Below, piece after piece: positions 1-64,000 of a stretch of 64,000 bases of DNA (positions within the stretch are counted from its first letter, which is position 1; each line of letters begins with the position of its first letter). The position numbers and the translations under genes were made by a program. The stretch comes from Magnetospirillum sp. WYHS-4 (lineage in GTDB: Bacteria; Pseudomonadota; Alphaproteobacteria; Rhodospirillales; GLO-3): positions 14,273 to 78,272 of the forward strand of contig JAMOBD010000005.1 of NCBI GenBank assembly GCA_039908345.1. The letters are read 5' to 3'. A model generated the notes under the pieces. The model made no database searches, had not been told where the DNA came from, and saw nothing but the letters and a program-made list of their open reading frames with translations.

Positions 1-197
1 TGGTGCATGCTCCGGAGATGTACATGGATTTGATCGAAGGGGGATCGCAGAGCGTCTGTCCGGTGCGTCTCAATCCGACCCAGTTGGTCGGCGATTACGG
101 GCACTTGGTGTTTCGCCCCAATTATTACGGTCCCAGCGGCAACCAACGCGACGTCCGCGTCGAGATTCGCCGCTACACCGGCCCGATCCCCGCATAG
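1..197 (+). CDS. 3' end of a molybdopterin oxidoreductase catalytic (alpha) subunit, type II DMSO-reductase family (partial, runs off window start)
   Basis: The frame is open from the window edge to a stop at 195-197, 10 nt before a NarH/EbdB-like Fe-S beta subunit. The call rests on operon context only, since just 64 aa are visible. Confidence 0.45.
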   Translation, partial: VHAPEMYMDLIEGGSQSVCPVRLNPTQLVGDYGHLVFRPNYYGPSGNQRDVRVEIRRYTGPIPA

Positions 198-207
198 GAC
201 GGCCGAC

Positions 208-1194
208 ATGACTCCCGTCTCCCGCCAGATCGCCTTTGTCGTCGACCTCAACAAATGTTTGGGCTGCCAGGCTTGCACCATGGCCTGCAAGCGCCTCTGG
301 ACCAGCGACCGGGGCCAGGACCTCATGTACTGGTGCAACGTCGAGACGGCGCCCGGCGAAGGCTATCCCCGCCGATGGGCCGAGCGGGGCGGCGGTTTCC
401 GCGACGGACTTCCTGTCCGTGGCCATGCCCCGGCAGTCGAAGACTACGGCGTGGCCTATCAGTTCGACTACCAGGCCCGCTTGTTCGAAGGCCAACGCCA
501 GCGTATCCGCCCCCAGCCCCTCGGCGAGTGGTCGGCCAACTGGGACGAGGATCAGGGGCGGGGGGACTATCCGAATTCCTACTTCTTCTACCTTCCGCGC
601 ATGTGCAACCATTGCACCCGCCCCGCCTGCGCCGAGGCCTGCCCCCGGGACGCCATCTCCAAGCGGCCGGAAGACGGCTTGGTGGTAATCGATCCCGACC
701 GTTGCGACGGCGATGGACGCTGCGTGGCGGCCTGTCCCTACGGCAAGGTCTTCCTGAACCCCCTGACGCGGGTGGCGGGCAAGTGCTTAGGCTGCTTCCC
801 GTTGCTGGAGCGAGGCCGGGCACCGGCCTGCGCCGCGCAGTGCAGCGGCCGGGCCATCCATGTCGGCCGGCTCGGCGATGCGCTGTCGTCGGTCCATCAA
901 CTGGTCTTCAGCTGGAAGGTCGCCTTGCCCCTGCGGCCCGATTTCGGCACCCGTCCCAACGTTTTCTACGTGCCCCCGTTCCTGGGCCCCGAGATGGAAG
1001 GCCCCAACGGCGCGGCGAACGCGTCGCCGAGAATACCCGAGAGCTATCTGGTCGAGCAGTTCGGACCGGCGGCGAGAACGGCGCTGGCGACCTTGCGGGC
1101 CGAACAGGCGAAGCGCCAACGCGGCGAGGCCTCCCGCCTCATGGAATTGCTGATCGCCCACCGGGCGGCCGACCTGCTCGGCACCATCGCCTGA
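208..1194 (+). CDS. Electron-transfer (beta) subunit of a type II DMSO-reductase-family enzyme, multi-[Fe-S] ferredoxin (NarH/EbdB/SerB/DdhB-like)
   Basis: 328 aa. Cys clusters CLGCQACTMAC, CNHCTRPACAEACP, CDGDGRCVAACP and CLGCF..CAAQC. N-terminal IAFVVDLNKCLGCQAC is typical of this family. Confidence 0.85.
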   Translation: MTPVSRQIAFVVDLNKCLGCQACTMACKRLWTSDRGQDLMYWCNVETAPGEGYPRRWAERGGGFRDGLPVRGHAPAVEDYGVAYQFDYQARLFEGQRQRIRPQPLGEWSANWDEDQGRGDYPNSYFFYLPRMCNHCTRPACAEACPRDAISKRPEDGLVVIDPDRCDGDGRCVAACPYGKVFLNPLTRVAGKCLGCFPLLERGRAPACAAQCSGRAIHVGRLGDALSSVHQLVFSWKVALPLRPDFGTRPNVFYVPPFLGPEMEGPNGAANASPRIPESYLVEQFGPAARTALATLRAEQAKRQRGEASRLMELLIAHRAADLLGTIA

Positions 1195-1329
1195 AAGTCC
1201 GATGGCCTCCGATGCCGACCGAGCCATCGGGAACCTGGAGTACAACCAGGGCCATTCCCCGGAATTTGGCGTCTTCGCTTTCACGACGCCAAGCTACGAT
1301 GAAAGGGATCATCCCAAGGTCATAGCCGA

Positions 1330-1896
1330 TCACCCCGTCACCGCCTCCTTGAGGCGGTTGAGGAAGGCGAGCGGACCCTTGGATTGGGATTTGACCTTGG
1401 GAATGAAGCGGGCGATCACGTCCTCGACCGCACGGCCCTCGATTTCCAGGTCTCCGGCGCTTTCCCGGGCATAGAGCAGATCGGCCAGGGGTAGGATCGC
1501 TTGGCGATAGCGTTCGTCGGCGAAGACGTCCTGGGTGCGGGATTCCAGGCGGAAGAAGATGTCTTCGTGGTCTTCCTCCTCGTAGATGCCGCCCAGGATG
1601 CGGGTGATCTCGTCGATGCGCGGGATGTCGCCCGTGCAGCAGGCGGTGGCACCGCAAACGATTTCCTCGGCGATCTGGCCGCCGAACAGCTCCATCACCC
1701 GCATTTCCAGGATCTCGCAGAAAGATCCCCAGTTGTTGCCGAGAAAGGCCTTCTCGGTCACCGTCTCGCAGGGTCTAGGGAGCATGCGGATGTGAATGAT
1801 GCGCTGTCCCAGGGCCCAGGCCATGAGCGCGTGGCCCGATTCGTAGATGGACAGGCGGTATAGGGGGTCGCTGCACTTGTCGACCATGTCGGTCAT
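1330..1896 (-). CDS. Stand-alone FtsH-like (peptidase M41-like) domain protein with a degenerate zinc motif (YESGH instead of HExxH)
   Basis: SIYESGHALMAW aligns with FtsH VAYHEAGHA. LFGGQIAEEIVCG..TGDIPRIDEITRI resembles the FtsH GGRAAEE..TGASNDIERAT block. No AAA domain is present. The start at MTDMVDK (ATG 1896) has GGAGGG 8 nt upstream. Confidence 0.6.
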   Translation of the reverse strand: MTDMVDKCSDPLYRLSIYESGHALMAWALGQRIIHIRMLPRPCETVTEKAFLGNNWGSFCEILEMRVMELFGGQIAEEIVCGATACCTGDIPRIDEITRILGGIYEEEDHEDIFFRLESRTQDVFADERYRQAILPLADLLYARESAGDLEIEGRAVEDVIARFIPKVKSQSKGPLAFLNRLKEAVTG

Positions 1897-2020
1897 GACG
1901 TCGTCCCTCCGAACGTGACGTTCAATTGAGCCTTTGTTCTTGTTATCGCGGCCCATCCCCCTTGTGCGACGCCAAGCGAGGCTAGTCGACAGGCCCTCGC
2001 CTGCCAAGCGCCTTCTTCGG

Positions 2021-2410
2021 TCACCGAAGGCCTTCGATCACCTGCTTGAGCAGATCGCTCACCTCGCCGGCCACCGCGCCCAGTTCGGCATTCTGTACCG
2101 CCGCCATGGACGCGATCGGATTGACCGCCGAAACCTCGACGACCCCGTCCTTGTCCTGGAGGATGACATTGCAGGGCATCATGGTGCCGATCTTGTCTTC
2201 GCGACTGAGTGCCTGATGGGCGAAACGCGGGTTGCAGGCACCCAGGATGACATAGGGCCGAAAGTCGACGTCGATCTTTTCCTTCATGGTTTTCTTGACG
2301 TCGATGGTCGTCAACACGCCGAACCCCTTTTCTTTCAGAGCCGCCGTCACCTTCTCGATGGCCTGGTCGAAAGGGACGCCCTCCAGCGTGGTGGTGAAGT
2401 GGTAGGACAT
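2021..2410 (-). CDS. DUF302 domain protein
   Basis: 129 aa. The pattern FGVLTTIDVKKTMKEK..YVILGACNP..A and MPCNVILQD is characteristic of DUF302. Confidence 0.8.
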   Translation of the reverse strand: MSYHFTTTLEGVPFDQAIEKVTAALKEKGFGVLTTIDVKKTMKEKIDVDFRPYVILGACNPRFAHQALSREDKIGTMMPCNVILQDKDGVVEVSAVNPIASMAAVQNAELGAVAGEVSDLLKQVIEGLR

Positions 2411-2449
2411 GGTTCCGGTCTCCCCGATGATTTTTCCAGCGCCACCCTA

Positions 2450-2497
2450 GAGCAATTCCGGCCTTGACGGAATTGCTCATCGCGCCGCCCGGAGGGC
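2450..2497. repeat. Copy A of a ~48-nt palindromic repeat (10-bp perfect stem gagcaattcc / ggaattgctc, 9-nt loop, plus a conserved 3' tail atcgcgccgcccggagggc)
   Basis: Read directly from the sequence. It matches the reverse complement of 6085-6133 with 2 mismatches and a 1-nt indel. It lies 40 nt upstream of the DUF302 start codon. Confidence 0.85.
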
Positions 2498-2789
2498 GGG
2501 CGGCCAAGGGCAATGACAAGAGCCGATTCCGTCATTCCCGGATCGGCTCCAGCACGGATGCCGGCTCGGAAAAACCGCGGCGGCGGCTCCTCTCGGAACC
2601 GCCGCCGGGTGTCGGGGGCCATCGTCGACGAACCGCCGCGCTCCCGGTCCGCCGAACTTCCCAACCTTGTCGCGATCCATGTTCGCCGCCCACGGAAGCG
2701 GAAGACTCCTTGGTCGTCATGCACGGGCCCAGTCTACCTCAGTGCGACTGCGATTTAATATCACATGCGCGCGAGGTCTCTCTCGATCG

Positions 2790-4409
2790 TCAGGCCGGAA
2801 GAGACTCGCGGACTTCGCTCGCCGGCCGGGCGGAATCGAGGGCCGCCGGCAGGGAGAAAAAGAAGGTGCTGCCCTTTCCCCGCTCCGACTCGACCCAAAT
2901 GCGGCCGCCATGGGCCTCGACGATCCGCTTGCAGACCGCCAGCCCGATGCCGGTCCCGTCGTATTCGTCGCGGGTATGCAGGCGCTGGAAGATGACGAAG
3001 ATGCGGTCGAAATATTCGGGCGCGATGCCGATGCCGTTGTCCCTCACGGAGAAGATCCAGAAGTCGCCATCCCGCCGCGCGGCCACATGGACTTCGGGGG
3101 GGCGTTCGCCACGGAACTTGATGCCGTTGCCGATCAGGTTCTGGAACAGGCGGAAAAGCTGCTTGTCGTTCGCCATCACCGTCGGCAAGGGCGCGTGGGT
3201 GACGACGGCCAGGTTCTCCACGATCAGCCGGGCCATGGACTCCATCACCGTGGCGAGGACATCCTCGGCGACGGTCGGCTGGCGCACTTCCGCCTGGGCC
3301 TGTACCCGCGAAACTTCCAGCAGATCCTTGATCAGCATCGACATGCGGCGCGCGCCATCGGTGGCGAAGTCGACGAATTCGATCCCTTCCGTCCCCAACT
3401 GCGGGGCGTACCGCTTCTTCAGGATCTGCGTGTAGAACGTGACGGTACGTAAAGGTTCCTGCAGGTCGTGCGAGGCAATGTAGGCGAAGCGCTGCAACTC
3501 GGCATTGGACCGTTCCAATTCCGCAGCTTTGCAAGCCAGGGCGTGGGCCGCCTTGGCCCGCTCGCTCACGTCGCGGACGGCGACCACCTGCCCGGTGGCC
3601 TTTTCGTCTTCCATGACGTCCGCCACCACGTATTCGACGGCCAGTTCCGAGCCGTCGGGGCGCAGCATGGTGGCGTCGCGCACCCGGCCACCGTTCTTGC
3701 AGGCGCCTTCCTTGAGGTGGAAGACCCGCTCCAGGGGCAGACCGAGGGCCTCCGTCCGGTCCCATTGCAGAAGCCGGGCGCCGGCCGGATTGAGATAGCC
3801 GATGATTTCGTTCCGGTCGATGACCACCACGCCTTCGCCGACGCAGTTCAGGATGACTTCGGCGCGGGCACGTTCCCGCGCCAGGGCGGCGGCGGTCCGG
3901 CCCAAGACTCGGAGCGGAATCAGCCGCAAGGGAAAGAATACTATCAATCCCAGGATCAACCCCACCACCGCCACCTTCGCCGTGCGGATGGACAACTGGC
4001 GGAAGGACTGCGCGACCTCCAGCCGCCCCACCTCGACGCCGAAGTCATGTACCGGGCGGACGAATCCAACCGCCGGCCAGGGCAGATCCCTTCCCGCCGA
4101 GGCGACTGTCACTCCGCCTCCATCCAGGAGTCGGAGGAAATGCATCTCTCCCTCGGCACTTTCCCATTCGGCATGCACCGACTGCAGCAGGGCTGCGAAT
4201 CGCGCCTCTTCGAGGCGCCAGGTATCGGGCACCTCGGCGATCTTGGCGTTGACCGCGCGCACGACGCCGTCGGACTGGGCCTCGAATTGCCCGAGATCAT
4301 GTTGATAGCCGGAAAGAAAGTAGGCGGCGGGCATGCCGGCGGCCATCAGAACCGCCAGGATGCCGGTCGCCCAGGCAAGGGAGACCTCCAAGGCATGGCG
4401 TGCATCCAT
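2790..4409 (-). CDS. Membrane sensor histidine kinase (2 TM with periplasmic domain, PAS, HisKA, HATPase_c)
   Basis: 539 aa. H-box FAYIASHDLQEPLRTV. ATPase motifs NLIGNGIKF, DNGIGI and GTGIGLAVCKRIVEAHGG. A PAS-like segment VVVIDRNEIIGYLNPAGARLL. Confidence 0.9.
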   Translation of the reverse strand: MDARHALEVSLAWATGILAVLMAAGMPAAYFLSGYQHDLGQFEAQSDGVVRAVNAKIAEVPDTWRLEEARFAALLQSVHAEWESAEGEMHFLRLLDGGGVTVASAGRDLPWPAVGFVRPVHDFGVEVGRLEVAQSFRQLSIRTAKVAVVGLILGLIVFFPLRLIPLRVLGRTAAALARERARAEVILNCVGEGVVVIDRNEIIGYLNPAGARLLQWDRTEALGLPLERVFHLKEGACKNGGRVRDATMLRPDGSELAVEYVVADVMEDEKATGQVVAVRDVSERAKAAHALACKAAELERSNAELQRFAYIASHDLQEPLRTVTFYTQILKKRYAPQLGTEGIEFVDFATDGARRMSMLIKDLLEVSRVQAQAEVRQPTVAEDVLATVMESMARLIVENLAVVTHAPLPTVMANDKQLFRLFQNLIGNGIKFRGERPPEVHVAARRDGDFWIFSVRDNGIGIAPEYFDRIFVIFQRLHTRDEYDGTGIGLAVCKRIVEAHGGRIWVESERGKGSTFFFSLPAALDSARPASEVRESLPA

Positions 4410-4413
4410 GGCC

Positions 4414-5283
4414 CTACTCCCCTTCCTTCAAGGTGACCCAGAAACCGGCGTCCCGGAGCACCTGTCGCCCCAGCCCCGACTTCAGGAAATCGACGAAGGC
4501 GACTGCCGCCTGACCGGGACGCGCCGGCAGAATCAGATGGAAAGTCTTGACGTAGGGATAGCTGCCGTCCATCGCCGCCCGCAAGCTGGGCGCCACTCCC
4601 TCGAGCGCCAGGGCCCGCAGCGGCCTGTTCTCGCCGCGGATGATCGCGAGCGTGGTCGGGCCCAAGGCGCCGGGAACGCGTGCTATCAGGTCGGCGGCTT
4701 CCTGGTCGGTGGCGGCGATGGCCATGCCGGGCCGTTCGAACGCGGATTCGACCGCCGCCGTCATGGCCGGAGACAGGGTCTTCAACTGACCGGTGTCCGA
4801 ATCGTTCGCCGGGCGCAGGATGACCCGTACCCGGCCGCCCCCTGGCCAAACCGTGGCCCGGCCCGCGTAGAAATCCGCCAACTGCCCAAGCGTCAGACCC
4901 GATGGCGTCTCGCGGGCCGTCGCCAGGACGAAGGGGCTGCGGCCCAATTCCCGCTGGACCGCACCCTGGGCCTTTTCCGCCTCCTTCAAGGGGCGGGAAC
5001 TGATGCCCAACCCGATTTCGCCGCGGATCACCCCGAGGATGGCGCCCGTGCTGCCCACGGAAGGGCGCACGACCTCGATCGCATGGGTCCCCTGGTCTTC
5101 CCGAAAGGCAACGGCAAGCCAGTCCAGCGCGCCCAAGGCCGCGCCGGTCGCCCCGATCCTCACCGTTTCCGCCTGTGCCGCCACCGGCCAACAAGCGATT
5201 ACGAAAGCCAACAGCCACCCTTCGCCCCGACGATGCAGGACGGTCGATAAGATTGAGCCCGCCACAGTTTCCCCTTCCCTCAT
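4414..5283 (-). CDS. Periplasmic substrate-binding protein (PstS/PBP-like domain), probably co-transcribed with the kinase
   Basis: Signal peptide WLLAFVIACWPVAAQA. Type-2 PBP-like features (VRIGATGAALG, ISSRPLKEAEK). The stop is 4 nt before the kinase start. The start is taken at MREGE (5283); the ORF is open to 5376. Confidence 0.65.
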   Translation of the reverse strand: MREGETVAGSILSTVLHRRGEGWLLAFVIACWPVAAQAETVRIGATGAALGALDWLAVAFREDQGTHAIEVVRPSVGSTGAILGVIRGEIGLGISSRPLKEAEKAQGAVQRELGRSPFVLATARETPSGLTLGQLADFYAGRATVWPGGGRVRVILRPANDSDTGQLKTLSPAMTAAVESAFERPGMAIAATDQEAADLIARVPGALGPTTLAIIRGENRPLRALALEGVAPSLRAAMDGSYPYVKTFHLILPARPGQAAVAFVDFLKSGLGRQVLRDAGFWVTLKEGE

Positions 5284-5662
5284 TTTTTTGAAGAACCCGA
5301 ACGGCGCATGGGATGTTATGCCATTTCGACGGCATTGAAAACCATGCGTGTCAGATTTCGTTGAATTTGCACGCAATTACTATCAAAAATTTAATCTCAT
5401 TTATAAGAATTTCGGTTTGGGGGAACGGCCAAACATGAGACCGGCCCCTTGCGGGGCCGGTCGGATCCGGGCCGTGGGCCTTTCGGAGCTGCTCGGGAAA
5501 CGGGGCCCTTGATCCAAGCTCATCCTGACACACCCCGCTCCGCCGTTCCGTGACGGTCGACACGACCGGTTCCCTTTCTCGCCTCGCGAGTCATCGGAAA
5601 CTGGATTCTTCGCCCTTCGATGTGTATCGTTGGCGGCGACGCGAGGACTGGAGGAACGGCCC

Positions 5663-6073
5663 ATGAGGGGTGGCGATCTATATTCCCGAAGCCCCGTCTT
5701 GACGGGTATTCCCGAAGTGGACGACGATCACGCGCAGTTGGACCATCTCTTTCGGGGGGTGGAAAAGGCGATTTTCGTCGAATCGCCCCAGGCGGGTATC
5801 CTGGCCCTCTACGATCAGATCGTCGAGGCCATCGCCCGGCATTTCGGACGCGAGGAAGATCTCCTGGCCGACGTCGACAGCTTCCGGATCGAGGAACATC
5901 GGGAAGTCCACCGCTCCCTCCTCGCCAAAGCCCGGGCCATCCGGGACGAGCTGGCGGCCACCACGGGCCAGCGGTCCCTGAAGGCCCTGTTCGACATCGA
6001 GGACGACCTTTACCGGCACACGGTCTCCCATGACCTGCAAGCGGCCCTCAGGTGCGCCTGCCAGGGAGCCTAG
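5663..6073 (+). CDS. Hemerythrin-like (bacteriohemerythrin) domain protein
   Basis: TGIPEVDDDHAQL plus HFGRE (HxxxE), HREVH (HxxxH) and HTVSHD (HxxxxD) fit the di-iron ligand pattern. GGAGGA lies 7 nt upstream of ATG 5663. Confidence 0.8.
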   Translation: MRGGDLYSRSPVLTGIPEVDDDHAQLDHLFRGVEKAIFVESPQAGILALYDQIVEAIARHFGREEDLLADVDSFRIEEHREVHRSLLAKARAIRDELAATTGQRSLKALFDIEDDLYRHTVSHDLQAALRCACQGA

Positions 6074-6084
6074 AGCCGATCCAG

Positions 6085-6133
6085 GCCCTCCGGGCGGAGC
6101 GATGAGCAATGCCGTCAAAGGCCGGAATTGCTC
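6085..6133. repeat. Copy B (inverted orientation) of the ~48-nt palindromic repeat
   Basis: The reverse complement reads gagcaattccggcctttgacggcattgctcatcgctccgcccggagggc. It sits between the convergent hemerythrin and xthA genes and overlaps the last ~6 codons and the stop of xthA. Confidence 0.85.
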
Positions 6134-6906
6134 TCGTCGCGCAGCACGCACCAGACCGGCGTATGGTCCGAAGCCTTCTCGAGAGCCCGTGGCCTGCGGT
6201 CGATTCCCGCGGTTTCCAGACGGTCGGCGGCCTGCGGGGACAACAGAAGGTGATCGATGCGCAGCCCCTCGTCGCGAGCGAATGCCCCGGCCCGGTAGTC
6301 CCACCAGCTATGCCGCCCCGCCTCCGGATGCAGGACGCGGAAGGCGTCGATCAGTCCCAGGTGCAAAAGCCGGCGGTAGGCCGCCCGGCTTTCCTGCCGG
6401 CAGAGCGCGTCGTTGGCCCAAACGATGGGATCATGGACATCCCGGTCTTCAGGCGCCACGTTCCAGTCGGCGCCCAACACCAACGGCACCTCCTCCTCCA
6501 GCAGACCGGCCACATGGACTTTCAGCCGCTCCAGCCAACCCAGCTTGTAGGCGAACTTGTCGGTGCCCACCGGGTTGCCGTTGGGAACATAGAGCGAGGC
6601 CACCCGCAGGCCACTCGTCTCCACTTCCAGGTAGCGGGCCTGTTCGTCGGTCTCGTCACCCGGCAGGCGATCGCGCAGAACCCGCAAGGGATGGCGCGAC
6701 AAGACGGCGACGCCATTGTAGGTCCTCTGCCCCGCCACCGCTGCCCGAAAGCCCAGGGATTCCATCTCCAGGAAAGGGAAGCCGTCGGCTTCGCACTTGA
6801 TCTCCTGCAGCAGGAGCACATCCGGCGCGGCCTCCCGCAGCCAGTCCAGCAGGATGGGCAGGCGGGCCCTTACCGAATTGACGTTCCATGTGGCGATGCG
6901 AATCAT
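6115..6906 (-). CDS. xthA: Exodeoxyribonuclease III
   Basis: 263 aa. MIRIATWNVNSVRARL..LLLQEIK and the C-terminal SDHTPVW are typical of the ExoIII/EEP family. Confidence 0.9.
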   Translation of the reverse strand: MIRIATWNVNSVRARLPILLDWLREAAPDVLLLQEIKCEADGFPFLEMESLGFRAAVAGQRTYNGVAVLSRHPLRVLRDRLPGDETDEQARYLEVETSGLRVASLYVPNGNPVGTDKFAYKLGWLERLKVHVAGLLEEEVPLVLGADWNVAPEDRDVHDPIVWANDALCRQESRAAYRRLLHLGLIDAFRVLHPEAGRHSWWDYRAGAFARDEGLRIDHLLLSPQAADRLETAGIDRRPRALEKASDHTPVWCVLRDESNSGL

Positions 6907-6923
6907 GGCTCCTTCCCTAGCAC

Positions 6924-7610
6924 ATGCGCTATGATCGGACCACGATGAAGCGGCTGTTCGCGACGTTCCTGTTGGCAGTTGCCGTGGCGCCCCCCGCCGG
7001 GGCGGCGGGGACTGGGTACTGTCCTCCTTTCCTGCCCGGCCCGCCGCACGTCGAGTTCGAAGCCAACATCCCCGTCCAGCCGGCGTTCGACCATCGCCTG
7101 AGCCGAGCCGAGATCGAATCCCGCACCAGCCACGGCATGGGCCAGGGCTGGCGGGCCGGCGGCCTGACCACGGTCGCTTACGAGACCCTGGTGGCTGTCC
7201 GGGTCCAGACCCTCGGCCTGCCCGACGGCAGCCGTTGCGTCCAGGTAACGGGGGCGAACGGCCGGCTGGACGTGCGCGACCTGACGGTCCATGTGGCGCG
7301 TGAGCACCGCCCCGGCACCTGTCCCTTCGCCGCCATCCGGGAGCACGAGATGGAGCACGCGGCCATCGCCCGCCAAACCTTCCTGCACCATCTTCCGGCC
7401 TTGCGCGCGCGCCTGGAAGAGGAGGCGCGCGGCCTGCCGCCGATACGAACGGCCCAACCCGACGAGGCCGTCCAGGCAGCGGTCGACCGCCTGCTCGCCG
7501 CCTTGGCCCCGACCCTGAAAATCATGGAAACCGAAATGACCCTCGCCCATGCGGGGATCGATACGCCCGAGAGCTATCAGGCGCTCGGCCGCCGTTGCGC
7601 GATCTGGTGA
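6924..7610 (+). CDS. Secreted HExxH protein, DUF922/COG5661-like putative Zn-protease (paralog 1)
   Basis: Signal peptide MKRLFATFLLAVAVAPPAGA (alternative start at 6945). HEMEH motif. 4 Cys and a C-terminal IDTPESY..L...C block are co-linear with the next ORF. Confidence 0.55.
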   Translation: MRYDRTTMKRLFATFLLAVAVAPPAGAAGTGYCPPFLPGPPHVEFEANIPVQPAFDHRLSRAEIESRTSHGMGQGWRAGGLTTVAYETLVAVRVQTLGLPDGSRCVQVTGANGRLDVRDLTVHVAREHRPGTCPFAAIREHEMEHAAIARQTFLHHLPALRARLEEEARGLPPIRTAQPDEAVQAAVDRLLAALAPTLKIMETEMTLAHAGIDTPESYQALGRRCAIW

Positions 7611-7614
7611 GACG

Positions 7615-8262
7615 ATGAGAATTCTTTTCCCTCTGCTCGCCGCGATCCTGGCCCCCGTCACGGCCCAAGCCGCCTGCGGCCCGGCCGCGGCGCCTCCGAC
7701 GGTCGCCTTCAAGAGCAGCTTCCCCGCCCAGCCGGTTTTCTACGATGCCTACAGCCGCGCCGACCTGGCCCGCTTCACCACCCGCAAGGCCACGCCCGGC
7801 CGGGTTATCAACGGCTTGACCAAGGGCAGCTACGCCTACAAGGTGACCGGCGAAGCCCTGGTCAGGCCCGACGGCAACGGTTTCTGCGCCTACCTCAGCA
7901 AGGTCGACGTCACTTTGGAGTTCAAGGACCTGACCATCTTCGTCGCCAAGGAGAACCCGCGCAACGGGTGCGAATACAAGGTAACCCTGACTCACGAGAT
8001 GCAGCATGTGCAGCTCTACCGGCAGTCCTTCGACAAGCACGCCCCCCTGGCCAAGGCGCTGGCGGAACAACTAGCCCGCAGCCAGGCGCCGGTCTGGATG
8101 ACCGAAAGGAACGCGGCATCCCAGGCCACGATCAAGCAGCTTTCCGCCAGCTTGGCGCAGCGCTTCAAGGCGATGCAGGAGGACGCCGACCGCTCCAACG
8201 GCGCCATCGACACCGAACAGAGCTACCGCTACCTGGACAGCCTCTGCCCGAAGAAGAAGTGA
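7615..8262 (+). CDS. Secreted HExxH protein, DUF922/COG5661-like putative Zn-protease (paralog 2)
   Basis: Signal peptide MRILFPLLAAILAPVTAQA. HEMQH motif. 4 co-linear Cys. C-terminal IDTEQSYRYLDSLC. It starts 5 nt after the stop of paralog 1. Confidence 0.55.
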   Translation: MRILFPLLAAILAPVTAQAACGPAAAPPTVAFKSSFPAQPVFYDAYSRADLARFTTRKATPGRVINGLTKGSYAYKVTGEALVRPDGNGFCAYLSKVDVTLEFKDLTIFVAKENPRNGCEYKVTLTHEMQHVQLYRQSFDKHAPLAKALAEQLARSQAPVWMTERNAASQATIKQLSASLAQRFKAMQEDADRSNGAIDTEQSYRYLDSLCPKKK

Positions 8263-8367
8263 GGCGCCTGAGGGTGAATGTCACGGAACGGTCATCTCGT
8301 TGTCACGATATGCGACTACACAGAAATTGTTCCACGCTTCCAAAACAGTCGAAGCCGGAGGAAACCG

Positions 8368-8865
8368 ATGGCCGATCGCATCTTCAATACCCTGTTCCTC
8401 TGCACTGGCAATTCGGCACGCAGCATCATGGCGGAATGCATCCTCAACCGTTTGGGAGTGGGCAAGTTCCGCGCCTTCAGTGCCGGCAGCCAACCGGCGG
8501 GCACGGTCAATCCGCAGACCCTGGAATTGCTGAAGCGCCTCAACTATCCGGTGGGCGAGTTGCGGTCCAAGAGTTGGGAGGAATTCTCCCGCCCTGGGGC
8601 TCCCGAACTCGATTTCGTCTTCACCGTCTGCGACAAGGCCGCCAACGAGGTCTGCCCCGTCTGGCCGGGGCAGCCGATGACCGCCCATTGGGGCGTCCCC
8701 GATCCCGTCGCCGCAACAGGCAACGCGGCGGAAGTCGGCCTTGCCTTCGCCGAAACCCACCGCATGTTGAACACCCGGCTTTCGATCTTCGTCAGCCTGC
8801 CCGTGGCCTCGCTGGACCGCCTGAGCCTCCAGAAGCGGCTGGACGAAATAGGCCATGCGCGATGA
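8368..8865 (+). CDS. arsC: Arsenate reductase, LMW-PTP type
   Basis: CX5R P-loop FLCTGNSARS. Additional Cys in FTVCDKAANEVCP. GGAGGA lies upstream of ATG 8368. Confidence 0.85.
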   Translation: MADRIFNTLFLCTGNSARSIMAECILNRLGVGKFRAFSAGSQPAGTVNPQTLELLKRLNYPVGELRSKSWEEFSRPGAPELDFVFTVCDKAANEVCPVWPGQPMTAHWGVPDPVAATGNAAEVGLAFAETHRMLNTRLSIFVSLPVASLDRLSLQKRLDEIGHAR

Positions 8866-8891
8866 TTGCCGGAACACCTATTTTTTGATAA

Positions 8892-8907
8892 ATGTAGAAA
8901 TGTAGAA
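8892..8907. repeat. Tandem direct repeat ATGTAGAA x2 in the AT-rich arsC-acr3 intergenic region (candidate operator)
   Basis: Read directly from the sequence. Related TGTAGA words occur at 12350-12355 (+) and 12390-12396 (-) just downstream of arsJ. Confidence 0.4.
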
Positions 8908-9028
8908 ATAATTTCGTCGCCACCGGCTTGGTGCGGGCTTGGCGGGGGCCCTCACATCTTCCATTCCGGCGATCTTGGGGGCATCCGGCCGCGGAATTCC
9001 GTAAGACTTGACGAAGGAAGCCCATTTC

Positions 9029-10078
9029 ATGTCCGCCCGAGCGCCCCTTGGATATTTCGAGCGCTACCTGACCCTCTGGGTGGCGCTCTGCATCGCCGCC
9101 GGCATCGGGCTCGGCCATGTCTGGCCCCAGCCCTTCCAGGCCATTGGCCGGATGGAGGTGGCACGGGTCAACCTGCCGGTGGCGGTGCTGATCTGGCTGA
9201 TGATCGTCCCCATGCTGCTCCGGATCGACTTCCGCGCCCTGCACCAGGTTAAGGAGCACTGGCGCGGCATCGGCGTCACCCTGTTCGTCAATTGGGCGGT
9301 AAAGCCCTTTTCCATGGCGCTGCTGGGCTGGCTGTTCATTCGCGGCCTCTTCGCCCCGCTGCTGCCCGCCGACCAGATCGATTCCTACATCGGCGGGCTG
9401 ATCATCCTGGCGGCGGCGCCGTGCACCGCCATGGTCTTCGTCTGGAGCAGCCTGTCGGACGGCGAGCCCCATTTCACGTTGAGCCAGGTGGCGCTCAACG
9501 ACAGCATCATGATCTTCGCCTTCGCGCCCATCGTCGGGCTGCTGCTCGGCCTGTCGTCCATCGTCGTGCCCTGGGAAACGCTCTTGATCTCCGTGGTCCT
9601 GTTCATCGTCGTGCCGGTCGCCATCGCCCAGGTTTGGCGGTCGCGGCTGCTGGCCCAGGATGGCGAGGCGGCACTGGCCCGCATCCTGGCGATCTTGCAG
9701 CCCCTCTCCCCAGCCGCCCTTTTGGCCACCCTGGTGCTGCTGTTCGGCTTCCAGGGGGAGCGCATTCTGGCCGAGCCCCTGGTCATCGCGCTGCTGGCGG
9801 TGCCGATCCTGATCCAGGTCTATTTCAACTCCGGCCTCGCCTACCTGCTGAACCGGCATCTGGGCGTCGCCCATTGCGTCGCCGGGCCGTCGGCCCTGAT
9901 CGGCGCCAGCAACTTCTTCGAACTGGCGGTCGCCACCGCCATCGGCCTGTTCGGCTTCGAGTCCGGAGCGGCGCTGGCCACCGTGGTCGGCGTGCTGGTC
10001 GAGGTGCCGGTGATGCTGTCGGTGGTGAAAGTCGTCAATTCCACCAAGGCATGGTACGAGAGGAGAGCTTCCGCATGA
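9029..10078 (+). CDS. acr3: Arsenite efflux permease, ACR3 family
   Basis: N-terminal [23 protein letters not shown]. About 10 predicted TM segments. AAPCTAMV motif with the conserved Cys. Confidence 0.9.
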
Positions 10079-11082
10079 CCGTCCGCATCGGCATCAACGG
10101 CTACGGCCGCATGGGGCGTTTGGCGCTACGCGCCGCCTGGGAGCGTCCCGGCATCGAGATCGTCCATATCAACGAGGTCAAGGGCGGGCCGGAATGCGCC
10201 GCCCACTTGACCGAGTTCGACACCGTGCACGGCCGCTGGGACCGGTCCTGCCGGGCCGAAGGCGGAAGCCTGGTCGTCGATGGCCGCCGAATCGGCTTCA
10301 GCGAACACGCCTCGCCCAAGGACATCCCTTGGGCGGACCTGGGCGTCGATCTGGTGATCGAGGGTTCCGGAAAGTTCCGCACGCCCGCCACCCTCAAGCC
10401 CCACTTCGACAACGGCGCCCGCAAGGTGATCGTCGCCGCCCCGGTCAAGGAGGAGGCGCTCAACGTCGTCTTCGGCATCAATGACCATCTCTACGATCCG
10501 GCGCGCCACCATCTTCTGACCGCCGCCTCCTGCACCACCAACTGCCTGGCCCCGGTGGTCAAGGTGGTGCACGAAGCCCTGGGCATCCTGCGCGGCACCA
10601 TCACCACCATCCACGACGTCACCAATACCCAGGTGGTGGTGGATGCCCCCCACAAGGACCTGCGCCGCGCCCGTTCGGCGCTCAACGCCCTGATCCCGAC
10701 CAGCACCGGTTCGGCCACCGCGATCACCCTGATCTATCCGGAACTCAAGGGGAAGCTGAACGGCCATGCGGTGCGGGTGCCGCTGCTCAACGCCTCCCTC
10801 ACCGACTGCGTGTTCGAGGTGGGGCGCCCCACCTCGGCCGAGGAACTCAACGGCCTGTTCAAGGCGGCGGCCGAGGGACCGCTCAAAGGCATCCTCGGGT
10901 TCGAGGAACGCCCGCTGGTCTCCACCGACTTCGTCAACGATCCCCGGTCCTCCATCGTCGATGGCCCCTCGACCATGGTGGTGGATGGCCGCATGGTGAA
11001 AATCTACACCTGGTACGACAACGAATGGGGCTACGTGAACCGGATGATCGACTTGGCCCGCAAGGTGGCCGCCACGATGTAG
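10075..11082 (+). CDS. gap: Glyceraldehyde-3-phosphate dehydrogenase, arsenic-island type (partner of ArsJ)
   Basis: INGYGRMGR Rossmann motif and catalytic [13 protein letters not shown] overlap with the acr3 stop. An arsJ-like MFS gene follows. Confidence 0.9.
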
Positions 11083-11092
11083 AGGGGCCCCC

Positions 11093-12319
11093 ATGGCCGA
11101 CATCCGCAACTACGCCGCCGTCACCGCCGCCTACTGGGCCTTCACGCTCACCGACGGCGCGCTGCGCATGCTGGTGCTGCTGCATTTCCACCGGCTGGGC
11201 TACACGCCGCTGGACCTCTCCATCCTGTTCCTGCTCTACGAGGCCATGGGGGTGGTCACCAACCTGGTGGGCGGCTGGATCGGCGCCCGCTTCGGGCTGC
11301 GCGTCACCCTGTTCGCCGGACTGGCGATCCAGGTCGCCGCCCTGCTCATGCTGTCCGCCCTCGACCCGGAGTGGGCGCTCGCGTTTTCGGTCGCCTACGT
11401 GATGGCGGCCCAGGCTTTGAGCGGCGTCGCCAAGGACCTCACCAAGATGAGTTCCAAGAGCGCGGTCAAGCTGGTGGTAAAGAAGGAAGGCCAGGGCCTG
11501 CTGTTCAAGTGGGTGGCCCTGCTCACCGGCTCGAAGAACGCGCTGAAGGGCTTGGGCTTCCTGCTGGGCGGTATCCTGCTGGAGGGGCTGGGCTTCCGGG
11601 AATCCCTCTGGGCGATGGCGGCCGCGCTGGTCGTGGTGCTGGGCCTGGCCGTCATGACGGTACGGGCCGACCTGGGCAAGGCCAAGCAGGTTTCCCGGCG
11701 CGACGTCTTTTCCAAGAGCCGGGAGATAAACCTGCTGTCGGCGGCGCGGGTCTTCCTGTTCGCTTCCCGCGACGTCTGGTTCGTGGTCGGACTGCCGATC
11801 TTCCTGGCCGACCGACTTGGCTGGAGATTCGATGAGGTAGGCGGATTCATGGCCGCCTGGATCGTCGGCTACGGAATGGTCCAGGCCGCGGCACCGCGCC
11901 TGCTGGGCAAGACCCGCGACGCCGCAAGCGGCGCAAGGGCGGCGCGCTTCTGGGGCTTCGTGCTGGCCCTGCTGCCCGCCGCCATCGCCCTGGGGCTGGG
12001 AACGCCCTTCGCCGCGCCGGCCCTGATCGGCGGCCTGCTGGTCTTCGGCATCGTCTTCGCCATCAACTCGTCGGTGCATTCCTATCTCATCGTGGCCTAC
12101 TCGGACCACGACAAGGTGGCGCTCAACGTCGGCTTCTACTACATGGCGAACGCCATCGGGCGTCTGGGGGGAACCTTCTTGTCGGGATTGACCTACCAGA
12201 TGGCGGGGCTGGAAGCCTGCCTCTGGACGTCGGCCGCCATGGTCGTCCTGGCCGCTGCCCTTGCCGGTTTGCTAACCGCGACCCGGCCAAGCCCCTCCGG
12301 AAATTTCGGGGGCGGCTGA
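11093..12319 (+). CDS. arsJ: MFS transporter ArsJ (organoarsenical / 1-arseno-3-phosphoglycerate efflux)
   Basis: 408 aa, ~12 TM MFS protein. N-terminal YWAFTLTDGALRMLVLLHFHRLGYTPLDL. Located immediately downstream of gapdh in an ars cluster. Confidence 0.8.
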   Translation: MADIRNYAAVTAAYWAFTLTDGALRMLVLLHFHRLGYTPLDLSILFLLYEAMGVVTNLVGGWIGARFGLRVTLFAGLAIQVAALLMLSALDPEWALAFSVAYVMAAQALSGVAKDLTKMSSKSAVKLVVKKEGQGLLFKWVALLTGSKNALKGLGFLLGGILLEGLGFRESLWAMAAALVVVLGLAVMTVRADLGKAKQVSRRDVFSKSREINLLSAARVFLFASRDVWFVVGLPIFLADRLGWRFDEVGGFMAAWIVGYGMVQAAAPRLLGKTRDAASGARAARFWGFVLALLPAAIALGLGTPFAAPALIGGLLVFGIVFAINSSVHSYLIVAYSDHDKVALNVGFYYMANAIGRLGGTFLSGLTYQMAGLEACLWTSAAMVVLAAALAGLLTATRPSPSGNFGGG

Positions 12320-12544
12320 CATCGGTTTCCCCGATGCGATTGTTTCGCTTGTAGATGAACTGCATCATTGAGTCAAATACGATAAGGACTCTACATGCGA
12401 GCTAACGCCTGGATTTTAAAGACAAAACCATATGTTGTCTGGTCATGGCGGGACGCAGACAATCCATTGTGGCGGAAATGGAACGGGCCTTGCGGCCTCG
12501 GCCGGGCGCGCAGGGCTTCGCTTCGCCTTGCCGGGATCGAAGGT

Positions 12545-13315
12545 TCAGCCCTTGGTCGCCAGGACCAGATAGTTGACGTCCAGGTCGGCCGTCAGGTACC
12601 AGGCGCCGGCCAGGGGGTTGTAGCCCATGCCCTTGAGGTCGATGACATCCAGGCCCTGGCGGGCGAGGGCGGCGGCCAGTTCGGAGGGCCGGAGGAACTT
12701 GTTCCAGTCGTGGGTGCCGGCGGGCAGCCAGCGCAGGATGTATTCCGCCGCCACCTTGGCCAGGGCGAAGGCCTTCAGCGTCCGGTTGACCGTGGACAGC
12801 ACCATGACGCCACCCGGCCGCACCAAGCGGGCGCAGGCTTGCAGCAGGGCGTCGACGTCGGGGACGTGTTCCACCACCTCCATCACCAGCACCGCGTCGT
12901 AGAGCTTGCCCTCGACCGCCAGTTCCTCCGGCAGGCCCTGGCGGTAGTCGATGGCGAGGCCTTCGCCTTCGGCATGGATGCGGGCCACCTGGACGTTGGC
13001 TTCCCCGGCGTCGATGCCCACCACCTTCGCGCCCAGGCGGGACAAGGGCTCGGACAGCAACCCGCCGCCGCAGCCCACGTCCAGCACCGCCAGTCCCTCG
13101 AAGGGCCGCCCGGCCCCCAGGCTCTTGCCGAAATGGCGGGCCAGGTGGGTGCGGATGAAGTCGACGCGCGGCGGATTGAGGTCGTGCAGGGGCCGGAACT
13201 TGCCGTGGGGGTCCCACCATTCCTCCGCCATGGCGGTGAAGCGGGCGACCTCATCGGCCGAGGCCGTGCCCGGCACTTCCGGGGCCTTCTTCTTGGTGCG
13301 GCGGGCGGCGGCCAT
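12545..13315 (-). CDS. ubiG: Bifunctional 3-demethylubiquinone / 2-polyprenyl-6-hydroxyphenol O-methyltransferase
   Basis: FTAMAEEWWDPHGKFRPLH, SAM motif VLDVGCGGGLLSE and VLVMEVVEHVPD. Start taken at MAAARR (13315). Confidence 0.9.
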   Translation of the reverse strand: MAAARRTKKKAPEVPGTASADEVARFTAMAEEWWDPHGKFRPLHDLNPPRVDFIRTHLARHFGKSLGAGRPFEGLAVLDVGCGGGLLSEPLSRLGAKVVGIDAGEANVQVARIHAEGEGLAIDYRQGLPEELAVEGKLYDAVLVMEVVEHVPDVDALLQACARLVRPGGVMVLSTVNRTLKAFALAKVAAEYILRWLPAGTHDWNKFLRPSELAAALARQGLDVIDLKGMGYNPLAGAWYLTADLDVNYLVLATKG

Positions 13316-13434
13316 ATGGTCGTCTCCTTCCCTTGCCAGGCAAAAGCGTTGCGAGTATGTATACCCGCCCGCCGCCCGGCCACAAGCATCGAACGGCCGC
13401 CGGCGGTCAGACGTTTGCGAGGGGAGGACCGACA

Positions 13435-14664
13435 ATGGCCCGCATCGTGATGAAATTCGGCGGCACCTCGGTGGCCAACACCGTGCGCATCAAGGCCGTG
13501 GCCCAGCGCGTCAAGCGCGAGGTGGACGCCGGCAACGAGGTGGCGGTGGTGGTTTCGGCCATGGCCGGGGTGACCAACCAGCTCGTCGCCTACGTCGACG
13601 AGATTGCGACGCTCTACGACGCCCGCGAGTACGACGCCGTCGTCGCTTCGGGCGAACAGGTGACCTCGGGGCTTCTGGCCCTGGCGCTCCAGGCCTTGGG
13701 CGTGGAGGCCCGGTCCTGGCAGGGCTGGCAGGTCCCCATCCATACCGATCCCACCCACGGCAAGGCGCGCATCGAGGCCATCCCGGCCGACGGCATGGCG
13801 GCCCGCATGGCCAAGGGCGAGGTGGCGGTCGTCGCCGGTTTCCAGGGTGTCGCCCCGGAAGGGCGCATCGCCACCCTGGGGCGGGGCGGTTCGGACACCT
13901 CGGCGGTGGCGGTGGCCGCCGCCATCGATGCCGACCGCTGCGACATCTATACCGACGTGGACGGCGTCTACACCGCCGATCCGCGCATCGTTTCCAAGGC
14001 CAGGAAGCTCGACAAGATCACTTACGAGGAAATGCTGGAAATGGCCTCCGTGGGGGCCAAGGTCCTGCAGACCCGGTCGGTCGAGATGGCCATGAAGCAC
14101 AAGGTCCGGGTGCAGGTGCTGTCCTCGCTGGTGGACGCGCCGGGCACCCTTGTCGTCGATGAAAGCGAGATCAAGGACATGGAACAGGCACTGGTCAGCG
14201 GCATCGTCTACGACCGCAACGAAGCGAAGATCACCCTCCGGCAAGTGGCCGACCGGCCCGGCGTCGCCGCCGCCATCTTCGGGCCTTTGGCCGACGCGGC
14301 GATCAACGTGGACATGATCGTCCAGAACATCTCGCCGGACCACAAGACCACCGACCTTACCTTCACCGTGGGCAAGACCGACCTGGAACGGGCGGTCAAG
14401 ACCCTGGAAGCCCGGAAGGACGACCTGAAGTACGCCGAGATCATCTCGGATTCCAACGTGGTCAAGATCTCGGTGGTGGGCGTCGGCATGCGCAGCCATG
14501 CCGGGGTGGCGCAGAAGATGTTCTCGACGCTGGCCGAGAAGGGCATCAACATCCAGGTCATCTCGACATCGGAGATCAAGGTCAGCGTGCTGATCGACGA
14601 GGAATACAGCGAACTCGCCCAGCGCGCCTTGCATCACGTCTACGGCCTCGACAAGACGGACTGA
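13435..14664 (+). CDS. lysC: Aspartate kinase
   Basis: [15 protein letters not shown] and SAMAGVTN, with two C-terminal ACT-like regions. Confidence 0.95.
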
Positions 14665-14666
14665 AC

Positions 14667-15701
14667 ATGAACGCCCTTTCGCCGCAGGAACGCCTCGACC
14701 AGCTCTGGCGGCGCGGCTGCGAGTTCCTTGGCACGCGTCATGCCATCCTGGGCGGCGCCATGTCCTGGCTGTCGGAACGGAACCTGGTTTCCGCCATTTC
14801 CAATGCGGGCGGCTTCGGGGTGATCGCCTGCGGTTCCATGAATCCGGCGCAACTGGACGCCGAGATCGAAGCCACGCAGGCCCTGACCGTCAAGCCCTTC
14901 GGCGTCAACCTGATTACCATGCATCCCGACCTGGACGCCCTGATCGACGTCTGCATCGCCCGCGAATGCACCCATGTGGTCCTGGCCGGCGGCCTGCCCA
15001 GCGGCGCCTCGATCAAGAAGGTCAAGGACGCGGGCGCCAAGGCCATCTGCTTCGCCCCCGCCCTGGTGCTGGCGAAGAAACTGGTGCGCAGCGGGACCGA
15101 CGCCCTGGTCATCGAGGGATCGGAAGCCGGCGGCCATATCGGCCCCGTTTCCACCAGCGTGCTGGCCCAGGAGATCCTGCCCCAGGTCCGGGACGTGCCG
15201 GTCTTCGTGGCCGGCGGCATCGGGCGCGGCGAGGCCATGCTGTCCTACCTGGAGATGGGAGCGTCGGGCTGCCAACTGGGCACCCGCTTCGTCTGCGCAT
15301 GCGAATGCGTCGCCCATCACGCCTTCAAGCAGGCCTTCATCAAGGGCCAGGCCCGCGACGCCATGCCGACCGTGCAGGTCGACCCGCGCTTCCCGGTGAT
15401 TCCGGTGCGCGCCCTGGCCAACGACGGCACCCAGCGCTTCATCGAGACCCAGCACGCGGTCATCGCGCGTTTCCGCAATGGCGAATTGGACCAGAAGCAG
15501 GCCCAGTTGGAAATCGAGCACTACTGGGCGGGCGCCCTGCGCCGCGCCGCCATCGACGGCGACGTGGAAAACGGCTCGCTCATGGCCGGCCAGAGCGTCG
15601 GCATGGTGACCCGCGAACAACCCACCGCCGAAATCGTCGCCGAACTGGTGGACCAAGCCCTCGCGGCGCTGGCGTCCCGCTGCGGGCCGGGGACGCCCTG
15701 A
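14667..15701 (+). CDS. Nitronate monooxygenase / FabK-like FMN oxidoreductase (NMO family)
   Basis: 344 aa. GGAMSWLS..LVSAISNAGGFGVI and VFVAGGIG are typical of the NMO / 2-nitropropane dioxygenase family. Confidence 0.8.
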   Translation: MNALSPQERLDQLWRRGCEFLGTRHAILGGAMSWLSERNLVSAISNAGGFGVIACGSMNPAQLDAEIEATQALTVKPFGVNLITMHPDLDALIDVCIARECTHVVLAGGLPSGASIKKVKDAGAKAICFAPALVLAKKLVRSGTDALVIEGSEAGGHIGPVSTSVLAQEILPQVRDVPVFVAGGIGRGEAMLSYLEMGASGCQLGTRFVCACECVAHHAFKQAFIKGQARDAMPTVQVDPRFPVIPVRALANDGTQRFIETQHAVIARFRNGELDQKQAQLEIEHYWAGALRRAAIDGDVENGSLMAGQSVGMVTREQPTAEIVAELVDQALAALASRCGPGTP

Positions 15702-15702
15702 A

Positions 15703-17979
15703 ATGACGGACACCCGCCCCGGCCTCAAGCCGCGCCAACTCCTGGCACGGCTGCGCGATATCATGGCGACCCACGAATTGGCCCAGGTCCGCCTGGATCG
15801 CATCGTGCGCCTGATCGCCGAGGACCTGGCGGCCGAAGTCTGCTCCTTCTACGTGCGACGCGCCGGCGACCTGCTGGAACTCTTCGCCAACGTGGGCTTC
15901 AAGGAACAGGCCGTCCACTTCACCCGCCTGAGAGTCGGCGAAGGCGTGGTGGGGGACATCGCCGCCCATGCGCGGCCGCTCGCCCTGTCGGACGCCCAGA
16001 GCCATCCCAAGTTCGTCTTCCGACCGGAAACGGGCGAGGAACTTTACCATTCCCTGATGGGCGTGCCGATCCTGCGCGGCGGCCGCGTCATCGGCGTCCT
16101 GGTGGTACAGAACAAGACCTTCCGCCGCTACCTGGACGAGGATGTGGAGACCCTGCAGACCGTCGCCATGGTATTGGCCGAAATGGTGGCGGGCGGAGAA
16201 CTGATCGGCAAGGCGGAACTGCTCCCCGCCGACGGCAACGCCTTGTTGCCGCTGCGTCTGGAAGGCGTGCGCTTCAACGGCGGCATCGCCATCGGCACCG
16301 CCGTGCTGCACGAACCCCAGGTCGCCGTCGACCGCATGGTGGCGACGGACATCGGCCACGAGCATGCCCGCCTGCACCAGGCGGTGGCGGACATGCATGG
16401 CGCCTTGGACGCCTTGTTCCGCAAGGGCGACCTGCAGGGTGCCGGCGAGCACCGCGAGGTCATCGAGACCTACCGCATGATTGCCGAGGACGCGGGCTGG
16501 CTGTCGCGCATCGACGAGGCGATCAACGGGGGGCTGACCGCCGAAGCCGCCGTGCAGAAGGTGCAGAGCGACATCCGGGCCCGCATGAGCCAGGTCCAGG
16601 ACGCCTACCTGAAGGAACGCATCCACGATTTCGAGGACCTGGCGCACCGGCTGCTCCGCCACCTGCTGGGGGAAGACGGAAAGGCGGCCCAGGGCGAATT
16701 GCCGACCGACGCGGTCATCGTGGCCCGCAACATGGGGCCGGCCCAGCTTCTGGATTACGACCGCGCCAAGGTGCGCGGACTGGTCCTGGAAGAAGGTACC
16801 GCCACCTCCCACGTGGCCATCATCGCCCGGGCCCTCGACATCCCGGTGATCGGCCATGTGCGCGACGTGCTGGGGCGCATCGAGAACGGCGATCCGGTGA
16901 TCGTCGATGGGGATCGCGGCCAAGTCTTCATCCGTCCGGGCGAAGACATCCAACTGGCCTTCGCCGAAAACCTGAAGGCCATCGCCCGCCAGCGCGACGC
17001 CTACGCCGATCTCAAGGACCTGCCGGCCGTCACCCTGGACGGACAGCGCATCGACCTGCTGGTCAACGTCGGCCTGCTGGCTGAGCTGGAACACGTGGAA
17101 CGCTTCGGCGCCGACGGGGTTGGGCTTTATCGCACCGAAGTGCCGTTCATGGTGCGGTCCGACTTCCCCACCGTTCCCGAACAGGCCCAGTTCTACGGCC
17201 GGGTCCTGGACCAAGCCCATGGCAGGCCGGTGGTGTTCCGTACCTTGGACGTGGGCGGCGACAAGGTGTTGCCCTACTGGCAAACCGCCGACGAGGAGAA
17301 CCCGGCCATGGGCTGGCGGGCCATCCGTATCTCGCTGGATCGCCCGGCCATGCTGCGCCAGCAGTTGCGGGCCCTGTTGCGGGCCGGGGCGGGGCGCGAT
17401 CTCTACGTCATGTTCCCCATGATCGCCGACGTCGCCGAATTCTCCGCCGCCCGCGACCTGCTCGACATGGAACTGGACCGCGAGCGCCGGCTGGGGGCGA
17501 CGCTGCCCGCCGCCGTCCAGGTGGGCGCCATGCTCGAGGTCCCTTCGCTGGCCTTCCAGTTGCCCGCCCTGCTGAAGCAGGTGGATTTCCTGTCCATCGG
17601 CAGCAACGACCTGATGCAGTTCCTGTTTGCCTGCGACCGCGGCAACCCTCGCCTTTCCGAACGCTACGACATGCTGTCGCCGCCGGTGCTCAATTTCCTG
17701 GGCTCGGTGGCCGAGCAATGCGCCGCCGTCGGCAAGCCCTTCAGTCTCTGCGGCGAGATGGCCAGCCGGCCCCTGGAAGCCATGACCCTGATCGGGCTCG
17801 GCTTCCGCCGCCTGTCCGTGGTGCCGGCCACCGTGTGGCCCGTCAAGGCCATGATCCGCTCGCTCCGCGCGGCGCCGCTCGCCGACTATCTGGCCGATCT
17901 TCGCCAATCCACCCAGCGTAGCCTGCGGGAACGCCTCAAGGCCTTCGCCCGCGACCATGGGGTCGTCCTCCCCCCCTGA
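15703..17979 (+). CDS. ptsP: Phosphoenolpyruvate-protein phosphotransferase EI-Ntr (GAF + PEP-utilizing domains)
   Basis: 758 aa. N-terminal GAF domain. Phospho-His region EEGTATSHVAIIARAL. C-terminal PEP-binding region GSNDLMQF. Confidence 0.95.
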   Translation: MTDTRPGLKPRQLLARLRDIMATHELAQVRLDRIVRLIAEDLAAEVCSFYVRRAGDLLELFANVGFKEQAVHFTRLRVGEGVVGDIAAHARPLALSDAQSHPKFVFRPETGEELYHSLMGVPILRGGRVIGVLVVQNKTFRRYLDEDVETLQTVAMVLAEMVAGGELIGKAELLPADGNALLPLRLEGVRFNGGIAIGTAVLHEPQVAVDRMVATDIGHEHARLHQAVADMHGALDALFRKGDLQGAGEHREVIETYRMIAEDAGWLSRIDEAINGGLTAEAAVQKVQSDIRARMSQVQDAYLKERIHDFEDLAHRLLRHLLGEDGKAAQGELPTDAVIVARNMGPAQLLDYDRAKVRGLVLEEGTATSHVAIIARALDIPVIGHVRDVLGRIENGDPVIVDGDRGQVFIRPGEDIQLAFAENLKAIARQRDAYADLKDLPAVTLDGQRIDLLVNVGLLAELEHVERFGADGVGLYRTEVPFMVRSDFPTVPEQAQFYGRVLDQAHGRPVVFRTLDVGGDKVLPYWQTADEENPAMGWRAIRISLDRPAMLRQQLRALLRAGAGRDLYVMFPMIADVAEFSAARDLLDMELDRERRLGATLPAAVQVGAMLEVPSLAFQLPALLKQVDFLSIGSNDLMQFLFACDRGNPRLSERYDMLSPPVLNFLGSVAEQCAAVGKPFSLCGEMASRPLEAMTLIGLGFRRLSVVPATVWPVKAMIRSLRAAPLADYLADLRQSTQRSLRERLKAFARDHGVVLPP

Positions 17980-18151
17980 CGGTCCCGGCAACTCCCTGGG
18001 AATCGCAGGGGTGCCGGATGGGTTTCCGGGTTGCAATTCGGGCTCAGTCTGGCAGAATGTGCGCCATCGGATGAGAAAGGCCTTCGTATCCAGCAACCGA
18101 TGGACGGGTTGGCTGCGGGGGCCGATCTTTGTTGCAGGAACCTGATCGACG

Positions 18152-19468
18152 ATGACCGAGTCTCAGTCCCCCCCCGAGCAAGTCGCGCCCTCCCACGAGG
18201 CCGAAGAAGACGTTCCCGCCGCCGCCGGGGTCGGTATGCTGCTGAAGGCGTCGCGACTGCGCTGCGGCGAGGAGTTGCGGGACGTCGCCAACGCCTTGAA
18301 AATCCGCTATGCGTTCCTGGACTCCATCGAGGCAGGGCGTTTCCAGGACCTGCCCGGTCCGACTTACGCCGCCGGCTTTGTCCGTTCCTACGCCGATTAC
18401 CTGGGCCTGGATGGCGAAGAGGTGGTGCGGCGCTTCAAAAAGGAAGCGGTTCCGGCCCCCCAGGTCCGCTCCCAGTTGGACTTTCCCTCGCCGGTGGTGG
18501 AATCCGGCGTGCCCAAGGCCGGCATCCTGTTCGTTGGCCTGATGATCGCGGCGGTTGCCTACGGCGGCTGGTACGTGACTTCCGGCAAGGGAGCCTTCTT
18601 CCGGGACTTGGTATCGTCGGTTCCCGAAACCATGGCCAAGACCGAAGATTCGCCCGTCGATAAGAAGCCGGAGGGCAGCGAGGCCCCTCCCCCCCCTGCC
18701 CAGGGTTCGGAAAGGCTGTTCCAACCCGCCGCCATACCCGAGGCCAAGCCGTCTCCCGACGTCGCGCCCATGGCTTCCGCGGAGAAGCCGGCCGAGCCGG
18801 CTCCCATGCCGGCGCAAGCCCCGGCTCCGGTACCGCCCCCCGCTCCCGCGGCGCCCCAGGTGGCGCCCGCCGAACCGGCCGCGGCGCCGGTGGTAGCCGA
18901 GAAGCCGGCCGAACCTCTGAAGACCGAGAAGGAAAAAGCCGCCGAAGCCAAGGAGAAGGCAAAGGCCGAGAAGGAAAAGGCCGCCCAGGAGGCGAAGGAC
19001 AAGGCCGCCCGCGAGAAGACCGAGAAGGAAAGGCTGGCGTTAGAGGCCAAGGAGAAGGCCGCCCGCGAGAAGGCGGAGAAGGAAAAGGCCGCGACGCCCG
19101 CCGCCGAAAGTTCGCCCGAAGCGGCGCCGACGCCTCAGTCGGATTCCTCGGGCAACCGGACGTTCGGCGCTCCCGAAGCCGAGTCTTCGCGGGTGGTGGT
19201 CAAGGCGACATCGGACAGTTGGATACAGGTGCGCGACGACGCCAACAACAAGATCGTTTCCACCCGCGTGCTGCGCACCGGCGACATCTACCGGGTACCG
19301 ACGATGCCGGGCCTCAAGCTGGCGACCGGCAATGCCGGCGCCCTGGAAATCCGCGTCGACGGTCAAACGGTGCCGTCCATCGGCAATTCGGGCATGGTCC
19401 GGCGCAACATCGTCCTGGACCCGGATCGCCTGAAGAGCGGCACCGCCGTCGATTCCACCGGCAACTAG
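18152..19468 (+). CDS. rodZ: RodZ-like cytoskeleton protein (HTH, TM, K/E/A/P-rich linker, DUF4115)
   Basis: [38 protein letters not shown] segment [19 protein letters not shown]-terminal [27 protein letters not shown]. Located upstream of ispG-hisS. Confidence 0.8.
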
Positions 19469-19482
19469 CCGGACCCCGTCCC

Positions 19483-20592
19483 ATGAGCAGCGCCCGTCCC
19501 TATCGCAACATCGCGCGTCGGCAATGTCGACAGGTCAAGGTCGGCGACGTCCCGGTGGGTGGCGGCGCCCCCATCACCGTGCAGTCGATGACCAACACGC
19601 CGACCTCGGACGCCCGCGCGACCCTGGACCAGGTCCGTCGCCTGACCGAGGCGGGGGCCGACATCGTGCGCGTCTCCTGCCCCGACAAGGAATCCACGGC
19701 GGCCCTGCACACCATCTGCCGCGAGTCCCAGGTTCCCATCGTTGCCGACATCCACTTCCACTACCAGCGCGCCATCGAGGCCGCCGAGGCCGGCGCCCGT
19801 TGCCTGCGCATCAATCCCGGCAACATCGGGTCCGACGACCGGGTGCGGGAGGTGGTCAAGGCGGCGCGCGATCACGGCTGTTCCATGCGCATCGGGGTGA
19901 ACGCCGGCAGCCTGGAAAAGGATCTGCTGGAGAAGTACGGGGAGCCTTGCCCGGAAGCCATGGTCGAAAGCGCCCTGCATCATGCCCGGCTGCTGGAGGA
20001 CAACGACTTCTTCGACTTCAAGATCAGCGTCAAGGCTTCCGACGTGTTCCTGACCGTGGCCGCCTACCGGGCGCTGGCCAAGGCCTGCGACTACCCCTTG
20101 CACCTGGGGATCACCGAAGCCGGCGGCTTGCGGTCGGGCACCGTGCTGTCGTCCATCGGCTTGGGCATGCTGCTCTGGGAAGGCATCGGCGACACCATTC
20201 GCGTATCCCTGTCGGCCGATCCGGTGGAAGAGATCAAGGTCGGTTTCGACATCCTGAAGTCACTGGACCTGCGCCATCGCGGCGTCAGGATCGTCGCCTG
20301 CCCCACCTGCGCCCGCCAGGGTTTCGACGTCATTGGCACCGTGGCGGCCCTCGAAGACCGTCTGGCCCATATCGAGGTGCCGCTCACCCTGTCGGTGATC
20401 GGCTGTGTGGTCAACGGGCCGGGCGAAGCGCGCGAGACCGACATCGGCGTCACGGGCGGCGGCGGCGGCAACCACATGGTCTACATCGCCGGTGTCTCCG
20501 ACCATCGCATCGGCGAGAAGGAACTGCTCGACCACATCGTCGATCTTGTCGAGAAGCGCGCCGCCGAGATCCGCGCGGCCAAGGAGGGGTGA
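19483..20592 (+). CDS. ispG: 4-hydroxy-3-methylbut-2-en-1-yl diphosphate synthase
   Basis: [32 protein letters not shown] and [16 protein letters not shown]. Confidence 0.95.
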
Positions 20593-20594
20593 CC

Positions 20595-21839
20595 ATGGCG
20601 GGCCTGCAGCCGGTACGCGGCACCCACGACTTGCTGCCCGACGACATGCGCCGCCACCGCCATGTGGCCGAACTGGCGCGGGCCGTCGCCAGCCGCTACG
20701 GTTTCGAGGAAATCGCCACGCCGATCTTCGAGTTCACCGACGTCTTCGCCCGGACCCTCGGCGAGACCTCGGACATCGTCACCAAGGAGATGTACAGCTT
20801 CGAGGACAAGGGAGGCGAGTTCCTGACGCTACGCCCCGAAGGCACGGCCGGCGTGGCCCGGGCCTTCATCTCCAACGGCTTGGCGCAGAACCTGCCGCTC
20901 AAGGTCTTCTATCGCGGCCCCATGTTCCGCCGCGAGCGCCCGCAGAAGGGCCGCCAGCGCCAGTTCCATCAGGTGGGCATCGAACTTCTGGGCGTCGAGA
21001 AGCCCCTGGCCGACGCCGAAGTCATCGCCATGGCGGCGGACTTCCTGGGCACGCTCGGGTTAGCCGGCAAGGTAGTCTGCGAAATCAACACCTTGGGAGA
21101 TGCGGAGAGCCGCGACCGCTACCGAGCCAACCTCGTCGAGTATTTCTCCGGCTTCCGCGACCGTCTGTCGGAAGACAGCCGCGCCCGCCTGGAAAAGAAC
21201 CCGTTGCGCATCCTCGATTCCAAGGACGAGGGCGACCGGGCCGTGGTGACCGATGCGCCGCTGATCGGCGAAAGCCTTACCGACGACGCCAAGGCCTTTT
21301 TCGACGAGACCCTGAGGGGCCTGAACTTGGCCGGCGTGCCCTACCAGGTGAATCCGAAGCTGGTGCGCGGCCTAGACTATTACTGCCATACCGCCTTCGA
21401 GTTCACCACCACGCACCTGGGCTCCCAGGGCACGGTGCTGGCGGGCGGCCGCTACGACGGCCTGATCCAGCAGATGGGCGGACCGCCGACGCCCGGTATC
21501 GGCTGGGCGGCAGGAGTGGAACGGCTTGCCATGCTGGTGGAAGGCGTCGCCGAGGCGCCCCGCCCCGTCGCCGTCGTCCCGGTAGGCCCCGAGGCCCAGG
21601 ACGCCGCGTTTCTTTTGGCGCTGGAATTGCGTCGTGCGGGCTTGGTTGCGGAGTTGGGCCATTCGGGAAACCTGAAGAAGCGCCTGCAGCGCGCCGACAA
21701 GGTGAAGGCCCGCGCCGCCCTCATCCTGGGGGGCGATGAACTTGCCCGTGGCACCGTGGTGCTGCGCGACATGAGCAGCGGCGACCAGACCGAAATCCCC
21801 CTGGCCGAGGCCGCTTCCCGCCTTCGGGAGACGCCATGA
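20595..21839 (+). CDS. hisS: Histidine-tRNA ligase
   Basis: [38 protein letters not shown] and RGLDYY. Confidence 0.95.
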
Positions 21840-23092
21840 CGGAAGCGGTCGCCCGGCTGGTCGTCGTCGGGGCCAACCATCGCTCGTCTTCGATGATGCT
21901 GCGCGATCGCCTGTTCGTCGAGGAAGCTGCCGTTCCCGCTTTCCTGCACCGTCTGCGCGACAAGGGATTGGACCAGGCGGTGGCTCTGTCGACCTGCGAC
22001 CGGGTCGAGGTGCAGGCCATTCATCCCGATCCCGCCATCGCCCACCGCCTGATCGTCGAGGCCCTTGCCGTCCACGCCGGTCTGCAAGCCGGCGACCTGG
22101 AAGGCCAAGTCTACGGTCACCAAGGCCCGGCGGCTTTGCGTCAGTTGTTCGCCGTCACAGCCTCCCTGGACAGCCTGATGATCGGCGAGCCCCAGGTGTT
22201 GGGCCAAGTCAAGGACGCCCATCGCCTGGCCCGCGACGCCGGCATGGTGGGGCCCGAGATGGAAGCCCTTCTCCAGGCCGCCTATGCCGCCGCCAAGCGG
22301 GTGCGCAGCGAAACCGCAATCGGCGAGGGACCGGTCTCCATCGCCGCCGCCGCGGTACAGCTTGCCCGCGACGTGCACGGCGATCTGGATCGTTGCCGGG
22401 GCCTGTTGATCGGCGGCGGCGACATGGGCGAACTGGTGGCCCAGGATCTGGTCGCCGGCGGCCTCGCCCATCTTTCGGTCACCCATCCCCTGGAAAGCCG
22501 CGGCGAGGCGGTGGCACGCCAGTTGGGTTGTCATCACGGCGCTTTTTCCGACCTGGACAACTTGCTGGCCGAAGCCGACGTGGTGCTGACTTCGCTGGGC
22601 ACCCGCAGGCATGCGGTTACCGCCGGGATGATGGCCCAGGCGCTGAAGCATCGCCGCCGCAAGCCGGTGTTCCTGGTCGATACCGGCATTCCCGGCGACG
22701 TGGACCCGGCGACGGGCAAGCTGGACGGGGCGTTCCTCTACGACCTCAACGACCTGGAGCGGGTCGCCATGGAAGGCCGGGCGGGGCGCGAAAGCCAGGC
22801 CCGCGACGCTTGGCGCATCCTGGACGAGGAACTGGCCGCCTTCCAGCGCGGACGCGCCGAACGCGCCGCCGTTCCGGCTCTGATCCGGCTGCGTGCCCAC
22901 GTCGAAACCCTGCGCGAGGCGGCCCTCAGGGACGCCGGCGGCGATGCCGACAAGGCGACCCGGCTTCTGGCCAGCCGCCTGCTGCACGATCCGTCGGAGG
23001 TCATGCGCCACGCCGCCGGGGCGGGCGGCGAGGAAGAGTGGCGCGCCATGGAAGACCTTCTGGCGCGTCTGTTCCGGCTGGAGGACCAATGA
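21836..23092 (+). CDS. hemA: Glutamyl-tRNA reductase (C5 tetrapyrrole pathway)
   Basis: Catalytic [26 protein letters not shown] and [19 protein letters not shown] overlaps with hisS and prfA. Confidence 0.9.
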
Positions 23093-24165
23093 GCCTTGAA
23101 CGGAAGCTCGACCGGGTGGCGGAGCGCCATGACGAACTAGGCCGGATGCTGTCGGGCGAAAGGGTGCCCACGGGCCAGGAATTCGCCCGCTTGTCCAAGG
23201 AATATTCCGACCTGGGCCCCATCGTGGAGGCGATCCGCAACCTGCGTCGCGCCGAGGAGGATCTGCGGGGGGCCGAGGAAATTCTCGCCGACACGGGCGC
23301 CGATGCCGACATGAAGGCCCTGGCCGAAGCGGAGCGGGAGGATCTGGCGGCGCGCCTTCCCGACCTGGAGCACCGCATCAAGATCATGCTGCTGCCCAAG
23401 GACGCGGCCGACGAGAAGAACGCCATCCTGGAGGTACGGGCCGGCACCGGCGGCGACGAGGCCGCCCTGTTCGCCGCCGACCTGCTGCGCATGTACCAGC
23501 GCTATGCCGAGGAACACCGCTGGAAGTTCGATATCCTGGAACTCAGCGAAACGGGCATCGGCGGCTTCAAGGAGGCGGTTGCCACGATTACCGGCAAGAA
23601 CGTCTTCGCCCGCCTCAAGTTCGAATCCGGCGTCCATCGGGTGCAGCGGGTGCCGGTCACCGAGTCGGGCGGGCGCATCCATACCTCGGCCGCCACCGTG
23701 GCCGTGCTGCCCGAAGCGGAAGAAGTCGATATCCACGTCGAGGAAAAGGATCTGCGCATCGACGTCTACCGGTCCCAGGGCGCGGGAGGACAACACGTCA
23801 ACACCACCGACAGCGCGGTGCGCATTACCCACATGCCGTCGGGCGTCGTGGTCACCTGCCAGGACGAAAAGTCCCAACATAAGAACAAGGCCAAGGCGAT
23901 GAAGATCCTGCGCGCCCGGCTCTACGAGAACGAACGCCAGCAGCGCGAGGCCGAACGCGCAGCCCAGCGCAAGAGCCAAGTCGGTTCCGGCGACCGCTCG
24001 GAGCGCATCCGCACCTACAACTTCCCGCAAGGTCGAGTGACCGACCACCGCATCAACGTCACGCTTCATAAGTTGGACCGCTTCCTGGACGGCGAGATGG
24101 ACGAGATCATCGACGCCCTGGCCGCCGAGGACGAGGCGGCCCGCCTGTCCGCCGACGTGGAATGA
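23089..24165 (+). CDS. prfA: Peptide chain release factor 1
   Basis: GGQ motif [17 protein letters not shown] and a PxT-type region [15 protein letters not shown]. Confidence 0.95.
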
Positions 24166-25028
24166 CAGTGACCGTCGGCCATGCCCTGGCCGAGGTGGCG
24201 GTGCGGCTTGCCGCTGCCGGTATCGACAATCCACGCCTGGAAGCCCGCCTGCTGGTCGCCGCCGCTACCGGCATGCTGCCGACGGCACTCTTCGCCCACC
24301 CCGAGATCCCCCTCGGTCCGGGCCCCGCGGAGGCACTGGCGGCGTTGGCCGGGCGCCGGACCGCCCGCGAGCCCATGTCTCATATCCTCGGGCAACGGGA
24401 ATTCTGGGGTCTGCCCATCCGGGTAAGCGCCGACACCCTGACTCCCCGCCCCGACAGCGAGACTCTGATCGAGGCCGTTCTCGCTTGGTTGAAGGGACGA
24501 AAGGCCGAGGCATTGCGGCTGCTTGACCTGGGAACCGGAAGCGGCTGCCTGCTCCTGGCCCTGTTGCACGAACTCCCGCGCGCCGACGGCCTGGGCATCG
24601 ATGCCAGCCCGGACGCCCTGGCCGTCGCCCGCGGCAACGGCGAGGCTCTGGGCCTGGCCGACCGTGCCACCTTCCAGGAAGGAAACTGGGGCCAGGGCAG
24701 GGAGGGCCCTTTCGACGTGATCGTCTCCAATCCTCCCTACATCCCCACGGCCGATATCGCGGGATTGATGCCCGAGGTCCGCGACCACGAACCCCGCCGA
24801 GCCCTGGACGGCGGCCCGGACGGCCTGGACGCCTACCGAGCCCTGCTGCCCGATGCCGTCCGCCTGCTGGCGCGGGGCGGCGGGCTTTTCCTCGAAGTGG
24901 GCGCCGGTCAGGCGGACACCGTCGCGACCCTGGGCAAGGCGCTCGGATTGCGGCTGCTGGAGGTCCGCAATGACCTGGCCGGCATCTCCCGCTGCGTGGC
25001 CTTCGCCTCCGGTCGCCCGGAACGGTGA
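24162..25028 (+). CDS. prmC: Release factor glutamine N5-methyltransferase
   Basis: SAM motif [11 protein letters not shown] and catalytic SNPPYIP. Overlaps the prfA stop. Confidence 0.9.
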
Positions 25029-25179
25029 ATATCGTCGATTTCCCGTAGATGATAGCTATGGCATTACTCTGTCACTCTAGATACGTACTCGCGGCAATAA
25101 TAACCACCATTGCCGGTTGCCATTTGATCGTGCGTTCCTTAGGCTGTCGATAATAATTGGTCAACAGCGGAGGGATATC

Positions 25180-26946
25180 ATGCGAAATCATTCGCTCGCG
25201 GGAGCTGTCATCGCGCTGACTCTGGCGATCCAGGCAGCCGGAACCGGGACGGCGGCAGCCCAGCAAGGTTGTGCCGCCGGTTCCACCATCGACACGGACA
25301 AGGGGCAAGTCTGCGGGGGCGCGCAAGCCGTAACCCTGCCCACCAAGACCGGCATCGACCTCTTCGTCTACAAGGGCATCCCCTACGCCAGACCGCCCAC
25401 CGGGGCCAACGGCCTGCGCTGGAAGGCGCCGGAACCGCCCGACAGTTGGGCCGCAACGGGCGTCTTCCCGGCCCTGCAGTTCGGCTCGGTCTGCCCGCAG
25501 CCGGAGTCCAAGGGGGCCCCGATCTCCGCCCAGGACGAAAATTGCCTGTTCCTCAACGTCTGGACGCCGGCCCAGGCCATCGGTAAAGGCGCCCTGCCGG
25601 TCATGGTCTTCATCCATGGCGGCGCGTTCATCGGCGGCAGCGGCTCCCTGCCAATCTATGACGGCGCGTACTTGGCGGCTTCGGGCAACCAAGTCGTGGT
25701 GACGCTGAACTATCGCCTGGGCGCCCTGGGCTTTCTCTATGCCGACCGGTCACCCGACGCCAAGATCGAGCCGGTGGCGGGAAACTTCGGGCTGCTCGAC
25801 CAGCAGGCGGCACTACGCTGGGTGCGCGACAACGCCAAGGGATTCGGCGGCGATCCGGCCAAGGTGACGATCTTCGGCGAAAGTGCCGGCGCCATGTCGG
25901 TGGGCCTGCACCTGTTCGACATGCCGGATAGCGCCCCCCTGTTCCGCGCCGCCATCATGGAAAGCAATCCGATGTCGGTACAGTACCGGGACAAGACGGA
26001 AGGCTCGGCCGACGGCAAGTCCTATCTGAAGCTGCTCTGCGCCAACGCCAGCCCCAAGCCGAAGCGCTGCGTTTCCGACGCCGCTTGGCTCCAGACTCCC
26101 ACTTGGCAGCAGGCGATGGCCGCGCAGAGCGCCTATAGTTCCGTGAAGCTGTCCATCGAGCGCATCCTGAAGAGCGGTTTTGCCGAGGCCCTGCCCTGGA
26201 CGCCCTTGATGGACGGCAAGACGGTGGCTGGCCAGCCATATGACGGCTATGCCGCCGGGATGCCTGCCAAACCCTACCTGTTCGGCACCAACGCCGACGA
26301 AGGTGTCCTGTTCGCCGCCCTGGTGCCGGAGAAGGACCTCAATCCGACCACCTACGGATCGGCGCTGGACGCCCTGTTCGGCCGCAAGAACAAGGGAACC
26401 ATCACCGATTTCACGAATTCCGCCGGGACGCGTCCCTATCGTGCGCGCGACCAGAAGCCCACCCCGTACTACAACGGATCGGCGGTCGCGCTGGCGAACG
26501 TCATCACCGACTTCGCCTTCCGCTGCGGCAGCCAGGATTCGGCCGACGCCACCCTGTCCCAGGCGGACAAGCCGGTGTACGGCTATTACTTCAGCGAGGC
26601 GCCGATCTACAATCCGTTCCCGGCGAGCCCCGCCTGTTCGGTGGCGTCCGGCAACGTCTGCCACGGCGCCGAACTGCCCTACGTGTTCAACACCCTGAAC
26701 GTGGTCGCCGATCCGGTTCCGCCGGCCAACGCCCAGTTGGCGCAAGCCATGGCTGCGGCCTGGAGCGGCTTCGCCGCCAACCTGAGCGTACCCGCCGCCT
26801 GGACAGCCTACACCAAGAACGGCGGACTCTACGTCTGGAACAGCGGGGCATCGGGCGGTCAGATGCTGCCCGGCATGGCGACCACGGCCAACTGCCAGCA
26901 GCTCTGGTACGGCATTCCGCCCCTGGGCGGGACGAAGCAGGACTAG
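25180..26946 (+). CDS. Secreted carboxylesterase, type B family
   Basis: Signal peptide AVIALTLAIQAAG. EDCLFLNVW-like NCLFLNVW. Nucleophile elbow FGESAGA. GGAGGG lies upstream of ATG 25180. An AT-rich leader precedes it at 25030-25180. Confidence 0.85.
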   Translation: MRNHSLAGAVIALTLAIQAAGTGTAAAQQGCAAGSTIDTDKGQVCGGAQAVTLPTKTGIDLFVYKGIPYARPPTGANGLRWKAPEPPDSWAATGVFPALQFGSVCPQPESKGAPISAQDENCLFLNVWTPAQAIGKGALPVMVFIHGGAFIGGSGSLPIYDGAYLAASGNQVVVTLNYRLGALGFLYADRSPDAKIEPVAGNFGLLDQQAALRWVRDNAKGFGGDPAKVTIFGESAGAMSVGLHLFDMPDSAPLFRAAIMESNPMSVQYRDKTEGSADGKSYLKLLCANASPKPKRCVSDAAWLQTPTWQQAMAAQSAYSSVKLSIERILKSGFAEALPWTPLMDGKTVAGQPYDGYAAGMPAKPYLFGTNADEGVLFAALVPEKDLNPTTYGSALDALFGRKNKGTITDFTNSAGTRPYRARDQKPTPYYNGSAVALANVITDFAFRCGSQDSADATLSQADKPVYGYYFSEAPIYNPFPASPACSVASGNVCHGAELPYVFNTLNVVADPVPPANAQLAQAMAAAWSGFAANLSVPAAWTAYTKNGGLYVWNSGASGGQMLPGMATTANCQQLWYGIPPLGGTKQD

Positions 26947-26947
26947 G

Positions 26948-27652
26948 TCAGGTCAAGGTCCGGCCGCCGCAGCGGCAGCGGTTGCGGCCGGACCGCTTGG
27001 CTTCGTAAAGCGCCTGATCCGCGGCGCGGATGGCGGCGTCGACGTCGGCGGCACCGTCCAGACGAGCCAGGCCGAAGCTCATGGTGATGGGGATCGGGGC
27101 GTCCGCGTGAACGAATCCCAGGTTCTCCACGTTGCCCCGGAGTTTCTCGGCGGCGACCAGGCCGTGGTCAAGGTCGGTTTCGGGAAGAAGGATCAGGAAC
27201 TCTTCTCCGCCCCAGCGAGCCACCGAGTCGTAGTCGCGCAAGTTTCCGGACAATACCCGGGCCACGGCGACCAGTGCCGCGTCGCCGACATCGTGGCCCC
27301 AGGTGTCGTTAAGCCGCTTGAAGCCGTCGACGTCACCCATCAACAGGGTAAAAGCCGGGCTTCCCCTCTGGGCCCGGTTGGCTTCGGCGCGCAGCTTGTC
27401 CCACATCCAACGCCGGTTGGGCAGCCCGGTCAGCGGATCGGTCTGGGACGACCGCCGAAGGGCGATGTTCGCTTCCTTGACCTGGACCTGCATCCGGTCG
27501 CTGATCCGGGACAGTTTGACGATCCGACGGTTGAGATGGATATAGCGTTCCGCCAAATCCTTCACTTCCGCCATCAAGGGATGGCGCTTCCATTCGGCAT
27601 TGGCCTCCAACGCGGCCAGCCAGCGACGCGTCCGTTCCTCCTCATCCGCCAA
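26948..27652 (-). CDS. siaD: Diguanylate cyclase (GGDEF), SiaD-like
   Basis: GGEEF active site (ARWGGEEFLILL) and an N-terminal coiled coil. It is the last gene of a siaA-B-C-D-ordered operon. Confidence 0.8.
   Translation of the reverse strand: MADEEERTRRWLAALEANAEWKRHPLMAEVKDLAERYIHLNRRIVKLSRISDRMQVQVKEANIALRRSSQTDPLTGLPNRRWMWDKLRAEANRAQRGSPAFTLLMGDVDGFKRLNDTWGHDVGDAALVAVARVLSGNLRDYDSVARWGGEEFLILLPETDLDHGLVAAEKLRGNVENLGFVHADAPIPITMSFGLARLDGAADVDAAIRAADQALYEAKRSGRNRCRCGGRTLT
26957..26994. terminator. GC-rich hairpin (11-bp perfect stem ggtccggccgc / gcggccggacc, 16-nt loop) at the convergent esterase/siaD junction
   Basis: Read directly from the sequence. It lies inside the last ~15 codons of siaD and 11 nt after the esterase stop. 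No clear T-tract is present. Confidence 0.4.
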
Positions 27653-27656
27653 GGCG

Positions 27657-28037
27657 TCAGATCTCCTTGGTGAGGATGTTGAAGGGTAGGGCTACGTCCT
27701 CCTTGAATTCCTCGGCCATTTCGACCGCGCGGTCGTTCTCGGGGTCGCAATACCAGTTCACCGTGGCGCTACGGCCCTTGCGCGACACCTGGTCCAGCAT
27801 GTCGAGCAGGTCCATCATGCACTTGATGGTGCTGGTGTTCAGATAGCTGAGATCGACCTCCAGCCGGATCGGCTTGCGTTCCTCGGCCAGGAAGGTCGCC
27901 ACGCCGTCGAGGATCGGTTCGTAGAATTCATACGAGTTCTCGGGATAGGATTCGCCCCGGATTTCCAGAACACCCGCCCCCCAATCGAAATGGATCAAAG
28001 GCGTCGAGGCGGTCGCGTCGCGGTGGATGTTGTTCAT
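27657..28037 (-). CDS. siaC: SiaC-like DUF1987 protein
   Basis: 126 aa. TPLIHFDWGAGVLEIRGESYPENSYEFYEPILD..L..YLNTSTIKC is the DUF1987 signature. Confidence 0.8.
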   Translation of the reverse strand: MNNIHRDATASTPLIHFDWGAGVLEIRGESYPENSYEFYEPILDGVATFLAEERKPIRLEVDLSYLNTSTIKCMMDLLDMLDQVSRKGRSATVNWYCDPENDRAVEMAEEFKEDVALPFNILTKEI

Positions 28038-28048
28038 CTTCTTCCCCT

Positions 28049-28591
28049 TCAGATGACGGCGCGCAGGCTGAAGAAGGCTTGGCGGTCATTGACCGGCCGC
28101 ACCAGGTATTCCAAGGGCGAGGTGGCAATCCGCGCGATATGGATCAGTCCCAGGCCGGCCGATCCGCCGTCGATGCGCGGCGTGCGCAGCCGCTCTTTGT
28201 ACAGCGCCTTCAGTTCCAGCTTGTCCAAGCCGCGCAGGTGCTCGATCCGCCCGGTGAGCGCCGGCACGTCCTCGCTGAGAACGATGTTGCCGGACGAGAC
28301 CACGTAGCGTTCGTTCTCGCGCCCGATCACGACGATCGAAGAGTTGGCGGTCAAGAAGTCCGTATCTGTTTCGAGATTCTTGTTCGTATAGTTACGGATA
28401 TTCTGCATCTGCTCGATGTAGACCGAAAGAACGTCCGTGGTCGATGTCTTGGTGGCATCTTCGTTTTCCATGTATCTTTTCACCGCGTTGCCGAGTTCCT
28501 CGATGAGGGTTTTCGAGAAGGCGCCGGCGAAACAGATCATGATGTCCCGCTCGGCGAGTTGATTCCTGAGGTCGTAGAGATCGGTCCTCAT
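28049..28591 (-). CDS. siaB: SiaB-like protein kinase / partner-switch component
   Basis: 180 aa. It sits between SiaA-like and SiaC-like genes. C-terminal GGSAGLGLIHIARIA resembles the ATP-lid of GHKL-type anti-sigma kinases. Confidence 0.65.
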   Translation of the reverse strand: MRTDLYDLRNQLAERDIMICFAGAFSKTLIEELGNAVKRYMENEDATKTSTTDVLSVYIEQMQNIRNYTNKNLETDTDFLTANSSIVVIGRENERYVVSSGNIVLSEDVPALTGRIEHLRGLDKLELKALYKERLRTPRIDGGSAGLGLIHIARIATSPLEYLVRPVNDRQAFFSLRAVI

Positions 28592-30630
28592 GCTTCGTCC
28601 CCCCTGTCATCCCCTGTTACACGGAACCCGACGAGGGTGATGTCGTCCCTCTGCGGGTACTTCCCCTGCCATTCGGCGAGTTGTCGTTCGAAGACGACGG
28701 CCTGTTCGGCCATCGGCAGGCCGCCGTGCGCGGCCACAAGGTCGTGAAAGCGCCGCCGTCCGAAGGGCAGGCCGCGTTCGCCTCCCGACTGATCCAGATA
28801 GCCATCGCTGACCATGTAGAAGGATTGTCCCGCCGCCAGCGCCACCTCGTGGGTGGCGAAGGCGGGTGCCGCGCCGGAACGTCGATAGCCGATGCTGCGC
28901 GGCGCTCCCTTGATGTCCCGTATCCCCTCGGCATCGGCAATGGTCAGGTCGATGCGGGCCCCGGCGAAGCGCAGGTGGCCGCCCCGCAAGTCGCAGCACA
29001 CCACGGCAAGGTCGAGACCATTGTCGAGGCTGTAGTCGGCGCTGCGGTTGAATCGGCTGCGCAACCGCGCGTTGACGGACGCGAGAAGCGCGCCCGGATC
29101 GTCGGGGCCGATTTCGCCCAGCGCCTGTTCCAGCACCGAATGGGCCGCCGTGCTCATGATCGCCCCCGGCACCCCGTGCCCCGTGCAGTCGGCCACGGCC
29201 AGCAGGAAGCCCCCGTCGGTCTGGGCATAGAACCAGAAGTCCCCCCCCACGATATCGCGCGGCTTCCAGAGCGCGAAATGATCCGGCAGGCGGGTCGCCA
29301 CCTCGTCGCGCGTCGGCATGACCGCCGACTGAATCATGCTGGCATAGCGGATGCCATCGGTGATCTTGCGGTTGGAATCCTGCAGTTCCTCGGTTCGCGC
29401 CCGGACCTTGTCCTCCAGGGTGCGCATGTAGTCCCTCACCTTTTCGGCCATGCGGTCGAAGGCGTTGGTGAGGTGACCGATCTCGTCGCGCCGATCGCTG
29501 TCGATGCGGATGTCGTAATTGCCCGCCGCAACGGCCTGCGTCGACCGCACCAGTTGCATGAGGGGGGTGAGGACCATGCGGTTGACCAGCAGCACGATCA
29601 CCAGGATGGCGACCAGCAAGGCCCCGGCCAAGCCACCGGCCACCGGCAGGAACCGCTGGAACCCCACCACCTTGTCGAAGTCCAGCACCGACATGTCGTA
29701 CCAGTCGATCTCGGACAGCCACGTCAAAGCGATCAGATGGCGCCGGCCTTCGATGCGGACCGCGAAGGAGGCTTCCTGAATGCGGCCCGCCGCCAAGTCG
29801 GCCATGGCCTGGCGGACCTTCTGGCGGTCGTCTTCGCGCTCGAACAACCGCCAAACCGTGGACCGTTCGGACTCCGACTTGAAGCGGGTCATGAAGTCGA
29901 TCAATTCCGCCCGCTGGTGGCCCTGGATACCGCCCCCGCCATCGAACAGGACGACATAGGCGCCTTCCTCGGAACTGGCGACGAAATCGCGGACGAACTG
30001 GGTCAGGTCGACGCCGGTCCCCGCCGCACCCACCCGGCGTCCGTCGGGCCGGGTCATCGCCACGTTCATCCAGAGCTTGGTAACGTGCAATGCCTTGTCG
30101 GTATCGATGTTGAGGTTGTAAGGCGCTGGCGAATTCAGGGTCTTGAAGAACCACTTGTCGCGCGGTTCATTGGCGTGGACCGTATCGACCAACTCCTTGC
30201 CGGCATACTTGTCTTCGGCATCGTTGTAGAAGTAGTGGCCGGTCCTGGCGGAGACCACGAACCACGCGCGGGAGGACAGAATATCCCGGAAACTTTCCAG
30301 TTCCGCCAGGGCCCGCCGCCGCAATTCCGGATTTTCCTCGTTTTCCGCCCAATCCTGCAACAGGGGAGACAGGGCCATCTTGCGGGCCAAGGCCAGTTCG
30401 CGGGACATGGTCGCCATCAGGCGTTCCTTGTGCCACTGCACATGGCGCAGGGCAAAGTAGCTGCCCAGCCGTTCGGCGACGGTTCCGGTCACCAGGTACA
30501 GCGAAGCCATGGCAACCAGCACGAAAACCAGCCAGATGGCCGTCATCACCAACACGGTTCGCCCGCGCAGACCCAGGCCGGAAATACCGGTGGCCGGCTT
30601 TTCCAAGGCGACGGAATCCGTCTCGGTCAT
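28588..30630 (-). CDS. siaA: Membrane PP2C-type (SpoIIE-like) phosphatase with periplasmic domain and HAMP, SiaA-like
   Basis: Two TM segments flank a ~300-aa periplasmic region. HAMP region MQLVRSTQAVAAGNYDIRID..DEIGHLTNAFDRMA. PP2C region GGDFWFY..VADCTGHGVPGAIMS. Start taken at MTETD (30630). Confidence 0.8.
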   Translation of the reverse strand: MTETDSVALEKPATGISGLGLRGRTVLVMTAIWLVFVLVAMASLYLVTGTVAERLGSYFALRHVQWHKERLMATMSRELALARKMALSPLLQDWAENEENPELRRRALAELESFRDILSSRAWFVVSARTGHYFYNDAEDKYAGKELVDTVHANEPRDKWFFKTLNSPAPYNLNIDTDKALHVTKLWMNVAMTRPDGRRVGAAGTGVDLTQFVRDFVASSEEGAYVVLFDGGGGIQGHQRAELIDFMTRFKSESERSTVWRLFEREDDRQKVRQAMADLAAGRIQEASFAVRIEGRRHLIALTWLSEIDWYDMSVLDFDKVVGFQRFLPVAGGLAGALLVAILVIVLLVNRMVLTPLMQLVRSTQAVAAGNYDIRIDSDRRDEIGHLTNAFDRMAEKVRDYMRTLEDKVRARTEELQDSNRKITDGIRYASMIQSAVMPTRDEVATRLPDHFALWKPRDIVGGDFWFYAQTDGGFLLAVADCTGHGVPGAIMSTAAHSVLEQALGEIGPDDPGALLASVNARLRSRFNRSADYSLDNGLDLAVVCCDLRGGHLRFAGARIDLTIADAEGIRDIKGAPRSIGYRRSGAAPAFATHEVALAAGQSFYMVSDGYLDQSGGERGLPFGRRRFHDLVAAHGGLPMAEQAVVFERQLAEWQGKYPQRDDITLVGFRVTGDDRGDEA

Positions 30631-30828
30631 GGATGGTCCCCAACCCGGCGGAAGTGGAAGATCTGCCCCCGTCAGCCATAGCCCAATACGCGCCCGGCGA
30701 CAAGACCGCCGGGGAGGATCATCGACCACTCAACCATATGATATATTTAAGGTTATATATAATGCCATAGGCGCCATCTTCGCCTGCTCTAAACATCGTC
30801 GTTCGGCGCCGTTCCCCCGCCGTGGAAT

Positions 30829-31320
30829 TTACCGCGGTTGCCAGGGGGGATGCCACTCCATGGTCCAGAGGTTCTTGCGAGCCTTGCGGGCGATTTCTTC
30901 GTCCGGCAGGTACTTGGCGGAATACCGTTGATCCGCCACGGCCCAGCCTTCGCGGACCATGAGGGCGTTGAGTTCCTTGCCGCCCACGAAGCATGTGGCG
31001 AGCAGCCGCCTGTCGGCGCCAAAAGAATCGCCGCGACAGATTACGGAACGCCCCTTGACCTGCTCCAGCAGGAAGGCCGCTGACGCCCGCCCGCAGTAGA
31101 AGTCTCGGCCGCTTTCGTGCCGACATATTTCCTCGGGACCCGGGGCGGCGATCCCATGCAGCGCCACCCGGGTGCCACCCTCGCAATGCCCCTTCCAGCG
31201 CTTGCCGTTGACCCAGAGGGTATCGCCGCTTTCGACACAGGCCGGGCCATCCTGGTCGGCCCGCACCGGCACGGCGATCACGACAAGTCCGGCGATCAAC
31301 AGAAGTCCCGGTATCCTCAT
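30829..31320 (-). CDS. Secreted thermonuclease (SNase-like) family protein
   Basis: Signal peptide MRIPGLLLIAGLVVIAVPVRA. LHGIAAPG..C, NALMVREGWA and a YxxxE...AR tail are typical of SNase homologs. Confidence 0.7.
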   Translation of the reverse strand: MRIPGLLLIAGLVVIAVPVRADQDGPACVESGDTLWVNGKRWKGHCEGGTRVALHGIAAPGPEEICRHESGRDFYCGRASAAFLLEQVKGRSVICRGDSFGADRRLLATCFVGGKELNALMVREGWAVADQRYSAKYLPDEEIARKARKNLWTMEWHPPWQPR

Positions 31321-31361
31321 GGCGGCCTCCATTCTCGATCCTGGCAGTTTACCACGGTTGC

Positions 31362-31393
31362 ACAAGAAAAGGGACCGGCCACAAGGCCGGTCC
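31362..31393 (-). terminator. Rho-independent-type terminator downstream of epmA
   Basis: A 9-bp perfect stem ggaccggcc / ggccggtcc with a 4-nt loop (31372-31393), followed on the minus strand by CTTTTCTTGT. Confidence 0.6.
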
Positions 31394-31505
31394 AGGGGAG
31401 AAGGGACTGAAAAGGGGAAGAACAGGTCATGTTATAGCGCCCTGCCAATGATCCCGCTGTGCCCGGCGTCACACCCAGGTCCTAACGGACGGCGGTCGTG
31501 CCGAT

Positions 31506-32546
31506 TCAGCCGGCCACCGGTGCCCAGAGAACCTCGTCGAGACTCTCCGCTCCGCATGCCAGCATGACCAGGCGATCGACTCCCAGAGCAATGCCGGCAC
31601 TTTCCGGCATCCCCCAGGCCAGGGCCGCCAGAAAATCCTCGTCGATGGGATAGCGGACGCCGTAAAGGCCCTCCTTCCTGTCCATGTCGGCGACGAAGCG
31701 GCATCGCTGTTGGGCCGCATCAGTCAGTTCGCCGAAGGCATTGGCCAGTTCCAGCCCCGCCACATACAGCTCGAAGCGTTCCGCCAGACGTGGGTCGTCC
31801 GGCTTGGGCCGCGACAGGGCAGCCATGGAAATCGGATAATCGTAGAGCAGGGTCGGCACGCCGTTCCCCAGATGGGGTTCGATGCGGTCCAGGAAGATGC
31901 GGAAGAACAGGTCTTCCCAAGTGTCCGTCGCGCCGGGTGCGATATCCAGGCGCCGCGCCTCGGCGGCCAGCAAGGCGGGAGCGGGAGATTCGGCGGGCCG
32001 CGCGGTGGCGAGCAGGTCGATTCCGCAGTACTCGCGGAAGGCATCGGCCACCGATTGGCGCCGCCAGGGACGGAAGGGATCGCAGATCGCATCGCCGCGG
32101 CGGAACTCCCGCGCTCCGGTCGCCTCTGCCACCGCCCGCAGCAGACCCTCGCAGTCGTCCATCAGGTCCGTATAGGCGGCCCCCGCCCGGTACCATTCGA
32201 GCATGACGAATTCAGGATGGTGCGTCGCGGAACGCTCCCCATTGCGGAAGCAGCGCGCCATCTGGAACAGGCGCGGCATCCCGGCCACCAGCAGCTTCTT
32301 CATGGCGAACTCGGGAGAGGTATGCAGCCAAAGCTCCGCCACATCGCCCGTGAAGGGCTCTTCCAGACGGGTGGAGAAGGCCTTGAGATGCGGCTCCAGA
32401 CCCGGCGAGACCTGCAGGCAAGGGGTTTCGACTTCCAGGAAATCGCGCTCCTCGAAGAAGCGGCGGATCGCCGCGACCGCCCGGCCGCGCCGGATCAGAT
32501 TGGCGCGCCGGGCGGCGAAGGCTTCCGGGTGCCACCAGCGCCGCAT
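31506..32546 (-). CDS. epmA: EF-P lysine-34 (R)-beta-lysine ligase (GenX/PoxA)
   Basis: A class-II LysRS-like catalytic core without an anticodon domain (FLEVETP, FRNGE.S..H.PEF.MLEWY, GIALGVDRLVML). Start taken at MRRWWHPE (32546). Confidence 0.85.
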   Translation of the reverse strand: MRRWWHPEAFAARRANLIRRGRAVAAIRRFFEERDFLEVETPCLQVSPGLEPHLKAFSTRLEEPFTGDVAELWLHTSPEFAMKKLLVAGMPRLFQMARCFRNGERSATHHPEFVMLEWYRAGAAYTDLMDDCEGLLRAVAEATGAREFRRGDAICDPFRPWRRQSVADAFREYCGIDLLATARPAESPAPALLAAEARRLDIAPGATDTWEDLFFRIFLDRIEPHLGNGVPTLLYDYPISMAALSRPKPDDPRLAERFELYVAGLELANAFGELTDAAQQRCRFVADMDRKEGLYGVRYPIDEDFLAALAWGMPESAGIALGVDRLVMLACGAESLDEVLWAPVAG

Positions 32547-32578
32547 GCCGTCTCCCCCTTGACGGGGGACCGCCCCCC

Positions 32579-33559
32579 GTGCTGCACCATGGGACCATGA
32601 CCGCATCGTTCCGGCAAGCCCCCTTCCCGGCCCGCATCGCTCCCGAATATCGGGCGCTGATGGGTGACGCCCCCAACGACCCCCTGGCCCGCCAAGTCGT
32701 CCCCTCGCCCGAGGAACTGGCACCGCAGCCGGAAGATCGCATCGATCCCATCGGCGATACCGCCCACTCGCCCTTGGAGGGCTTGGTCCACCGTCATCCC
32801 GACCGGGTCCTGCTCAAGCCCACGCTGGCCTGCCCGATTCACTGCCGATTCTGCTTCCGCCGCGACCAGGTGGGACGGGGCGGGACGCTCAAGCCGGCGG
32901 CCCTGGCCGCCGCGCTGGATTACATCCGCGTCCATCCGGAGATTCGCGAGGTCATCCTGACCGGCGGCGATCCCCTCATGCTTTCGCCGGCACGGCTGGA
33001 GAGATTGACCCGCGATCTGAGCATGATCGACCACCTGAAGTGGCTTCGCGTCCACAGCCGGGTGCCCGTCGCCATGCCGTCGCGCATCGCGGCGGCGGCA
33101 GTGCGTGCGTTGAAGGCCGGACGGCTGGCGACTTGGGTGGCCGTGCACTGCAACCACCCCCGCGAGCTTTCTCCTGCCGCCCTTGCCGCCCTGGGACGCC
33201 TGGCCGATGCCGGCATCCCCCTGGTTTCCCAGACCGTGCTGCTGAAGGGGGTGAACGACGACGTCGCGGTCCTGGCCGAGTTGATGGAGTCCCTGTTGGC
33301 GGCGCGAGTGAAGCCCTACTACCTGCATCACGGCGACTTGGTGCCCGGTGCCGCCCATTTCCGGGTATCTCTGCCCGAGGGGATTGCCCTGGCCGCCGAG
33401 TTACGGCGGAGGGTCTCGGGCCTGGCTCTGCCAACCTATGTGCTCGACATCCCCGGCGGTTTCGGCAAGGTCCCGGTCGGTCCCTCCTACCTGGAGGATG
33501 GCGGAGCCGCGGTGCTCGATCCGCAAGGACGGCGACACGCCTATCCTGTGGAATCTTGA
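32579..33559 (+). CDS. epmB: Lysine 2,3-aminomutase-like radical SAM enzyme (EF-P beta-lysylation)
   Basis: CPIHCRFCFRR radical-SAM motif and ILTGGDPL. Divergent from epmA. GTG 32579 or ATG 32597 could be the start. Confidence 0.85.
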   Translation: MLHHGTMTASFRQAPFPARIAPEYRALMGDAPNDPLARQVVPSPEELAPQPEDRIDPIGDTAHSPLEGLVHRHPDRVLLKPTLACPIHCRFCFRRDQVGRGGTLKPAALAAALDYIRVHPEIREVILTGGDPLMLSPARLERLTRDLSMIDHLKWLRVHSRVPVAMPSRIAAAAVRALKAGRLATWVAVHCNHPRELSPAALAALGRLADAGIPLVSQTVLLKGVNDDVAVLAELMESLLAARVKPYYLHHGDLVPGAAHFRVSLPEGIALAAELRRRVSGLALPTYVLDIPGGFGKVPVGPSYLEDGGAAVLDPQGRRHAYPVES

Positions 33560-33634
33560 CCCCGGCCAAGTCGGAATCGCCGATCCGGTGTAGACTTCGG
33601 TGAAAATCGTCCAACGAGGATGGGAGAAGCCACG

Positions 33635-33994
33635 ATGCGCGAATTCGACCTGGATATCGGCCTGGCCTGCGAAATGGTCCGCGTGCTGGGAGCCGCCGGG
33701 ATGGAGGACAAGGAGCAGGTCAAGACGCCGGAGGCGGCCGTCAAGGTGCTGCGCGAGCGGGCCCGCCCGGCGATCAGCGCCGAATACGGAGTCACCGAGC
33801 AACATGCCGTCGAATCGCTGGCCCTGCAGATCTTCTTTTCCGTCTTCTGGGGCGAGAAGCTGGACCTGCACTGTGCCGAGGGCGGCAAGGTGCTGGCGGC
33901 GACCATCGAAAGCCACCATTGCACGGAGACCCCCTGCTGCGGCCCCCTGCCCGTCTGGAAGGACCTGGCCTTCCCTCATGCCCATCACAACTGA
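33635..33994 (+). CDS. Hypothetical protein with a His/Cys-rich C-terminus
   Basis: 119 aa from MREFDLD. Third codon positions are strongly G/C by inspection. GGGAGAAG lies upstream. Tail HCAEGG...HHCTETPCCGPLPVW..FPHAHHN. I did not recognise a family. Confidence 0.5.
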   Translation: MREFDLDIGLACEMVRVLGAAGMEDKEQVKTPEAAVKVLRERARPAISAEYGVTEQHAVESLALQIFFSVFWGEKLDLHCAEGGKVLAATIESHHCTETPCCGPLPVWKDLAFPHAHHN

Positions 33995-34013
33995 TCGCCG
34001 GGCTCCGACGGGA

Positions 34014-34400
34014 TCAGACGAACAGCGTATTCCCCCCCGGCGGGCAGCCGTTGAGAAAGGTGACCACGCCGCCGATTTCGATGGGCAGGTCGTCGCGCAG
34101 TTCGCTCCGGTCCATGCCGATGGCCTTCAGGCCCATCTCGCAGACCAGAAAGCCGACCCCCATGGCCCGGCAGGCCTCCAGTAGTTCCTCGAAGGCGGCG
34201 ATGCCCTTGGCGCGACAGGCGGCGTCGAAATCGGCCCACGAAGCGGCGCGGCTTAACCGCCGACAGGCCTCCATGGTAAAGAACAGGGTCACCGGGATGT
34301 CGATGGCCGCCGCGCCCGAAGCCAGCACCAGGGCGTAGTGGACCTTTTCCGCTTCGCCCGAGAAGACCACCAAGCTAAGCTTTTCCGGCCGGTCAGACAT
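34014..34400 (-). CDS. DsrE/DsrF-like sulfur-relay family protein (COG2210-like)
   Basis: 128 aa. KLSLVVFSGEAEKVHYALVLASGAAA..VTLFFTMEA and FLVCEMG are typical of the DsrE-like fold. It overlaps the moeB stop by 8 nt. Confidence 0.65.
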   Translation of the reverse strand: MSDRPEKLSLVVFSGEAEKVHYALVLASGAAAIDIPVTLFFTMEACRRLSRAASWADFDAACRAKGIAAFEELLEACRAMGVGFLVCEMGLKAIGMDRSELRDDLPIEIGGVVTFLNGCPPGGNTLFV

Positions 34401-35187
34401 GGACCGAGAGGTCCCGGATGGTCGGATGCTCGCCGCAGAGCGGGCAGCCCGGATCGCGCTTGAGCCGGATCTTGCGGAAGGTGCCGCCCAGGCCGTCGTG
34501 CATCAAGAGCCAGCCCGCCATCGTGGAGCCGATGCCCAGCAGCTCCTTCAATATCTCGGTGGCCTGCAGGGAGCCGATCACCCCGCACATGGCCCCCAGC
34601 ACCCCGGCTTCGGCGCAGGACGGAATCTGGCCGGGCGGCGGCGGCTCGCGATAGAGGCAGCGGTAGCAGGGCCGGTTCTCGCCCGGTTCGTGGGCCTTGA
34701 AGGTGGCGACCTGGCCGTCGAAGCGCAGGATGGCGCCCGAAACCAGGGTCTTCCGGCCGAAATAGCAGGCGTCGTTGATCAGGAAGCGGGTCTTGAAGTT
34801 GTCGCTGCCGTCGGCCACCAGGTCGAACCCGGAAAAGACTTCGGCTGCATTGGCGGCGGTCAGGCGCTCCGGGAAGGCGATCAGCTTCACGTCCGGATTG
34901 ATCGCCGCCAGGGAGATGCGCGCACTTTCCACCTTGGCCATGCCGACCCGGTCGGTGGCGTGGACGATCTGGCGCTGCAGATTGGACAGGTCGACGGTAT
35001 CGTGGTCGATCACCCCGAGGGTTCCCACCCCGGCCGCCGCCAAATAGAGCAGCAAGGGAGACCCCAGGCCGCCCGCCCCGACCACCAGGACCCGCGCCGC
35101 CAGAAGCGTCGCCTGCCCCTGGCCCCCCACTTCCCGGAGCAGGATGTGGCGGGCATAGCGGCGGACTTGGCTGTCGCTGAAGTCCAT
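34393..35187 (-). CDS. moeB: ThiF/MoeB-family adenylyltransferase (no rhodanese domain)
   Basis: RYARHILL..VGGQGQ, VVGAGGLGS and two CxxC pairs (CYRC, CPLC). Confidence 0.85.
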   Translation of the reverse strand: MDFSDSQVRRYARHILLREVGGQGQATLLAARVLVVGAGGLGSPLLLYLAAAGVGTLGVIDHDTVDLSNLQRQIVHATDRVGMAKVESARISLAAINPDVKLIAFPERLTAANAAEVFSGFDLVADGSDNFKTRFLINDACYFGRKTLVSGAILRFDGQVATFKAHEPGENRPCYRCLYREPPPPGQIPSCAEAGVLGAMCGVIGSLQATEILKELLGIGSTMAGWLLMHDGLGGTFRKIRLKRDPGCPLCGEHPTIRDLSVHV

Positions 35188-35190
35188 GGA

Positions 35191-36183
35191 TCAGTCGAGG
35201 CCGAGGTTGTCGAACAGCGCCGTGGACAGATAGCGTTCGGCGAAGGAAGGCAGGATGACCACGATGGTCTTGCCCGCCATCGCGGGACGGTCGCCGATCT
35301 CGAGCGCCGCCGCCAGCGCCGCGCCGGACGAGATGCCGACCGGAATGCCTTCCAGCCGCGCCACCTTGCGCGCCGTGGCGAAGGCGGTCTCGTTGCCGAT
35401 CTTGACCACCTCGTCCACGTACTTGGTGTCCAGCACGCCGGGGACGAATCCGGCGCCGATGCCCTGGATCTTGTGGGGGCCCGGCACGCCGCCCGACAGC
35501 ACGGCGCTGTCTTCCGGTTCCACCGCCACCATCATGACCTTGGGGTTGCGGGGCTTGAGGCCCAGGGCGATGCCGGTGAGCGTGCCGCCCGTGCCGACGC
35601 CGCTGATGACCGCATCGACCTTGCCGCCGGTGTCGATCCAGATTTCCTCGGCCGTGGTGATCTTGTGGATCGCCGGGTTGGCCGGGTTCTCGAACTGCTG
35701 CAGCACGTGGGCACCGGGGATTTCCTTGGCCAATTCTTCGGCACGCGCCACGGCGCCGGCCATGCCGCGGGCGGCCGGGGTCAGTTCGATGCGGGCGCCC
35801 AGCAAGGCCAGCATCTTGCGCCGTTCCACCGACATGCTTTCCGGCATGGTGAGGATCAGCGGGTAGCCGCGCGCCGCGCAGACGAAGGCCAGCGCGATGC
35901 CGGTATTGCCCGATGTCGGCTCGATCAGGGTGGCGCCCGGCTTGATGAGGCCCTGTTGCTCGGCCGCCTCGATCATGGCGAAGCCGATACGGTCCTTCAC
36001 CGAATGAAGCGGATTGAAGAACTCGCACTTGGCGAGGATCTCGGCCTTGCAGCCGGCCTCCCGGGCGAAACGCCCCAGGCGGATCAGCGGCGTGGCGCCC
36101 ACCGTGTCGACGATGCTGTCGTAGACGCGGCCGCGGGCCAGGGGCGGAACCGAGAAATTGGGGGAAGCAGTATTCTTGCTCAT
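35191..36183 (-). CDS. cysK: Cysteine synthase (O-acetylserine sulfhydrylase)
   Basis: PLP lysine in [21 protein letters not shown], and [10 protein letters not shown]. Confidence 0.9.
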
Positions 36184-36205
36184 GGCGGCGACGATCCCCT
36201 AAAGG

Positions 36206-36661
36206 TCAAATGGAAAAATCGAGATTCTTGCGGCCTTCGCTGACGATGCCGGCCTCGTTGGCCTTGAGGCAGAGATCGTCGATGGAAATGGCGTCCAGGC
36301 GGCGGATCACTTCGTCCTGCAACTCCATCCAAAGCGGACGCACCACCAAGCGCCCCAGGTCGGAACCGGCCGGATCCTCGATGGGGTTGTCGGCGGTCTC
36401 CATCTTGCGCACCACCCGGACCACGTCCCCGACCGAAATGCGGCGGCGTTCGCGCGCCAGGCGGTAGCCGCCGCGCGGTCCCCGCACCCCGATCAGGATG
36501 CCTTGGCGCACCAGTTGCTGGAGCGCCTGTTCCAGGTAGCGCCGGGGAATACCCTGCCGGCGGGTGATCTCGCGGCTCTGCACCGGCTCGGCGCCGGCAT
36601 GGTAGGCGATGTCCAGCACCGCCTCGATGGCGAACAGCATCTTCTTCGACAAGCGCAGCAT
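36206..36661 (-). CDS. Rrf2-family transcriptional regulator lacking the Fe-S ligand cysteines (CymR-like)
   Basis: MLRLSKKMLFAIEAVLDIAY winged-helix N-terminus. It has only one Cys, so no CX5-6CX5-6C cluster motif. Located 22 nt upstream of cysK. Confidence 0.8.
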   Translation of the reverse strand: MLRLSKKMLFAIEAVLDIAYHAGAEPVQSREITRRQGIPRRYLEQALQQLVRQGILIGVRGPRGGYRLARERRRISVGDVVRVVRKMETADNPIEDPAGSDLGRLVVRPLWMELQDEVIRRLDAISIDDLCLKANEAGIVSEGRKNLDFSI

Positions 36662-36665
36662 GGCC

Positions 36666-37130
36666 TCAATCTCCCGTTGTCTGCACTCCCGTGGAACCGA
36701 AACCTCCGGTCCCGCGTTCGGTTTCGGGCAGGGACTCGCTCTCCGCCCACTGAATGGATAAGACTGGCGCCACCACGAGCTGGGCGATGCGCATGCCGCG
36801 TTCGACGCGGAAGGGCACCTTGCCGTGGTTGACCAGGATGACTCCGATCTCGCCCCGGTAGTCGGCGTCGATGGTGCCGGGGCTGTTGAGCACCGCGACC
36901 CCGTGCTTGGCGGCCAAGCCCGAACGCGAGCGGACCTGGGCCTCGTAACCTTCGGGCAGGGCGATGGCGATGCCGGTGGGGATGACGGCGCGCACGCGCG
37001 GCTCCAGCAGGACCGCCTGGGGCACGGCGGCCAGCAGGTCGACCCCGGCGCTCAAGGGCGTCGCATGGGAAGGCAGCGGCAGGTCCTGCGCATGGGCAAG
37101 GCGGGTGACGGCGACGGACAGGGTCTTCAC
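36666..37130 (-). CDS. dut: dUTP diphosphatase
   Basis: SAGVDL, RSRSGLA, and [10 protein letters not shown]. The GTG start at 37130 overlaps the coaBC stop (GTGA). Confidence 0.9.
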
Positions 37131-38335
37131 GACACGGCCTCCAGGGCATCGGCGATGCGTTCGGCCAACCGTTCCGCGACCTGTTCCTTGAGCTGGCGAG
37201 GCCAGTCCTCGCAGCCCTGGGCCGTCACCAGATGCACGGCATTCTCCGCTCCGCCGAAAGTGCCGGCGGCCGGGGAGACGTCGTTGGCGACGATCCAGTC
37301 GCAGCCCTTGGCGGCGCGCTTCGCGGCCGCGTTGGCAACCACGGATTCGGTCTCGGCGGCAAAGCCCACCACCAAGCGCGGCCGGCGGTTGCCGGCACCC
37401 GCCAGCATCGCCAGGATGTCGGGGTTGGCGACGAGCGACAGAGTGGGCGGAGCCTTGCCGGCCTGCTTTTTCAGCTTGCCCGGCGCCACTTCGGCGGCGC
37501 GCCAGTCGGCGACCGCGGCGGCGCAGACGGCCACGTCGGCGGGCAAGGCGGATTCGCAGGCAGCCAGCATCTCGCGGGCCGATTCCACATGGACTACGGC
37601 CACGCCGGCCGGATCGGGCAGGGCGGTCGGACCGGAAACCAGGACGGTGTCCGCCCCCAGGCGGGCAAGGGCGCCGGCGATGGCATGGCCCTGGCGGCCC
37701 GACGACCGGTTGCCGATGAAGCGCACGGGGTCCAGGGCCTCGAAGGTGGGGCCGCTGGTCACCAGGGCCCTGCGGCCCCTGAGCCGTCCGGCCCGGCGGA
37801 AGACATCGGCGACGGCCTCGGCGATCTCCGAAGGCTCGGCCATGCGGCCCTCGCCGGCTTCCCCGCAGGCGGTCTCCCCCGTGGCGGGGCCGATGCGGCG
37901 CACGCCCCGCCCTTCCAGAATCGCCCAGTTGGCGCGGGTGGCGGGATGGTCCCACATGGCGGGGTTCATGGCGGGGCAGACAAGAACGGGCGCCCGCGTG
38001 GCCAGCAAGACGGTCGAGGCCAGATCGTCGGCCAGCCCGGCGGCCATCTTGGCCAGCAGATTCGCGGTGGCGGGGGCGATCAGAACCAGATCGGCTTCCC
38101 GCGCCAAGCGGATGTGGCCCATTTCCTGTTCGTCCGTCAGGGAAAACAGGTCGCGGTAGACCTTTGCGCCGCTTACCGTGCCCAGGGCCAAGGGCGCCAC
38201 GAACTCGGCTGCCGCGGCCGTCAAGACGCATGTCACCCGAGCCCCCCGCTCGCGCAGGCGCCGCACCAGGTCGGGAGCCTTATAGGCGGCGATCCCCCCT
38301 GAAACGATCAAAAGAATCTTATTGCCTTCGCACAC
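37127..38335 (-). CDS. coaBC: Bifunctional phosphopantothenoylcysteine decarboxylase / phosphopantothenate-cysteine ligase
   Basis: [21 protein letters not shown] and VTSGPT. The ORF is open to 38386, but an AT-rich 5' part suggests a GTG start near 38335, so the start is uncertain. Confidence 0.85.
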
Positions 38336-38455
38336 GGGGCTTCTCGAATGTGATTTACGTACATGCACTGTGTTTAGGTAAAACACGGCGCACGCATGTA
38401 CACAAGCCTTTTTTGCGTGACGATTAGGGGAAATTGATGTGGGGACGAAAATGCT

Positions 38456-39061
38456 CTAAAACTCGATCCCGGGCTGGGCCTTGATGCCCTCGCGGAAGGG
38501 GTGCTTGACCAGGGTCATTTCGGTGACGAGGTCTGCGGCGGCGATCAGTTCCTCCTTCGCGCCGCGTCCCGTCGCCACCACGTGGGTGGCCGCAGGCCGG
38601 GCGACGAGGACGGCCAGCACTTCGGCCAAGTCCAGGTAGCCGTAGCGTAGCGCGACGTTGATCTCGTCCAGGATCACCAGGCGGAAGGCGGGATCGGCGA
38701 TCATCGCCGCGGCTTCCTCCCAGGCCCGCCGGGTGGCGGCGATATCGCGCTCCTTGTCCTGGGTTTCCCAGGTGAAGCCCTCGCCCAGCGCCCGGACCGC
38801 GACCTGATCGCCGAAAGCCGCCAAGGCCTTGCGTTCGGCCGAATCGCGGGCGCCTTTGATGAACTGCACGAGGCCTACCTTGAAGCCGTGGCCCAAGGCA
38901 CGGAGCGCCATGCCGAGCGCCGCCGTGGTCTTGCCCTTGCCGGGCCCGGTATGGACGATCAGCAGACCCTTTTCCCGATCGATGCGGGCCATCAGGCGTT
39001 CGCGTGCCGCCTTCTTGCGGGCCATCTTCCGGCGATGGGGATCGGGGGCGCTTTCGGTCAT
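38456..39061 (-). CDS. cobO: Cob(I)yrinic acid a,c-diamide adenosyltransferase
   Basis: P-loop HTGPGKGKTTAALG, LVILDE and VATGRGA. Located 32 nt downstream of sdhB. Confidence 0.85.
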   Translation of the reverse strand: MTESAPDPHRRKMARKKAARERLMARIDREKGLLIVHTGPGKGKTTAALGMALRALGHGFKVGLVQFIKGARDSAERKALAAFGDQVAVRALGEGFTWETQDKERDIAATRRAWEEAAAMIADPAFRLVILDEINVALRYGYLDLAEVLAVLVARPAATHVVATGRGAKEELIAAADLVTEMTLVKHPFREGIKAQPGIEF

Positions 39062-39093
39062 GGCGCGACCATGCCCGGAAGCGAGCCCGCCGT

Positions 39094-39873
39094 CTACCTC
39101 TGGCGTCGCACCAGGGCCGACTTGATTTCGGCGATCGCCTTGCCTGGGTTGAGCCCCTTGGGACAGGTGTTGGTGCAGTTCATGATCGTATGGCAGCGAT
39201 AAAGCCGGAACGGATCGTCCAGGTCGTCCAGGCGGTGGCCGGTCGCCTCGTCGCGGGAATCCGCGATCCAGCGGTAGGCCTGCAACAGGATGGCCGGCCC
39301 CAGGTAGCCGTTCTCGCCGTTCCACCAGTAGCTGGGGCAACTGGTCTGGCAGCAGAAGCAGAGGATGCATTCCCAGAGACCGTCCAGCATCGCCCGTTCG
39401 TCGGGCGTCTGCAGCCGCTCGCCGCCCGGCACCGGCGATTCCGCCTGCAGCCAGGGCTTGATGGACCGCAACTGGGCATAGGGAACCGACAGGTCGGGCA
39501 CCAAGTCCTTGACGACCGGCATGTGGGGCAGCGGATAGATCTTCACGTCGCCCTCGATCTCGGCGATGGGCTTGGTGCAGGCCAGCGTGTTGGTGCCGTC
39601 GATGTTGAAGGCGCAGGACCCGCAGACCCCTTCGCGGCAGGACCGCCGGAAGGTGAGCGTGGGGTCGATCTCGTTCTTGATCTTGATAAGCGCGTCCAGA
39701 ACCATCGGCCCGCAGGAATCGAGATCGATATGGAAGGTGTCCAGGCGCGGGTTATGGCCGCTGTCGGGATCGAAGCGGTAGATCAGGAACTTCCGGACCC
39801 GGCCACCGACCGGAATGGGATGCACCTTGCCCGGAATGATCCTGGAATTGGTGGGGAGCGTGAATTCGACCAT
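39094..39873 (-). CDS. sdhB: Succinate dehydrogenase iron-sulfur subunit
   Basis: [21 protein letters not shown] and [13 protein letters not shown] clusters. Confidence 0.95.
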
Positions 39874-39887
39874 GGTCCGGACTCTCC

Positions 39888-41678
39888 TCAGTAGACCCGC
39901 TTCTTGGGCGGGATGTACTGGACTTCGTCGGTCAGCGTGTAGGTATGGACCGGGCGGTAGCCGAGGCTGACCTTGCCGGCATCGTCGAACCAGGCGAGCG
40001 AGTGCTTCATCCAGTTCGCATCGTCACGATCGGGGAAGTCCTCGTGGGCATGCGCCCCGCGGCTTTCCTTGCGCGCCTCGGCCGAATGCAGGGTGGCGCG
40101 GGCGCAAAGCATCAGGTTCTCCAACTCCAACGCCTCCACCAGATCCGAGTTCCACACCAGTGTGCGGTCGGAAAGCCGGATGTCGGCCAGTTGGGCGTTG
40201 ACCGCCTCGATGTTCTCCAGCCCCTCCTTGAGGGTCTGCGAGGTGCGGAAGACGGCGGCGTCGCGCTGCATGGTCCGCTGCATGGCCAGGCGGATCTGTG
40301 CCGTGGGCCGCGCCCCCTGGGCATGGCGCAGCCGGTCCAGGCGGCCCAGCGCCTTGTCCGCCGAATCCTTGGGCAGGGGCTTGTGGACGGCGCGCTTCTT
40401 GATGGTTTCCTCGCAGCGCAACGCGGCGGCGCGGCCGAAGACCACGATATCGAGCAGCGAGTTGGTGCCCAGCCGGTTGGCCCCGTGCACCGACACGCAG
40501 GCGCATTCGCCGATGGCCATCAGGCCCTCGCAGACCGCGTCCGGATCGGTGGCAGTGGGGCGCAGCACCTCGCCGTGGTAGTTGGTGGGAATGCCGCCCA
40601 TGTTGTAGTGCACGGTCGGCAGCACCGGGATGGGCTCGCGGGTGGCATCCACGCCGGCGAAGATCTTGGCCGATTCCGTGATGCCCGGCAGACGCAGGTG
40701 CAAGAGGTCGGCGCCCAGGTGCTCCAGGTGCAGGTAGATGAAGTCGTTGTCCTTGCCGCAGCCCCGGCCCTCGCGGATTTCCACCGTCATGGCGCGGCTG
40801 ACCACGTCGCGGCTGGCCAGGTCCTTGGCGCTGGGGGCGTAGCGTTCCATGAAGCGTTCGTCCGCCGAATTGGTCAGGTAGCCGCCCTCGCCGCGGGCGC
40901 CTTCGGTGACCAGGCAGCCGGAACCGTAGATGCCCGTGGGATGGAACTGCACGAACTCGTGATCCTGCAACGGCAGGCCGGCGCGGGCCGCCATGCCGTT
41001 GCCGTCGCCCGTGCAGGTGTGCGCCGAGGTGCAGGAGAAATAGGCCCGCCCGTAGCCGCCGGTCGCCAGGACCGTGCGATGGGCGGAAAAGCGGTGGATG
41101 GTGCCGTCGTCCAGGCACCAGGCGACGACGCCCCGGCAGGCGCCCTGGGCATCCACGATCAGGTCGAGCACGATGTATTCGACGAAGAATTCCACGTCGT
41201 GCTTCAGGCACTGCTGGTAGAGCGTGTGCAGGATGGCGTGGCCGGTCCGGTCGGCGGCGGCGCAGGCGCGCTGCACCGGCGCCTCGCCGAAGTTGCGCAT
41301 GTGGCCGCCGAAGGGACGCTGGTAGATGCGGCCCTCGTCGGTACGCGAAAACGGCACGCCGAAGTGCTCCAACTCGTAGACCGCCGGGATGGCGTTGCGG
41401 CACATGTATTCGATGGCGTCCTGGTCGCCCAGCCAGTCCGACCCCTTGACGGTGTCGTACATGTGCCATTCCCAATGGTCTTCCGCCATGTTGCCGAGCG
41501 CCGCGCCGACGCCGCCCTGGGCGGCGACCGTATGGCTGCGGGTGGGAAAGACCTTGGTCAGGCAGGCGGTCTTGAGCCCCGAGGCGGTCATGCCCAGGGC
41601 GGCCCGCAGGCCGGCGCCGCCGGCGCCGATCACGATCACGTCGTACTGATGGTCCAGGATGCGATAGGCGGTCGTCAT
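39888..41678 (-). CDS. sdhA: Succinate dehydrogenase flavoprotein subunit
   Basis: [14 protein letters not shown]. Covalent-FAD His in [19 protein letters not shown]. Confidence 0.95.
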
Positions 41679-41684
41679 GGCCGA

Positions 41685-42065
41685 TCAGACTCCGGCATAG
41701 AGGCGGAACACGGCCATCAGGCTGGAAATGCCCGCGACCCACATGATGAACTTCAACGCGATGGCCAGGACGGTGCGCGCCGGCTCCGCGTGGACGTAGT
41801 CCTCGAGGATGGCCCGCATGCCCTGCCAAGCGTGGGGATACATGGTGACGATCAGCAACACCATCATCAGCGCGTTGCCGTGGTGCCGGATCCAGACCTT
41901 GAAGGCGGCATGGTCCGCGCCCACCAGCGAGATCAGCGCGTAGACGAACCAGACGGTCAGCGGCACCAAGGCGATGCTGCGCAGGCGCTGGGTGCGCCAG
42001 TGCTGCACGCCTTCCTTGGCCGAGCCCAGGCCCTGGATGCGGTTGAGGGAGGGTTGCGTCTTCAT
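41685..42065 (-). CDS. sdhD: Succinate dehydrogenase membrane anchor subunit
   Basis: 126 aa with 3 TM segments. Located between sdhC and sdhA. Confidence 0.85.
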   Translation of the reverse strand: MKTQPSLNRIQGLGSAKEGVQHWRTQRLRSIALVPLTVWFVYALISLVGADHAAFKVWIRHHGNALMMVLLIVTMYPHAWQGMRAILEDYVHAEPARTVLAIALKFIMWVAGISSLMAVFRLYAGV

Positions 42066-42460
42066 TTGTGGCCTCCCGCGACCGCATAGGCGACGATCCA
42101 GGCCAGCAGGGTCAGCACCAGGGAAGCGGCCACCACCATGCCCCCGGTGGCCCGGAGCTGCTTCAACTCGAACCCCCAGCCGTAATCCCAGGCGATGTGC
42201 CGGACACCGTTGGACAGGTGGTAGAACAGGCAGAAGGTCCAGCCGAACAGGATCAACCGCCCGAACCAGGAAGCCAGGAAGACCTGGGTGCGGTTGAAGG
42301 CCTCGGGCCCATAGACCGCGGCGGCCAGCCAGTAGGTGAAGGCAAGGGCCCCGATCCAGAGAGCGGCGCCGGTCAGGCGATGCAGGATGGACAACACCGA
42401 AGTGATCTGCGGCCGGTAGATCTGCAGATGCGGCGACAGCGGCCGGTTGCGAGTGTTCAT
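42062..42460 (-). CDS. sdhC: Succinate dehydrogenase cytochrome b556 subunit
   Basis: RPLSPHLQIYRPQITSVLSILHRLTG. Start taken at MNTRNRP (42460). Confidence 0.9.
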   Translation of the reverse strand: MNTRNRPLSPHLQIYRPQITSVLSILHRLTGAALWIGALAFTYWLAAAVYGPEAFNRTQVFLASWFGRLILFGWTFCLFYHLSNGVRHIAWDYGWGFELKQLRATGGMVVAASLVLTLLAWIVAYAVAGGHK

Positions 42461-43095
42461 GCCGAGAGCCTTTCGACTGCCGGGCGGCTGGAGTGGCACG
42501 CCCTTTCTTCCCGTCGCTCCGGTTTAGACGGATGGTCGGCGCAAGTCAATCTTCGCGCCTGCGAAATCAAGTATCGATACATCTGTGTATTAGCATTTTC
42601 TAATCGATGGCCAGAGCGAATCCTTCAGCATTACTGAAACATCGTCAAATCGTCCCGGAACGGCCGCCAATGCTGTGGATAACTTCCCGCCGACGGGGTC
42701 GAATCGGGAGAAGTTATTCACAAGAAACTGCGATGCGGGACAATTCGGCGGTTGCCGCGCGGCACCGGCTTTCGTCATCATCGGGACGGAACGCGGAAGT
42801 GTCTTCGGGTGCGAGTTCTCAGGGACTCGTGCCCCGGCAGGCGGCCGGGAAAGCGTATCGCGACGGCGACGTCCCGAGAGGCGGCACCGGCCCCCGGCGG
42901 AAGATTCCGGACCCCGCAAGGATTCGGATCGTCCGTTCTTCGGGATCGGCGTCCGGCCGCCCGGGCATCGGGTGGGCGGGGCGCGGATCGGCAAGCCGCC
43001 GGATCGGGGCGTTTCTCTGCCCAGGGTTCCCCCGGGGGCGGCGACGGAGGCCAAGGCTATTTCGTGGGCGCGGAGCCCGGCCGGCTCCGACATGA

Positions 43096-43158
43096 GGCGC
43101 CAGGGCGGGATGGCAGCGTCCCGCAGCGCGGTTTCCGAGAAGCCGCGCGCCTGGCGCC
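43096..43158. other. 63-nt Y-shaped stem-loop element (outer 9-bp stem enclosing two 6-bp hairpins) in a long ORF-free gap
   Basis: Read directly from the sequence. The outer stem is ggcgccagg (43096-43104) / cctggcgcc (43150-43158). The inner hairpins are gcggga-N8-tcccgc (43105-43124) and gcgcgg-N11-ccgcgc (43126-43148). The strand is unknown. Confidence 0.4.
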
Positions 43159-43252
43159 TCGTTCCCCCCCTTCCCAGCAACCATCCGCCAGTAGCCTTCC
43201 GCCCCCGATTCTGGCATGATGGATGGACTAGAATCGGAATCAGGAGGTCAGA

Positions 43253-43975
43253 ATGACCGATGCCGTATCCGGGAACCGTTCATCCGGTTCCGCCGTCCTG
43301 GCGGCCGCCGAGGCCCGTAAGCGCGGCAAGCAACCCGATCCGAAGCGTTTCGGGGCTGCCACCCTTCCCATCGTCGAAAAGATCGAAACCGGCATGATCG
43401 CCGCCCGTGAACAGGCGCGCGCCCTGGAAAAGGACCTGATCCGCCAGAAGGGCGCCTACGGACACAAGCAGTTGGGGGACATGGACAAACTGATGTCCAC
43501 CTACCTGCTGCTGTCGGGAATGATGGCGGCGCGCGGCGACGCCAAGGGGGCCGCCCGCCTGGCCGCACAAGCGGAAAAGATGCTCGCCCGGGCCCCCGAG
43601 GCGGCGGCCAACGCCCGCAAGGCCCTGGACATCGATATGGCCGAAGCCGATCCCGGCGAACGAGCCCAGGCGCTGGACAAGCTGCGATCCCTGGTCAACG
43701 GCTTGTCGGCCAAGTTGCGGACCCTGGCGGCCCAGGTGGAACAGGCTTCCCGGCTACGGGGCGACGACGAGGACCGCAAGACCCTGGCCGAAGCCGCGAA
43801 ACGCCTGAAGGAGACCGCCGAAAAGCTGGAAGAGGCGATCGAGGACAAGGACGAGGAAGAGGCTCCCGACAACGTGGCGAAATTGCTGGATACGAGGGCC
43901 GCCGAGCGGACCGACGCCGTTCTCGCCGCCCACGCCCCGGTCGCGGAACCCGCCATCGTCGCCACCGAAGTCTGA
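43253..43975 (+). CDS. Hypothetical alpha-helical A/E/K/R-rich protein
   Basis: 240 aa. AGGAGG lies 7 nt upstream of ATG 43253. I did not recognise a family. Confidence 0.55.
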   Translation: MTDAVSGNRSSGSAVLAAAEARKRGKQPDPKRFGAATLPIVEKIETGMIAAREQARALEKDLIRQKGAYGHKQLGDMDKLMSTYLLLSGMMAARGDAKGAARLAAQAEKMLARAPEAAANARKALDIDMAEADPGERAQALDKLRSLVNGLSAKLRTLAAQVEQASRLRGDDEDRKTLAEAAKRLKETAEKLEEAIEDKDEEEAPDNVAKLLDTRAAERTDAVLAAHAPVAEPAIVATEV

Positions 43976-44044
43976 TCCGCTCTGGCATCCGGCCCCGAAG
44001 CGCAGTAAGAATTCCCCTTCCGAAGGAAACCGGGGAAGGGACCG

Positions 44045-45418
44045 ATGGCTCTCCATCGCATGCTGTTGAGGCGCGCCGCCGAAAGCCGGCCCATCCGCGT
44101 CGGCCTGATTGGGGCCGGCCAGTTGGGGGCGGCCTTCCTCGCCCAGGCCCTGCGCGCGCCGGGGCTCCACGTCATGGCGGTGGCCGACCGCTCGGTCGAG
44201 CAGGCCTGGTCGGGCTGCATGGCCGCCGGCTGGGAGGCGGAACGGTGCGCCGCCACCTCCTTCGCCAAGGCCCAGGCCCAAGGCTCCACCTTCCTGACCG
44301 ACGACGCCGAAGCCCTGATCAACGCCGGCGGCATCGAATTGATCGTCGAAGCCACTGCCCAGGCGGCCGCGGGCATCCGCCATGCCCTGGCCGCCTTCCG
44401 GCGCGGTCGCCACGTGGTGATGGCGAATCTGCAGGCCGATGCCCTGGCCGGGCCTTTGCTTGCCCGGCGCGCCGGTCAGGCACGGACCGTCTACACCCTG
44501 GCCTACGGCGGCGTCCCCGCCAGCCTGGGCGAGATGGTCGACTGGGCGCGGGCTTGCGGCTTTCCCGTCGTCGCGGCGGGACGCGGCACCGCCTATTGGC
44601 CCGATCGCCGCAAGGTCGATCCGGCCACCGCCTGGAACGAACTGGGCCTGACCGCCGAGGAGGCCTCCACCCGCCACCTGAGCCTGTCCACCGCGGTCTC
44701 CGCCCTGGACGGCACTCAGGCCGCCCTCGAAATGGCCTGCTCCGCCAACGCCGTTGGCTTGGACGTGGCGCCGTCCGACCTGGCCTACCTGCCCTGCGCG
44801 ATGGCGGATCTGCCGGTGCGACTGCTGCCCAAGGACGCGGGCGGCATGCTCGACGCCGCCGGACGGGTGGTTGCCGTTTCGGGCCGCGACGTGACGGGCC
44901 AGCTCCTGCCGGGCGGCCTGGGCGATGGCACCTTCCTGGTTCTCGAAGCCTCGTCCAAGGGGGCGGGAGCGGCCTTCTCCGGCTGCGGGCTGGCGGTGGC
45001 CCCCGACGGGCGGCATGCGGCGCTTTGGCGGCCTTGCCGTCTGCCCGGCGCCGAGATTGCCATCAGCGTTGCTTCGGCGGTGCTGCGCGGCGAGGCGACC
45101 GGCACTCCGGGCGAATTCCGTGCCGAGGTGACGACCTTCGCCAAGCGCGGCCTGGACGCCGGCGAAACCCTGGACGGAGAGGGTGGACGTTGCGTCTACG
45201 GCCGGGCGATGGCGGCCGGCGAGGCCCTGGCGCGCGGTTATCTGCCGTTGGGCTTGGCTGCCGGGGCGCGCCTGAAGACCCATATCGCGGTGGACCATCC
45301 CATCCGCTGGTTCGACGTGGACGTCGATCCTCAAGGCGACATCGCCGACATCCTGTCCTTCCGCCACGAGATGGAAAAACAGTTCGCCGGCCGGACCGCC
45401 AACACCGCCGCCGTCTGA
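44045..45418 (+). CDS. NAD(P)-binding homoserine-dehydrogenase-like oxidoreductase with C-terminal SAF domain (COG4091-like)
   Basis: N-terminal Rossmann IRVGLIGAGQLG. C-terminal GETLDGEGG..VYG and LPLGLA..ARL...I are typical of a SAF domain. Confidence 0.6.
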   Translation: MALHRMLLRRAAESRPIRVGLIGAGQLGAAFLAQALRAPGLHVMAVADRSVEQAWSGCMAAGWEAERCAATSFAKAQAQGSTFLTDDAEALINAGGIELIVEATAQAAAGIRHALAAFRRGRHVVMANLQADALAGPLLARRAGQARTVYTLAYGGVPASLGEMVDWARACGFPVVAAGRGTAYWPDRRKVDPATAWNELGLTAEEASTRHLSLSTAVSALDGTQAALEMACSANAVGLDVAPSDLAYLPCAMADLPVRLLPKDAGGMLDAAGRVVAVSGRDVTGQLLPGGLGDGTFLVLEASSKGAGAAFSGCGLAVAPDGRHAALWRPCRLPGAEIAISVASAVLRGEATGTPGEFRAEVTTFAKRGLDAGETLDGEGGRCVYGRAMAAGEALARGYLPLGLAAGARLKTHIAVDHPIRWFDVDVDPQGDIADILSFRHEMEKQFAGRTANTAAV

Positions 45419-45463
45419 TTGCCCACCTTTACAGGTGGGAAAGCGCCCCTTAACCTTCTAGCC

Positions 45464-46588
45464 ATGTCGGAAGGACCGCTTGCCGAATACCGGGCGAAGC
45501 TGGCGGCGGGGGAAATCTCGCCCGACCCGGCACAGGCCCTGGCGGTCGAGAAGCTGCAAAGCCTGCATCTGGCGCTCAAGGCCTACGAGCCGGCGGCGGG
45601 GCTGGCGGCCTGGAAGGCCCGCTTCGGCTTGGCCCGCCGCCGCGAGGCGCCGCCGCAGGGTCTCTACCTCTATGGCGGGGTCGGACGCGGCAAGTCCATG
45701 CTGATGGACGTGTTTTTCCGAGAAGCCCCCGTGGCCCGCAAGCGCCGGGTGCACTTCCACGCCTTCATGCAGCAGGTCCACGCCCGCCTGGGCGAATACC
45801 GCAAGTTCAAGGGACGCGAAGCGGGCGATCCCATCCCGCCCATCGCCCGGCGCCTGGCCGACGAGGCTTGGCTGCTCTGCTTCGACGAGTTGCAGGTGAA
45901 CGACATCGCCGATGCCATGATATTGGGCCGGCTGTTCCAGCATCTGTTCGAGGCCGGGGTGGTGATGGTGACCACGTCCAACCGGCCGCCGCGCGACCTC
46001 TACAAGGACGGACTGCAGCGCGAACTGTTCCTGCCCTTCATCGGAATGATCGAGGAGCGGCTGGACCTGCTTCATCTGGACGGCGGCCGCGACTGGCGGG
46101 TGGACCGCCTCACCCACATGGACGTCTACCGGACGCCCCACGACCACGAGGCCGACCGGGCCCTGGGGCTCGCCTTCCAGCGCCTGACCAACGGGGCGGA
46201 CGCGACGGCCGACAGCTTCATGGTGAACGGCCGCAAGGTGACCTTGCCCTTGGCCGCCGACGGGGTGGCGCTGGCCTCCTTTTCCGATCTCTGCGCCCAG
46301 CCCTTGGGCCCGGCCGACTACCTGGAGATCGCCCGGCGTTACCACACCCTGGTGCTGGCCGCGATTCCGCGGATGGGGCCCGAGATGCGCGACCAGGCCA
46401 AACGCTTCGTGACCCTGATCGACGCCCTGTACGAGGCCAAGGCCACCCTGATCTGTTCCGCCGCCGCCCCGCCGGAGGCCCTGTATCCGGCCGGTGACGG
46501 CAGCTTCGAATTCCACCGCACCGCATCCCGGCTGATGGAAATGCGGTCGGTGGAGTATGTGGGGAATGGACGTCAGGCGACTAACTGA
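45464..46588 (+). CDS. zapE: AFG1-family ATPase ZapE
   Basis: Walker A LYLYGGVGRGKSMLMD and Walker B LLCFDELQV. Confidence 0.9.
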   Translation: MSEGPLAEYRAKLAAGEISPDPAQALAVEKLQSLHLALKAYEPAAGLAAWKARFGLARRREAPPQGLYLYGGVGRGKSMLMDVFFREAPVARKRRVHFHAFMQQVHARLGEYRKFKGREAGDPIPPIARRLADEAWLLCFDELQVNDIADAMILGRLFQHLFEAGVVMVTTSNRPPRDLYKDGLQRELFLPFIGMIEERLDLLHLDGGRDWRVDRLTHMDVYRTPHDHEADRALGLAFQRLTNGADATADSFMVNGRKVTLPLAADGVALASFSDLCAQPLGPADYLEIARRYHTLVLAAIPRMGPEMRDQAKRFVTLIDALYEAKATLICSAAAPPEALYPAGDGSFEFHRTASRLMEMRSVEYVGNGRQATN

Positions 46589-46605
46589 AAGACACGGAAT
46601 AGATT

Positions 46606-47616
46606 CTACAAGACGGCCTGGCTGCGGAATTCCGTGGCCGCCGCATCCAGCTTGCGGAACAGCTTGTAGAGCCGCGAGCAGGTTTCATGCCCGTGGCGTT
46701 GCGCCAGTTCTTGCGCCCCGGCGTCGGTGTTGAGGGTCGCCTTGAGGCCGCCCAGCAGCCCTTCCACCAAGGTAAAGAACGAGACCTCGGTCATCGTCCA
46801 GCGGGCGACGGGCGAATTCGCATCGCCCTCGTAGGGGCTCAGGTGGGTATTGACCAGATTGATCAGCCAATCGGCGCGCTTGCGCAGGTCCTCGAAATAG
46901 GGAGCGATGGCGACCTGGGCTTCCAGGACCAGCGCCTTGGTTTCCGGATCGTCGTAGACGTTCTGCCAGTCGAACTCGTCATTGCGGCCCGATTTATGGC
47001 GCGCCACGATCTTGCGGCAGCGCTCCTGGCACTGGTCCATGGCCTCGGGCCCCAGCATCATGCCGAGCGCCATGAAGAAGCCGGGAAGGATGCGCCGCGA
47101 CAGGGCGTCCGGGTCGTTGATAAGCTTGGGGCCGTCGGCGAAGCTCCCGGCGAAGGTCTGGACGATCACCCGGTCGAAGGGATATTGCCGGGTCTGCTGC
47201 CAGGCCGCCCGTTCGCGCGCCTTGACGTAGTCCTCGAAGGATTTCTCGAAGACGGTCTGGAGCACCGCCGTCTTCTTCTCGAATTCCTGGGTCAGGCCCT
47301 GGATGTCGTCCACCGACAGCATGCCGCCCTTGCGCTTGGCCTCGGACACCAGCCGATCCAGCAGGGACGAGACCACGGTCTCGGCGATGGCGCGGCTCTG
47401 GGCCGCGGGGGACAGGGACTGGGCCGGCTTGGCCGCTGGCTTCGGCGTCGGAACCGGAACCGGCTTCGGTTCATCCTTCCCGCCCTTGCCGCCGTGGCCC
47501 TGGAAGGCGAACTTGCCGCCCTGGGTGGGCTGGTAGATTTCCGCGCGGTCGGGTTCCGCCGGCCTGATCTTGCCGGTCCAGACGACCTGACTCTCTCCGC
47601 CTCCACCCTTTGCCAT
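46606..47616 (-). CDS. Hypothetical protein (G/K-rich N-terminus, P/K/A linker, ~250-aa helical C-terminal domain)
   Basis: 336 aa from MAKGGGG. An alternative start MAVNVG lies at 47682. Divergent from nadE. I did not recognise a family. Confidence 0.55.
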   Translation of the reverse strand: MAKGGGGESQVVWTGKIRPAEPDRAEIYQPTQGGKFAFQGHGGKGGKDEPKPVPVPTPKPAAKPAQSLSPAAQSRAIAETVVSSLLDRLVSEAKRKGGMLSVDDIQGLTQEFEKKTAVLQTVFEKSFEDYVKARERAAWQQTRQYPFDRVIVQTFAGSFADGPKLINDPDALSRRILPGFFMALGMMLGPEAMDQCQERCRKIVARHKSGRNDEFDWQNVYDDPETKALVLEAQVAIAPYFEDLRKRADWLINLVNTHLSPYEGDANSPVARWTMTEVSFFTLVEGLLGGLKATLNTDAGAQELAQRHGHETCSRLYKLFRKLDAAATEFRSQAVL

Positions 47617-47706
47617 GGTCAGAGAATAGTGATTCGCCGGGCCGCGTTCCACCGCTTTTCGCAAGCCCACGTTGACAGCCATCGGAGCCCTTTCTAGGCT
47701 GCCGAC

Positions 47707-49362
47707 ATGACCGACACCCTGGCGATCGCTTTGGCGCAGATGGACCCCACGGTCGGCGACGTGGCCGGCAACGCGCGACGCATCCTCGACATGCGGGCGG
47801 AGGCAGGCCGGCAAGGCGCCGATCTGGCCGTGTTCGGAGAGCTGGCGATCACCGGGTATCCTCCCGACGACCTGATCCTCAAGGGCGCCTTCCAGCGCGC
47901 GGTGGAGGCCCAGGTGGCCGAACTGGCCCAGGCCACCCGGGACGGCGGCCCGGCGCTGCTGATCGGTGCGCCCTGGCTGGCCGTCGATCACCTCTACAAC
48001 GCCGCCCTGCTGCTGGATGGCGGCGACATCGCGGCGATTCGCTTCAAACACGAACTGCCCAACTACGGCGTCTTCGACGAGGTGCGCCTGTTCGCCCCCG
48101 GCCCGCTGCCCGAGCCCATCGCCTTTCGCGGCATGAACCTGGGCGTCATGATCTGCGAGGACATGTGGAAGCCGGCCGTCGTCGACCATCTGGGCGCGGC
48201 CGGGGCCGATCTGCTGGCGGTGCTCAACGGCTCGCCCTTCGAAGCCGGGAAGGGAGACACCCGCTTAGGCGTGGCACGCGAGCGCCAAGCCGCGGTGCCG
48301 CGCCCGCTCGTCTATGTCAACCTGGTGGGCGGGCAGGACGAACTGGTCTTCGACGGCGGCTCCTTCGCCCTTTCCGCCGACGGAACCCCGGTGGCCCGCC
48401 TGGATACCTGGACGGAAGAGGTGGCGCTCACCCGGTGGCGCCGCGAGGTCCGGGGCTGGACCTGCGTCGAGGCGCCGCTGGCTCCCGAGCCCGCCCCCTT
48501 GGAGAACATCTACCGGGCCGTGATGACCGGCCTGAAGGACTACGTGGGCAAGAACCGCTTCAAGGGCGTGCTGATCGGCCTGTCGGGCGGCATCGACAGC
48601 GCACTCGTCGCCGCCCTGGCGGTGGACGCCCTGGGGGCGGACAAGGTGCACTGCGTGATGATGCCGTCCCGCTACACGTCGCGGGAAAGCCTGGAAGACG
48701 CGGCGGAAGTCGCCCGCCTGCTGGGCATCCGGCTGGATACCATCGGCATCGAACCGGCGGTGGGGGCTTTCGGCGGCATGCTGGAAAGCATCTTCGCCGG
48801 CCAGGCCCCCGACACCACGGAAGAAAACATCCAGGCCCGCGCCCGGGGCCTCACCCTGATGGCGATTTCCAACAAGTTCGGGCTGATGGTGATCTCCACC
48901 GGCAACAAGTCGGAGATGTCGGTGGGCTACGCCACCCTTTACGGCGACATGTGCGGCGGCTTCGCGGCCCTGAAGGATCTGTACAAGACCACGGTCTTCG
49001 CCTTGTCGCGCTGGCGCAACGCCCACCGGCCGAAAGGCGCCCTGGGCCCCGGGGGGCCGGTCATGCCGGACCGGGTGATCGTCAAGCCGCCCACCGCCGA
49101 GTTGAAGGCCAACCAGACCGACCAGGACAGCCTGCCGCCCTACGACGTGCTGGACGACATCCTGGAATGCCTGATCGAGGACGAGATGTCCCAGGCCGAG
49201 ATCGTGGGACGCGGCCACGATCCGGAAACCGTGCGCCGGGTCTGGCGCCTGGTGGATGGAGCCGAATACAAGCGCCGCCAAGCCCCGCCGGGAGTCAAGA
49301 TCACCCGCCGTTCCTTCGGCCGCGACCGCCGTTACCCGATCACCAATGCTTTCCGGGGGTAG
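47707..49362 (+). CDS. nadE: Glutamine-dependent NAD+ synthetase
   Basis: N-terminal CN-hydrolase domain ([17 protein letters not shown]) plus PP-loop [11 protein letters not shown]. Confidence 0.95.
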
Positions 49363-49363
49363 A

Positions 49364-50704
49364 ATGTTCGTTACCGTCCGTTTCGCGCCCAGCCCTACCG
49401 GATTTTTGCATGTGGGCAATGCCCGGGTGGCGCTGGTCAACTGGCTGTTCGCCCGCCGCTCGGGCGGCCGCTTCCTGTTGCGCCTGGACGATACCGACAC
49501 GGAGCGTTCGCGCCCGGAGTTCGCCGAGGCCATCCGCCGCGACCTGCGCTGGCTGGGCCTCGACTGGGATGCCGAGGAACGCCAGTCCGACCGCCTGGAG
49601 CGCTACCGGATCGCCACGGAAACCCTGAAGGCCCAGGGCCGCCTCTATCCCTGCTACGAGACGCCCCAGGAACTGGAATTCCGCCGCAAGCGGCAGTTGG
49701 CCCGCCACCAGCCGCCGGTCTACGACCGCGCCGCTCTCGGGCTGACCGAAGACCAGCGCCGCGCCTTGGAGGCGGAAGGCCGCCGGCCCCATTGGCGCTT
49801 CAGGCTGGACGACGCGGACATCGCCTGGACCGATCTGGTGCGCGGACCCGTCCATTTCCAGGGCGGCCACCTGAGCGACCCGGTGGTGATCCGCGAGGAC
49901 GGTACTTTCCTCTACATGCTGCCCTCGGTCGTCGATGACGTCGACATGCGGGTCAGCCATGTGATCCGGGGCGAGGACCATGTGGCGAACACCGCCGTGC
50001 AGGTCCAGATGTTCGAAGCCCTGGGCACCCCGCCGCCCACCTTCGCCCATCTGCCCCTGATGACCGATATCGGTGGCGAGGGACTGTCCAAGCGCTTGGG
50101 CAGCCTGAGCCTGGCGGACCTGCGGGAGCAAGGCGTCGAGGCCCTGGCCCTGGCCAGCTATCTGGCCCACCTGGGGACCTCGGACGCCATCGAGCCGCAA
50201 ACGACTCATGAAGCCCTGATCGCCGGCTTCGAACTGTCCCATTGCGGCCGCGCCTCGCCCAAGTTCGATGCCGAACAGCTCTGGCGGCTCAACGAAAAGC
50301 TCTTGCACGCCCTGCCTTTCACGACGGTCGCGCCCCGGCTGGCGGCCCTCGGGCTGGCGCCGGCGGAGGAAGTCTTCTGGGAGGCGGTGCGCCCCAACCT
50401 GCGCCGCCTGGCCGATGCCGCGCCATGGCACGGCGTCTGCTACGGCGAGGCGACTTTCGCCGTCCTGGACCAAGCCCCATTGAAAGAGGCCATCGCCCTG
50501 CTGCCGCCCGAACCCTGGAGTCAGGAGACTTGGAAGGCCTGGACCCAAGCGGTGAGCGCGGCCACGGGCCGCAAGGGCAAGGCCCTGTTCCTGCCGCTGC
50601 GCCAAGCCCTGACCGGGCAGGATCATGGACCGGAACTCAAGGCTCTGCTACCTGTCATCGGTCGCGACCGCGCGCTCGCGCGCCTGACCGCCTCGGGGGG
50701 ATGA
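49364..50704 (+). CDS. gltX: Glutamate-tRNA ligase
   Basis: [16 protein letters not shown] (HIGH variant), RLDDTD and a GLSKR (KMSKS-type) loop. Confidence 0.9.
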
Positions 50705-52069
50705 ATGGACCTCTACCTGCATAACACGCTGACCCGCACCAAGGAAAAGTTCGAGCCCCTGGTCCCCGGCCGGGTCGGCATGTACGTCTGCGGACCCACG
50801 GTCTACGACTACGCCCATATCGGCAACGCCCGGCCGGTCGTCGTCTTCGACGTGCTGGCGCGCCTTTTGCGGCGGCTCTATCCCCAGGTCACCTACGTCC
50901 GCAACATCACCGACGTGGACGACAAGATCAACGCCGCCGCCCGCGCGTCGGGCGAGACCATCCGCGCCATCACCGAGCGCACCGCCCGGGCCTTCCATGA
51001 GGACATGGCCGCCCTGGGCGCCCTGCCCCCCGACGTGGAGCCGCGCGCCACCGAGCACGTCGCCCAGATGATCGCCCTGGTCCAATCCCTGCTGGCCGCC
51101 GGCCACGCCTACGAGGCGGACGGCCACGTGCTGTTCAGCGTCCCCTCGATGGCCGACTACGGCCGGCTGTCGGGTCGCAACCGCGACGAGATGATCGCCG
51201 GCGCCCGGGTCGAAGTGGCCCCCTACAAGCGCGATCCGGCCGACTTCGTGCTGTGGAAGCCGTCGGAAGACGGCATCCCCGGCTGGAACAGTCCCTGGGG
51301 CCGCGGCCGGCCGGGCTGGCACCTGGAATGTTCGGCCATGAGCGGCCAGTATCTGGGCGAGACCTTCGACATCCACGGCGGCGGCCAGGACCTGATCTTC
51401 CCCCACCACGAGAACGAGATCGCCCAATCCACCTGCGCCCATGACGGCGCGCCCTTCGTGCGCTACTGGATGCACAACGGTTTTTTGATGGTGGAAGGCG
51501 AGAAGATGTCCAAGTCGCTCGGCAACTTCTACACCGTCCACGACCTGTTGAAGGAATTCCCCGGCGAGGCCATCCGCCTGGTGCTGCTGCAAACCCACTA
51601 CCGCCAGCCGCTGGACTTCACCAAGGACGGCATCCGCCAGGCCCGCCACATGCTGGACCGCTTCTACGGGGCCTTGCGCAACGCGCCCGCCGCGCCCACG
51701 CCGACGGCGCCGCCGGAACCGGTGCTGGCGGCGTTATCGGACGACCTCAACACGCCCCTGGCTCTCACCCATCTGCACGAGTTGCTAGGCGAGTTGAACC
51801 GCAACGGCGATGCGTCAGCCAAGGGCCGGCTGCTGGCGGCGGCCGGACTGCTGGGCTTGCTGGGCCAAGACCCGGAAGCTTGGCTGCGCTGGACGCCGGA
51901 AGGCGGGGGCGGCCTGGACGACGCGGCCGTCGAGGGACTCATCCAGGCCCGCAAGGATGCCCGCAAAGCCAAGAATTTCGCCGAGGCCGACCGTATCCGC
52001 CAGGAACTGGCCGGCCAAGGCATCCTCCTGGAAGACGGCCCCCAGGGTACCCTCTGGCGGCGGGGATAG
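50705..52069 (+). CDS. cysS: Cysteine-tRNA ligase
   Basis: [17 protein letters not shown] and [11 protein letters not shown]. Confidence 0.95.
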
Positions 52070-52101
52070 CCGTCCGACCCACCGACTGGTAGACTGGAGC
52101 C

Positions 52102-52413
52102 ATGCAACCGCCCGATCTGAGTTTGGTCAGGGAATTCAAGCGGCGGGCCGAGGCAGCCCTGCCCGGCCGAGTGGCGCGTGCCGTCCTGTTCGGCTCGCGG
52201 GCCCGCGGCGAAGCCGAAGCGGATTCCGACTGGGATGTGGCTGTGTTTTTGAAAGATGGCGCGACCATCGAAGACACCGGGCGCCTTGCCGATGCTGCCT
52301 ACGACCTGATCGTGGAAAGCGGCGAGTTCATCCAGCCTATTGCCTTCGCCGAAGGACGGACGGAAGACCTCCAGATTTTGCGCACCATCCGCGACGAGGG
52401 CATCTTGTTGTGA
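52102..52413 (+). CDS. Minimal nucleotidyltransferase (MNT) domain protein, antitoxin-like
   Basis: 103 aa. LFGSRARGEAEADSDWDVAVFL matches the GSxxRG..x..SDxD NTase motif. Confidence 0.75.
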   Translation: MQPPDLSLVREFKRRAEAALPGRVARAVLFGSRARGEAEADSDWDVAVFLKDGATIEDTGRLADAAYDLIVESGEFIQPIAFAEGRTEDLQILRTIRDEGILL

Positions 52414-52802
52414 GCAGAGAGACGGCCCTGCATATGGCGAAGGCCAGGGAATTTCTCCGCCAGGCGACAAGCTACGATGCCGGGACCATGCCCGAGGCCG
52501 CCATCCATCTGGCCTACTACGCCATGTTTCATGCGGCAGTCGCGGTTCTCCGTCGACTGGGCGGCAAGGCGCCTTCCAAACATGCCAGCGTGGTCGGGCA
52601 ATTCGGGCGGATCGTCGCGGATATGGGAGAACCCGCCCGGAGTATCGGGAGAAGCTTCAATCGGGCCCTTGATGTACGTCTCGTTTCCGATTACGGGACC
52701 GAGCGCCAAGATCTCGTCGCCATGGCTCGGAGAATTCTTGCGGACGCCGAAAGGTTCGTCGTCTTTTGCGACACTTGGTTCGACGGTACGAAGCCGCGTT
52801 GA
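52410..52802 (+). CDS. HEPN domain protein, toxin-like partner of the MNT
   Basis: ~130 aa helical protein. The GTG start overlaps the MNT stop (GTGA); an alternative ATG lies at 52434. The A..FL..A....G....AI.LAYYAMFHAA and R..SDY pattern is HEPN-like. Confidence 0.6.
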   Translation: MSRETALHMAKAREFLRQATSYDAGTMPEAAIHLAYYAMFHAAVAVLRRLGGKAPSKHASVVGQFGRIVADMGEPARSIGRSFNRALDVRLVSDYGTERQDLVAMARRILADAERFVVFCDTWFDGTKPR

Positions 52803-52817
52803 TCCCCTCCGACGCGA

Positions 52818-52844
52818 AAGGCCCGGCGGGGTGCGCCGGGCCTT
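52818..52844. terminator. GC-rich hairpin (11-bp perfect stem aaggcccggcg / cgccgggcctt, 5-nt loop) between the convergent HEPN gene and rpsD
   Basis: Read directly from the sequence. No strong T-tract is present on either side. Confidence 0.5.
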
Positions 52845-52870
52845 GGGGTCTCGAAGCCGGGAACCGGCAA

Positions 52871-53485
52871 TCAGCGCGAATAGAATTCGACCACCTGGTG
52901 CGGTTCCATCTGCACCGGGTAGGGCACGTCGGCCAGCTTGGGAGTGCGGACGAAAGTCCCGCGCATCTTCTTGTGATCGACCTCGATGTAGTCGGGCACG
53001 TCGCGCTCGCCCGACTGGGAGGCCTCGAGGACCAGCGGCAGCTCGCGCGAGCGCTCGCGCAGCTCGATCGTGTCGCCTTCCTTGACCTGATAGGACGGAA
53101 TGGTGACGCGCTTACCATTGACCTTGACGTGGCCGTGGTTGACGATCTGGCGGGCGGCGAACACGGTCGGCACGAACTTCATGCGGTAGACCACCGCGTC
53201 CAGGCGGCGCTCCAGGATGCCGATCAGGTTCTCCGAGGTGTCGCCCTTGCGGCGCACGGCCTCGGCGTAGTAGCGGCGGAACTGGCGCTCGCTGACGTTG
53301 CCGTAGTAGCCCTTCAGCTTCTGCTTGGCCAGCAGCTGGATGCCGAAATCGGACGGCTTCTTGCGGCGCTGGCCGTGCTGTCCGGGGCGGTTCTCGCGGG
53401 TGTTGACCGGGCTCTTGGGCCGGCCCCAGAGATTCTCGCCTAAGCGGCGGTTGATCTTGTATTTGGACTTCAGGCGCTTGGTCAT
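52871..53485 (-). CDS. rpsD: 30S ribosomal protein S4
   Basis: [22 protein letters not shown]...[12 protein letters not shown], 204 aa. This is the alphaproteobacterial type. Confidence 0.95.
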
Positions 53486-53638
53486 CTCGTTTCTCTCTCT
53501 TTGTCTGCCTCGTTGGCATTTGTCCCGGTAGGCCGTCTCCCGAGGGAGGGGCGGGGCGCGGTCCACGGAGGGACGCCCGCATTCCCGGAAATGAAGGCGC
53601 GCACTATAGCGGGAACGCCCGCCTTGTCAAATCCGCCG

Positions 53639-54514
53639 CTATAGCCTGCGCAGGAAGCGCGGACGCAGGGCGGACGCTCCCTGGCGGGCGGCCCGGACCT
53701 CCGCCAGCAGGCGACCGCGGTCCTTGGGCAGGGTACCGGCCAAGGCCAGGCAGTTGGAGGCGTGGTTGGACCGGAAGATGACGGGCGTGGCGGGCTCCAG
53801 GCCGGACAGCAGCCGTTCCTGTTCCGCTAGGATTCCGATATCGTCCTGAGGTTCGTACTCGCCTTCCCAGCAGGCCAGGAAGCGGGGCACGACCGTATCT
53901 TCCAGGTAGAGTTGGAGGGTGGAGAGAAAATGAGGTGCGGCGCGGTTGACCACCGCCACCGTACCGTCGACATGATCCTCCCAGTAGCGCCGTCCGCCCA
54001 GGCCCAGAACCACCGTAGCGGAGATCTTCAGTCCCGCCCCGCGGGCCCGTTCCAGCGCCGCGGCCATGGAAGCGGGCGTGGCGCCCTTGCGGATGTGCCG
54101 CAGCACCCGGCCCGAGCCGGACTCGATGCCGACATAGACCAGGGTCAGGCCCCGGTCGCGCAGGCCGCGCAACTCGTCCGAAGTCTTGCCCAGCAGGTTG
54201 ACCGGGGTGGCGTAGCAGGACACCCGCGCCAGATCCGGAAAGGTCGCCCGCAGGTGGTCCAGGATGCGGAAAAGATGGTCCGTCGGCAAGGTGAGCGCGT
54301 CGCCGTCGGCCAGGAAAACCCGATGGGCTTCCGGCCAGTCGGCGGCGGCGGCGGCGATGTCGGCGAAGACGTCTTCAAGCGTCCGGATGCGGAAGGTCTT
54401 GGCCTTGTACATGGAACAGAAGGTGCAGCCGTTGAAGCTGCACCCCAGAGTGACCTGGAGGATCAGGTTGTCGCCCTCGCTGGGCGGGCGGTAGAGAGGC
54501 ATGTCGTAGAGCAT
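53639..54514 (-). CDS. Radical SAM protein, Elp3-like core
   Basis: PLYRPPSEGDNLILQVTLGCSFNGCTFCSMY, where the cluster motif has CX4CX2C spacing, and VGIESGS. Confidence 0.75.
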   Translation of the reverse strand: MLYDMPLYRPPSEGDNLILQVTLGCSFNGCTFCSMYKAKTFRIRTLEDVFADIAAAAADWPEAHRVFLADGDALTLPTDHLFRILDHLRATFPDLARVSCYATPVNLLGKTSDELRGLRDRGLTLVYVGIESGSGRVLRHIRKGATPASMAAALERARGAGLKISATVVLGLGGRRYWEDHVDGTVAVVNRAAPHFLSTLQLYLEDTVVPRFLACWEGEYEPQDDIGILAEQERLLSGLEPATPVIFRSNHASNCLALAGTLPKDRGRLLAEVRAARQGASALRPRFLRRL

Positions 54515-54582
54515 GCGGCAGACTCTAACGCCCTTTTTTCCTTTGTGGTAGAAGGGGGAGGAAGGAGACAGGGAGGAACCTC

Positions 54583-56169
54583 TTGGCCAAGACCCCGCAA
54601 CCCCCGGCGCCGCCCGTCAAGGCAGTGCGCAAGGCAACCGTCCGCCGGGTCGAGAAGGCGCCGGCTCCCACCGCCGTTACGCCCGTCCCGATCGCGCCGG
54701 CCCCGACCCAGACCGCGGTGAAGGCGCCGCCCCCGGTCGCGTCCAAGGCGCCGCGTCCGCCCCTGAACCCCAACGCCGCCAGCCCCTCCGGCATGCGCGA
54801 GCGGGAGGCCTTGCGGCTCTTCACCCTGGCCGCCGATCTTCACCGCCAAGGACGCTTGGACGACGCCATCAAGGGCTATGCCCGTGCCCTCGCCCTCGAT
54901 CCCCGCATGGCCGATGCCTACAACAACCTGGGAGTTGCCCTGCGGTCCCAGAAGAAGTTTGGGGCGGCAGTGGCCGCCTATCGCCGCTCGCTCACCTACC
55001 GTCCCGACAATCCGGGCGTCTATTCCAACCTGGGAAACGCGTTGCGCGACGCCAACCGGATGGAGGAATCGGTCGCCGCCCACCGCAGGGCGGTGGAGTT
55101 GGCCGACGGGTCGGTGGAAGCCGTCTACAACTTGGCCCTGGCCCAGCGGGATGCCGGCGATCTGGCGGCTGCGATGCGGGGCTTCGAGGATGTGCTCCGC
55201 CGCCAGCCCGATCACGTGGACTGCCACTGGGACCGGGCGCTCGGCTTCCTGGTCACCGGCGATCTGAAACGCGGCTTCGAGGAATACGAATGGCGCTGGA
55301 AGCTGGATCGCAGCCCGCCCCGCCAGTTCCCCCAGCCGGCCTGGGACGGATCGGCCCTGAAGGGCCGCAGCCTTCTGGTGCATCAGGAGCAGGGTTTCGG
55401 CGACATGATCCAGTTCGTCCGCTACCTGCCCATACTGAAGCGCAGCCACCCCGACTCGACGGTCATCCTGGAATGCCAGCCCGAACTGGCCCGCCTGTTC
55501 TCGGGCGTCCCGGGTGCCGACCGGGTGGTGGTGCAAGGCGGCAGCCTGCCGCCTTTCGACGTGCATATTCCCCTGCTCAGCCTGGCCCGCGTCTTCTCGA
55601 CCAGCCTGGAGACCGTTCCGGCCTCCATCCCCTATCTCCGGGCCCCGGAAATGCACAGCGTCCATCTGCCCGCCCCGCCCGATCAACTCAAGGTCGGCCT
55701 GGCTTGGGCGGGTAAGCCCAGCCATCGCAACGACCGCAACCGCTCGGTCTCCTTCGAGCGGTTCCTGCCCCTGCTCGAGGTCGCCGACGTATTCTTCTTC
55801 AGTCTGCAGAAGGGCGAATCGGCAGCGGACCTGGACCGGCTCTGCACCGAAGCCCTGATCATGGACATCGGTCCACGCATGCAGGATTTCGCCGATACCG
55901 CCGCCGCCCTCCAGCAACTCGACCTGCTGATCGGCGTCGACACCTCGGTCGTGCATCTGGCCGGAGCGCTCGGCCGTCCGGCCTGGGTGCTGCTGCCCTA
56001 TTCCCCCGACTGGCGCTGGCTGCTCGATCGCGCCGACAATCCCTGGTACCCGAGCCTGCGCCTGTTCCGCCAGAATCATCCCGGCCAGTGGGACGACGTC
56101 TTCCTCAAGGTGCGCGACGCCCTGGCGGAGGTAGCCAGAAGCAGACGGCGGGCGGGCGCCGCCAGATGA
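54583..56169 (+). CDS. TPR-repeat protein with a C-terminal glycosyltransferase-family-9-like domain
   Basis: P/A-rich N-terminus, ~5 TPR repeats (AYNNLGVALR, VYSNLGNALR), then LLVHQEQGFGDMIQFVRYLP. The TTG start has GGGAGG 7 nt upstream. Confidence 0.75.
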   Translation: MAKTPQPPAPPVKAVRKATVRRVEKAPAPTAVTPVPIAPAPTQTAVKAPPPVASKAPRPPLNPNAASPSGMREREALRLFTLAADLHRQGRLDDAIKGYARALALDPRMADAYNNLGVALRSQKKFGAAVAAYRRSLTYRPDNPGVYSNLGNALRDANRMEESVAAHRRAVELADGSVEAVYNLALAQRDAGDLAAAMRGFEDVLRRQPDHVDCHWDRALGFLVTGDLKRGFEEYEWRWKLDRSPPRQFPQPAWDGSALKGRSLLVHQEQGFGDMIQFVRYLPILKRSHPDSTVILECQPELARLFSGVPGADRVVVQGGSLPPFDVHIPLLSLARVFSTSLETVPASIPYLRAPEMHSVHLPAPPDQLKVGLAWAGKPSHRNDRNRSVSFERFLPLLEVADVFFFSLQKGESAADLDRLCTEALIMDIGPRMQDFADTAAALQQLDLLIGVDTSVVHLAGALGRPAWVLLPYSPDWRWLLDRADNPWYPSLRLFRQNHPGQWDDVFLKVRDALAEVARSRRRAGAAR

Positions 56170-56626
56170 CGGCCGCCCTTGCGGCCAGTTCCGTCTCCGC
56201 GTCCCAATCGTCGGCCACCCGGATCAGGTGGGAGGGGCAACGCCGGCAGTCGCTGCTGCCGAAGCCGGGCGCCGGAACGACAGCCCCCGGCAGGCTCAAG
56301 GCGTAGGCGGCGAGCGCGCATTCGTCGCCGTCGGGAAAGCCGATGACCGCCGCCGCACCCGCCGCGTTGGTCAGGCGGTCCACGTGCCAGCGCACCGTTT
56401 TCCCGCCTTTCAGGTGGCGCCGCACCCGGGCGCGGATGCCGCCCGACCCGTGGGCGCTGCCGGCATAGAGGTAGCGACCCTCGGCCAAAGTGGCGGCCGG
56501 CCGGCCCGGTAGAGCGACGGTGACCGGCCCCAGCAGATCGAAGACCAGCAGATAGGCCCCGGCCAGGGCGGGCAGATCTTCCGCGTCCTCGACCGCGACC
56601 ATTTGTGACGGAAATGACGGCGCCAT
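56105..56626 (-). CDS. DUF123 / GIY-YIG-like (Uri superfamily) nuclease-fold protein
   Basis: GRYLYAGSAHGSGGIRARVRRHLKGGKTVRWHVDRL matches the G.Y.Y.GSA....R..RH.....K..WH.D.L pattern. The 3' end overlaps the convergent TPR gene by 65 nt. Confidence 0.65.
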   Translation of the reverse strand: MAPSFPSQMVAVEDAEDLPALAGAYLLVFDLLGPVTVALPGRPAATLAEGRYLYAGSAHGSGGIRARVRRHLKGGKTVRWHVDRLTNAAGAAAVIGFPDGDECALAAYALSLPGAVVPAPGFGSSDCRRCPSHLIRVADDWDAETELAARAAVIWRRPPAVCFWLPPPGRRAP

Positions 56627-56706
56627 GGTGAATAAAGTCTTTACCTTTATGACCGAAGACTTGTCGAGGCGATTGACCGCTGCCGGGGGGCGGAGCAGAT
56701 TGGAAA

Positions 56707-58533
56707 ATGGCAAAGAAGCAGTATAGAGACGGAGACGTCATTTTCCGCGAGGGCGACCCGAGCGACAGCGCCTATGTCATAGAGGGCGGTGCCGTCGAGC
56801 TTTCCAAGGCCAGCGACCGCGAGCCGGTACAGCTTGCGCGCCTGAAGACGGGCGAGATGTTCGGGGAGATGGGCATCCTGGACGGCAGCGGCCGCAGCGC
56901 CACGGCCGTCGCCGCCGGCAAGGTGAAAGTCCGCGAGATCGGGCGCGACGAATTCCTGAGGCAATTGGAAACCGATTCGGCCATGGCGCTATCCATCATC
57001 AGGAAACTGGTTCAGAGGCTCCGGGCCGCCGACGAAATGCTGGCCCAGGGTTCCGCCAAACAGGAAGTGGCGCGGCTGCGCCGCGATCCGACGCGGGCGA
57101 CCCGTCCCGGCCTGTTCGGACGCCTGTTCGGTGGCGGCGGCACGCCGACCGGGCGCATCGAAGTCCGCATCTCCCAGTTGCCCGGCGAAAGGGGTGCCGA
57201 ACTGACCAAGCTGCTGGCCGACACCTTGGGGCGGAGCAAGGGCCTTTCCGTGCGGCCCATCAAGGAGATCCTGGCGGTCGATGCCTCGGTCGAGCCTCCC
57301 CGCCGCCTGGCGATCGCCGCCGAAACCGGGCGGCAATGGCTGGGCCCTTTGAAGGCGGACCTGCTGATCTGGGGCGAATTTCCCGCCACCGGTGCCAGCG
57401 TGCATCTGCGTTTCGTATCAGCCCTGGTCGATCGCGCCGACCGCGCCGGGCTGTTCTCGACCGGCACGACGCTGGTCCTACCGGCCAATTTCCCGCCCGA
57501 GTTCGGCCATCTGCTGGCCGCCGTCGCCCTGGCCGCCACGGTAGTCGGTGACGAGACGCGCACGGCGGCGCAGCGCCAAGCTCTGGCCGAAGCCTTGGAA
57601 GCCGCCCAGCCCCTGATGCGGCAACTGCCCAAGGAACTGGTATCCAAGGAACGGGCGGCGATCCAGAACTGCTACGGCAACGCGGTGGCGACGCTCGCCA
57701 CCCTTGGCGGTCCGGCCGAGATGTACCAGGTGGCGGCCCATGCCTACCGTTCCGCCCTGGAGGGCCTGTCCAGGGACCATGCGCCGCTCGACTGGGCCAT
57801 GGCCCAGCGCAACCTGGGCTGCGTGCTGATGGCCCTGGCCGAGCGCACCAACGACTCCGAGACCTTGGGTGCCGCCGCCAACCTGTTCCGTTCCGTCCTG
57901 CAGATACTCACCCGGGCCGAACAGCCCTTCGAATGGGCCACCACCCAGGCCCGCCTGGGGCAGGTGCTCTACCGCCTCGATTTAAGGACCGGGGACGTCG
58001 ATCTGCTCAAGGAAGCGCTGGCCGCCCTGCAAGGCGCCTTGCAGGTGATCGGGCGTCATGACGACCCCTTGCGCTGGGCCGATCTGTTGAACAGCTTCGC
58101 CCAGACCGCGCAGGTGCTGGGTGGCGAGTTGCGCCATATCGAACTGTTGGAAAGGGCGGTGTCGGCCTGCGAGTCCGCCCTCCAGGTGCGGACACGGACG
58201 GAACATCCTCAACTTTTCGCGGCCACCCAGAACAACCGGGGATCGGCCCTGTTCCTGCTGGGCCGCCTGACCGGGCGCATGGAGCCCGTCGCCGGGGCGG
58301 CCGACGCCTTCCGGCAGGCCTGCGAGGTCTACCGCACCGAGGGCGCCGAACGCATGGCGGCCATCGCCGAGAAGAACCTCGCCCATGTGGAAGAGACCCT
58401 GCCCGCCCGCCGCTCCGAGCGTCGCGACCCCCCCGCCGGCCGCCGCGCCTGGTTCGAAGACGAGGAATCCGACCCGGCCCCGGCACCCGCGCCTCGCCCC
58501 CTGACGATCAGCCCGGAGGATAAGGTACGGTGA
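56707..58533 (+). CDS. Cyclic-nucleotide-binding domain protein fused to an unassigned middle domain and TPR-like repeats
   Basis: N-terminal cNMP-binding fold ([20 protein letters not shown]...[10 protein letters not shown].....RSATAVA). The C-terminal half carries repeated P(L/F).WA..Q.NLG units. Confidence 0.75.
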
Positions 58534-61231
58534 ACGAGAACGTCGCCCCTTCCCCCGGCCGGCTGTGCACGGCGATGCGGCCGCCCTGGCGTTCGACGAT
58601 GCTGCGGCAAATGGCCAGCCCCAAGCCGCTGCCCGACGGATTGCCGGTGCCGCCCGCCGCCAGCTGGTAGAATTTCTCGAAGATCTTGTCCTGCAGATCG
58701 GGCTCGATGCCGGGGCCGTTGTCACGGACGAAGACCGCCGCCTCGCCCTCGCCCGGCTCCATCCACATTTCCACCCGCCCGGTGCCCGGCCCGCAGACCT
58801 TCTGGGCATTGGACAACAGGTTGATGACCACCCTCGTCAGATGGTCGCGGTCGGCCCGCACCAGGGGCGAGGGAGCAGGCAGGCGCAAGTCGAGACCGAC
58901 ATCTCTTTCCTCGAATATCCCCCTCAGCGAAGCGGCAGCGTCGTTCAGCAGGCCGGCCAAGTCCAGGTCTTCCAGATGCCAATCCATCCGGCCGGCCTCG
59001 ATCTTCGCCAGGTCGAGCACCTGATTGACCAGGCGCGTGAGACGCTCGCTCTCGCGGATGACGATGGACAAGAACTCGCCCCGCTGGGTGGCGTCCAGTT
59101 CCGGGTTGTCGAACAGGATCTCGGAAAAGGAGCGGATCGAGGTCAAGGGCGTGCGCAACTCGTGGGTGACGGTGGATAGGAACTCGTCCTTCATGCGGTC
59201 CAGTTCCTTGAGTCGCTGGTTGGCGGCCTGCAGTTCCCGTGTGGCGGCTTCGAGTTCCTGGGATTTGTGTTCGAGCTGCCGGCTGTATTCGAGCACCTGG
59301 GAGGTCTCGTCCAGCACCTCCATGATCTCCTCGATGCCGATGCCCTCGCCCTGCACCGTGGTGGCGATCATCACCCGCGCCGAAGCCGCCCCGATGGCTC
59401 CGGCTAACAGCCGTTCCACATATTGCACCAGGTCGGCGTCGGCCTCGGTCCGCTTGTCGATGTCGAAGCCGTGCCGGCGGCCGAAGTCGGCGAAGGCCTG
59501 CTGGGCCCTTTCGCGGCCGATGAAGCGGGCCGCCAGTTCCCGAAGGTCGGCAACCGCGGCCTTGCCCCGCCAAGCTCCCAGGCCACGCCCCGATTCGGAC
59601 TGGCTGAAGACCTCGACGAACAGGGTGGCCTGGATACGTTCGATGGTGCTTTTGCTTCCTGCCAGCGAGACCGCAACATAGCCGCCGACATTGGCGGCAA
59701 GGCTCCAGAACAGGGAGTGCGAGATGGAATCCAGCCCCTCCAGCCCGAACAGGGCGTAGGGCTTGAGCAGGTGCAGCCCGAAGGGCCCCAGATCGACGAT
59801 GGATTCCGGCAGCCATCCCGACTTGGCGAAGGAAGGCAGCAACAGGGTGTAGGCCCAGACGGCGAATCCGGCCGACAGTCCGGCCACCGCCCCCTGGCGC
59901 GAACCGCCCTTCCAGTAGATGCCGCCCAGGATGGCAGGGGCGAACTGGGCGGCGGCCGCGAACGAGACCAAGCCGATGGTGACCAGGGCATAAGACTCGC
60001 CGATCAGCCGGAAATAGAGATACCCCAGCAGAATGATGAACAGTATGGCGCCCCGGCGGATACCCAGCAGCAGGCCGGACAGGTCGCTCCGCTCCGACAG
60101 GTGCAGGCGGCCGAAGCGCAACAGCACCGGCATGATCAGGTCGTTGCAGACCATGGTGGATAGGGCGATGGTCTCGACGATCACCATGCCGGTCGCCGCC
60201 GACAGGCCCCCGATGAACACCAGCAGCGCCAGATAGGGAGCGCCCTCGGCCAAGGGCAGGGCGAGCACGAAGGTGTCGGTGTCCAACGCCCCGCCGGGAA
60301 AGCGCAGCAAGCCGCCCAAGGTGATCGGCAGGACGAACAGGTTTATGGCGAAAAGGTAGAGCGGGAACAGCCAGACGGCCTTTTCCAGATGGCGCTCGTC
60401 CACGTTCTCCACCACCGTGACCTGGAACTGGCGGGGCAGGAAGATGATCGCCGCCATGGACAGCAGGGTCAGCGTGATCCAATTGGGACCGATCGCCTCG
60501 ACGCTCATCAGGCGGGCCAGTTGCGGTTGGGCTGCCGCCTGGCGAAACAACTCGCCGGGACTGCCGAAGATGCCGAAGGCGACGAATGCCCCGACGGCCA
60601 GAAAGGCCAGCAGCTTGACGATGGATTCGAAGGCGATGGCGGCGACCATCCCCTCGTGGTGCTCGGTGGCGTCGATATGGCGGGTGCCGAACAGGATGGT
60701 GAATAGGGCCAGCACCATGGCCACGAGCAGGGCGGTGTCCTCGAAGGGACTGGCCGACATGGGATGGGCGGCGGCCAGGTCCGGGTAGTGCAGCAACACC
60801 GCGAAGCTGGAGGACACGGCTTTCAACTGCAAGGAGATGTACGGCATGATCCCGACCACCGCGATCACCGTCACCAAGCCGCCGAGCAGGTGGCTCTTGC
60901 CGTAGCGCGACGATACGAAGTCGGCGATGGAGGTGATGTGGTGCACCTTGCTGATGCGGACGATCTTGCGGATCACCGCCCAACCGAGGGCGAACATCAA
61001 AGTGGGGCCCAGGTAGATGGGCAAAAAACCCAATCCGGTCGACGCGGCACGGCCGACACTGCCGTAGAAGGTCCAGGAGGTGCAATAGACGGCGATCGAC
61101 AGGGCGTAGATGGAGGAATGGCCGATCAGACTGCGGCCGCGGTCGGCGCGGCGGTCTCCGTAATAGGCAATGGCGAACAGCAGGCTCAGGTAGCCGAAGG
61201 AGGTGAGAAGGATCAGCCAACCCGGCAGCAC
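58508..61231 (-). CDS. Sodium:solute symporter (SSF/SLC5)-STAC-histidine kinase fusion (CbrA/CrbS-like sensor)
   Basis: 907 aa. ~13 TM SSF domain. STAC-like linker ([32 protein letters not shown]). H-box [11 protein letters not shown]. HATPase ([19 protein letters not shown]). No receiver domain. Confidence 0.85.
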
Positions 61232-61244
61232 CGTCGCCTCCCCG

Positions 61245-61493
61245 TCAGACCGAGAAGTCGAGGGGCGGCGGCTCGCGCGGCGGCGGCACCGCAGGCCGGC
61301 TGCGCATGGCCCAAGCCAGCAGGCCGATCAACAGCCCCCACGCCCCGAAGACGTAGACATAGAGCAGGGGAATACCGGCCAGAACGGTCTCCGGCCCGCG
61401 GTCGAACAGGCGCAGAACCAGGGGGCTGAATAGCGCCAAGCCCAACAGGAAGACCGCCGCCAGACGTTCGCCGGTCGCTTCTTCCCGCCACAT
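61245..61493 (-). CDS. Small two-TM membrane protein preceding the SSF-kinase
   Basis: 82 aa with two hydrophobic segments (LAAVFLLGLALFSPLVL, IPLLYVYVFGAWGLLIGLLAWA). Tightly packed between the response regulator and the kinase. Confidence 0.6.
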   Translation of the reverse strand: MWREEATGERLAAVFLLGLALFSPLVLRLFDRGPETVLAGIPLLYVYVFGAWGLLIGLLAWAMRSRPAVPPPREPPPLDFSV

Positions 61494-61494
61494 C

Positions 61495-61863
61495 TCAGGT
61501 GCCCAGCAGGTCGCGCACCCGCTGGGTCAGTTCGCGGGTGGAAAAGGGCTTGGTGACATAAGCCGTGGCTCCGAGCGCCATTCCTTTCTCCTTGTCCACT
61601 TCGCGCCCGCGGGCGGTAAGCATGATGACCTGCACGTCCTGCCAGGCCGGATTGGCACGGATTTGCTGGCAGACATCATAGCCGTCGCGCTTGGGGATCA
61701 TCACGTCGAGCAGCACCAGATCGGGCACCCGATCGGCGATGGCCTTCAGGGCCTCTTCCCCGTCGCGCGCCACCCGCACGTCGAAACCCGCCTGCCTCAT
61801 AAGGAATTCCAGCGACAGCACGATGTTCGGTTCGTCGTCCACCACCAACACGGATTTCGCCAT
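61495..61863 (-). CDS. Single-domain (CheY-like) response regulator
   Basis: VLVVDDEP, phospho-acceptor LVLLDVMIP, and ML(T)ARG..KP. Confidence 0.9.
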   Translation of the reverse strand: MAKSVLVVDDEPNIVLSLEFLMRQAGFDVRVARDGEEALKAIADRVPDLVLLDVMIPKRDGYDVCQQIRANPAWQDVQVIMLTARGREVDKEKGMALGATAYVTKPFSTRELTQRVRDLLGT

Positions 61864-61912
61864 GGCAAGCCCACCTGAAGTTTCGGGTCGGAACCGCTTT
61901 GTCGATTTTGCG

Positions 61913-61926
61913 CCATGCTAGCATGG
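61913..61926. promoter_or_regulatory. Perfect 14-bp palindrome CCATGCTAGCATGG ~50 nt upstream of the response-regulator start (candidate operator)
   Basis: Read directly from the sequence. The function is not established. Confidence 0.3.
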
Positions 61927-62079
61927 ATTACACGGGCTTTCACGCGGCCATAGTTCCTCCTTGACCGTCGCCACGGATTGTACGACCCTGTCGGGCAAAT
62001 CAAGCGAAAGTTCGTCGATATTGTGTTGAAATGTGCTACCATGGACTACATGTCGTGGTCCTTTGGATGGGAGCGGGTT

Positions 62080-62163
62080 ATGAAGCGGATGGGAACGGGA
62101 TTGGCGCTCGGCGTGGCCGCGGTGGCCCTGCTGCTGCGGCGGCGGGCGTCCGGCCTACAGTAA
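62080..62163 (+). CDS. 27-codon mini-ORF encoding a signal-peptide/TM-like sequence (MKRMGTGLALGVAAVALLLRRRASGLQ)
   Basis: GGGAG lies 6 nt upstream of ATG 62080. A hydrophobic core follows basic residues. It ends at TAA 62161-62163, and the downstream low-complexity ORF continues in the +1 frame. Confidence 0.4.
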   Translation: MKRMGTGLALGVAAVALLLRRRASGLQ

Positions 62164-62203
62164 CGGCGGGGCCGGCTACGGGCCGGCAACCTGGGGACCG
62201 GCG

Positions 62204-62686
62204 ATGCCGGGTCGGATGGGAATGCCGCAGGCGGGCTACGGCTACCGGCCGATGGCCTATAATCCGGGGACTCCCTATGCGATGGTGCCGCAGCGGCCGG
62301 CTCCCGTGCCGGTGATGGTCGGCAACGGTCCGCATCCTTCGATGATGGGGGGCGCGGTTCCCTATGGCTACGGCATGCCCTACGCCTATCGGGCGCCCTA
62401 CGGCTTCGGGCCAACCGCCCCCATGATGGCGGCGCCCCAGCCCATGTTGCCCTATCCCCAGGCGCAGCCCCGACTGGTCGGCTGGCCCGGACCGGCCGGT
62501 TTCGGCACCATGCCCATGGCCGGCAGCGGCGCGGTCAGCCGCAACCTGCCGCCTTACGCCATGGCGGTGCCGGAAGGTCCCTACGGCTACCCGTTTGGAA
62601 CGCCCTACGGGCAGTATCCCTGGGCCATGCCGGCACCAGGCCCCTATTATGGACCGGGACCGGGCTGGGGCCCGTCGCGCTGGTAA
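62204..62686 (+). CDS. P/G/Y/M/A-rich low-complexity protein
   Basis: 160 aa from the first ATG. No Lys, Asp, Ile or Cys and a single Glu. Repeated GYG, PYG and MP units. The frame is open and compositionally similar from 62084 but has no ATG, GTG or TTG before 62204. Confidence 0.55.
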   Translation: MPGRMGMPQAGYGYRPMAYNPGTPYAMVPQRPAPVPVMVGNGPHPSMMGGAVPYGYGMPYAYRAPYGFGPTAPMMAAPQPMLPYPQAQPRLVGWPGPAGFGTMPMAGSGAVSRNLPPYAMAVPEGPYGYPFGTPYGQYPWAMPAPGPYYGPGPGWGPSRW

Positions 62687-62699
62687 GCGGAAAGGGCCT

Positions 62700-62906
62700 T
62701 TAGTTGGTGGCGGAACCGGCGGTCAACTCGTTGATCGCCCAGGCTACCGCCGCCCAGCGGTTGGACAACTGGCGGTCGCCGCTGGCGCGCGAACGGTGTG
62801 CCTGTTCCACGGCAACGGCAAAGGCCCCATCGCCATAGCGGCCAATCAGGGAACTGGCCCCTTCCCGGACCTCGGTCTGGCTGACGCCGTGATGCATGAA
62901 GGTCAT
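62700..62906 (-). CDS. Small hypothetical protein, 68 aa (paralog 1)
   Basis: GGAG lies 7 nt upstream. Third positions are G/C-rich. It shares 20/62 identical residues in an ungapped alignment with the adjacent 66-aa ORF. Confidence 0.6.
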   Translation of the reverse strand: MTFMHHGVSQTEVREGASSLIGRYGDGAFAVAVEQAHRSRASGDRQLSNRWAAVAWAINELTAGSATN

Positions 62907-62963
62907 GTGACATCTCCATCAGGTGTCGGACGAATCGACACCGCGAAGATGTGGCGACCTTGG

Positions 62964-62979
62964 TTAAGGGCGGGTTAAG
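62964..62979 (-). promoter_or_regulatory. CtrA-box-like motif; the minus strand reads TTAACCCGCCCTTAAC (TTAA-N7-TTAAC)
   Basis: Read directly from the sequence. It lies 57 nt upstream of the paralog-1 start, and its 5' half-site contains the TAA stop of paralog 2. Confidence 0.5.
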
Positions 62980-63175
62980 CCCCCTGGTGCGTCATGTCGC
63001 CGATAGCGGCGGCCAAGGCGCTCCACTGGAGCGATACGGCGGCGTTGCCGCGGGCGCGGATCTGGGCGGCGCGATCCAGCGCGTAGCGATAGGCGTGGCG
63101 GCCGTGTTCCTGAATCAGCGCCATGGCGCTGTCGCGCATGTCGGGGTCCATGAAGCGATGACGGAGAGTCTGCAT
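62975..63175 (-). CDS. Small hypothetical protein, 66 aa (paralog 2)
   Basis: AAGGA lies ~8 nt upstream. Third positions are G/C-rich. It is co-linear with paralog 1 (shared H6, R14, LI20-21, G25, RA40-41, G43, W51, AI57-58, T62). Confidence 0.6.
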   Translation of the reverse strand: MQTLRHRFMDPDMRDSAMALIQEHGRHAYRYALDRAAQIRARGNAAVSLQWSALAAAIGDMTHQGA

Positions 63176-63238
63176 GAGGATCGTCCTTGTCCTGTCTTTT
63201 CCATGTCTCTTTCCATGGTCGACAGTGGTGGACCGCGA

Positions 63239-63254
63239 TTAAGGCGCGGTTAAG
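63239..63254 (-). promoter_or_regulatory. CtrA-box-like motif; the minus strand reads TTAACCGCGCCTTAAT (TTAA-N7-TTAA)
   Basis: Read directly from the sequence. It lies 63 nt upstream of the paralog-2 start, and its 5' half-site contains the TAA stop of the ABC ATPase gene. It is 275 nt from the other box. Confidence 0.45.
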
Positions 63255-63900
63255 GCACGATGAACTTTCCATGACGCAGTTCGACCCGGCGCGTCGCCAG
63301 TCGATCGACCACGCGCCGGTCGTGAGAGACCATCACCATGGCCTGGGGCAATCCCTCCAGAATGGCCAACAGCCGCTCCAGCGCCTTCTCGTCCAATGCG
63401 TTGGAGGGCTCGTCCAGCAACAGGACCTCGGGCCGCATGGACAGCACGGTCGCCAGGGTGACCAGCCGCTTCTCGCCCCCCGAAAGGCGGATCGCCACCC
63501 GGTCACGGAACTCCGGGATGCCCAGGGCCTCCAGGGTCTCGTCCACCCGCCGCGCCGCCTCGGCACGCCCCAGGCCCAGGTTGAGCGGTCCGAAAGCCAC
63601 GTCCTCGGCAACCGTCGGGCAGAACAACTGGTCGTCGGGGTCCTGGAACAGCAGGCCGGCGCGGGCGCGCACCTCGATGAAATCCTCCTCGGACCGCCGC
63701 TCCCGCCCGAAGGCCGTCACCGTTCCCGCCTGGGGATGCAGCAGGCCCACCATCAAGTGCAGCAAGGTGGTCTTGCCGGTGCCGTTGGCCCCCACCACCG
63801 CCACCCGTTCTCCCGCTGCCAGGGCAAAATCGAGGCCGGCCAGCACCGGCCGGCCGGAGTCATAGGAGAAGCCCAGACCGGAAAGGGAAAACAGGCTCAC
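63250..63900 (-). CDS. cbiO: ABC transporter ATP-binding protein, cobalt/ECF CbiO-like
   Basis: Walker A GANGTGKTT, signature LSGGEKR, Walker B LLLDEP and FQDPDDQLF. The GTG start overlaps the upstream stop (GTGA). Confidence 0.8.
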   Translation of the reverse strand: MSLFSLSGLGFSYDSGRPVLAGLDFALAAGERVAVVGANGTGKTTLLHLMVGLLHPQAGTVTAFGRERRSEEDFIEVRARAGLLFQDPDDQLFCPTVAEDVAFGPLNLGLGRAEAARRVDETLEALGIPEFRDRVAIRLSGGEKRLVTLATVLSMRPEVLLLDEPSNALDEKALERLLAILEGLPQAMVMVSHDRRVVDRLATRRVELRHGKFIVP

Positions 63901-64000
63901 GGCAATGCCTCCAATCCCACCAGGCCGGCTAAGCCGGCCAGGAACAGGACGACGAAGGCCGCGTCCGGCGGTCCGAAGGCCATCTCGTCGACCAAGTGTA
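63897..64000 (-). CDS. 3' end of a membrane protein, probably the ECF/cobalt transporter transmembrane component (CbiQ-like), partial
   Basis: My manual translation of the minus strand gives ..HLVDEMAFGPPDAAFVVLFLAGLAGLVGLEALP*. This is hydrophobic, and the gene is translationally coupled to the cbiO-like gene. The call is by context only. Confidence 0.4.
   Translation of the reverse strand, partial: HLVDEMAFGPPDAAFVVLFLAGLAGLVGLEALP

Follow-up and report, generated by a model that had tools for sequence, protein, structure and literature searches.

In the CymR–CysK pair of the Firmicutes Bacillus subtilis and Staphylococcus aureus, an Rrf2-family repressor without Fe–S ligands senses metabolism by means of a C-terminal tail that enters the active site of CysK. 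The tail of S. aureus CymR (...YMFYI) docks in the active site of SaCysK (Kd 25 nM), and insertion of a C-terminal tail into CysK in this manner is common to S. aureus CymR and CysE. In B. subtilis cymR is located upstream of the desulfurase gene yrvO and of mnmA. A related arrangement is found in Mycobacterium tuberculosis, where the DFSI tail of the serine acetyltransferase CysE has been crystallised as a peptide in the active site of CysK1 (PDB 2Q3C). On the side of sulfur transfer, the route by which sulfur reaches the acyl-adenylates of MoaD and ThiS is clear only for E1-like enzymes that bear a rhodanese domain, as do MoeZ/MoeBR, MOCS3 and Uba4; the direct sulfur donor for stand-alone MoeB/ThiF enzymes is still debated, E. 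coli included. Rhodanese-less E1 enzymes have been described as always accompanied by a separate SirA/TusA protein (Iyer, Burroughs and Aravind 2006, Table 1 row 4e; PMC1779556), in operons that encode TusA/SirA, ThiS/MoaD-like proteins, a JAB peptidase and sulfate-assimilation genes, and DsrE goes unmentioned in that survey. Proteins of the DsrE fold are known from relays that include DsrEFH, TusBCD, DsrE3A/B/C with TusA, and DsrE2B (SSO1126, PDB 2QS7).

The locus that we report here lies in a 64-kb window (the whole stretch of DNA analysed) from the alphaproteobacterium Magnetospirillum sp. WYHS-4, and forms a compact array with the gene order coaBC-dut-rrf2-cysK-moeB-dsrE-like, the four-gene part of which consists of two coupled pairs (Table 1). 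The initial annotation had described four minus-strand genes with junctions of 22, 3 and −8 nt. Re-reading the open reading frames, coordinates and junctions gave a match throughout, with 22 nt between rrf2 and cysK, 3 nt between cysK and moeB, and an 8-nt overlap of moeB with the dsrE-like gene that indicates probable translational coupling. The upstream extension of the array by dut and coaBC had not been part of that description. The dut stop is separated from the rrf2 start by 4 nt and dut is itself overlapped by coaBC; in the window, dut, rrf2 and cysK are spaced too tightly for a promoter between them. The coaBC gene is colinear with the remaining array genes in most related loci and is probably co-transcribed with them.

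Table 1. Features of the array in the window (positions within the 64-kb stretch)
Feature	Position	Strand	Remarks
coaBC (phosphopantothenoylcysteine synthetase/decarboxylase)	37127..38386	-	Pfam Flavoprotein and DFP; first gene of the array
dut (dUTPase)	36666..37130	-	Pfam dUTPase, 110 bits
rrf2	36206..36661	-	151 aa; PF02082, 101 bits; without Fe–S ligand cysteines
Codons for D-F-S-I, C-terminal tetrapeptide of Rrf2	36209..36220	-	Predicted CysK active-site docking tail
cysK (O-acetylserine sulfhydrylase A)	35191..36183	-	330 aa; TIGR01139, 425 bits
moeB (ThiF/MoeB-type adenylyltransferase without rhodanese domain)	34393..35187	-	264 aa; PF00899, NF004281
Overlap of moeB stop and dsrE-like start, 8 nt, ATGTCTGA	34393..34400	-	Read from sequence
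dsrE-like (DsrE-fold protein; DrsE_2 family, DsrE2B-like)	34014..34400	-	128 aa; predicted persulfide carrier
Cys87 codon (FLVCEMG), canonical DsrE active-site cysteine	34140..34142	-	Family alignment

The gene cluster is kept intact across a whole bacterial order. Among the 91 related loci with at least 3.3 kb of upstream sequence, the full array is colinear in 80, rrf2, cysK and moeB are all present in 80, and cysK stands directly before moeB in 82. In 106/107 loci, at DsrE identities of 33–61%, moeB is the gene immediately before dsrE-like, and the gap between the two is also conserved (median −11 nt, range −32 to +18; 77 loci). Because of this near-universal adjacency and of the 80 loci that hold the other three genes together, the arrangement is far beyond chance, and the simple co-location of moeB with cysK that had been offered as an alternative is rejected. 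The moeB-dsrE pair is retained without rrf2 and/or cysK in ten loci; wherever moeB and cysK are separated the dsrE-like gene goes with moeB, and among the 107 loci there is no case of a dsrE-like gene with cysK but without moeB. A distance-matrix covariation analysis did not single out the MoeB–DsrE pair. In one locus (L085) a rhodanese gene adjoins the cluster.

The regulator is a clear member of the Rrf2 family (PF02082 with 101 bits against a cut-off of 30, TIGR00738 with 98.5 bits against 73.3). As first noted, it has a single cysteine (C131) and lacks the three-Cys cluster motif, and 62 of 67 orthologs share this one-Cys state. Equivalog models for the Fe–S members of the family all score below their cut-offs (IscR 84.6 bits against 207.6, NsrR 34 against 182, RirA 40 against 193), which together with the single cysteine rules out the class of IscR, NsrR and RirA. 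The score on the CymR equivalog (NF047409) likewise falls short (64.8 bits, cut-off 195). What the protein does share with CymR is, besides the missing Fe–S ligands, a tail that ends in aromatic-x-Ile-COOH (...LDFSI) and is thus of the Ile-ended type able to fill the active site of CysK. All 81 orthologs (67 from genomes and 14 from metagenomes) end in DFxI-COOH, and the 15 residues that precede it vary. The window tail DFSI is identical not to the tail of CymR but to that of CysE, in the form of the very MtbCysE peptide bound in 2Q3C, and it is carried here by a DNA-binding regulator rather than by a serine acetyltransferase. The resemblance to CymR that had been proposed at the outset is thereby strengthened. 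Since the protein has no Fe–S cysteines and ends in DFSI, and since S. aureus CymR docks likewise, Rrf2 and CysK would by analogy constitute a CymR-type pair of repressor and sensor enzyme. As in the CymR system the regulator has ties with cysteine metabolism as well as with a sulfur-transfer module; it differs in that the host is an alphaproteobacterium and not a member of the Firmicutes, that rrf2 is situated directly upstream of cysK itself and that the complex is here predicted from sequence. A search for an Rrf2 operator found nothing, and no operator shared by the two pairs.

The partner enzyme scores 425 bits on the CysK model TIGR01139 (cut-off 351) and contains the PLP lysine (SVKDR) and the TSGNT substrate loop, while the CysM models give 268 bits against cut-offs of 394–413. 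To judge from its sequence it is a canonical O-acetylserine CysK and not of the CysO-dependent CysM type. Its closest solved relative is MtbCysK1 (2Q3B; 400 bits, 63% identity), with which the TSGNT loop and the QQFE motif are identical in the alignment; these are the residues that grip the terminal Ile of a docked tail, and they are unchanged here.

The MoeB protein, named so by NCBI as well, matches PF00899 with 264 bits and NF004281 with 303 bits (cut-off 266), its ThiF domain spanning residues 11–249. It possesses the nucleotide loop and the catalytic Asp; the GxGxxG motif, the active-loop Cys and two CxxC zinc motifs are features that it has in common with MoeZ/MoeBR, MOCS3 and Uba4. In the alignment with MoeB of E. 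coli (1JW9), which spans residues 2–253, the E. coli protein stops at the second CxxC, whereas the window protein adds a short conserved tail, PTIxDLSxH, at the point where in Uba4 the linker to the rhodanese begins. The MoeZ-type models (NF005902 and NF006444) match the E1 part only and below cut-off, with 372 bits for NF006444 and 317 bits for MoeZ, and still score higher than TIGR02355, the model for MoeB of the E. coli type (224 bits, cut-off 376). A fusion of the MoeZ/MOCS3 type is nevertheless absent; the protein has 264 aa and the ThiF domain only, in agreement with the initial annotation, and its orthologs measure 263–284 aa. In contrast to the fused enzymes, the window MoeB is joined by a separate DsrE-fold protein encoded by the overlapping downstream gene.

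This small protein belongs to the DsrE/DsrF/DsrH-like superfamily (PF13686 DrsE_2, 59 bits against a cut-off of 25). Its AlphaFold2 model has the DsrE fold with a pLDDT of 93.8, and the top Foldseek match is 2QS7 with a TM-score of 0.81, followed by 3MC3, 3PNX and DsrEFH. The cysteine of the FLVCEMG motif, which had drawn attention from the beginning, is C87, the only invariant column among 58 divergent family members; it opens the helix that follows the central strand, and its counterparts in alignment are the cysteine in 2QS7 and 3PNX and the first of the two in the C-X7-C motif of DsrE3A. It occupies the sulfur-binding position of DsrE and DsrE3. The differences from the known DsrE relays are also evident. 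The protein is single and small, its constant partner is an E1-like enzyme and not TusA, DsrC or TusE, the score on the DsrE2 model NF047629 is 38.5 bits (cut-off 210), and the gene is unlinked to dsr/shdr sulfur-oxidation genes, with no dsr, hdr or tusA gene in the annotated related loci. Compared with the operons of E1 and SirA/TusA, a small cysteine-bearing sulfur carrier is again encoded beside a rhodanese-less E1, but it has the DsrE fold and comes with no carrier or JAB gene. The chain ends with the final strand of the fold, which is buried in the model and terminates in F-I/V, with no Gly-Gly tail, and on this account the protein is predicted to be incapable of being adenylated like a carrier. 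The suggestion that it takes the position of a CysO/ThiS carrier therefore finds no support: it has no such tail, it tracks moeB and not cysK, and the synthase is not of the CysM type. By position and chemistry it would suit as a stand-in for the rhodanese domain, in the service of MoaD/ThiS thiocarboxylation rather than of cysteine synthesis.

We propose to read the cluster as a composite operon for sulfur economy with two protein pairs, Rrf2–CysK and MoeB–DsrE-like, and assign to this reading a probability of about one half. In the first pair CysK would serve as co-repressor and sensor of the Rrf2 repressor: the flexible tail ...DFSI-COOH would enter the CysK active site as the CysE tail does, and O-acetylserine, which builds up when sulfide or cysteine is short, would compete for that site, release Rrf2 and de-repress the genes, moeB and dsrE presumably included. 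In the second pair MoeB would serve as the general E1-like adenylyltransferase, with MoaD and probably ThiS, both encoded elsewhere, as the proteins whose Gly-Gly C-terminus it activates, while the DsrE-like protein would be made in step with it via the overlapping stop and start codons. A cysteine desulfurase would load a persulfide on Cys87, from where the sulfur would pass to the acyl-adenylate to yield the thiocarboxylate, in what amounts to a ‘split MoeZ/MOCS3’; the DsrE-like protein would thus play the part of the fused rhodanese in MoeZ/MOCS3/Uba4 and of IscS/TusA/YnjE in E. coli. That it is the dedicated persulfide donor of the rhodanese-less MoeB, and that this step is under the control of a CysK-docking Rrf2 repressor, we put forward tentatively.

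The DsrE-like protein could instead be an accessory of MoeB, with the sulfur supplied by a desulfurase, TusA or rhodanese from elsewhere; it could be a thiol/persulfide redox partner that resolves a MoeB–carrier acyl-disulfide, shield the cysteines of MoeB or restore their activity, or act as a buffer for reactive sulfur species. The tight coupling of moeB and dsrE is equally compatible with such roles. The nearest biochemically tested relative, DsrE2B of M. cuprina, bound no sulfur compound tested and showed no interaction with TusA or DsrE3A (PMC4175335), no clear role has been assigned to A. vinosum DsrE2A, and DsrE4 relatives have been proposed to detoxify reactive sulfur species. C77, ten residues before C87 and often conserved, and an extra C-terminal Cys in 30 of 78 MoeB orthologs further hint at thiol-disulfide chemistry. 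C77, however, is not retained in the wider family, where C87 alone is invariant, and in all DsrE-family members with a demonstrated function the equivalent of C87 bears sulfane sulfur or a thiosulfonate. The fusions seen in distant relatives, moreover, are to the sulfurtransferase domains rhodanese and TusA. We therefore regard an accessory role as rather unlikely and retain the DsrE-like protein as candidate donor.

Another possibility is that the two proteins serve a different thiolation, be it of tRNA in the manner of TtuC or of a thio-metabolite, and that the housekeeping MoeB is encoded elsewhere. The target carrier is indeed not encoded nearby, and in other bacteria different pathways draw on a common ThiF/MoeB enzyme, Thermus TtuC being an example. 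Against this, the gene is embedded in a block of core housekeeping genes near the origin (mutM, ubiE-ubiB-coaBC-dut ... rpsT-dnaA), the protein passes the MoeB subfamily model and bears that name at NCBI, and every ortholog of at least 69% identity that was looked up has the same context, as expected of a single housekeeping copy; a separate thiolation pathway is thus improbable.

It is less probable still that the two pairs are neighbours without any functional or regulatory link and that the dsrE-like gene simply rides behind moeB. The pairs can occur apart, no shared operator was found, and the order of a syntenic housekeeping block can persist by inertia. But moeB and dsrE-like remain adjacent with overlapping codons down to 33% identity, and do so too in a different context in L087, a divergent alphaproteobacterium of 43% GC. 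The four-gene unit also holds when dut is lost, as in Arenibaculum, where dut is located elsewhere, and an rrf2 gene with the DFSI tail stays before moeB-dsrE when cysK is absent, in four loci with 3.3 kb or more of upstream sequence (L065, L090, L092 and L103) and likewise, with shorter upstream sequence, in L089.

Least probable of all is that MoeB and the DsrE-like protein deliver sulfur to CysK for protein-bound-sulfide cysteine synthesis, either via a CysO-like thiocarboxylate or via a protein persulfide attacking the aminoacrylate: cysK does immediately precede moeB in most loci, operons of an E1 and a cysteine synthase are known elsewhere and such genes adjoin in the CysO-CysM-MoeZ-Mec system of M. 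tuberculosis, but the synthase here is of the O-acetylserine type with an active site apparently taken by the regulator tail, the E1 has no rhodanese, the DsrE-like protein ends in a buried strand unsuited to adenylation, and the dsrE-like gene is never kept with cysK alone. CysO-type synthesis in particular is unlikely, as the ubiquitin-like carrier that was reported missing is absent on wider inspection too: no small ORF ending in GG occurs in the 64-kb window and none is conserved across 85 related loci, no ThiS/MoaD/CysO-like gene lies nearby in any locus, and the Pfam-annotated loci contain no JAB/Mec peptidase gene.

The operon is carried by cultured Thalassospira and Magnetospirillum strains, and both ideas, the docking repressor and the DsrE-type donor, are open to genetics. 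The DFxI tail would show that the CymR principle, in which a repressor senses metabolism through a tail in the CysK active site, extends beyond the Firmicutes, and here another Rrf2 lineage seems to have arrived at it through a copy of the CysE tail. A DsrE-fold protein apparently coupled in translation to MoeB across an entire order represents a concrete and testable candidate for the sulfur donor. If it does fulfil this role, it would be the first assimilatory function for the poorly understood DsrE2-like branch and would provide bacteria with a third way to sulfurate MoaD/ThiS, beside the fused rhodanese and IscS/TusA, with sulfur insertion into MoCo and thiamine tuned to the O-acetylserine/cysteine status of the cell.

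Rrf2, CysK, MoeB and a DsrE-like protein are encoded by four minus-strand ORFs at exactly the coordinates proposed in the initial annotation, and profile searches confirmed the family to which each had been assigned. The window derives from Magnetospirillum sp. WYHS-4, a MAG in which the MoeB and DsrE-like entries show 100% identity to the proteins encoded here. Read from the sequence, 22 nt separate rrf2 from cysK and 3 nt separate cysK from moeB, and moeB and the dsrE-like gene overlap by 8 nt (ATGTCTGA). The array extends further than first described; only 4 nt lie between the end of dut and rrf2, dut is itself overlapped by coaBC, and the six genes (coaBC-dut-rrf2-cysK-moeB-dsrE-like) are thus packed so tightly that there is no space for an internal promoter. 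A scan of positions 33400-39400 found no sigma-70-like promoter site and no terminator 3' of the dsrE-like gene, the terminator-like matches being limited to two of low quality at the 5' end of coaBC.

Coordinates and family assignments of the four genes in the window
Gene	Position	Strand	Assignment
rrf2	36206-36661	-	ORF; matches PF02082
cysK	35191-36183	-	TIGR01139, 425 bits (cut-off 351)
moeB	34393-35187	-	264 aa; ThiF domain only; passes MoeB subfamily model NF004281
dsrE-like	34014-34400	-	matches DrsE_2 (PF13686)

The surroundings of the array differ between genomes. Its upstream neighbours in the window are a cobO-like gene and sdhCDAB, unlike many relatives (including the related loci L081, L107 and L108) in which the operon resides within a core housekeeping block near the replication origin (mutM, ubiE, ubiB, coaBC, dut ... 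rpsT, dnaA, dnaN). On the other side, a plus-strand ORF of 124 aa (33620-33994) that scores well in coding statistics and matches no Pfam or NCBIfam family is convergent with the dsrE-like gene, the two stop codons lying 19 nt apart; it was found beside the operon in none of the related loci. The Cys- and His-rich C-terminus of its product (...HHCTETPCCGPLP...HAHHN) may bind metal. The region immediately 3' of the operon (31506-33559) contains divergent genes for an EpmA-like (class II lysyl-tRNA-synthetase-like) protein and an EpmB-like radical SAM protein of the lysine 2,3-aminomutase type, together an EF-P lysylation pair. The listed epmA and epmB ORFs overlap at their 5' ends and the true epmA start is therefore probably further in.

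Whether the gene neighbourhood is conserved, a point that the initial annotation had left to a wider survey, can be answered in the affirmative. In a pattern scan that sampled each species by a single genome, relatives of the DsrE-like protein turned up in 367 genomes, the best 80 of which belong almost exclusively to the Rhodospirillales sensu lato, including Thalassospira, Magnetovibrio and Magnetospirillum. Loci were added by protein look-ups and by a metagenome scan that started from a divergent 6-sequence subgroup, and the window proteins were mapped onto all 108 loci. Upstream sequence of 3.3 kb or more was available for 91 loci, of which 80 possess rrf2, cysK and moeB together; four have only moeB, four have rrf2 and moeB without cysK, two have cysK and moeB without rrf2, and none combines the dsrE-like gene with cysK in the absence of moeB. 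The gene immediately 5' of the dsrE-like gene is moeB in 106 of the 107 loci having any upstream sequence, and in most pairs the moeB stop overlaps the dsrE-like start (median -11 nt, range -32 to +18, n=77). The sole exception, L076 (4920-8426), carries tyrosine recombinase (XerD-like) and Sel1-repeat genes upstream of its dsrE-like gene, suggestive of a rearrangement. The four genes stay together in Arenibaculum, where dut has been relocated, and a divergent alphaproteobacterial contig (L087, 43% GC) retains the overlapping moeB-dsrE pair alone in another context. The unit hence consists of two pairs, an almost inseparable moeB-dsrE and an rrf2-cysK that usually precedes it, since the adjacency of the former is near-universal while rrf2 or cysK can be missing. 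Mirror-tree analysis of the six proteins was uninformative, with raw correlations all 0.88-0.95 and partial correlations that did not single out MoeB-DsrE (0.33). Across 61 six-gene loci the DsrE-like protein is the fastest-evolving product (mean p-distance 0.38) and CysK the slowest (0.24).

The structural model of the DsrE-like protein is of high confidence (pLDDT 93.8) and best matches SSO1126 (PDB 2QS7; TM 0.81), followed by DsrE3A (3MC3), Swol_2425 (3PNX) and DsrEFH. Cys87 within the FLVCEMG motif occupies the one column that is invariant across 58 divergent relatives; its aligned counterparts are the cysteines of 2QS7 and 3PNX and, in DsrE3A, the first cysteine of the C-X7-C motif. Clustering at 50% gives the family about 1,400 representatives, nearly all of which consist of a single domain and measure 120-160 aa. 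Two distant members of about 825 aa (P0380 and P0383) are multi-domain persulfide-handling enzymes in which a pyridine-nucleotide disulfide reductase (CoA-disulfide-reductase-like), rhodanese and TusA are followed by a C-terminal DsrE-like (DrsE_2) domain. In one metagenome contig (L085, 7466-9227) genes for a single-domain rhodanese and a pyridine-nucleotide disulfide oxidoreductase come right after the dsrE-like gene, in convergent orientation.

MoeB contains all ThiF motifs, can be aligned to E. coli MoeB from end to end and, as first noted, is devoid of a rhodanese domain. By score it is closer to the rhodanese-fused models (NF006444, 372 bits; MoeZ, 317) than to the E. coli-type model (224; cut-off 376), and it ends in a conserved PTIxDLSxH tail at the position where Uba4-type enzymes start the linker to their rhodanese domain. 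In 30 of 78 orthologs (L005, L009, L013, L014, L049, L065 and others) the protein runs past this tail into a short segment with one more cysteine (for example ...HGSTAHACG, ...GACHG, ...RACQGG), which could be a mobile thiol arm and is absent from the window MoeB and the Thalassospira proteins. MoeB selenoproteins are known from marine sources; selenocysteine read-through of moeB was rejected here, as the in-frame continuations are unrelated junk. A putative MoeB-DsrE fusion of 398 aa (P0124) was likewise discarded, being an internal duplication of the C-terminal half of MoeB on a 2.2-kb ENA contig and probably an assembly artefact. The best 150 family representatives included no fusion to MoeB, only fusions to CoADR, rhodanese and TusA.

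E1-like enzymes without rhodanese have been described as always accompanied by a SirA/TusA gene, the predicted rhodanese stand-in, in an account from which DsrE is absent (Iyer, Burroughs and Aravind, PMC1779556). The same logic appears to apply here with a DsrE-fold partner, and the simplest mechanism is that MoeB and the DsrE-like protein form a split version of MoeZ/MOCS3. The DsrE fold with its Cys87, the fusion of distant members to rhodanese and TusA, which places the fold in sulfane-sulfur transfer, the higher scores of MoeB on rhodanese-fused models, the tail at the linker site and the SirA/TusA precedent all argue for this reading, according to which the DsrE-like protein would carry a persulfide on Cys87 and pass it to the MoeB-bound acyl-adenylate of MoaD or ThiS. 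It is also possible that the DsrE-like protein is a redox or repair accessory; its nearest tested relative, M. cuprina DsrE2B, failed to bind any sulfur compound or partner in vitro. Alternatively, the moeB-dsrE pair may serve another thiolation pathway.

The initial annotation had drawn a comparison with CysO-type cysteine synthesis, with the DsrE-fold protein in the carrier position. The search for a carrier covered the entire 64-kb window, where no Gly-Gly-ended ORF of at least 45 aa in a plausible small gene and no candidate in a GC3-based gene list were found, and 85 related loci, where the five GG-ended ORFs were sporadic and non-homologous; the reported lack of a ThiS/MoaD/CysO-like gene therefore holds clade-wide. 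In Thalassospira (L018, L023 and others; about 6125-7168) an insert of about 1.2 kb with an extra gene of about 346 aa interrupts the tight cysK-moeB junction and leaves the moeB-dsrE overlap intact. The encoded protein is unrelated and not a carrier; in L048 its place is taken by an ORF on the opposite strand that exceeds 420 aa. With neither a carrier gene nor a JAB/Mec peptidase at the loci searched, and with a canonical CysK rather than CysM as the synthase, the CysO-type route is considered unlikely. Nor would the DsrE-like protein itself be adenylatable, because its C-terminus is modelled as the last beta-strand, ending F-I/V; its gene goes with moeB, never with cysK alone.

The resemblance of Rrf2 to CymR has fared better. 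Its sole cysteine is C131, and 62 of 67 orthologs likewise have one Cys, bearing out the absence of the three Fe-S cluster ligands. Judged by sequence, Rrf2 belongs to no named subfamily, since it falls below the cut-off on the IscR, NsrR, RirA and CymR equivalog models, the last of these setting it apart from CymR. All 67 genome and 14 metagenome orthologs terminate in D-F-x-I-COOH, preceded by about 15 variable residues. In S. aureus the Ile-ended C-terminal peptides of CysE and CymR enter the CysK active site; for ...YMFYI, the peptide of CymR, the Kd is 25 nM (bioRxiv 10.1101/2024.09.19.614015). The window terminus, DFSI, is the same tetrapeptide as the native tail of M. tuberculosis CysE crystallised in CysK1 (PDB 2Q3C; PMC9547175). 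MtbCysK1 is also the closest solved relative of the window CysK (400 bits, 63% identity), and the two enzymes have identical versions of the TSGNT loop and the QQFE motif by which the terminal carboxylate is held. A single-sequence AF2 run intended to judge disorder of the Rrf2 tail gave an unusable model (mean pLDDT 36). From the invariant DFxI, the shared CysE peptide, the CysK1-like CysK and the CymR precedent we infer that Rrf2 docks into CysK and acts like CymR, with the complex, operator and regulon all predicted; O-acetylserine would be the signal competing with the Rrf2 tail on CysK. By-eye inspection of the rrf2-cysK and dut-rrf2 spacers found no operator. When exact inverted repeats with arms of 5-6 nt and spacers of 0-15 nt were listed for 27 non-redundant loci, no motif was common to more than two of them, the same as in shuffled controls. 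The tailed rrf2 still precedes moeB-dsrE in loci lacking cysK, which suggests that this pair is among the genes under Rrf2 control.

Literature searches, with coverage short of all journals, found nothing relevant on DsrE-family proteins in conjunction with MoeB, adenylyltransferases or thiocarboxylates, or on an Rrf2-cysK pair in Alphaproteobacteria. Both halves of the unit are variants of known principles, namely the docking of CymR with CysK and the cooperation of an E1 with a sulfurtransferase. For MoeB enzymes that stand alone, whose sulfur donor is debated, the DsrE-like protein represents a concrete candidate donor, and the predicted Rrf2-CysK pair would extend regulation by docking of a tail into CysK beyond the Firmicutes.

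Follow-up and report, generated by a model that had tools for sequence, protein, structure and literature searches.

A 20-nt deletion apparently splits a gene for a predicted exported Pro/Gly/Tyr/Met-rich protein in the draft genome of Magnetospirillum sp. WYHS-4

Results

Two reading frames at one locus

The segment 62080-62686 of the window, a 64,000-nt stretch of the Magnetospirillum sp. WYHS-4 MAG, contains a mini-ORF and, in the +1 frame relative to it, a longer ORF of strongly biased composition. The following elements are found there:

62069-62073, plus strand: Shine-Dalgarno-like GGGAG, 6 nt before ATG 62080, as read from the sequence
62080 to TAA 62161-62163, plus strand: mini-ORF of 27 codons, MKRMGTGLALGVAAVALLLRRRASGLQ
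62204-62686, plus strand: 160-aa ORF, in the +1 frame relative to the mini-ORF

Re-reading of the sequence, together with ORF listing and translation, bore out the original prediction on the basic layout: a mini-ORF that starts at ATG 62080 behind GGGAG and a 6-nt spacer and stops after 27 codons at TAA 62161-62163, a 160-aa product devoid of K, D, I and C, and a second frame that is open from 62084 but startless until 62204. This frame opens after TGA 62081-62083, contains no ATG, GTG or TTG ahead of 62204 and reads ...CGGGRPAYSNGGAGYGPATWGPA before its first Met; its in-frame ATGs are at 62204, 62216 and 62222. A three-frame translation gives GC3 values of 0.75-0.90 for the mini-ORF frame (62070-62160) and for the second frame (~62100-62640), and both stretches therefore look coding. 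Random 40-codon stretches would lack a stop in ~40% of cases at 67% G+C, as estimated from base composition. An open frame alone is thus within chance, and the case rests on homology.

NCBI annotation at the locus consists of the downstream ORF alone, with its start at ATG 62216. It is H7841_03330 (P0001; 100% identity) of the WYHS-4 MAG, a "hypothetical protein" of 156 aa. The WYHS-4 genome was assembled and binned from Illumina MiSeq reads (BioProject PRJNA657227) of uncultured cells collected magnetically, and is graded a high-quality draft (PMC9840458). In a later paper, WYHS-4 is taken to represent a new alphaproteobacterial genus (PMC12724286).

Intact relatives

A word-indexed search with the conceptually fused protein as query returned a single relative, P0002 (255 aa). 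An exhaustive profile search with HMMER, covering 1.84 billion representative proteins, added two clusters, P0003 (231 aa) and P0004 (205 aa), along with three low-complexity chance matches; among these representatives the whole family amounts to four narrow clusters, that of the window included. Two further 255-aa members (P0014 and P0015) belong to the 90% cluster of P0002. P0002, P0014, P0015, P0003 and P0004 are each encoded by one unbroken ORF of 205-255 aa, and the P0004 gene was present in three separate sequencing runs, with assemblies identical or 1 nt apart. Sequence searches of Pfam, NCBIfam and PDB gave no match to the family. None of 255 pattern matches in genome contigs was confirmed as a further family locus, and tblastn with low-complexity filtering switched off found no paralogue of the gene elsewhere in the window.

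The relatives share one layout: MKRMG..LALGVAAVALLAGGDAWA, followed by CGGGRP.., a P/G/Y/M-rich body and an RW end. Their N-terminal consensus is MKR[ML]G..L.LGVAA.ALL.GG[DE][AS]WA-CGGGRP, and conserved non-repetitive islands (YRP, PVP.MV..GP, WPGP.GFG, R[ND][LV]P..AMAVP, PYGY and YGP..G.G) lie within the body. The C-terminal RW and a single N-terminal Cys are invariant across the family. Comparison of orthologous loci, which the original prediction had proposed as a check, yielded a single uninterrupted ORF in all relatives; the two-ORF layout is absent from every homologue.

The deletion

Alignment to the homologues divides the locus as follows:

62080-62133, plus strand: genuine 5' part of the gene, 18 signal-peptide codons in frame 1, MKR plus MGTGLALGVAAVALL
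62133-62134, plus strand: deletion junction, a 20-column alignment gap
62134-62163, plus strand: out-of-frame read-through tail, L RRRASGLQ, then TAA, mismatched to homologues in frame 1
62135-62686, plus strand: mature-protein coding region in frame 2, 183 codons, CGGGRPAYS...GPSRW, then TAA

In DNA alignments, exactly 20 nt that all other loci possess (GCGGGAGGCGACGCCTGGGC in L003, GCGGGCGGCGATGCCTGGGC in L001) are missing from the window between 62133 and 62134. The gap is clean, with flanks identical to L003 over 33 nt upstream and 19 nt downstream, and a scan of cut positions gave one unique best cut at the junction. The 20-nt segment of L003 codes for AGGDAWA plus 2 nt of the next codon. 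Since 20 is 3 x 6 + 2, the deletion both takes out the AGGDAWA codons and shifts the frame. With tblastn, homologue residues 1-31 match frame 1 and end at 62133, and residues from 39 onward match frame 2 from 62135. The segment 62080-62133 corresponds to residues 1-18 in P0004 and 14-31 in P0002, and frame 2 is colinear with residues 26-205 of P0004 (51% identity), 39-244 of P0002 and 39-231 of P0003. Over 62134-62163, frame 2 (CGGGRPAYSN) fits the homologues' CGGGRP[SAP]YS and frame 1 does not. Both the layout of the lesion and the integrity of the orthologues are directly visible in these alignments.

Judged by these matches, the mini-ORF tail LRRRASGLQ belongs to no conserved peptide, the stretch that is open upstream of the second ORF (CGGGRPAYSNGG...) is real mature-protein sequence, and the mini-ORF and the low-complexity ORF are halves of one split gene, not two genes. 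The region 62135-62686 contains both the 160-aa ORF (ATG 62204) and the annotated 156-aa ORF (ATG 62216). As in other genes disrupted by a frameshift, the relatives are unbroken, the halves are colinear with them in two frames and the indel length is not a multiple of 3. With L003 as a proxy for the ancestor, no microhomology of the kind expected for direct-repeat slippage flanks the deletion; the junction makes (CTG)3(CGG)3, a G+C-rich triplet tract.

The suspicion that the mini-ORF supplies the low-complexity protein with its signal peptide was well placed, as the orthologues fuse both in one ORF. The proposed repair, skipping 1 nt at CAG-T-AAC (62158-62164), fails: the break lies ~25 nt upstream, consists of a 20-nt deletion and has cost the gene its cleavage region AGGDAWA. 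Because the break is further upstream and the signal-peptidase region is missing, a 1-nt skip cannot restore the ancestral protein. Four explanations had originally been offered, of which the indel and the recent pseudogenising frameshift survive, given the orthologues and the 20-nt gap, and translational recoding and two separate genes do not.

The signal-peptide DNA is itself little diverged: 62080-62133 differs from L003 2404-2457 at 4 of 54 positions, against ~54% (pS) at synonymous sites elsewhere in the gene. This low divergence could reflect strong Ala/Leu/Gly/Val codon bias or a constraint on the mRNA 5' end at the nucleotide level.

Properties of the encoded protein

The window protein consists of 22% Pro, 20% Gly, 12% Ala, 10% Tyr and 9% Met. 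Across the family, the mature part is ~180-230 aa long with P ~20%, G 15-20%, A 12-15%, Y 8-10% and M 6-10%. The n- and h-regions of a Sec signal peptide (MKR plus MGTGLALGVAAVALL) are found in the window and in all relatives, and AF2 models them as a helix. The relatives also carry an A-x-A c-region, [AS]-W-A before CGGGRP, which the window copy lost with the deletion of AGGDAWA. An AlphaFold2 model of an intact homologue contains a helix at 3-40, the signal peptide, and has pLDDT below 50 for 35-255; built on a shallow alignment of 4 sequences, the model fits a mature protein that is intrinsically disordered.

The canonical lipobox is [LVI][ASTVI][GAS]C directly before the mature Cys. The relatives read D/E-A/S-W-A-C, with W at -2 and A/S at -3, off this pattern, and by its sequence context the N-terminal Cys is unlikely to be lipidated. 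We infer that the protein is exported by the Sec pathway, processed by SPase I with the Cys as mature N-terminus, and disordered in the periplasm or envelope. The intact relatives resemble Sec/SPase-I-exported disordered envelope proteins in their n-h-c signal peptide with an A-W-A site, in their biased mature composition and in AlphaFold confidence below 50, but have no detectable sequence kinship to any described family in Pfam, NCBIfam or PDB. The invariant single N-terminal Cys, the invariant C-terminal RW and the confinement to four clusters set the family apart.

A resemblance to sulfur-globule proteins, raised originally as an analogy, finds no support. Those of purple sulfur bacteria (SgpA-D) combine a signal peptide with a repetitive mature part rich in Gly and Tyr, and measure ~80-100 aa (~8-11 kDa). 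The family studied here is alike in the signal peptide and in Gly/Tyr richness of the mature part. Unlike the small Sgp proteins, however, it has a mature part of ~180-230 aa (183-230 aa in the individual proteins), about twice their size and dominated by Pro and Met besides, and its neighbours are flagellar or housekeeping genes, an unrelated genomic context. The profile search returned the four clusters and the three low-complexity chance matches and no Sgp homologue, from a library in which the presence of Sgp proteins is unconfirmed. Sulfur storage is not mentioned in the text of the WYHS-4 paper.

Upstream region

Two non-coding blocks are conserved between the preceding genes and the mini-ORF:

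61960-61983, plus strand: conserved block 1, CTTGACC-N9-GATTGTAC, invariant in the window, L003, L001 and L006
62021-62061, plus strand: conserved block 2, TTGTG..TGCTACCATGGACTACATGTCGTGGTCC, from DNA alignments

Block 1 is invariant in the alignment although the upstream genes differ among the window, L003, L001 and L006, and it is a likely regulatory or promoter element. Block 2, which can also be written TTGTG..TGCTAYCATGRACYAYATSTCGTGGTYC, is conserved in all four lineages and includes ATG 62041, which opens a short conserved peptide (MNHISWF / MDYMSWSF). Block 2 may be a 5' leader or promoter, as TGnTAYCAT resembles an extended -10 element, or a short, perhaps regulatory, uORF. All homologous loci have a G-rich Shine-Dalgarno equivalent, AAGGGG, aligned at the place of GGGAG. 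Both blocks and the G-rich Shine-Dalgarno sequence are thus conserved in all four lineages and kept by the window. A scan of 61800-63300 for the sigma-70 consensus and for terminators gave no match, nor did Rfam over the whole window.

ATG 62041 was also considered as the true start of the gene. The window, L001 and L006 have it in frame with MKRMG. A 1-nt gap puts it out of frame in L003, L004 and L005, where its reading frame ends at a TGA overlapping the MKRMG ATG; on this ground it was rejected.

Genomic neighbourhood

Two small genes follow on the opposite strand:

62700-62906, minus strand: 68-aa gene convergent to the P/G/Y/M gene, predicted helical hairpin
62975-63175, minus strand: 66-aa paralogue of the 68-aa gene, its product 32% identical to the 68-aa protein

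Copies of the 68-aa gene, 72-79% identical, lie 13-31 nt downstream of the P/G/Y/M gene in L001, L003, L004 and L006 (small-gene coordinates 4729-4935 in L001, 3049-3255 and 3314-3553 in L003, and 8728-8934 in L006). The two genes are paired in every locus found, with differing outer neighbours, and the 68-aa family, with 3 clusters, is as narrow as that of its partner. AF2 models the 68-aa protein as a helical hairpin (pLDDT 84). It has no match in Pfam or NCBIfam, and Foldseek against PDB returned none at E<=0.001.

Downstream of the gene, L003 repeats the order of the window, with the 68-aa gene (78-79% identity), the 66/79-aa paralogue (61%) and a cbiO-like ABC ATPase (79%). By virtue of these shared genes L003 is the positional orthologue. 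In the two closest relatives, L001 (gene at 3933-4700) and L006 (8001-8696), the pair lies between flgI and a radical-SAM/SPASM gene, divergent from a flagellar flgI / rod-binding / flgN / flgK cluster. FlgI of L001 shares 95% identity with FlgI of L006 and 88% with FlgI of WYHS-4, against ~79% for the hit ranked next, which places the L001, L006 and WYHS-4 contigs in one tight clade. In WYHS-4, flgI is on a different contig from the P/G/Y/M gene; either the pair was relocated within the clade or a second copy exists in WYHS-4.

The 20 kb upstream of the gene encode CysS, ribosomal protein S4, NAD synthase, an AFG1 ATPase, a TPR protein, a cNMP-binding protein and a histidine kinase with receiver. 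This is housekeeping and signalling content, not a magnetosome island. Directly upstream, on the other strand, lies an operon-like trio (61495-61863, 61245-61493 and 58508-61231, all minus) comprising a stand-alone receiver-domain response regulator (122 aa), a hydrophobic protein (82 aa) and a histidine kinase (907 aa). In the kinase only HisKA and HATPase_c were matched; the N-terminal ~650 residues have no Pfam match at E<=1e-5 and look like a multi-pass membrane region.

Discussion

The favoured history begins with an ancestral gene for a precursor of ~208 aa, comprising a Sec-type signal peptide (MKR, a hydrophobic core and AGGDAWA with an A-x-A signal-peptidase site), the mature N-terminus CGGGRP and a Pro/Gly/Tyr/Met/Ala-rich body of ~180 aa running to RW. 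In WYHS-4, a 20-nt deletion between 62133 and 62134 would have cost the signal peptide its end and put the rest of the gene in the +1 frame. Translation from the native ATG 62080 would now yield a hydrophobic peptide of 27 residues ending at TAA 62161, and the mature domain would have no start codon ahead of 62204 and no export signal.

The NCBI annotation implies instead that two functional genes are present, one for a 27-aa membrane peptide and one for a cytoplasmic P/G/Y/M-rich protein of 156-160 aa started at ATG 62204 or 62216. The downstream ORF is indeed intact, has high GC3, offers in-frame ATGs at 62204, 62216 and 62222 and is annotated as a CDS. Yet this layout is found in no homologue, a start at the first ATG would omit the conserved mature N-terminus CGGGRPAYS..., which is encoded upstream of it, neither 62204 nor 62216 is preceded by a convincing Shine-Dalgarno sequence, and the product, though shaped by evolution for export, would stay in the cytoplasm; two genes are in our opinion very improbable. 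The chance of programmed recoding, a +1 frameshift or hop (e.g. at CAG-T-AAC) that fuses the mini-ORF to the low-complexity ORF, we put close to nil. What favours it is geometry, the +1 relation and the ORF open ahead of its first ATG. Sites of the prfB type are judged by known traits, a P-site codon capable of re-pairing and an upstream Shine-Dalgarno-like stimulator. The locus shares with prfB the +1 relation and a stop codon closing the upstream frame, but orthologue conservation, a slippery codon and the stimulator are all absent. The homologues are plain single-frame ORFs, hence there is no conserved frameshift site, and the frame change coincides with, and is explained by, the lineage-specific deletion. 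Recoding at CAG-T-AAC would retain RRRASGLQ, which has no counterpart in the homologues, and would not bring back the cleavage site. Re-pairing of the tRNA is impossible both at the stop (CAG to AGU) and at the junction (CUG to UGC), and CUA-CAG-UAA-C has no AGGGGG-like element 3-6 nt upstream. On the grounds of conservation, deletion, re-pairing and stimulator, programmed recoding was rejected.

With a probability of roughly 0.65, the gene copy of the window is a genuine recent loss-of-function allele, a young pseudogene; the deletion would then be present in the cells, which presumably make no functional product. Like other bacterial frameshift pseudogenes it has an intact syntenic orthologue, halves colinear in two frames and a premature stop soon after the lesion, and the annotation pipeline took up the longer fragment only, as a hypothetical protein. 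It differs from them in that the commoner lesion is a 1-2-nt homopolymer slip, whereas here it is a 20-nt deletion in the assembled sequence that removes exactly the signal-peptide c-region. The 183 codons of frame 2 are free of further stops or frameshifts, and the copy keeps the invariant motifs WPGPxGFG, AMAVP, PYGY and terminal RW. NG86 dN/dS is 0.40-0.48 for the window against three relatives and 0.46-0.47 for L003 against the others, a comparison that, with dS near 1, has little power to detect a short period of relaxed selection. Given no secondary decay, an unchanged dN/dS and intact upstream blocks and Shine-Dalgarno sequence, the lesion is either very recent or not real.

That it is not real, and that WYHS-4 has an intact gene coding for the full precursor with signal peptide, is an unlikely but serious contender. 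In this case the 20 nt would have been lost in library preparation or amplification, or the assembler would have taken a minor variant path. The sequence is the consensus of a MAG from uncultured environmental cells that had been enriched magnetically, and polymerase or assembly slips are conceivable in the G+C-rich triplet tract at the junction. The intact remainder of the gene, its promoter region and Shine-Dalgarno sequence and the unraised dN/dS make up the picture of an intact gene, which such an artefact fits equally well. An independent copy of the deletion allele was not found: a degenerate junction-spanning DNA pattern allowing a 0-20-nt gap, run against genome and metagenome contigs, gave unrelated GC-rich matches only (Dietzia and others). 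Against an artefact, 20-nt deletions are rare with Illumina chemistry and atypical of its errors, and repeats around the junction are far below assembler k-mer length. A non-systematic look at the window's large ORFs noticed no obviously split gene; those of 907, 758 and 713 aa are uninterrupted.

What the draft MAG has at this locus is an ordinary broken or mis-assembled gene, and novelty is limited to the obscure protein family involved. The deposited 156-aa hypothetical protein is a fragment, and the locus should be flagged as frameshifted or the assembly corrected. It also provides a clean example of how a few orthologues suffice to resolve such a locus without invoking recoding.

A more far-reaching reading, which we hold to be improbable, is that the intact family represents an undescribed two-gene module of one genus of magnetotactic spirilla, in which the exported disordered P/G/Y/M-rich protein and the convergently encoded 68-aa helical hairpin have a specific envelope or periplasmic role. 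If so, the role might be, for example, that of a metal-binding or matrix protein based on Met, Cys and aromatic residues, and WYHS-4 would be a natural knock-out or would express a signal-less cytoplasmic version from ATG 62204 or 62216. The locus in any case points to a very small, lineage-restricted family of predicted exported, disordered Pro/Gly/Tyr/Met-rich proteins in uncultured magnetotactic bacteria.

Follow-up and report, generated by a model that had tools for sequence, protein, structure and literature searches.

Tandem small genes with their own predicted CtrA-type sites in Magnetospirillum sp. WYHS-4

Introduction

CtrA is a response regulator of the OmpR family, and TTAA-N7-TTAAC is its textbook binding site across the Alphaproteobacteria; to our knowledge, no other regulator has a site of this kind. 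Two small proteins serve as points of comparison in the following, namely Osp, which is receiver-domain-like, and the helix-turn-helix protein SciP. The genes of both have a CtrA site, SciP being found in Caulobacter and Osp in R. sphaeroides, and they provide a precedent for small modulators of the CtrA pathway that are themselves driven by CtrA (PMC9430884). The CtrA consensus is written as TTAA-N7-TTAA(C), and activating sites are located near -35 (PMC6180460, PMC4046655). The CtrA-activated promoters of class II flagellar genes and ccrM in Caulobacter and of fla2 and osp in R. sphaeroides all contain the full site directed toward the gene. In the CtrA-dependent osp promoter, the validated site lies 54 bp from the ATG (PMC9430884). 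M. magneticum and other Rhodospirillales do not need CtrA for growth; in these bacteria it controls flagellar motility (PMC8116508). For the CtrA sites of M. magneticum, a single sentence in a review gives a 6-bp rather than a 7-bp spacing (PMC6180460).

Here, we analysed a window of 64 kb (the whole stretch of DNA under study, to which all coordinates refer unless a lineage is named) of Magnetospirillum sp. WYHS-4, an uncultured organism represented by a metagenome-assembled genome and mentioned in the literature in magnetosome papers only. Two adjacent small genes of this window, p1 and p2, resemble the CtrA-activated genes in that each has its own predicted site in the same orientation toward the gene, and in that the host belongs to an order with CtrA-governed motility (PMC8116508). 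The predicted sites are found 56-62 nt from the start codons, compared with 54 bp at osp. In contrast to known CtrA targets, p1 and p2 are not flagellar, chemotaxis or cell-cycle genes, and they have no recognisable -10 element. Like SciP and Osp, they encode small proteins and carry a CtrA site, here a predicted one, but they have no sequence or fold relationship to either and are predicted to form two-helix hairpins. With the uncharacterised family DUF6961 (PF22284, about 60-70 aa), on which our literature search found nothing, p1 and p2 share the length, the two-helix layout and the core pattern. Six distant members of the family that were inspected are, however, singletons without a box, whereas p1 and p2 are paired and preceded by boxes.

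Results

The gene pair p1/p2

The locus consists of the following elements:

62975-63175, minus strand: p1 (H7841_03340), 66 aa, hypothetical protein at NCBI
62700-62906, minus strand: p2 (H7841_03335), 68 aa, hypothetical protein at NCBI and paralog of p1
63184..63188, minus strand: Shine-Dalgarno-like AAGGA of p1, 9 nt before the p1 ATG, read from the sequence
62914..62917, minus strand: Shine-Dalgarno GGAG of p2, 8 nt before the p2 ATG, read from the sequence
63239..63253, minus strand: box 1 (p1), predicted CtrA-type site, exact pattern match, ending 62 nt before the p1 ATG
62964..62978, minus strand: box 2 (p2), predicted CtrA-type site, exact pattern match, ending 56 nt before the p2 ATG
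63250..63900, minus strand: cbiO-like ECF/cobalt transporter ATPase gene, stop codon TAA at 63250-63252
62080..62686, plus strand: gene for a P/G/Y/M-rich protein with an N-terminal hydrophobic segment, convergent to p2

An ungapped alignment of p1 and p2 gave 21 identities over 66 positions, and the Smith-Waterman score of 96 was far above that of shuffled sequences (25.8 +/- 5.1; none of 2000 shuffles scored as high). BLASTP returned no alignment between the two proteins, probably due to their composition and the filter settings. Since the shuffle-calibrated score is significant, p1 and p2 are true paralogs despite the blank BLASTP result, as the initial annotation of this DNA had claimed. 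Its further observation that each gene has its own Shine-Dalgarno sequence and G/C-rich third codon positions was also confirmed, with a GC3 of 0.81-0.85 for the two genes of the window.

Close orthologs were recovered from metagenomes only: P0003 (L001-L003), P0004 (L004-L005) and P0005 (L006-L009). Together with the window, these define the four lineages compared in this study (window; L001-L003; L004-L005; L006-L009). The close p1/p2 subfamily was detected neither in 185,579 GTDB species genomes (two scans) nor in IMG/VR viral contigs nor, using DNA and protein searches, in PLSDB plasmids. One match of the metagenome scan, L016, was in spurious antisense orientation and was discarded. The GGAG sequence of p2 is also present in L001, L004 and L006, and the GC3 of the window genes and their orthologs ranges from 0.76 to 0.94, compared with a GC2 of about 0.5. 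Between lineages, p2 has a dN/dS of 0.22-0.34 at a dS of 0.5-0.7. We regard p1 and p2 as real genes because of these dN/dS and GC3 values and the Shine-Dalgarno sequences. At the level of the sequence comparison, purifying selection on the small genes is shown, which bears out the view of conserved and not spurious ORFs, with orthologs in three further lineages.

The CbiO proteins are 70-79% identical between lineages, which indicates that the lineages are distinct but related taxa. Orthologs of p1 are 61% (L001) and 55% (L006) identical to the window protein, and those of p2 75-79% (L001, L004) and 50% (L006). In all, identity amounts to 55-61% within the p1 group and 50-79% within the p2 group, compared with 32-57% between the groups. 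As p1 and p2 thus each group across lineages, the duplication predates the split of the sampled lineages. The best reading of these comparisons is that promoter and ORF were duplicated together as a tandem module a long time ago. This is in agreement with the proposal of a duplicated unit of box and small ORF, given the paralogous proteins and the same cis-element at 62 and 56 nt.

Boxes in the window and in related lineages

A pattern search of the 64 kb detected exactly two TTAA-N7-TTAA sites, at 62964-62978 and 63239-63253. The expected number was 0.00 in dinucleotide shuffles and 0.035 in a Markov-1 simulation, so that the earlier count, made by eye, holds. TTAA tetramers occur 13 times in the window, and four of them are located inside the two boxes, which lie 275 nt apart. 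On the coding strand, box 1 reads TTAACCGCGCCTTAAT (TTAACCGCGCCTTAA(T) with the next base) and box 2 reads TTAACCCGCCCTTAAC (TTAACCCGCCCTTAA(C) with the next base). The described match to the CtrA consensus could be verified, as both sites are exact TTAA-N7-TTAA and the p2 site matches the full TTAA-N7-TTAAC.

We compared seven independent promoters from the four lineages, namely those of p1 in the window, L001 and L006 and those of p2 in the window, L001, L004 and L006. In every one of them, TTAAC-N6-TTAA is present and points the same way with respect to the gene. The counterparts of box 1 are TTAACCGTGCCTTAAA (L001) and TTAACGGCCGCTTAACC (L006), and those of box 2 are TTAACCTGGAATTAAC (L001), TTAACTGCCCGTTAAC (L004) and TTAACTTCACGTTAAC (L006). 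The eight half-site positions are all invariant over the seven promoters at a dS of 0.5-0.7, and all seven 7-nt spacers differ from each other (CCGCGCC, CCGTGCC, CGGCCGC, CCCGCCC, CCTGGAA, CTGCCCG and CTTCACG). The flanks of the boxes are largely unalignable between lineages, and the p2 promoters were aligned by hand on the boxes since MAFFT misaligned them. The concentration of the tetramer is also found in the relatives: in L001, every one of the four TTAA in 4.1 kb belongs to a box, as do four of the five in the 8.2 kb of L006. The box is kept in seven promoters while the surrounding DNA diverges, which identifies the box itself as the constrained object. On this comparative evidence, the TTAA-N7-TTAA box is a conserved, selected cis-element and not a product of chance, and the combination of box and ORF is conserved in relatives (seven of seven promoters, four lineages).

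Three lineages place the box 56-57 nt from the ATG of p2. This spacing is not shared by all lineages, L006 having 79 and 99 nt between its boxes and the ATGs. A consensus scan found no sigma-70-like -10/-35 pair downstream of the boxes, and the seven promoter sequences did not yield a shared -10 element at a constant offset. A further sequence, TACTTCC, is located 2-3 nt before the box in the p2 promoters of L004 (4917-4928) and L006 (4220-4231). It is present in both p2 promoters with a non-coding upstream flank and absent where the corresponding stretch encodes the C-terminus of p1.

The box had also been described as fused to the stop codon of the upstream gene. For the window this is correct, as the stop of the cbiO-like gene (gtg cct TAA) lies inside the 5' half-site of box 1 and the stop of p1 (ggg gct TAA) inside that of box 2, but the fusion does not characterise the system. 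The p1 frame of L001 continues through the box (..ALTWN*) and ends at a stop codon in half-site 2. In L006, both boxes stand clear in intergenic DNA, 44 and 27 nt beyond the stop codons before them, and the box of L004 is found between divergent genes, where no gene precedes it on the same strand. Because the box persists whatever lies upstream, the fusion is incidental. We interpret the overlap as intergenic compaction in the WYHS-4/L001 branch, without a mechanistic role.

The leader of p2 contains an additional candidate element:

62910..62952, minus strand: possible p2 leader hairpin, RNA fold of -21.6 kcal/mol, z = -2.7

Its inner stem (GGUGUCG/CGACACC) encloses the loop AUUCGUC with a GANTC site, and its outer stem pairs with the Shine-Dalgarno sequence of p2. 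The counterpart in L001 (834-868; z = -2.5) differs from the window by two double-sided changes in the inner stem, and the p2 leader of L004 has no equivalent fold. The predicted hairpin is tentative and would require a transcription start that places it within the mRNA. The sequence GATTC (GANTC, a CcrM-type site) is kept in the hairpin loop of the window and L001 and is also present in L004.

Genomic neighbourhood

The genes p1 and p2 directly follow cbiO in the window, L001 and L006. The cbiO-like protein of the window matches Pfam ABC_tran (1e-29) and NCBIfam TIGR01166 cbiO (5e-56, below the cut-off of that model). In L006, the operon consists of cbiM, a cbiN-like gene, cbiQ and cbiO, followed by p1 and p2. 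A cobalamin riboswitch (RF00174, 103.9 bits) at 794-1013 heads this cbi operon, and the small genes of L006 come last in a cobalt transporter operon under B12 regulation. L004 has p2 alone, located between a divergent radical-SAM gene and the convergent P/G/Y/M-rich gene, which is followed by flgI-flgJ-flgN; the module is about 1 kb away from these flagellar genes.

The P/G/Y/M-rich gene adjoins p2 in three of the four lineages (window, L001 and L004). The encoded protein matches no known family in Pfam or PHROG, consists of approximately 23% Pro, 18% Gly, 11% Tyr and 10% Met, and ends with ...PSRW. In the window, its hydrophobic N-terminus MKRMGTGLALGVAAVALL is encoded in another reading frame than the remainder, and intact homologs of 205 and 255 aa are present in L001 and L004; judged from the reading frames, the window gene seems to be frameshifted, or its assembly to contain an indel, near 62125-62140. 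In L004, the stretch that separates the P/G/Y/M-rich gene from flgI (6162-6224) contains a box with one mismatch (TTTA-N7-TTAACC) that points toward the P/G/Y/M-rich gene, and a sigma-54-like TGGCAC-N5-TCGCA is located ahead of flgI.

Other annotated genes of the window have housekeeping and signalling functions and include sdh, NAD synthase and CysRS genes, a HK/REC pair and a Sia-like operon. The annotated part contains no flagellar, chemotaxis or CtrA-pathway genes, and ctrA is absent from the 64-kb window. About 1 kb from p2, a stretch of the minus strand (58508-61863) contains a gene for a 907-aa protein whose long N-terminal part passes the membrane several times and is joined to HisKA and HATPase_c domains; genes for an 82-aa membrane protein and a stand-alone receiver domain follow it. 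This arrangement is not found beside p2 in the other lineages. At 26948-30770 (minus strand), a SiaABCD-like c-di-GMP operon consists of a HAMP-PP2C phosphatase, DUF6272, SiaC and a GGDEF cyclase. Upstream of it lies a strikingly AT-rich quasi-palindrome, catatgatatatttaaggttatatataatg, which holds one of the rare TTAA tetramers of the window.

Protein family and predicted fold

Searches of p1 and p2 against Pfam, NCBIfam and PHROGs assigned neither protein to a family, and the DUF6961 Pfam model was not matched even at E <= 1. A match of p2 to the Pfam family DAO_C (E = 0.08) was spurious. A profile built from p1, p2 and two orthologs was used to search a library of 1.8 billion representatives and retrieved 57 proteins at E <= 1e-3, most of them 57-82 aa in length. 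G25, A28 and W51 are invariant in this family, which follows the pattern A..LI..(H/Y)G..A...A..RA...R..GD......W..(I/V)A.AI..L. DUF6961 was matched by 18 of the 45 aligned family sequences, and one of the proteins, P0034, scored above the gathering threshold (32.3 bits; cut-off 27). The hhalign comparison of the close subfamily with the distant set gave a probability of 99.4% (E = 4e-21), a value that is partly circular as the distant set was picked with the same profile. As the two proteins do not match the DUF6961 model itself, we file them as a divergent relative: on these profile comparisons they are a divergent branch distantly related to DUF6961 and not formal members. The initial annotation had not recognised a family, which remains correct for direct Pfam and NCBIfam matches, but profile methods link the proteins to DUF6961.

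AlphaFold2 models of p1 (pLDDT 85.5; helices 11-41 and 45-65) and p2 (pLDDT 84.7; helices 10-42 and 45-67) confidently predict a two-helix hairpin for both, in agreement with the suggestion of tiny helical proteins. No significant match to these models was found among solved (PDB) or viral structures, and a sequence-profile search of the PDB with the p1/p2 family returned noise only. A phospho-accepting His hairpin of the DHp or Hpt-like type was considered and rejected, position 24 being H, Y or F. The wider family includes PAS-domain fusions and tandem two-copy proteins. The hairpin is rich in alanine and has a conserved Trp, features that suggest a module for protein binding, and our best guess is that p1 and p2 are small protein-binding modulators.

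In six distant family members that were inspected, no TTAA-N7-TTAA box was found even when one mismatch was allowed, and the same six are singletons in unrelated contexts. The missing box indicates that it was acquired by the p1/p2 subfamily and is not a trait of the family. Among the distant DUF6961-like genes (L017, L021, L011 and L019), two are located beside SNase-family nuclease genes, one of these loci with an S24 repressor gene and the other with an integrase gene. Such genes also lie beside cysteinyl-tRNA synthetase genes in two cases and just downstream of a Nramp transporter gene in one.

Discussion

By analogy with described promoters, the sequence of the boxes, their orientation and their distance from the ATG fit a CtrA-activated promoter. 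From the consensus match, the osp-like geometry and the role of CtrA in the Rhodospirillales, we infer that phosphorylated CtrA (CtrA~P) activates p1 and p2. According to this model, p1 and p2 would be small cytoplasmic proteins with a helical-hairpin fold, from a lineage-restricted branch with a relationship to DUF6961, and each copy would have kept its own promoter with an upstream element in the form of a direct repeat, TTAAC-N6-TTAA(C). Phosphorylated CtrA would bind this repeat in the -35 region and switch on p1 and p2 separately, presumably as an activator rather than a repressor. The two genes would thereby join the CtrA regulon, which in Rhodospirillales chiefly concerns motility; the link of p1 and p2 to motility is itself conditional on this assignment. 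We assign a probability of roughly 0.6 to a duplicated promoter-plus-ORF module in which each copy has its own CtrA-activated promoter, and p1 and p2 are probably lineage-specific additions to the motility-linked CtrA gene set. Several findings count against the CtrA assignment: the N6 spacing given for M. magneticum, the missing -10/-35 elements, the distances in L006 and the lack of nearby flagellar genes in the window. The adjacency to cbiO in three lineages, furthermore, hints at another functional link.

The boxes may be functional and still be bound by another factor, such as an OmpR/PhoB-type regulator that recognises an 11-bp-phased direct repeat, which would leave the genes outside the CtrA regulon. 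The footprint in the seven promoters demonstrates constraint on TTAAC-N6-TTAA and does not name the protein responsible; the review sentence on 6-bp spacing in M. magneticum (PMC6180460) and the extra TACTTCC in the p2 promoters of L004 and L006, outside the CtrA consensus, point in the same direction. We nevertheless consider a different regulator unlikely, given that TTAA-N7-TTAAC is the textbook CtrA site (PMC4046655, PMC6180460) and that orientation and ATG distance match a validated CtrA promoter. Slightly less credit is due to the idea that p1 and p2 belong functionally to the cbiMNQO cobalt/nickel ECF operon, as accessory or regulatory subunits expressed mostly by read-through under the B12 riboswitch, with the box as a secondary input or a roadblock. 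In its favour are the order cbiO-p1-p2 in three lineages with differing downstream flanks and the cobalamin riboswitch at the head of the L006 operon, and no terminator-like site was found between cbiO and p1; one distant family member, moreover, lies just downstream of a Nramp metal transporter. In L004, however, p2 and its box stand alone by flagellar genes, and the surrounding 5 kb contain no cbi genes, so that the box works without the cbi operon. The proteins, in addition, contain no Cys and no conserved His (H, Y or F at position 24), which makes metal binding unlikely, and other distant members have unrelated neighbours.

The pair of motifs could finally be a neutral by-product, left over from the duplication or arising from TAA stop codons in an AT-poor genome, with spurious ORFs next to it. 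It is true that each box of the window holds a stop codon, which explains one TAA per box, and that high-GC genomes yield many spurious ORFs. Yet the boxes are kept in L004 and L006, where no stop codon is involved, with eight invariant half-site positions in seven promoters at dS 0.5-0.7, and the low dN/dS of 0.22-0.34 as well as the 57 significant relatives across the library with invariant G25, A28 and W51 speak against spurious ORFs. On these comparisons the neutral explanation is largely refuted, and we regard it as highly improbable.

Starting from the favoured CtrA-activated module, a more specific and rather doubtful proposal is that p1 and p2 are undescribed CtrA-induced hairpin modulators of a signalling or flagellar component; one magnetotactic lineage of the Rhodospirillales would then have taken a DUF6961-type domain into its CtrA regulon. 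Parallels may be seen in NepR, in Spo0E or in an Osp/SciP-style feedback on CckA-ChpT-CtrA. A role of p1 and p2 as regulators is a conjecture; if the modulator proposal were true, it would provide the first functional handle on DUF6961.

Both the predicted type of CtrA-regulon promoter and the DUF family are already known, and the finding is sound but ordinary. It has no bearing on a long-standing open question, as the cis-element and the likely regulator are textbook. The locus is a clean, small example of a promoter and a gene that were duplicated together as a module, and of a binding site that stayed in place as the adjacent genes closed in on it and finally had their stop codons within it. 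If confirmed, the finding would extend the CtrA regulon of magnetotactic spirilla by two lineage-specific small proteins, p1 and p2, and would give a branch of the uncharacterised DUF6961 its first regulatory context.
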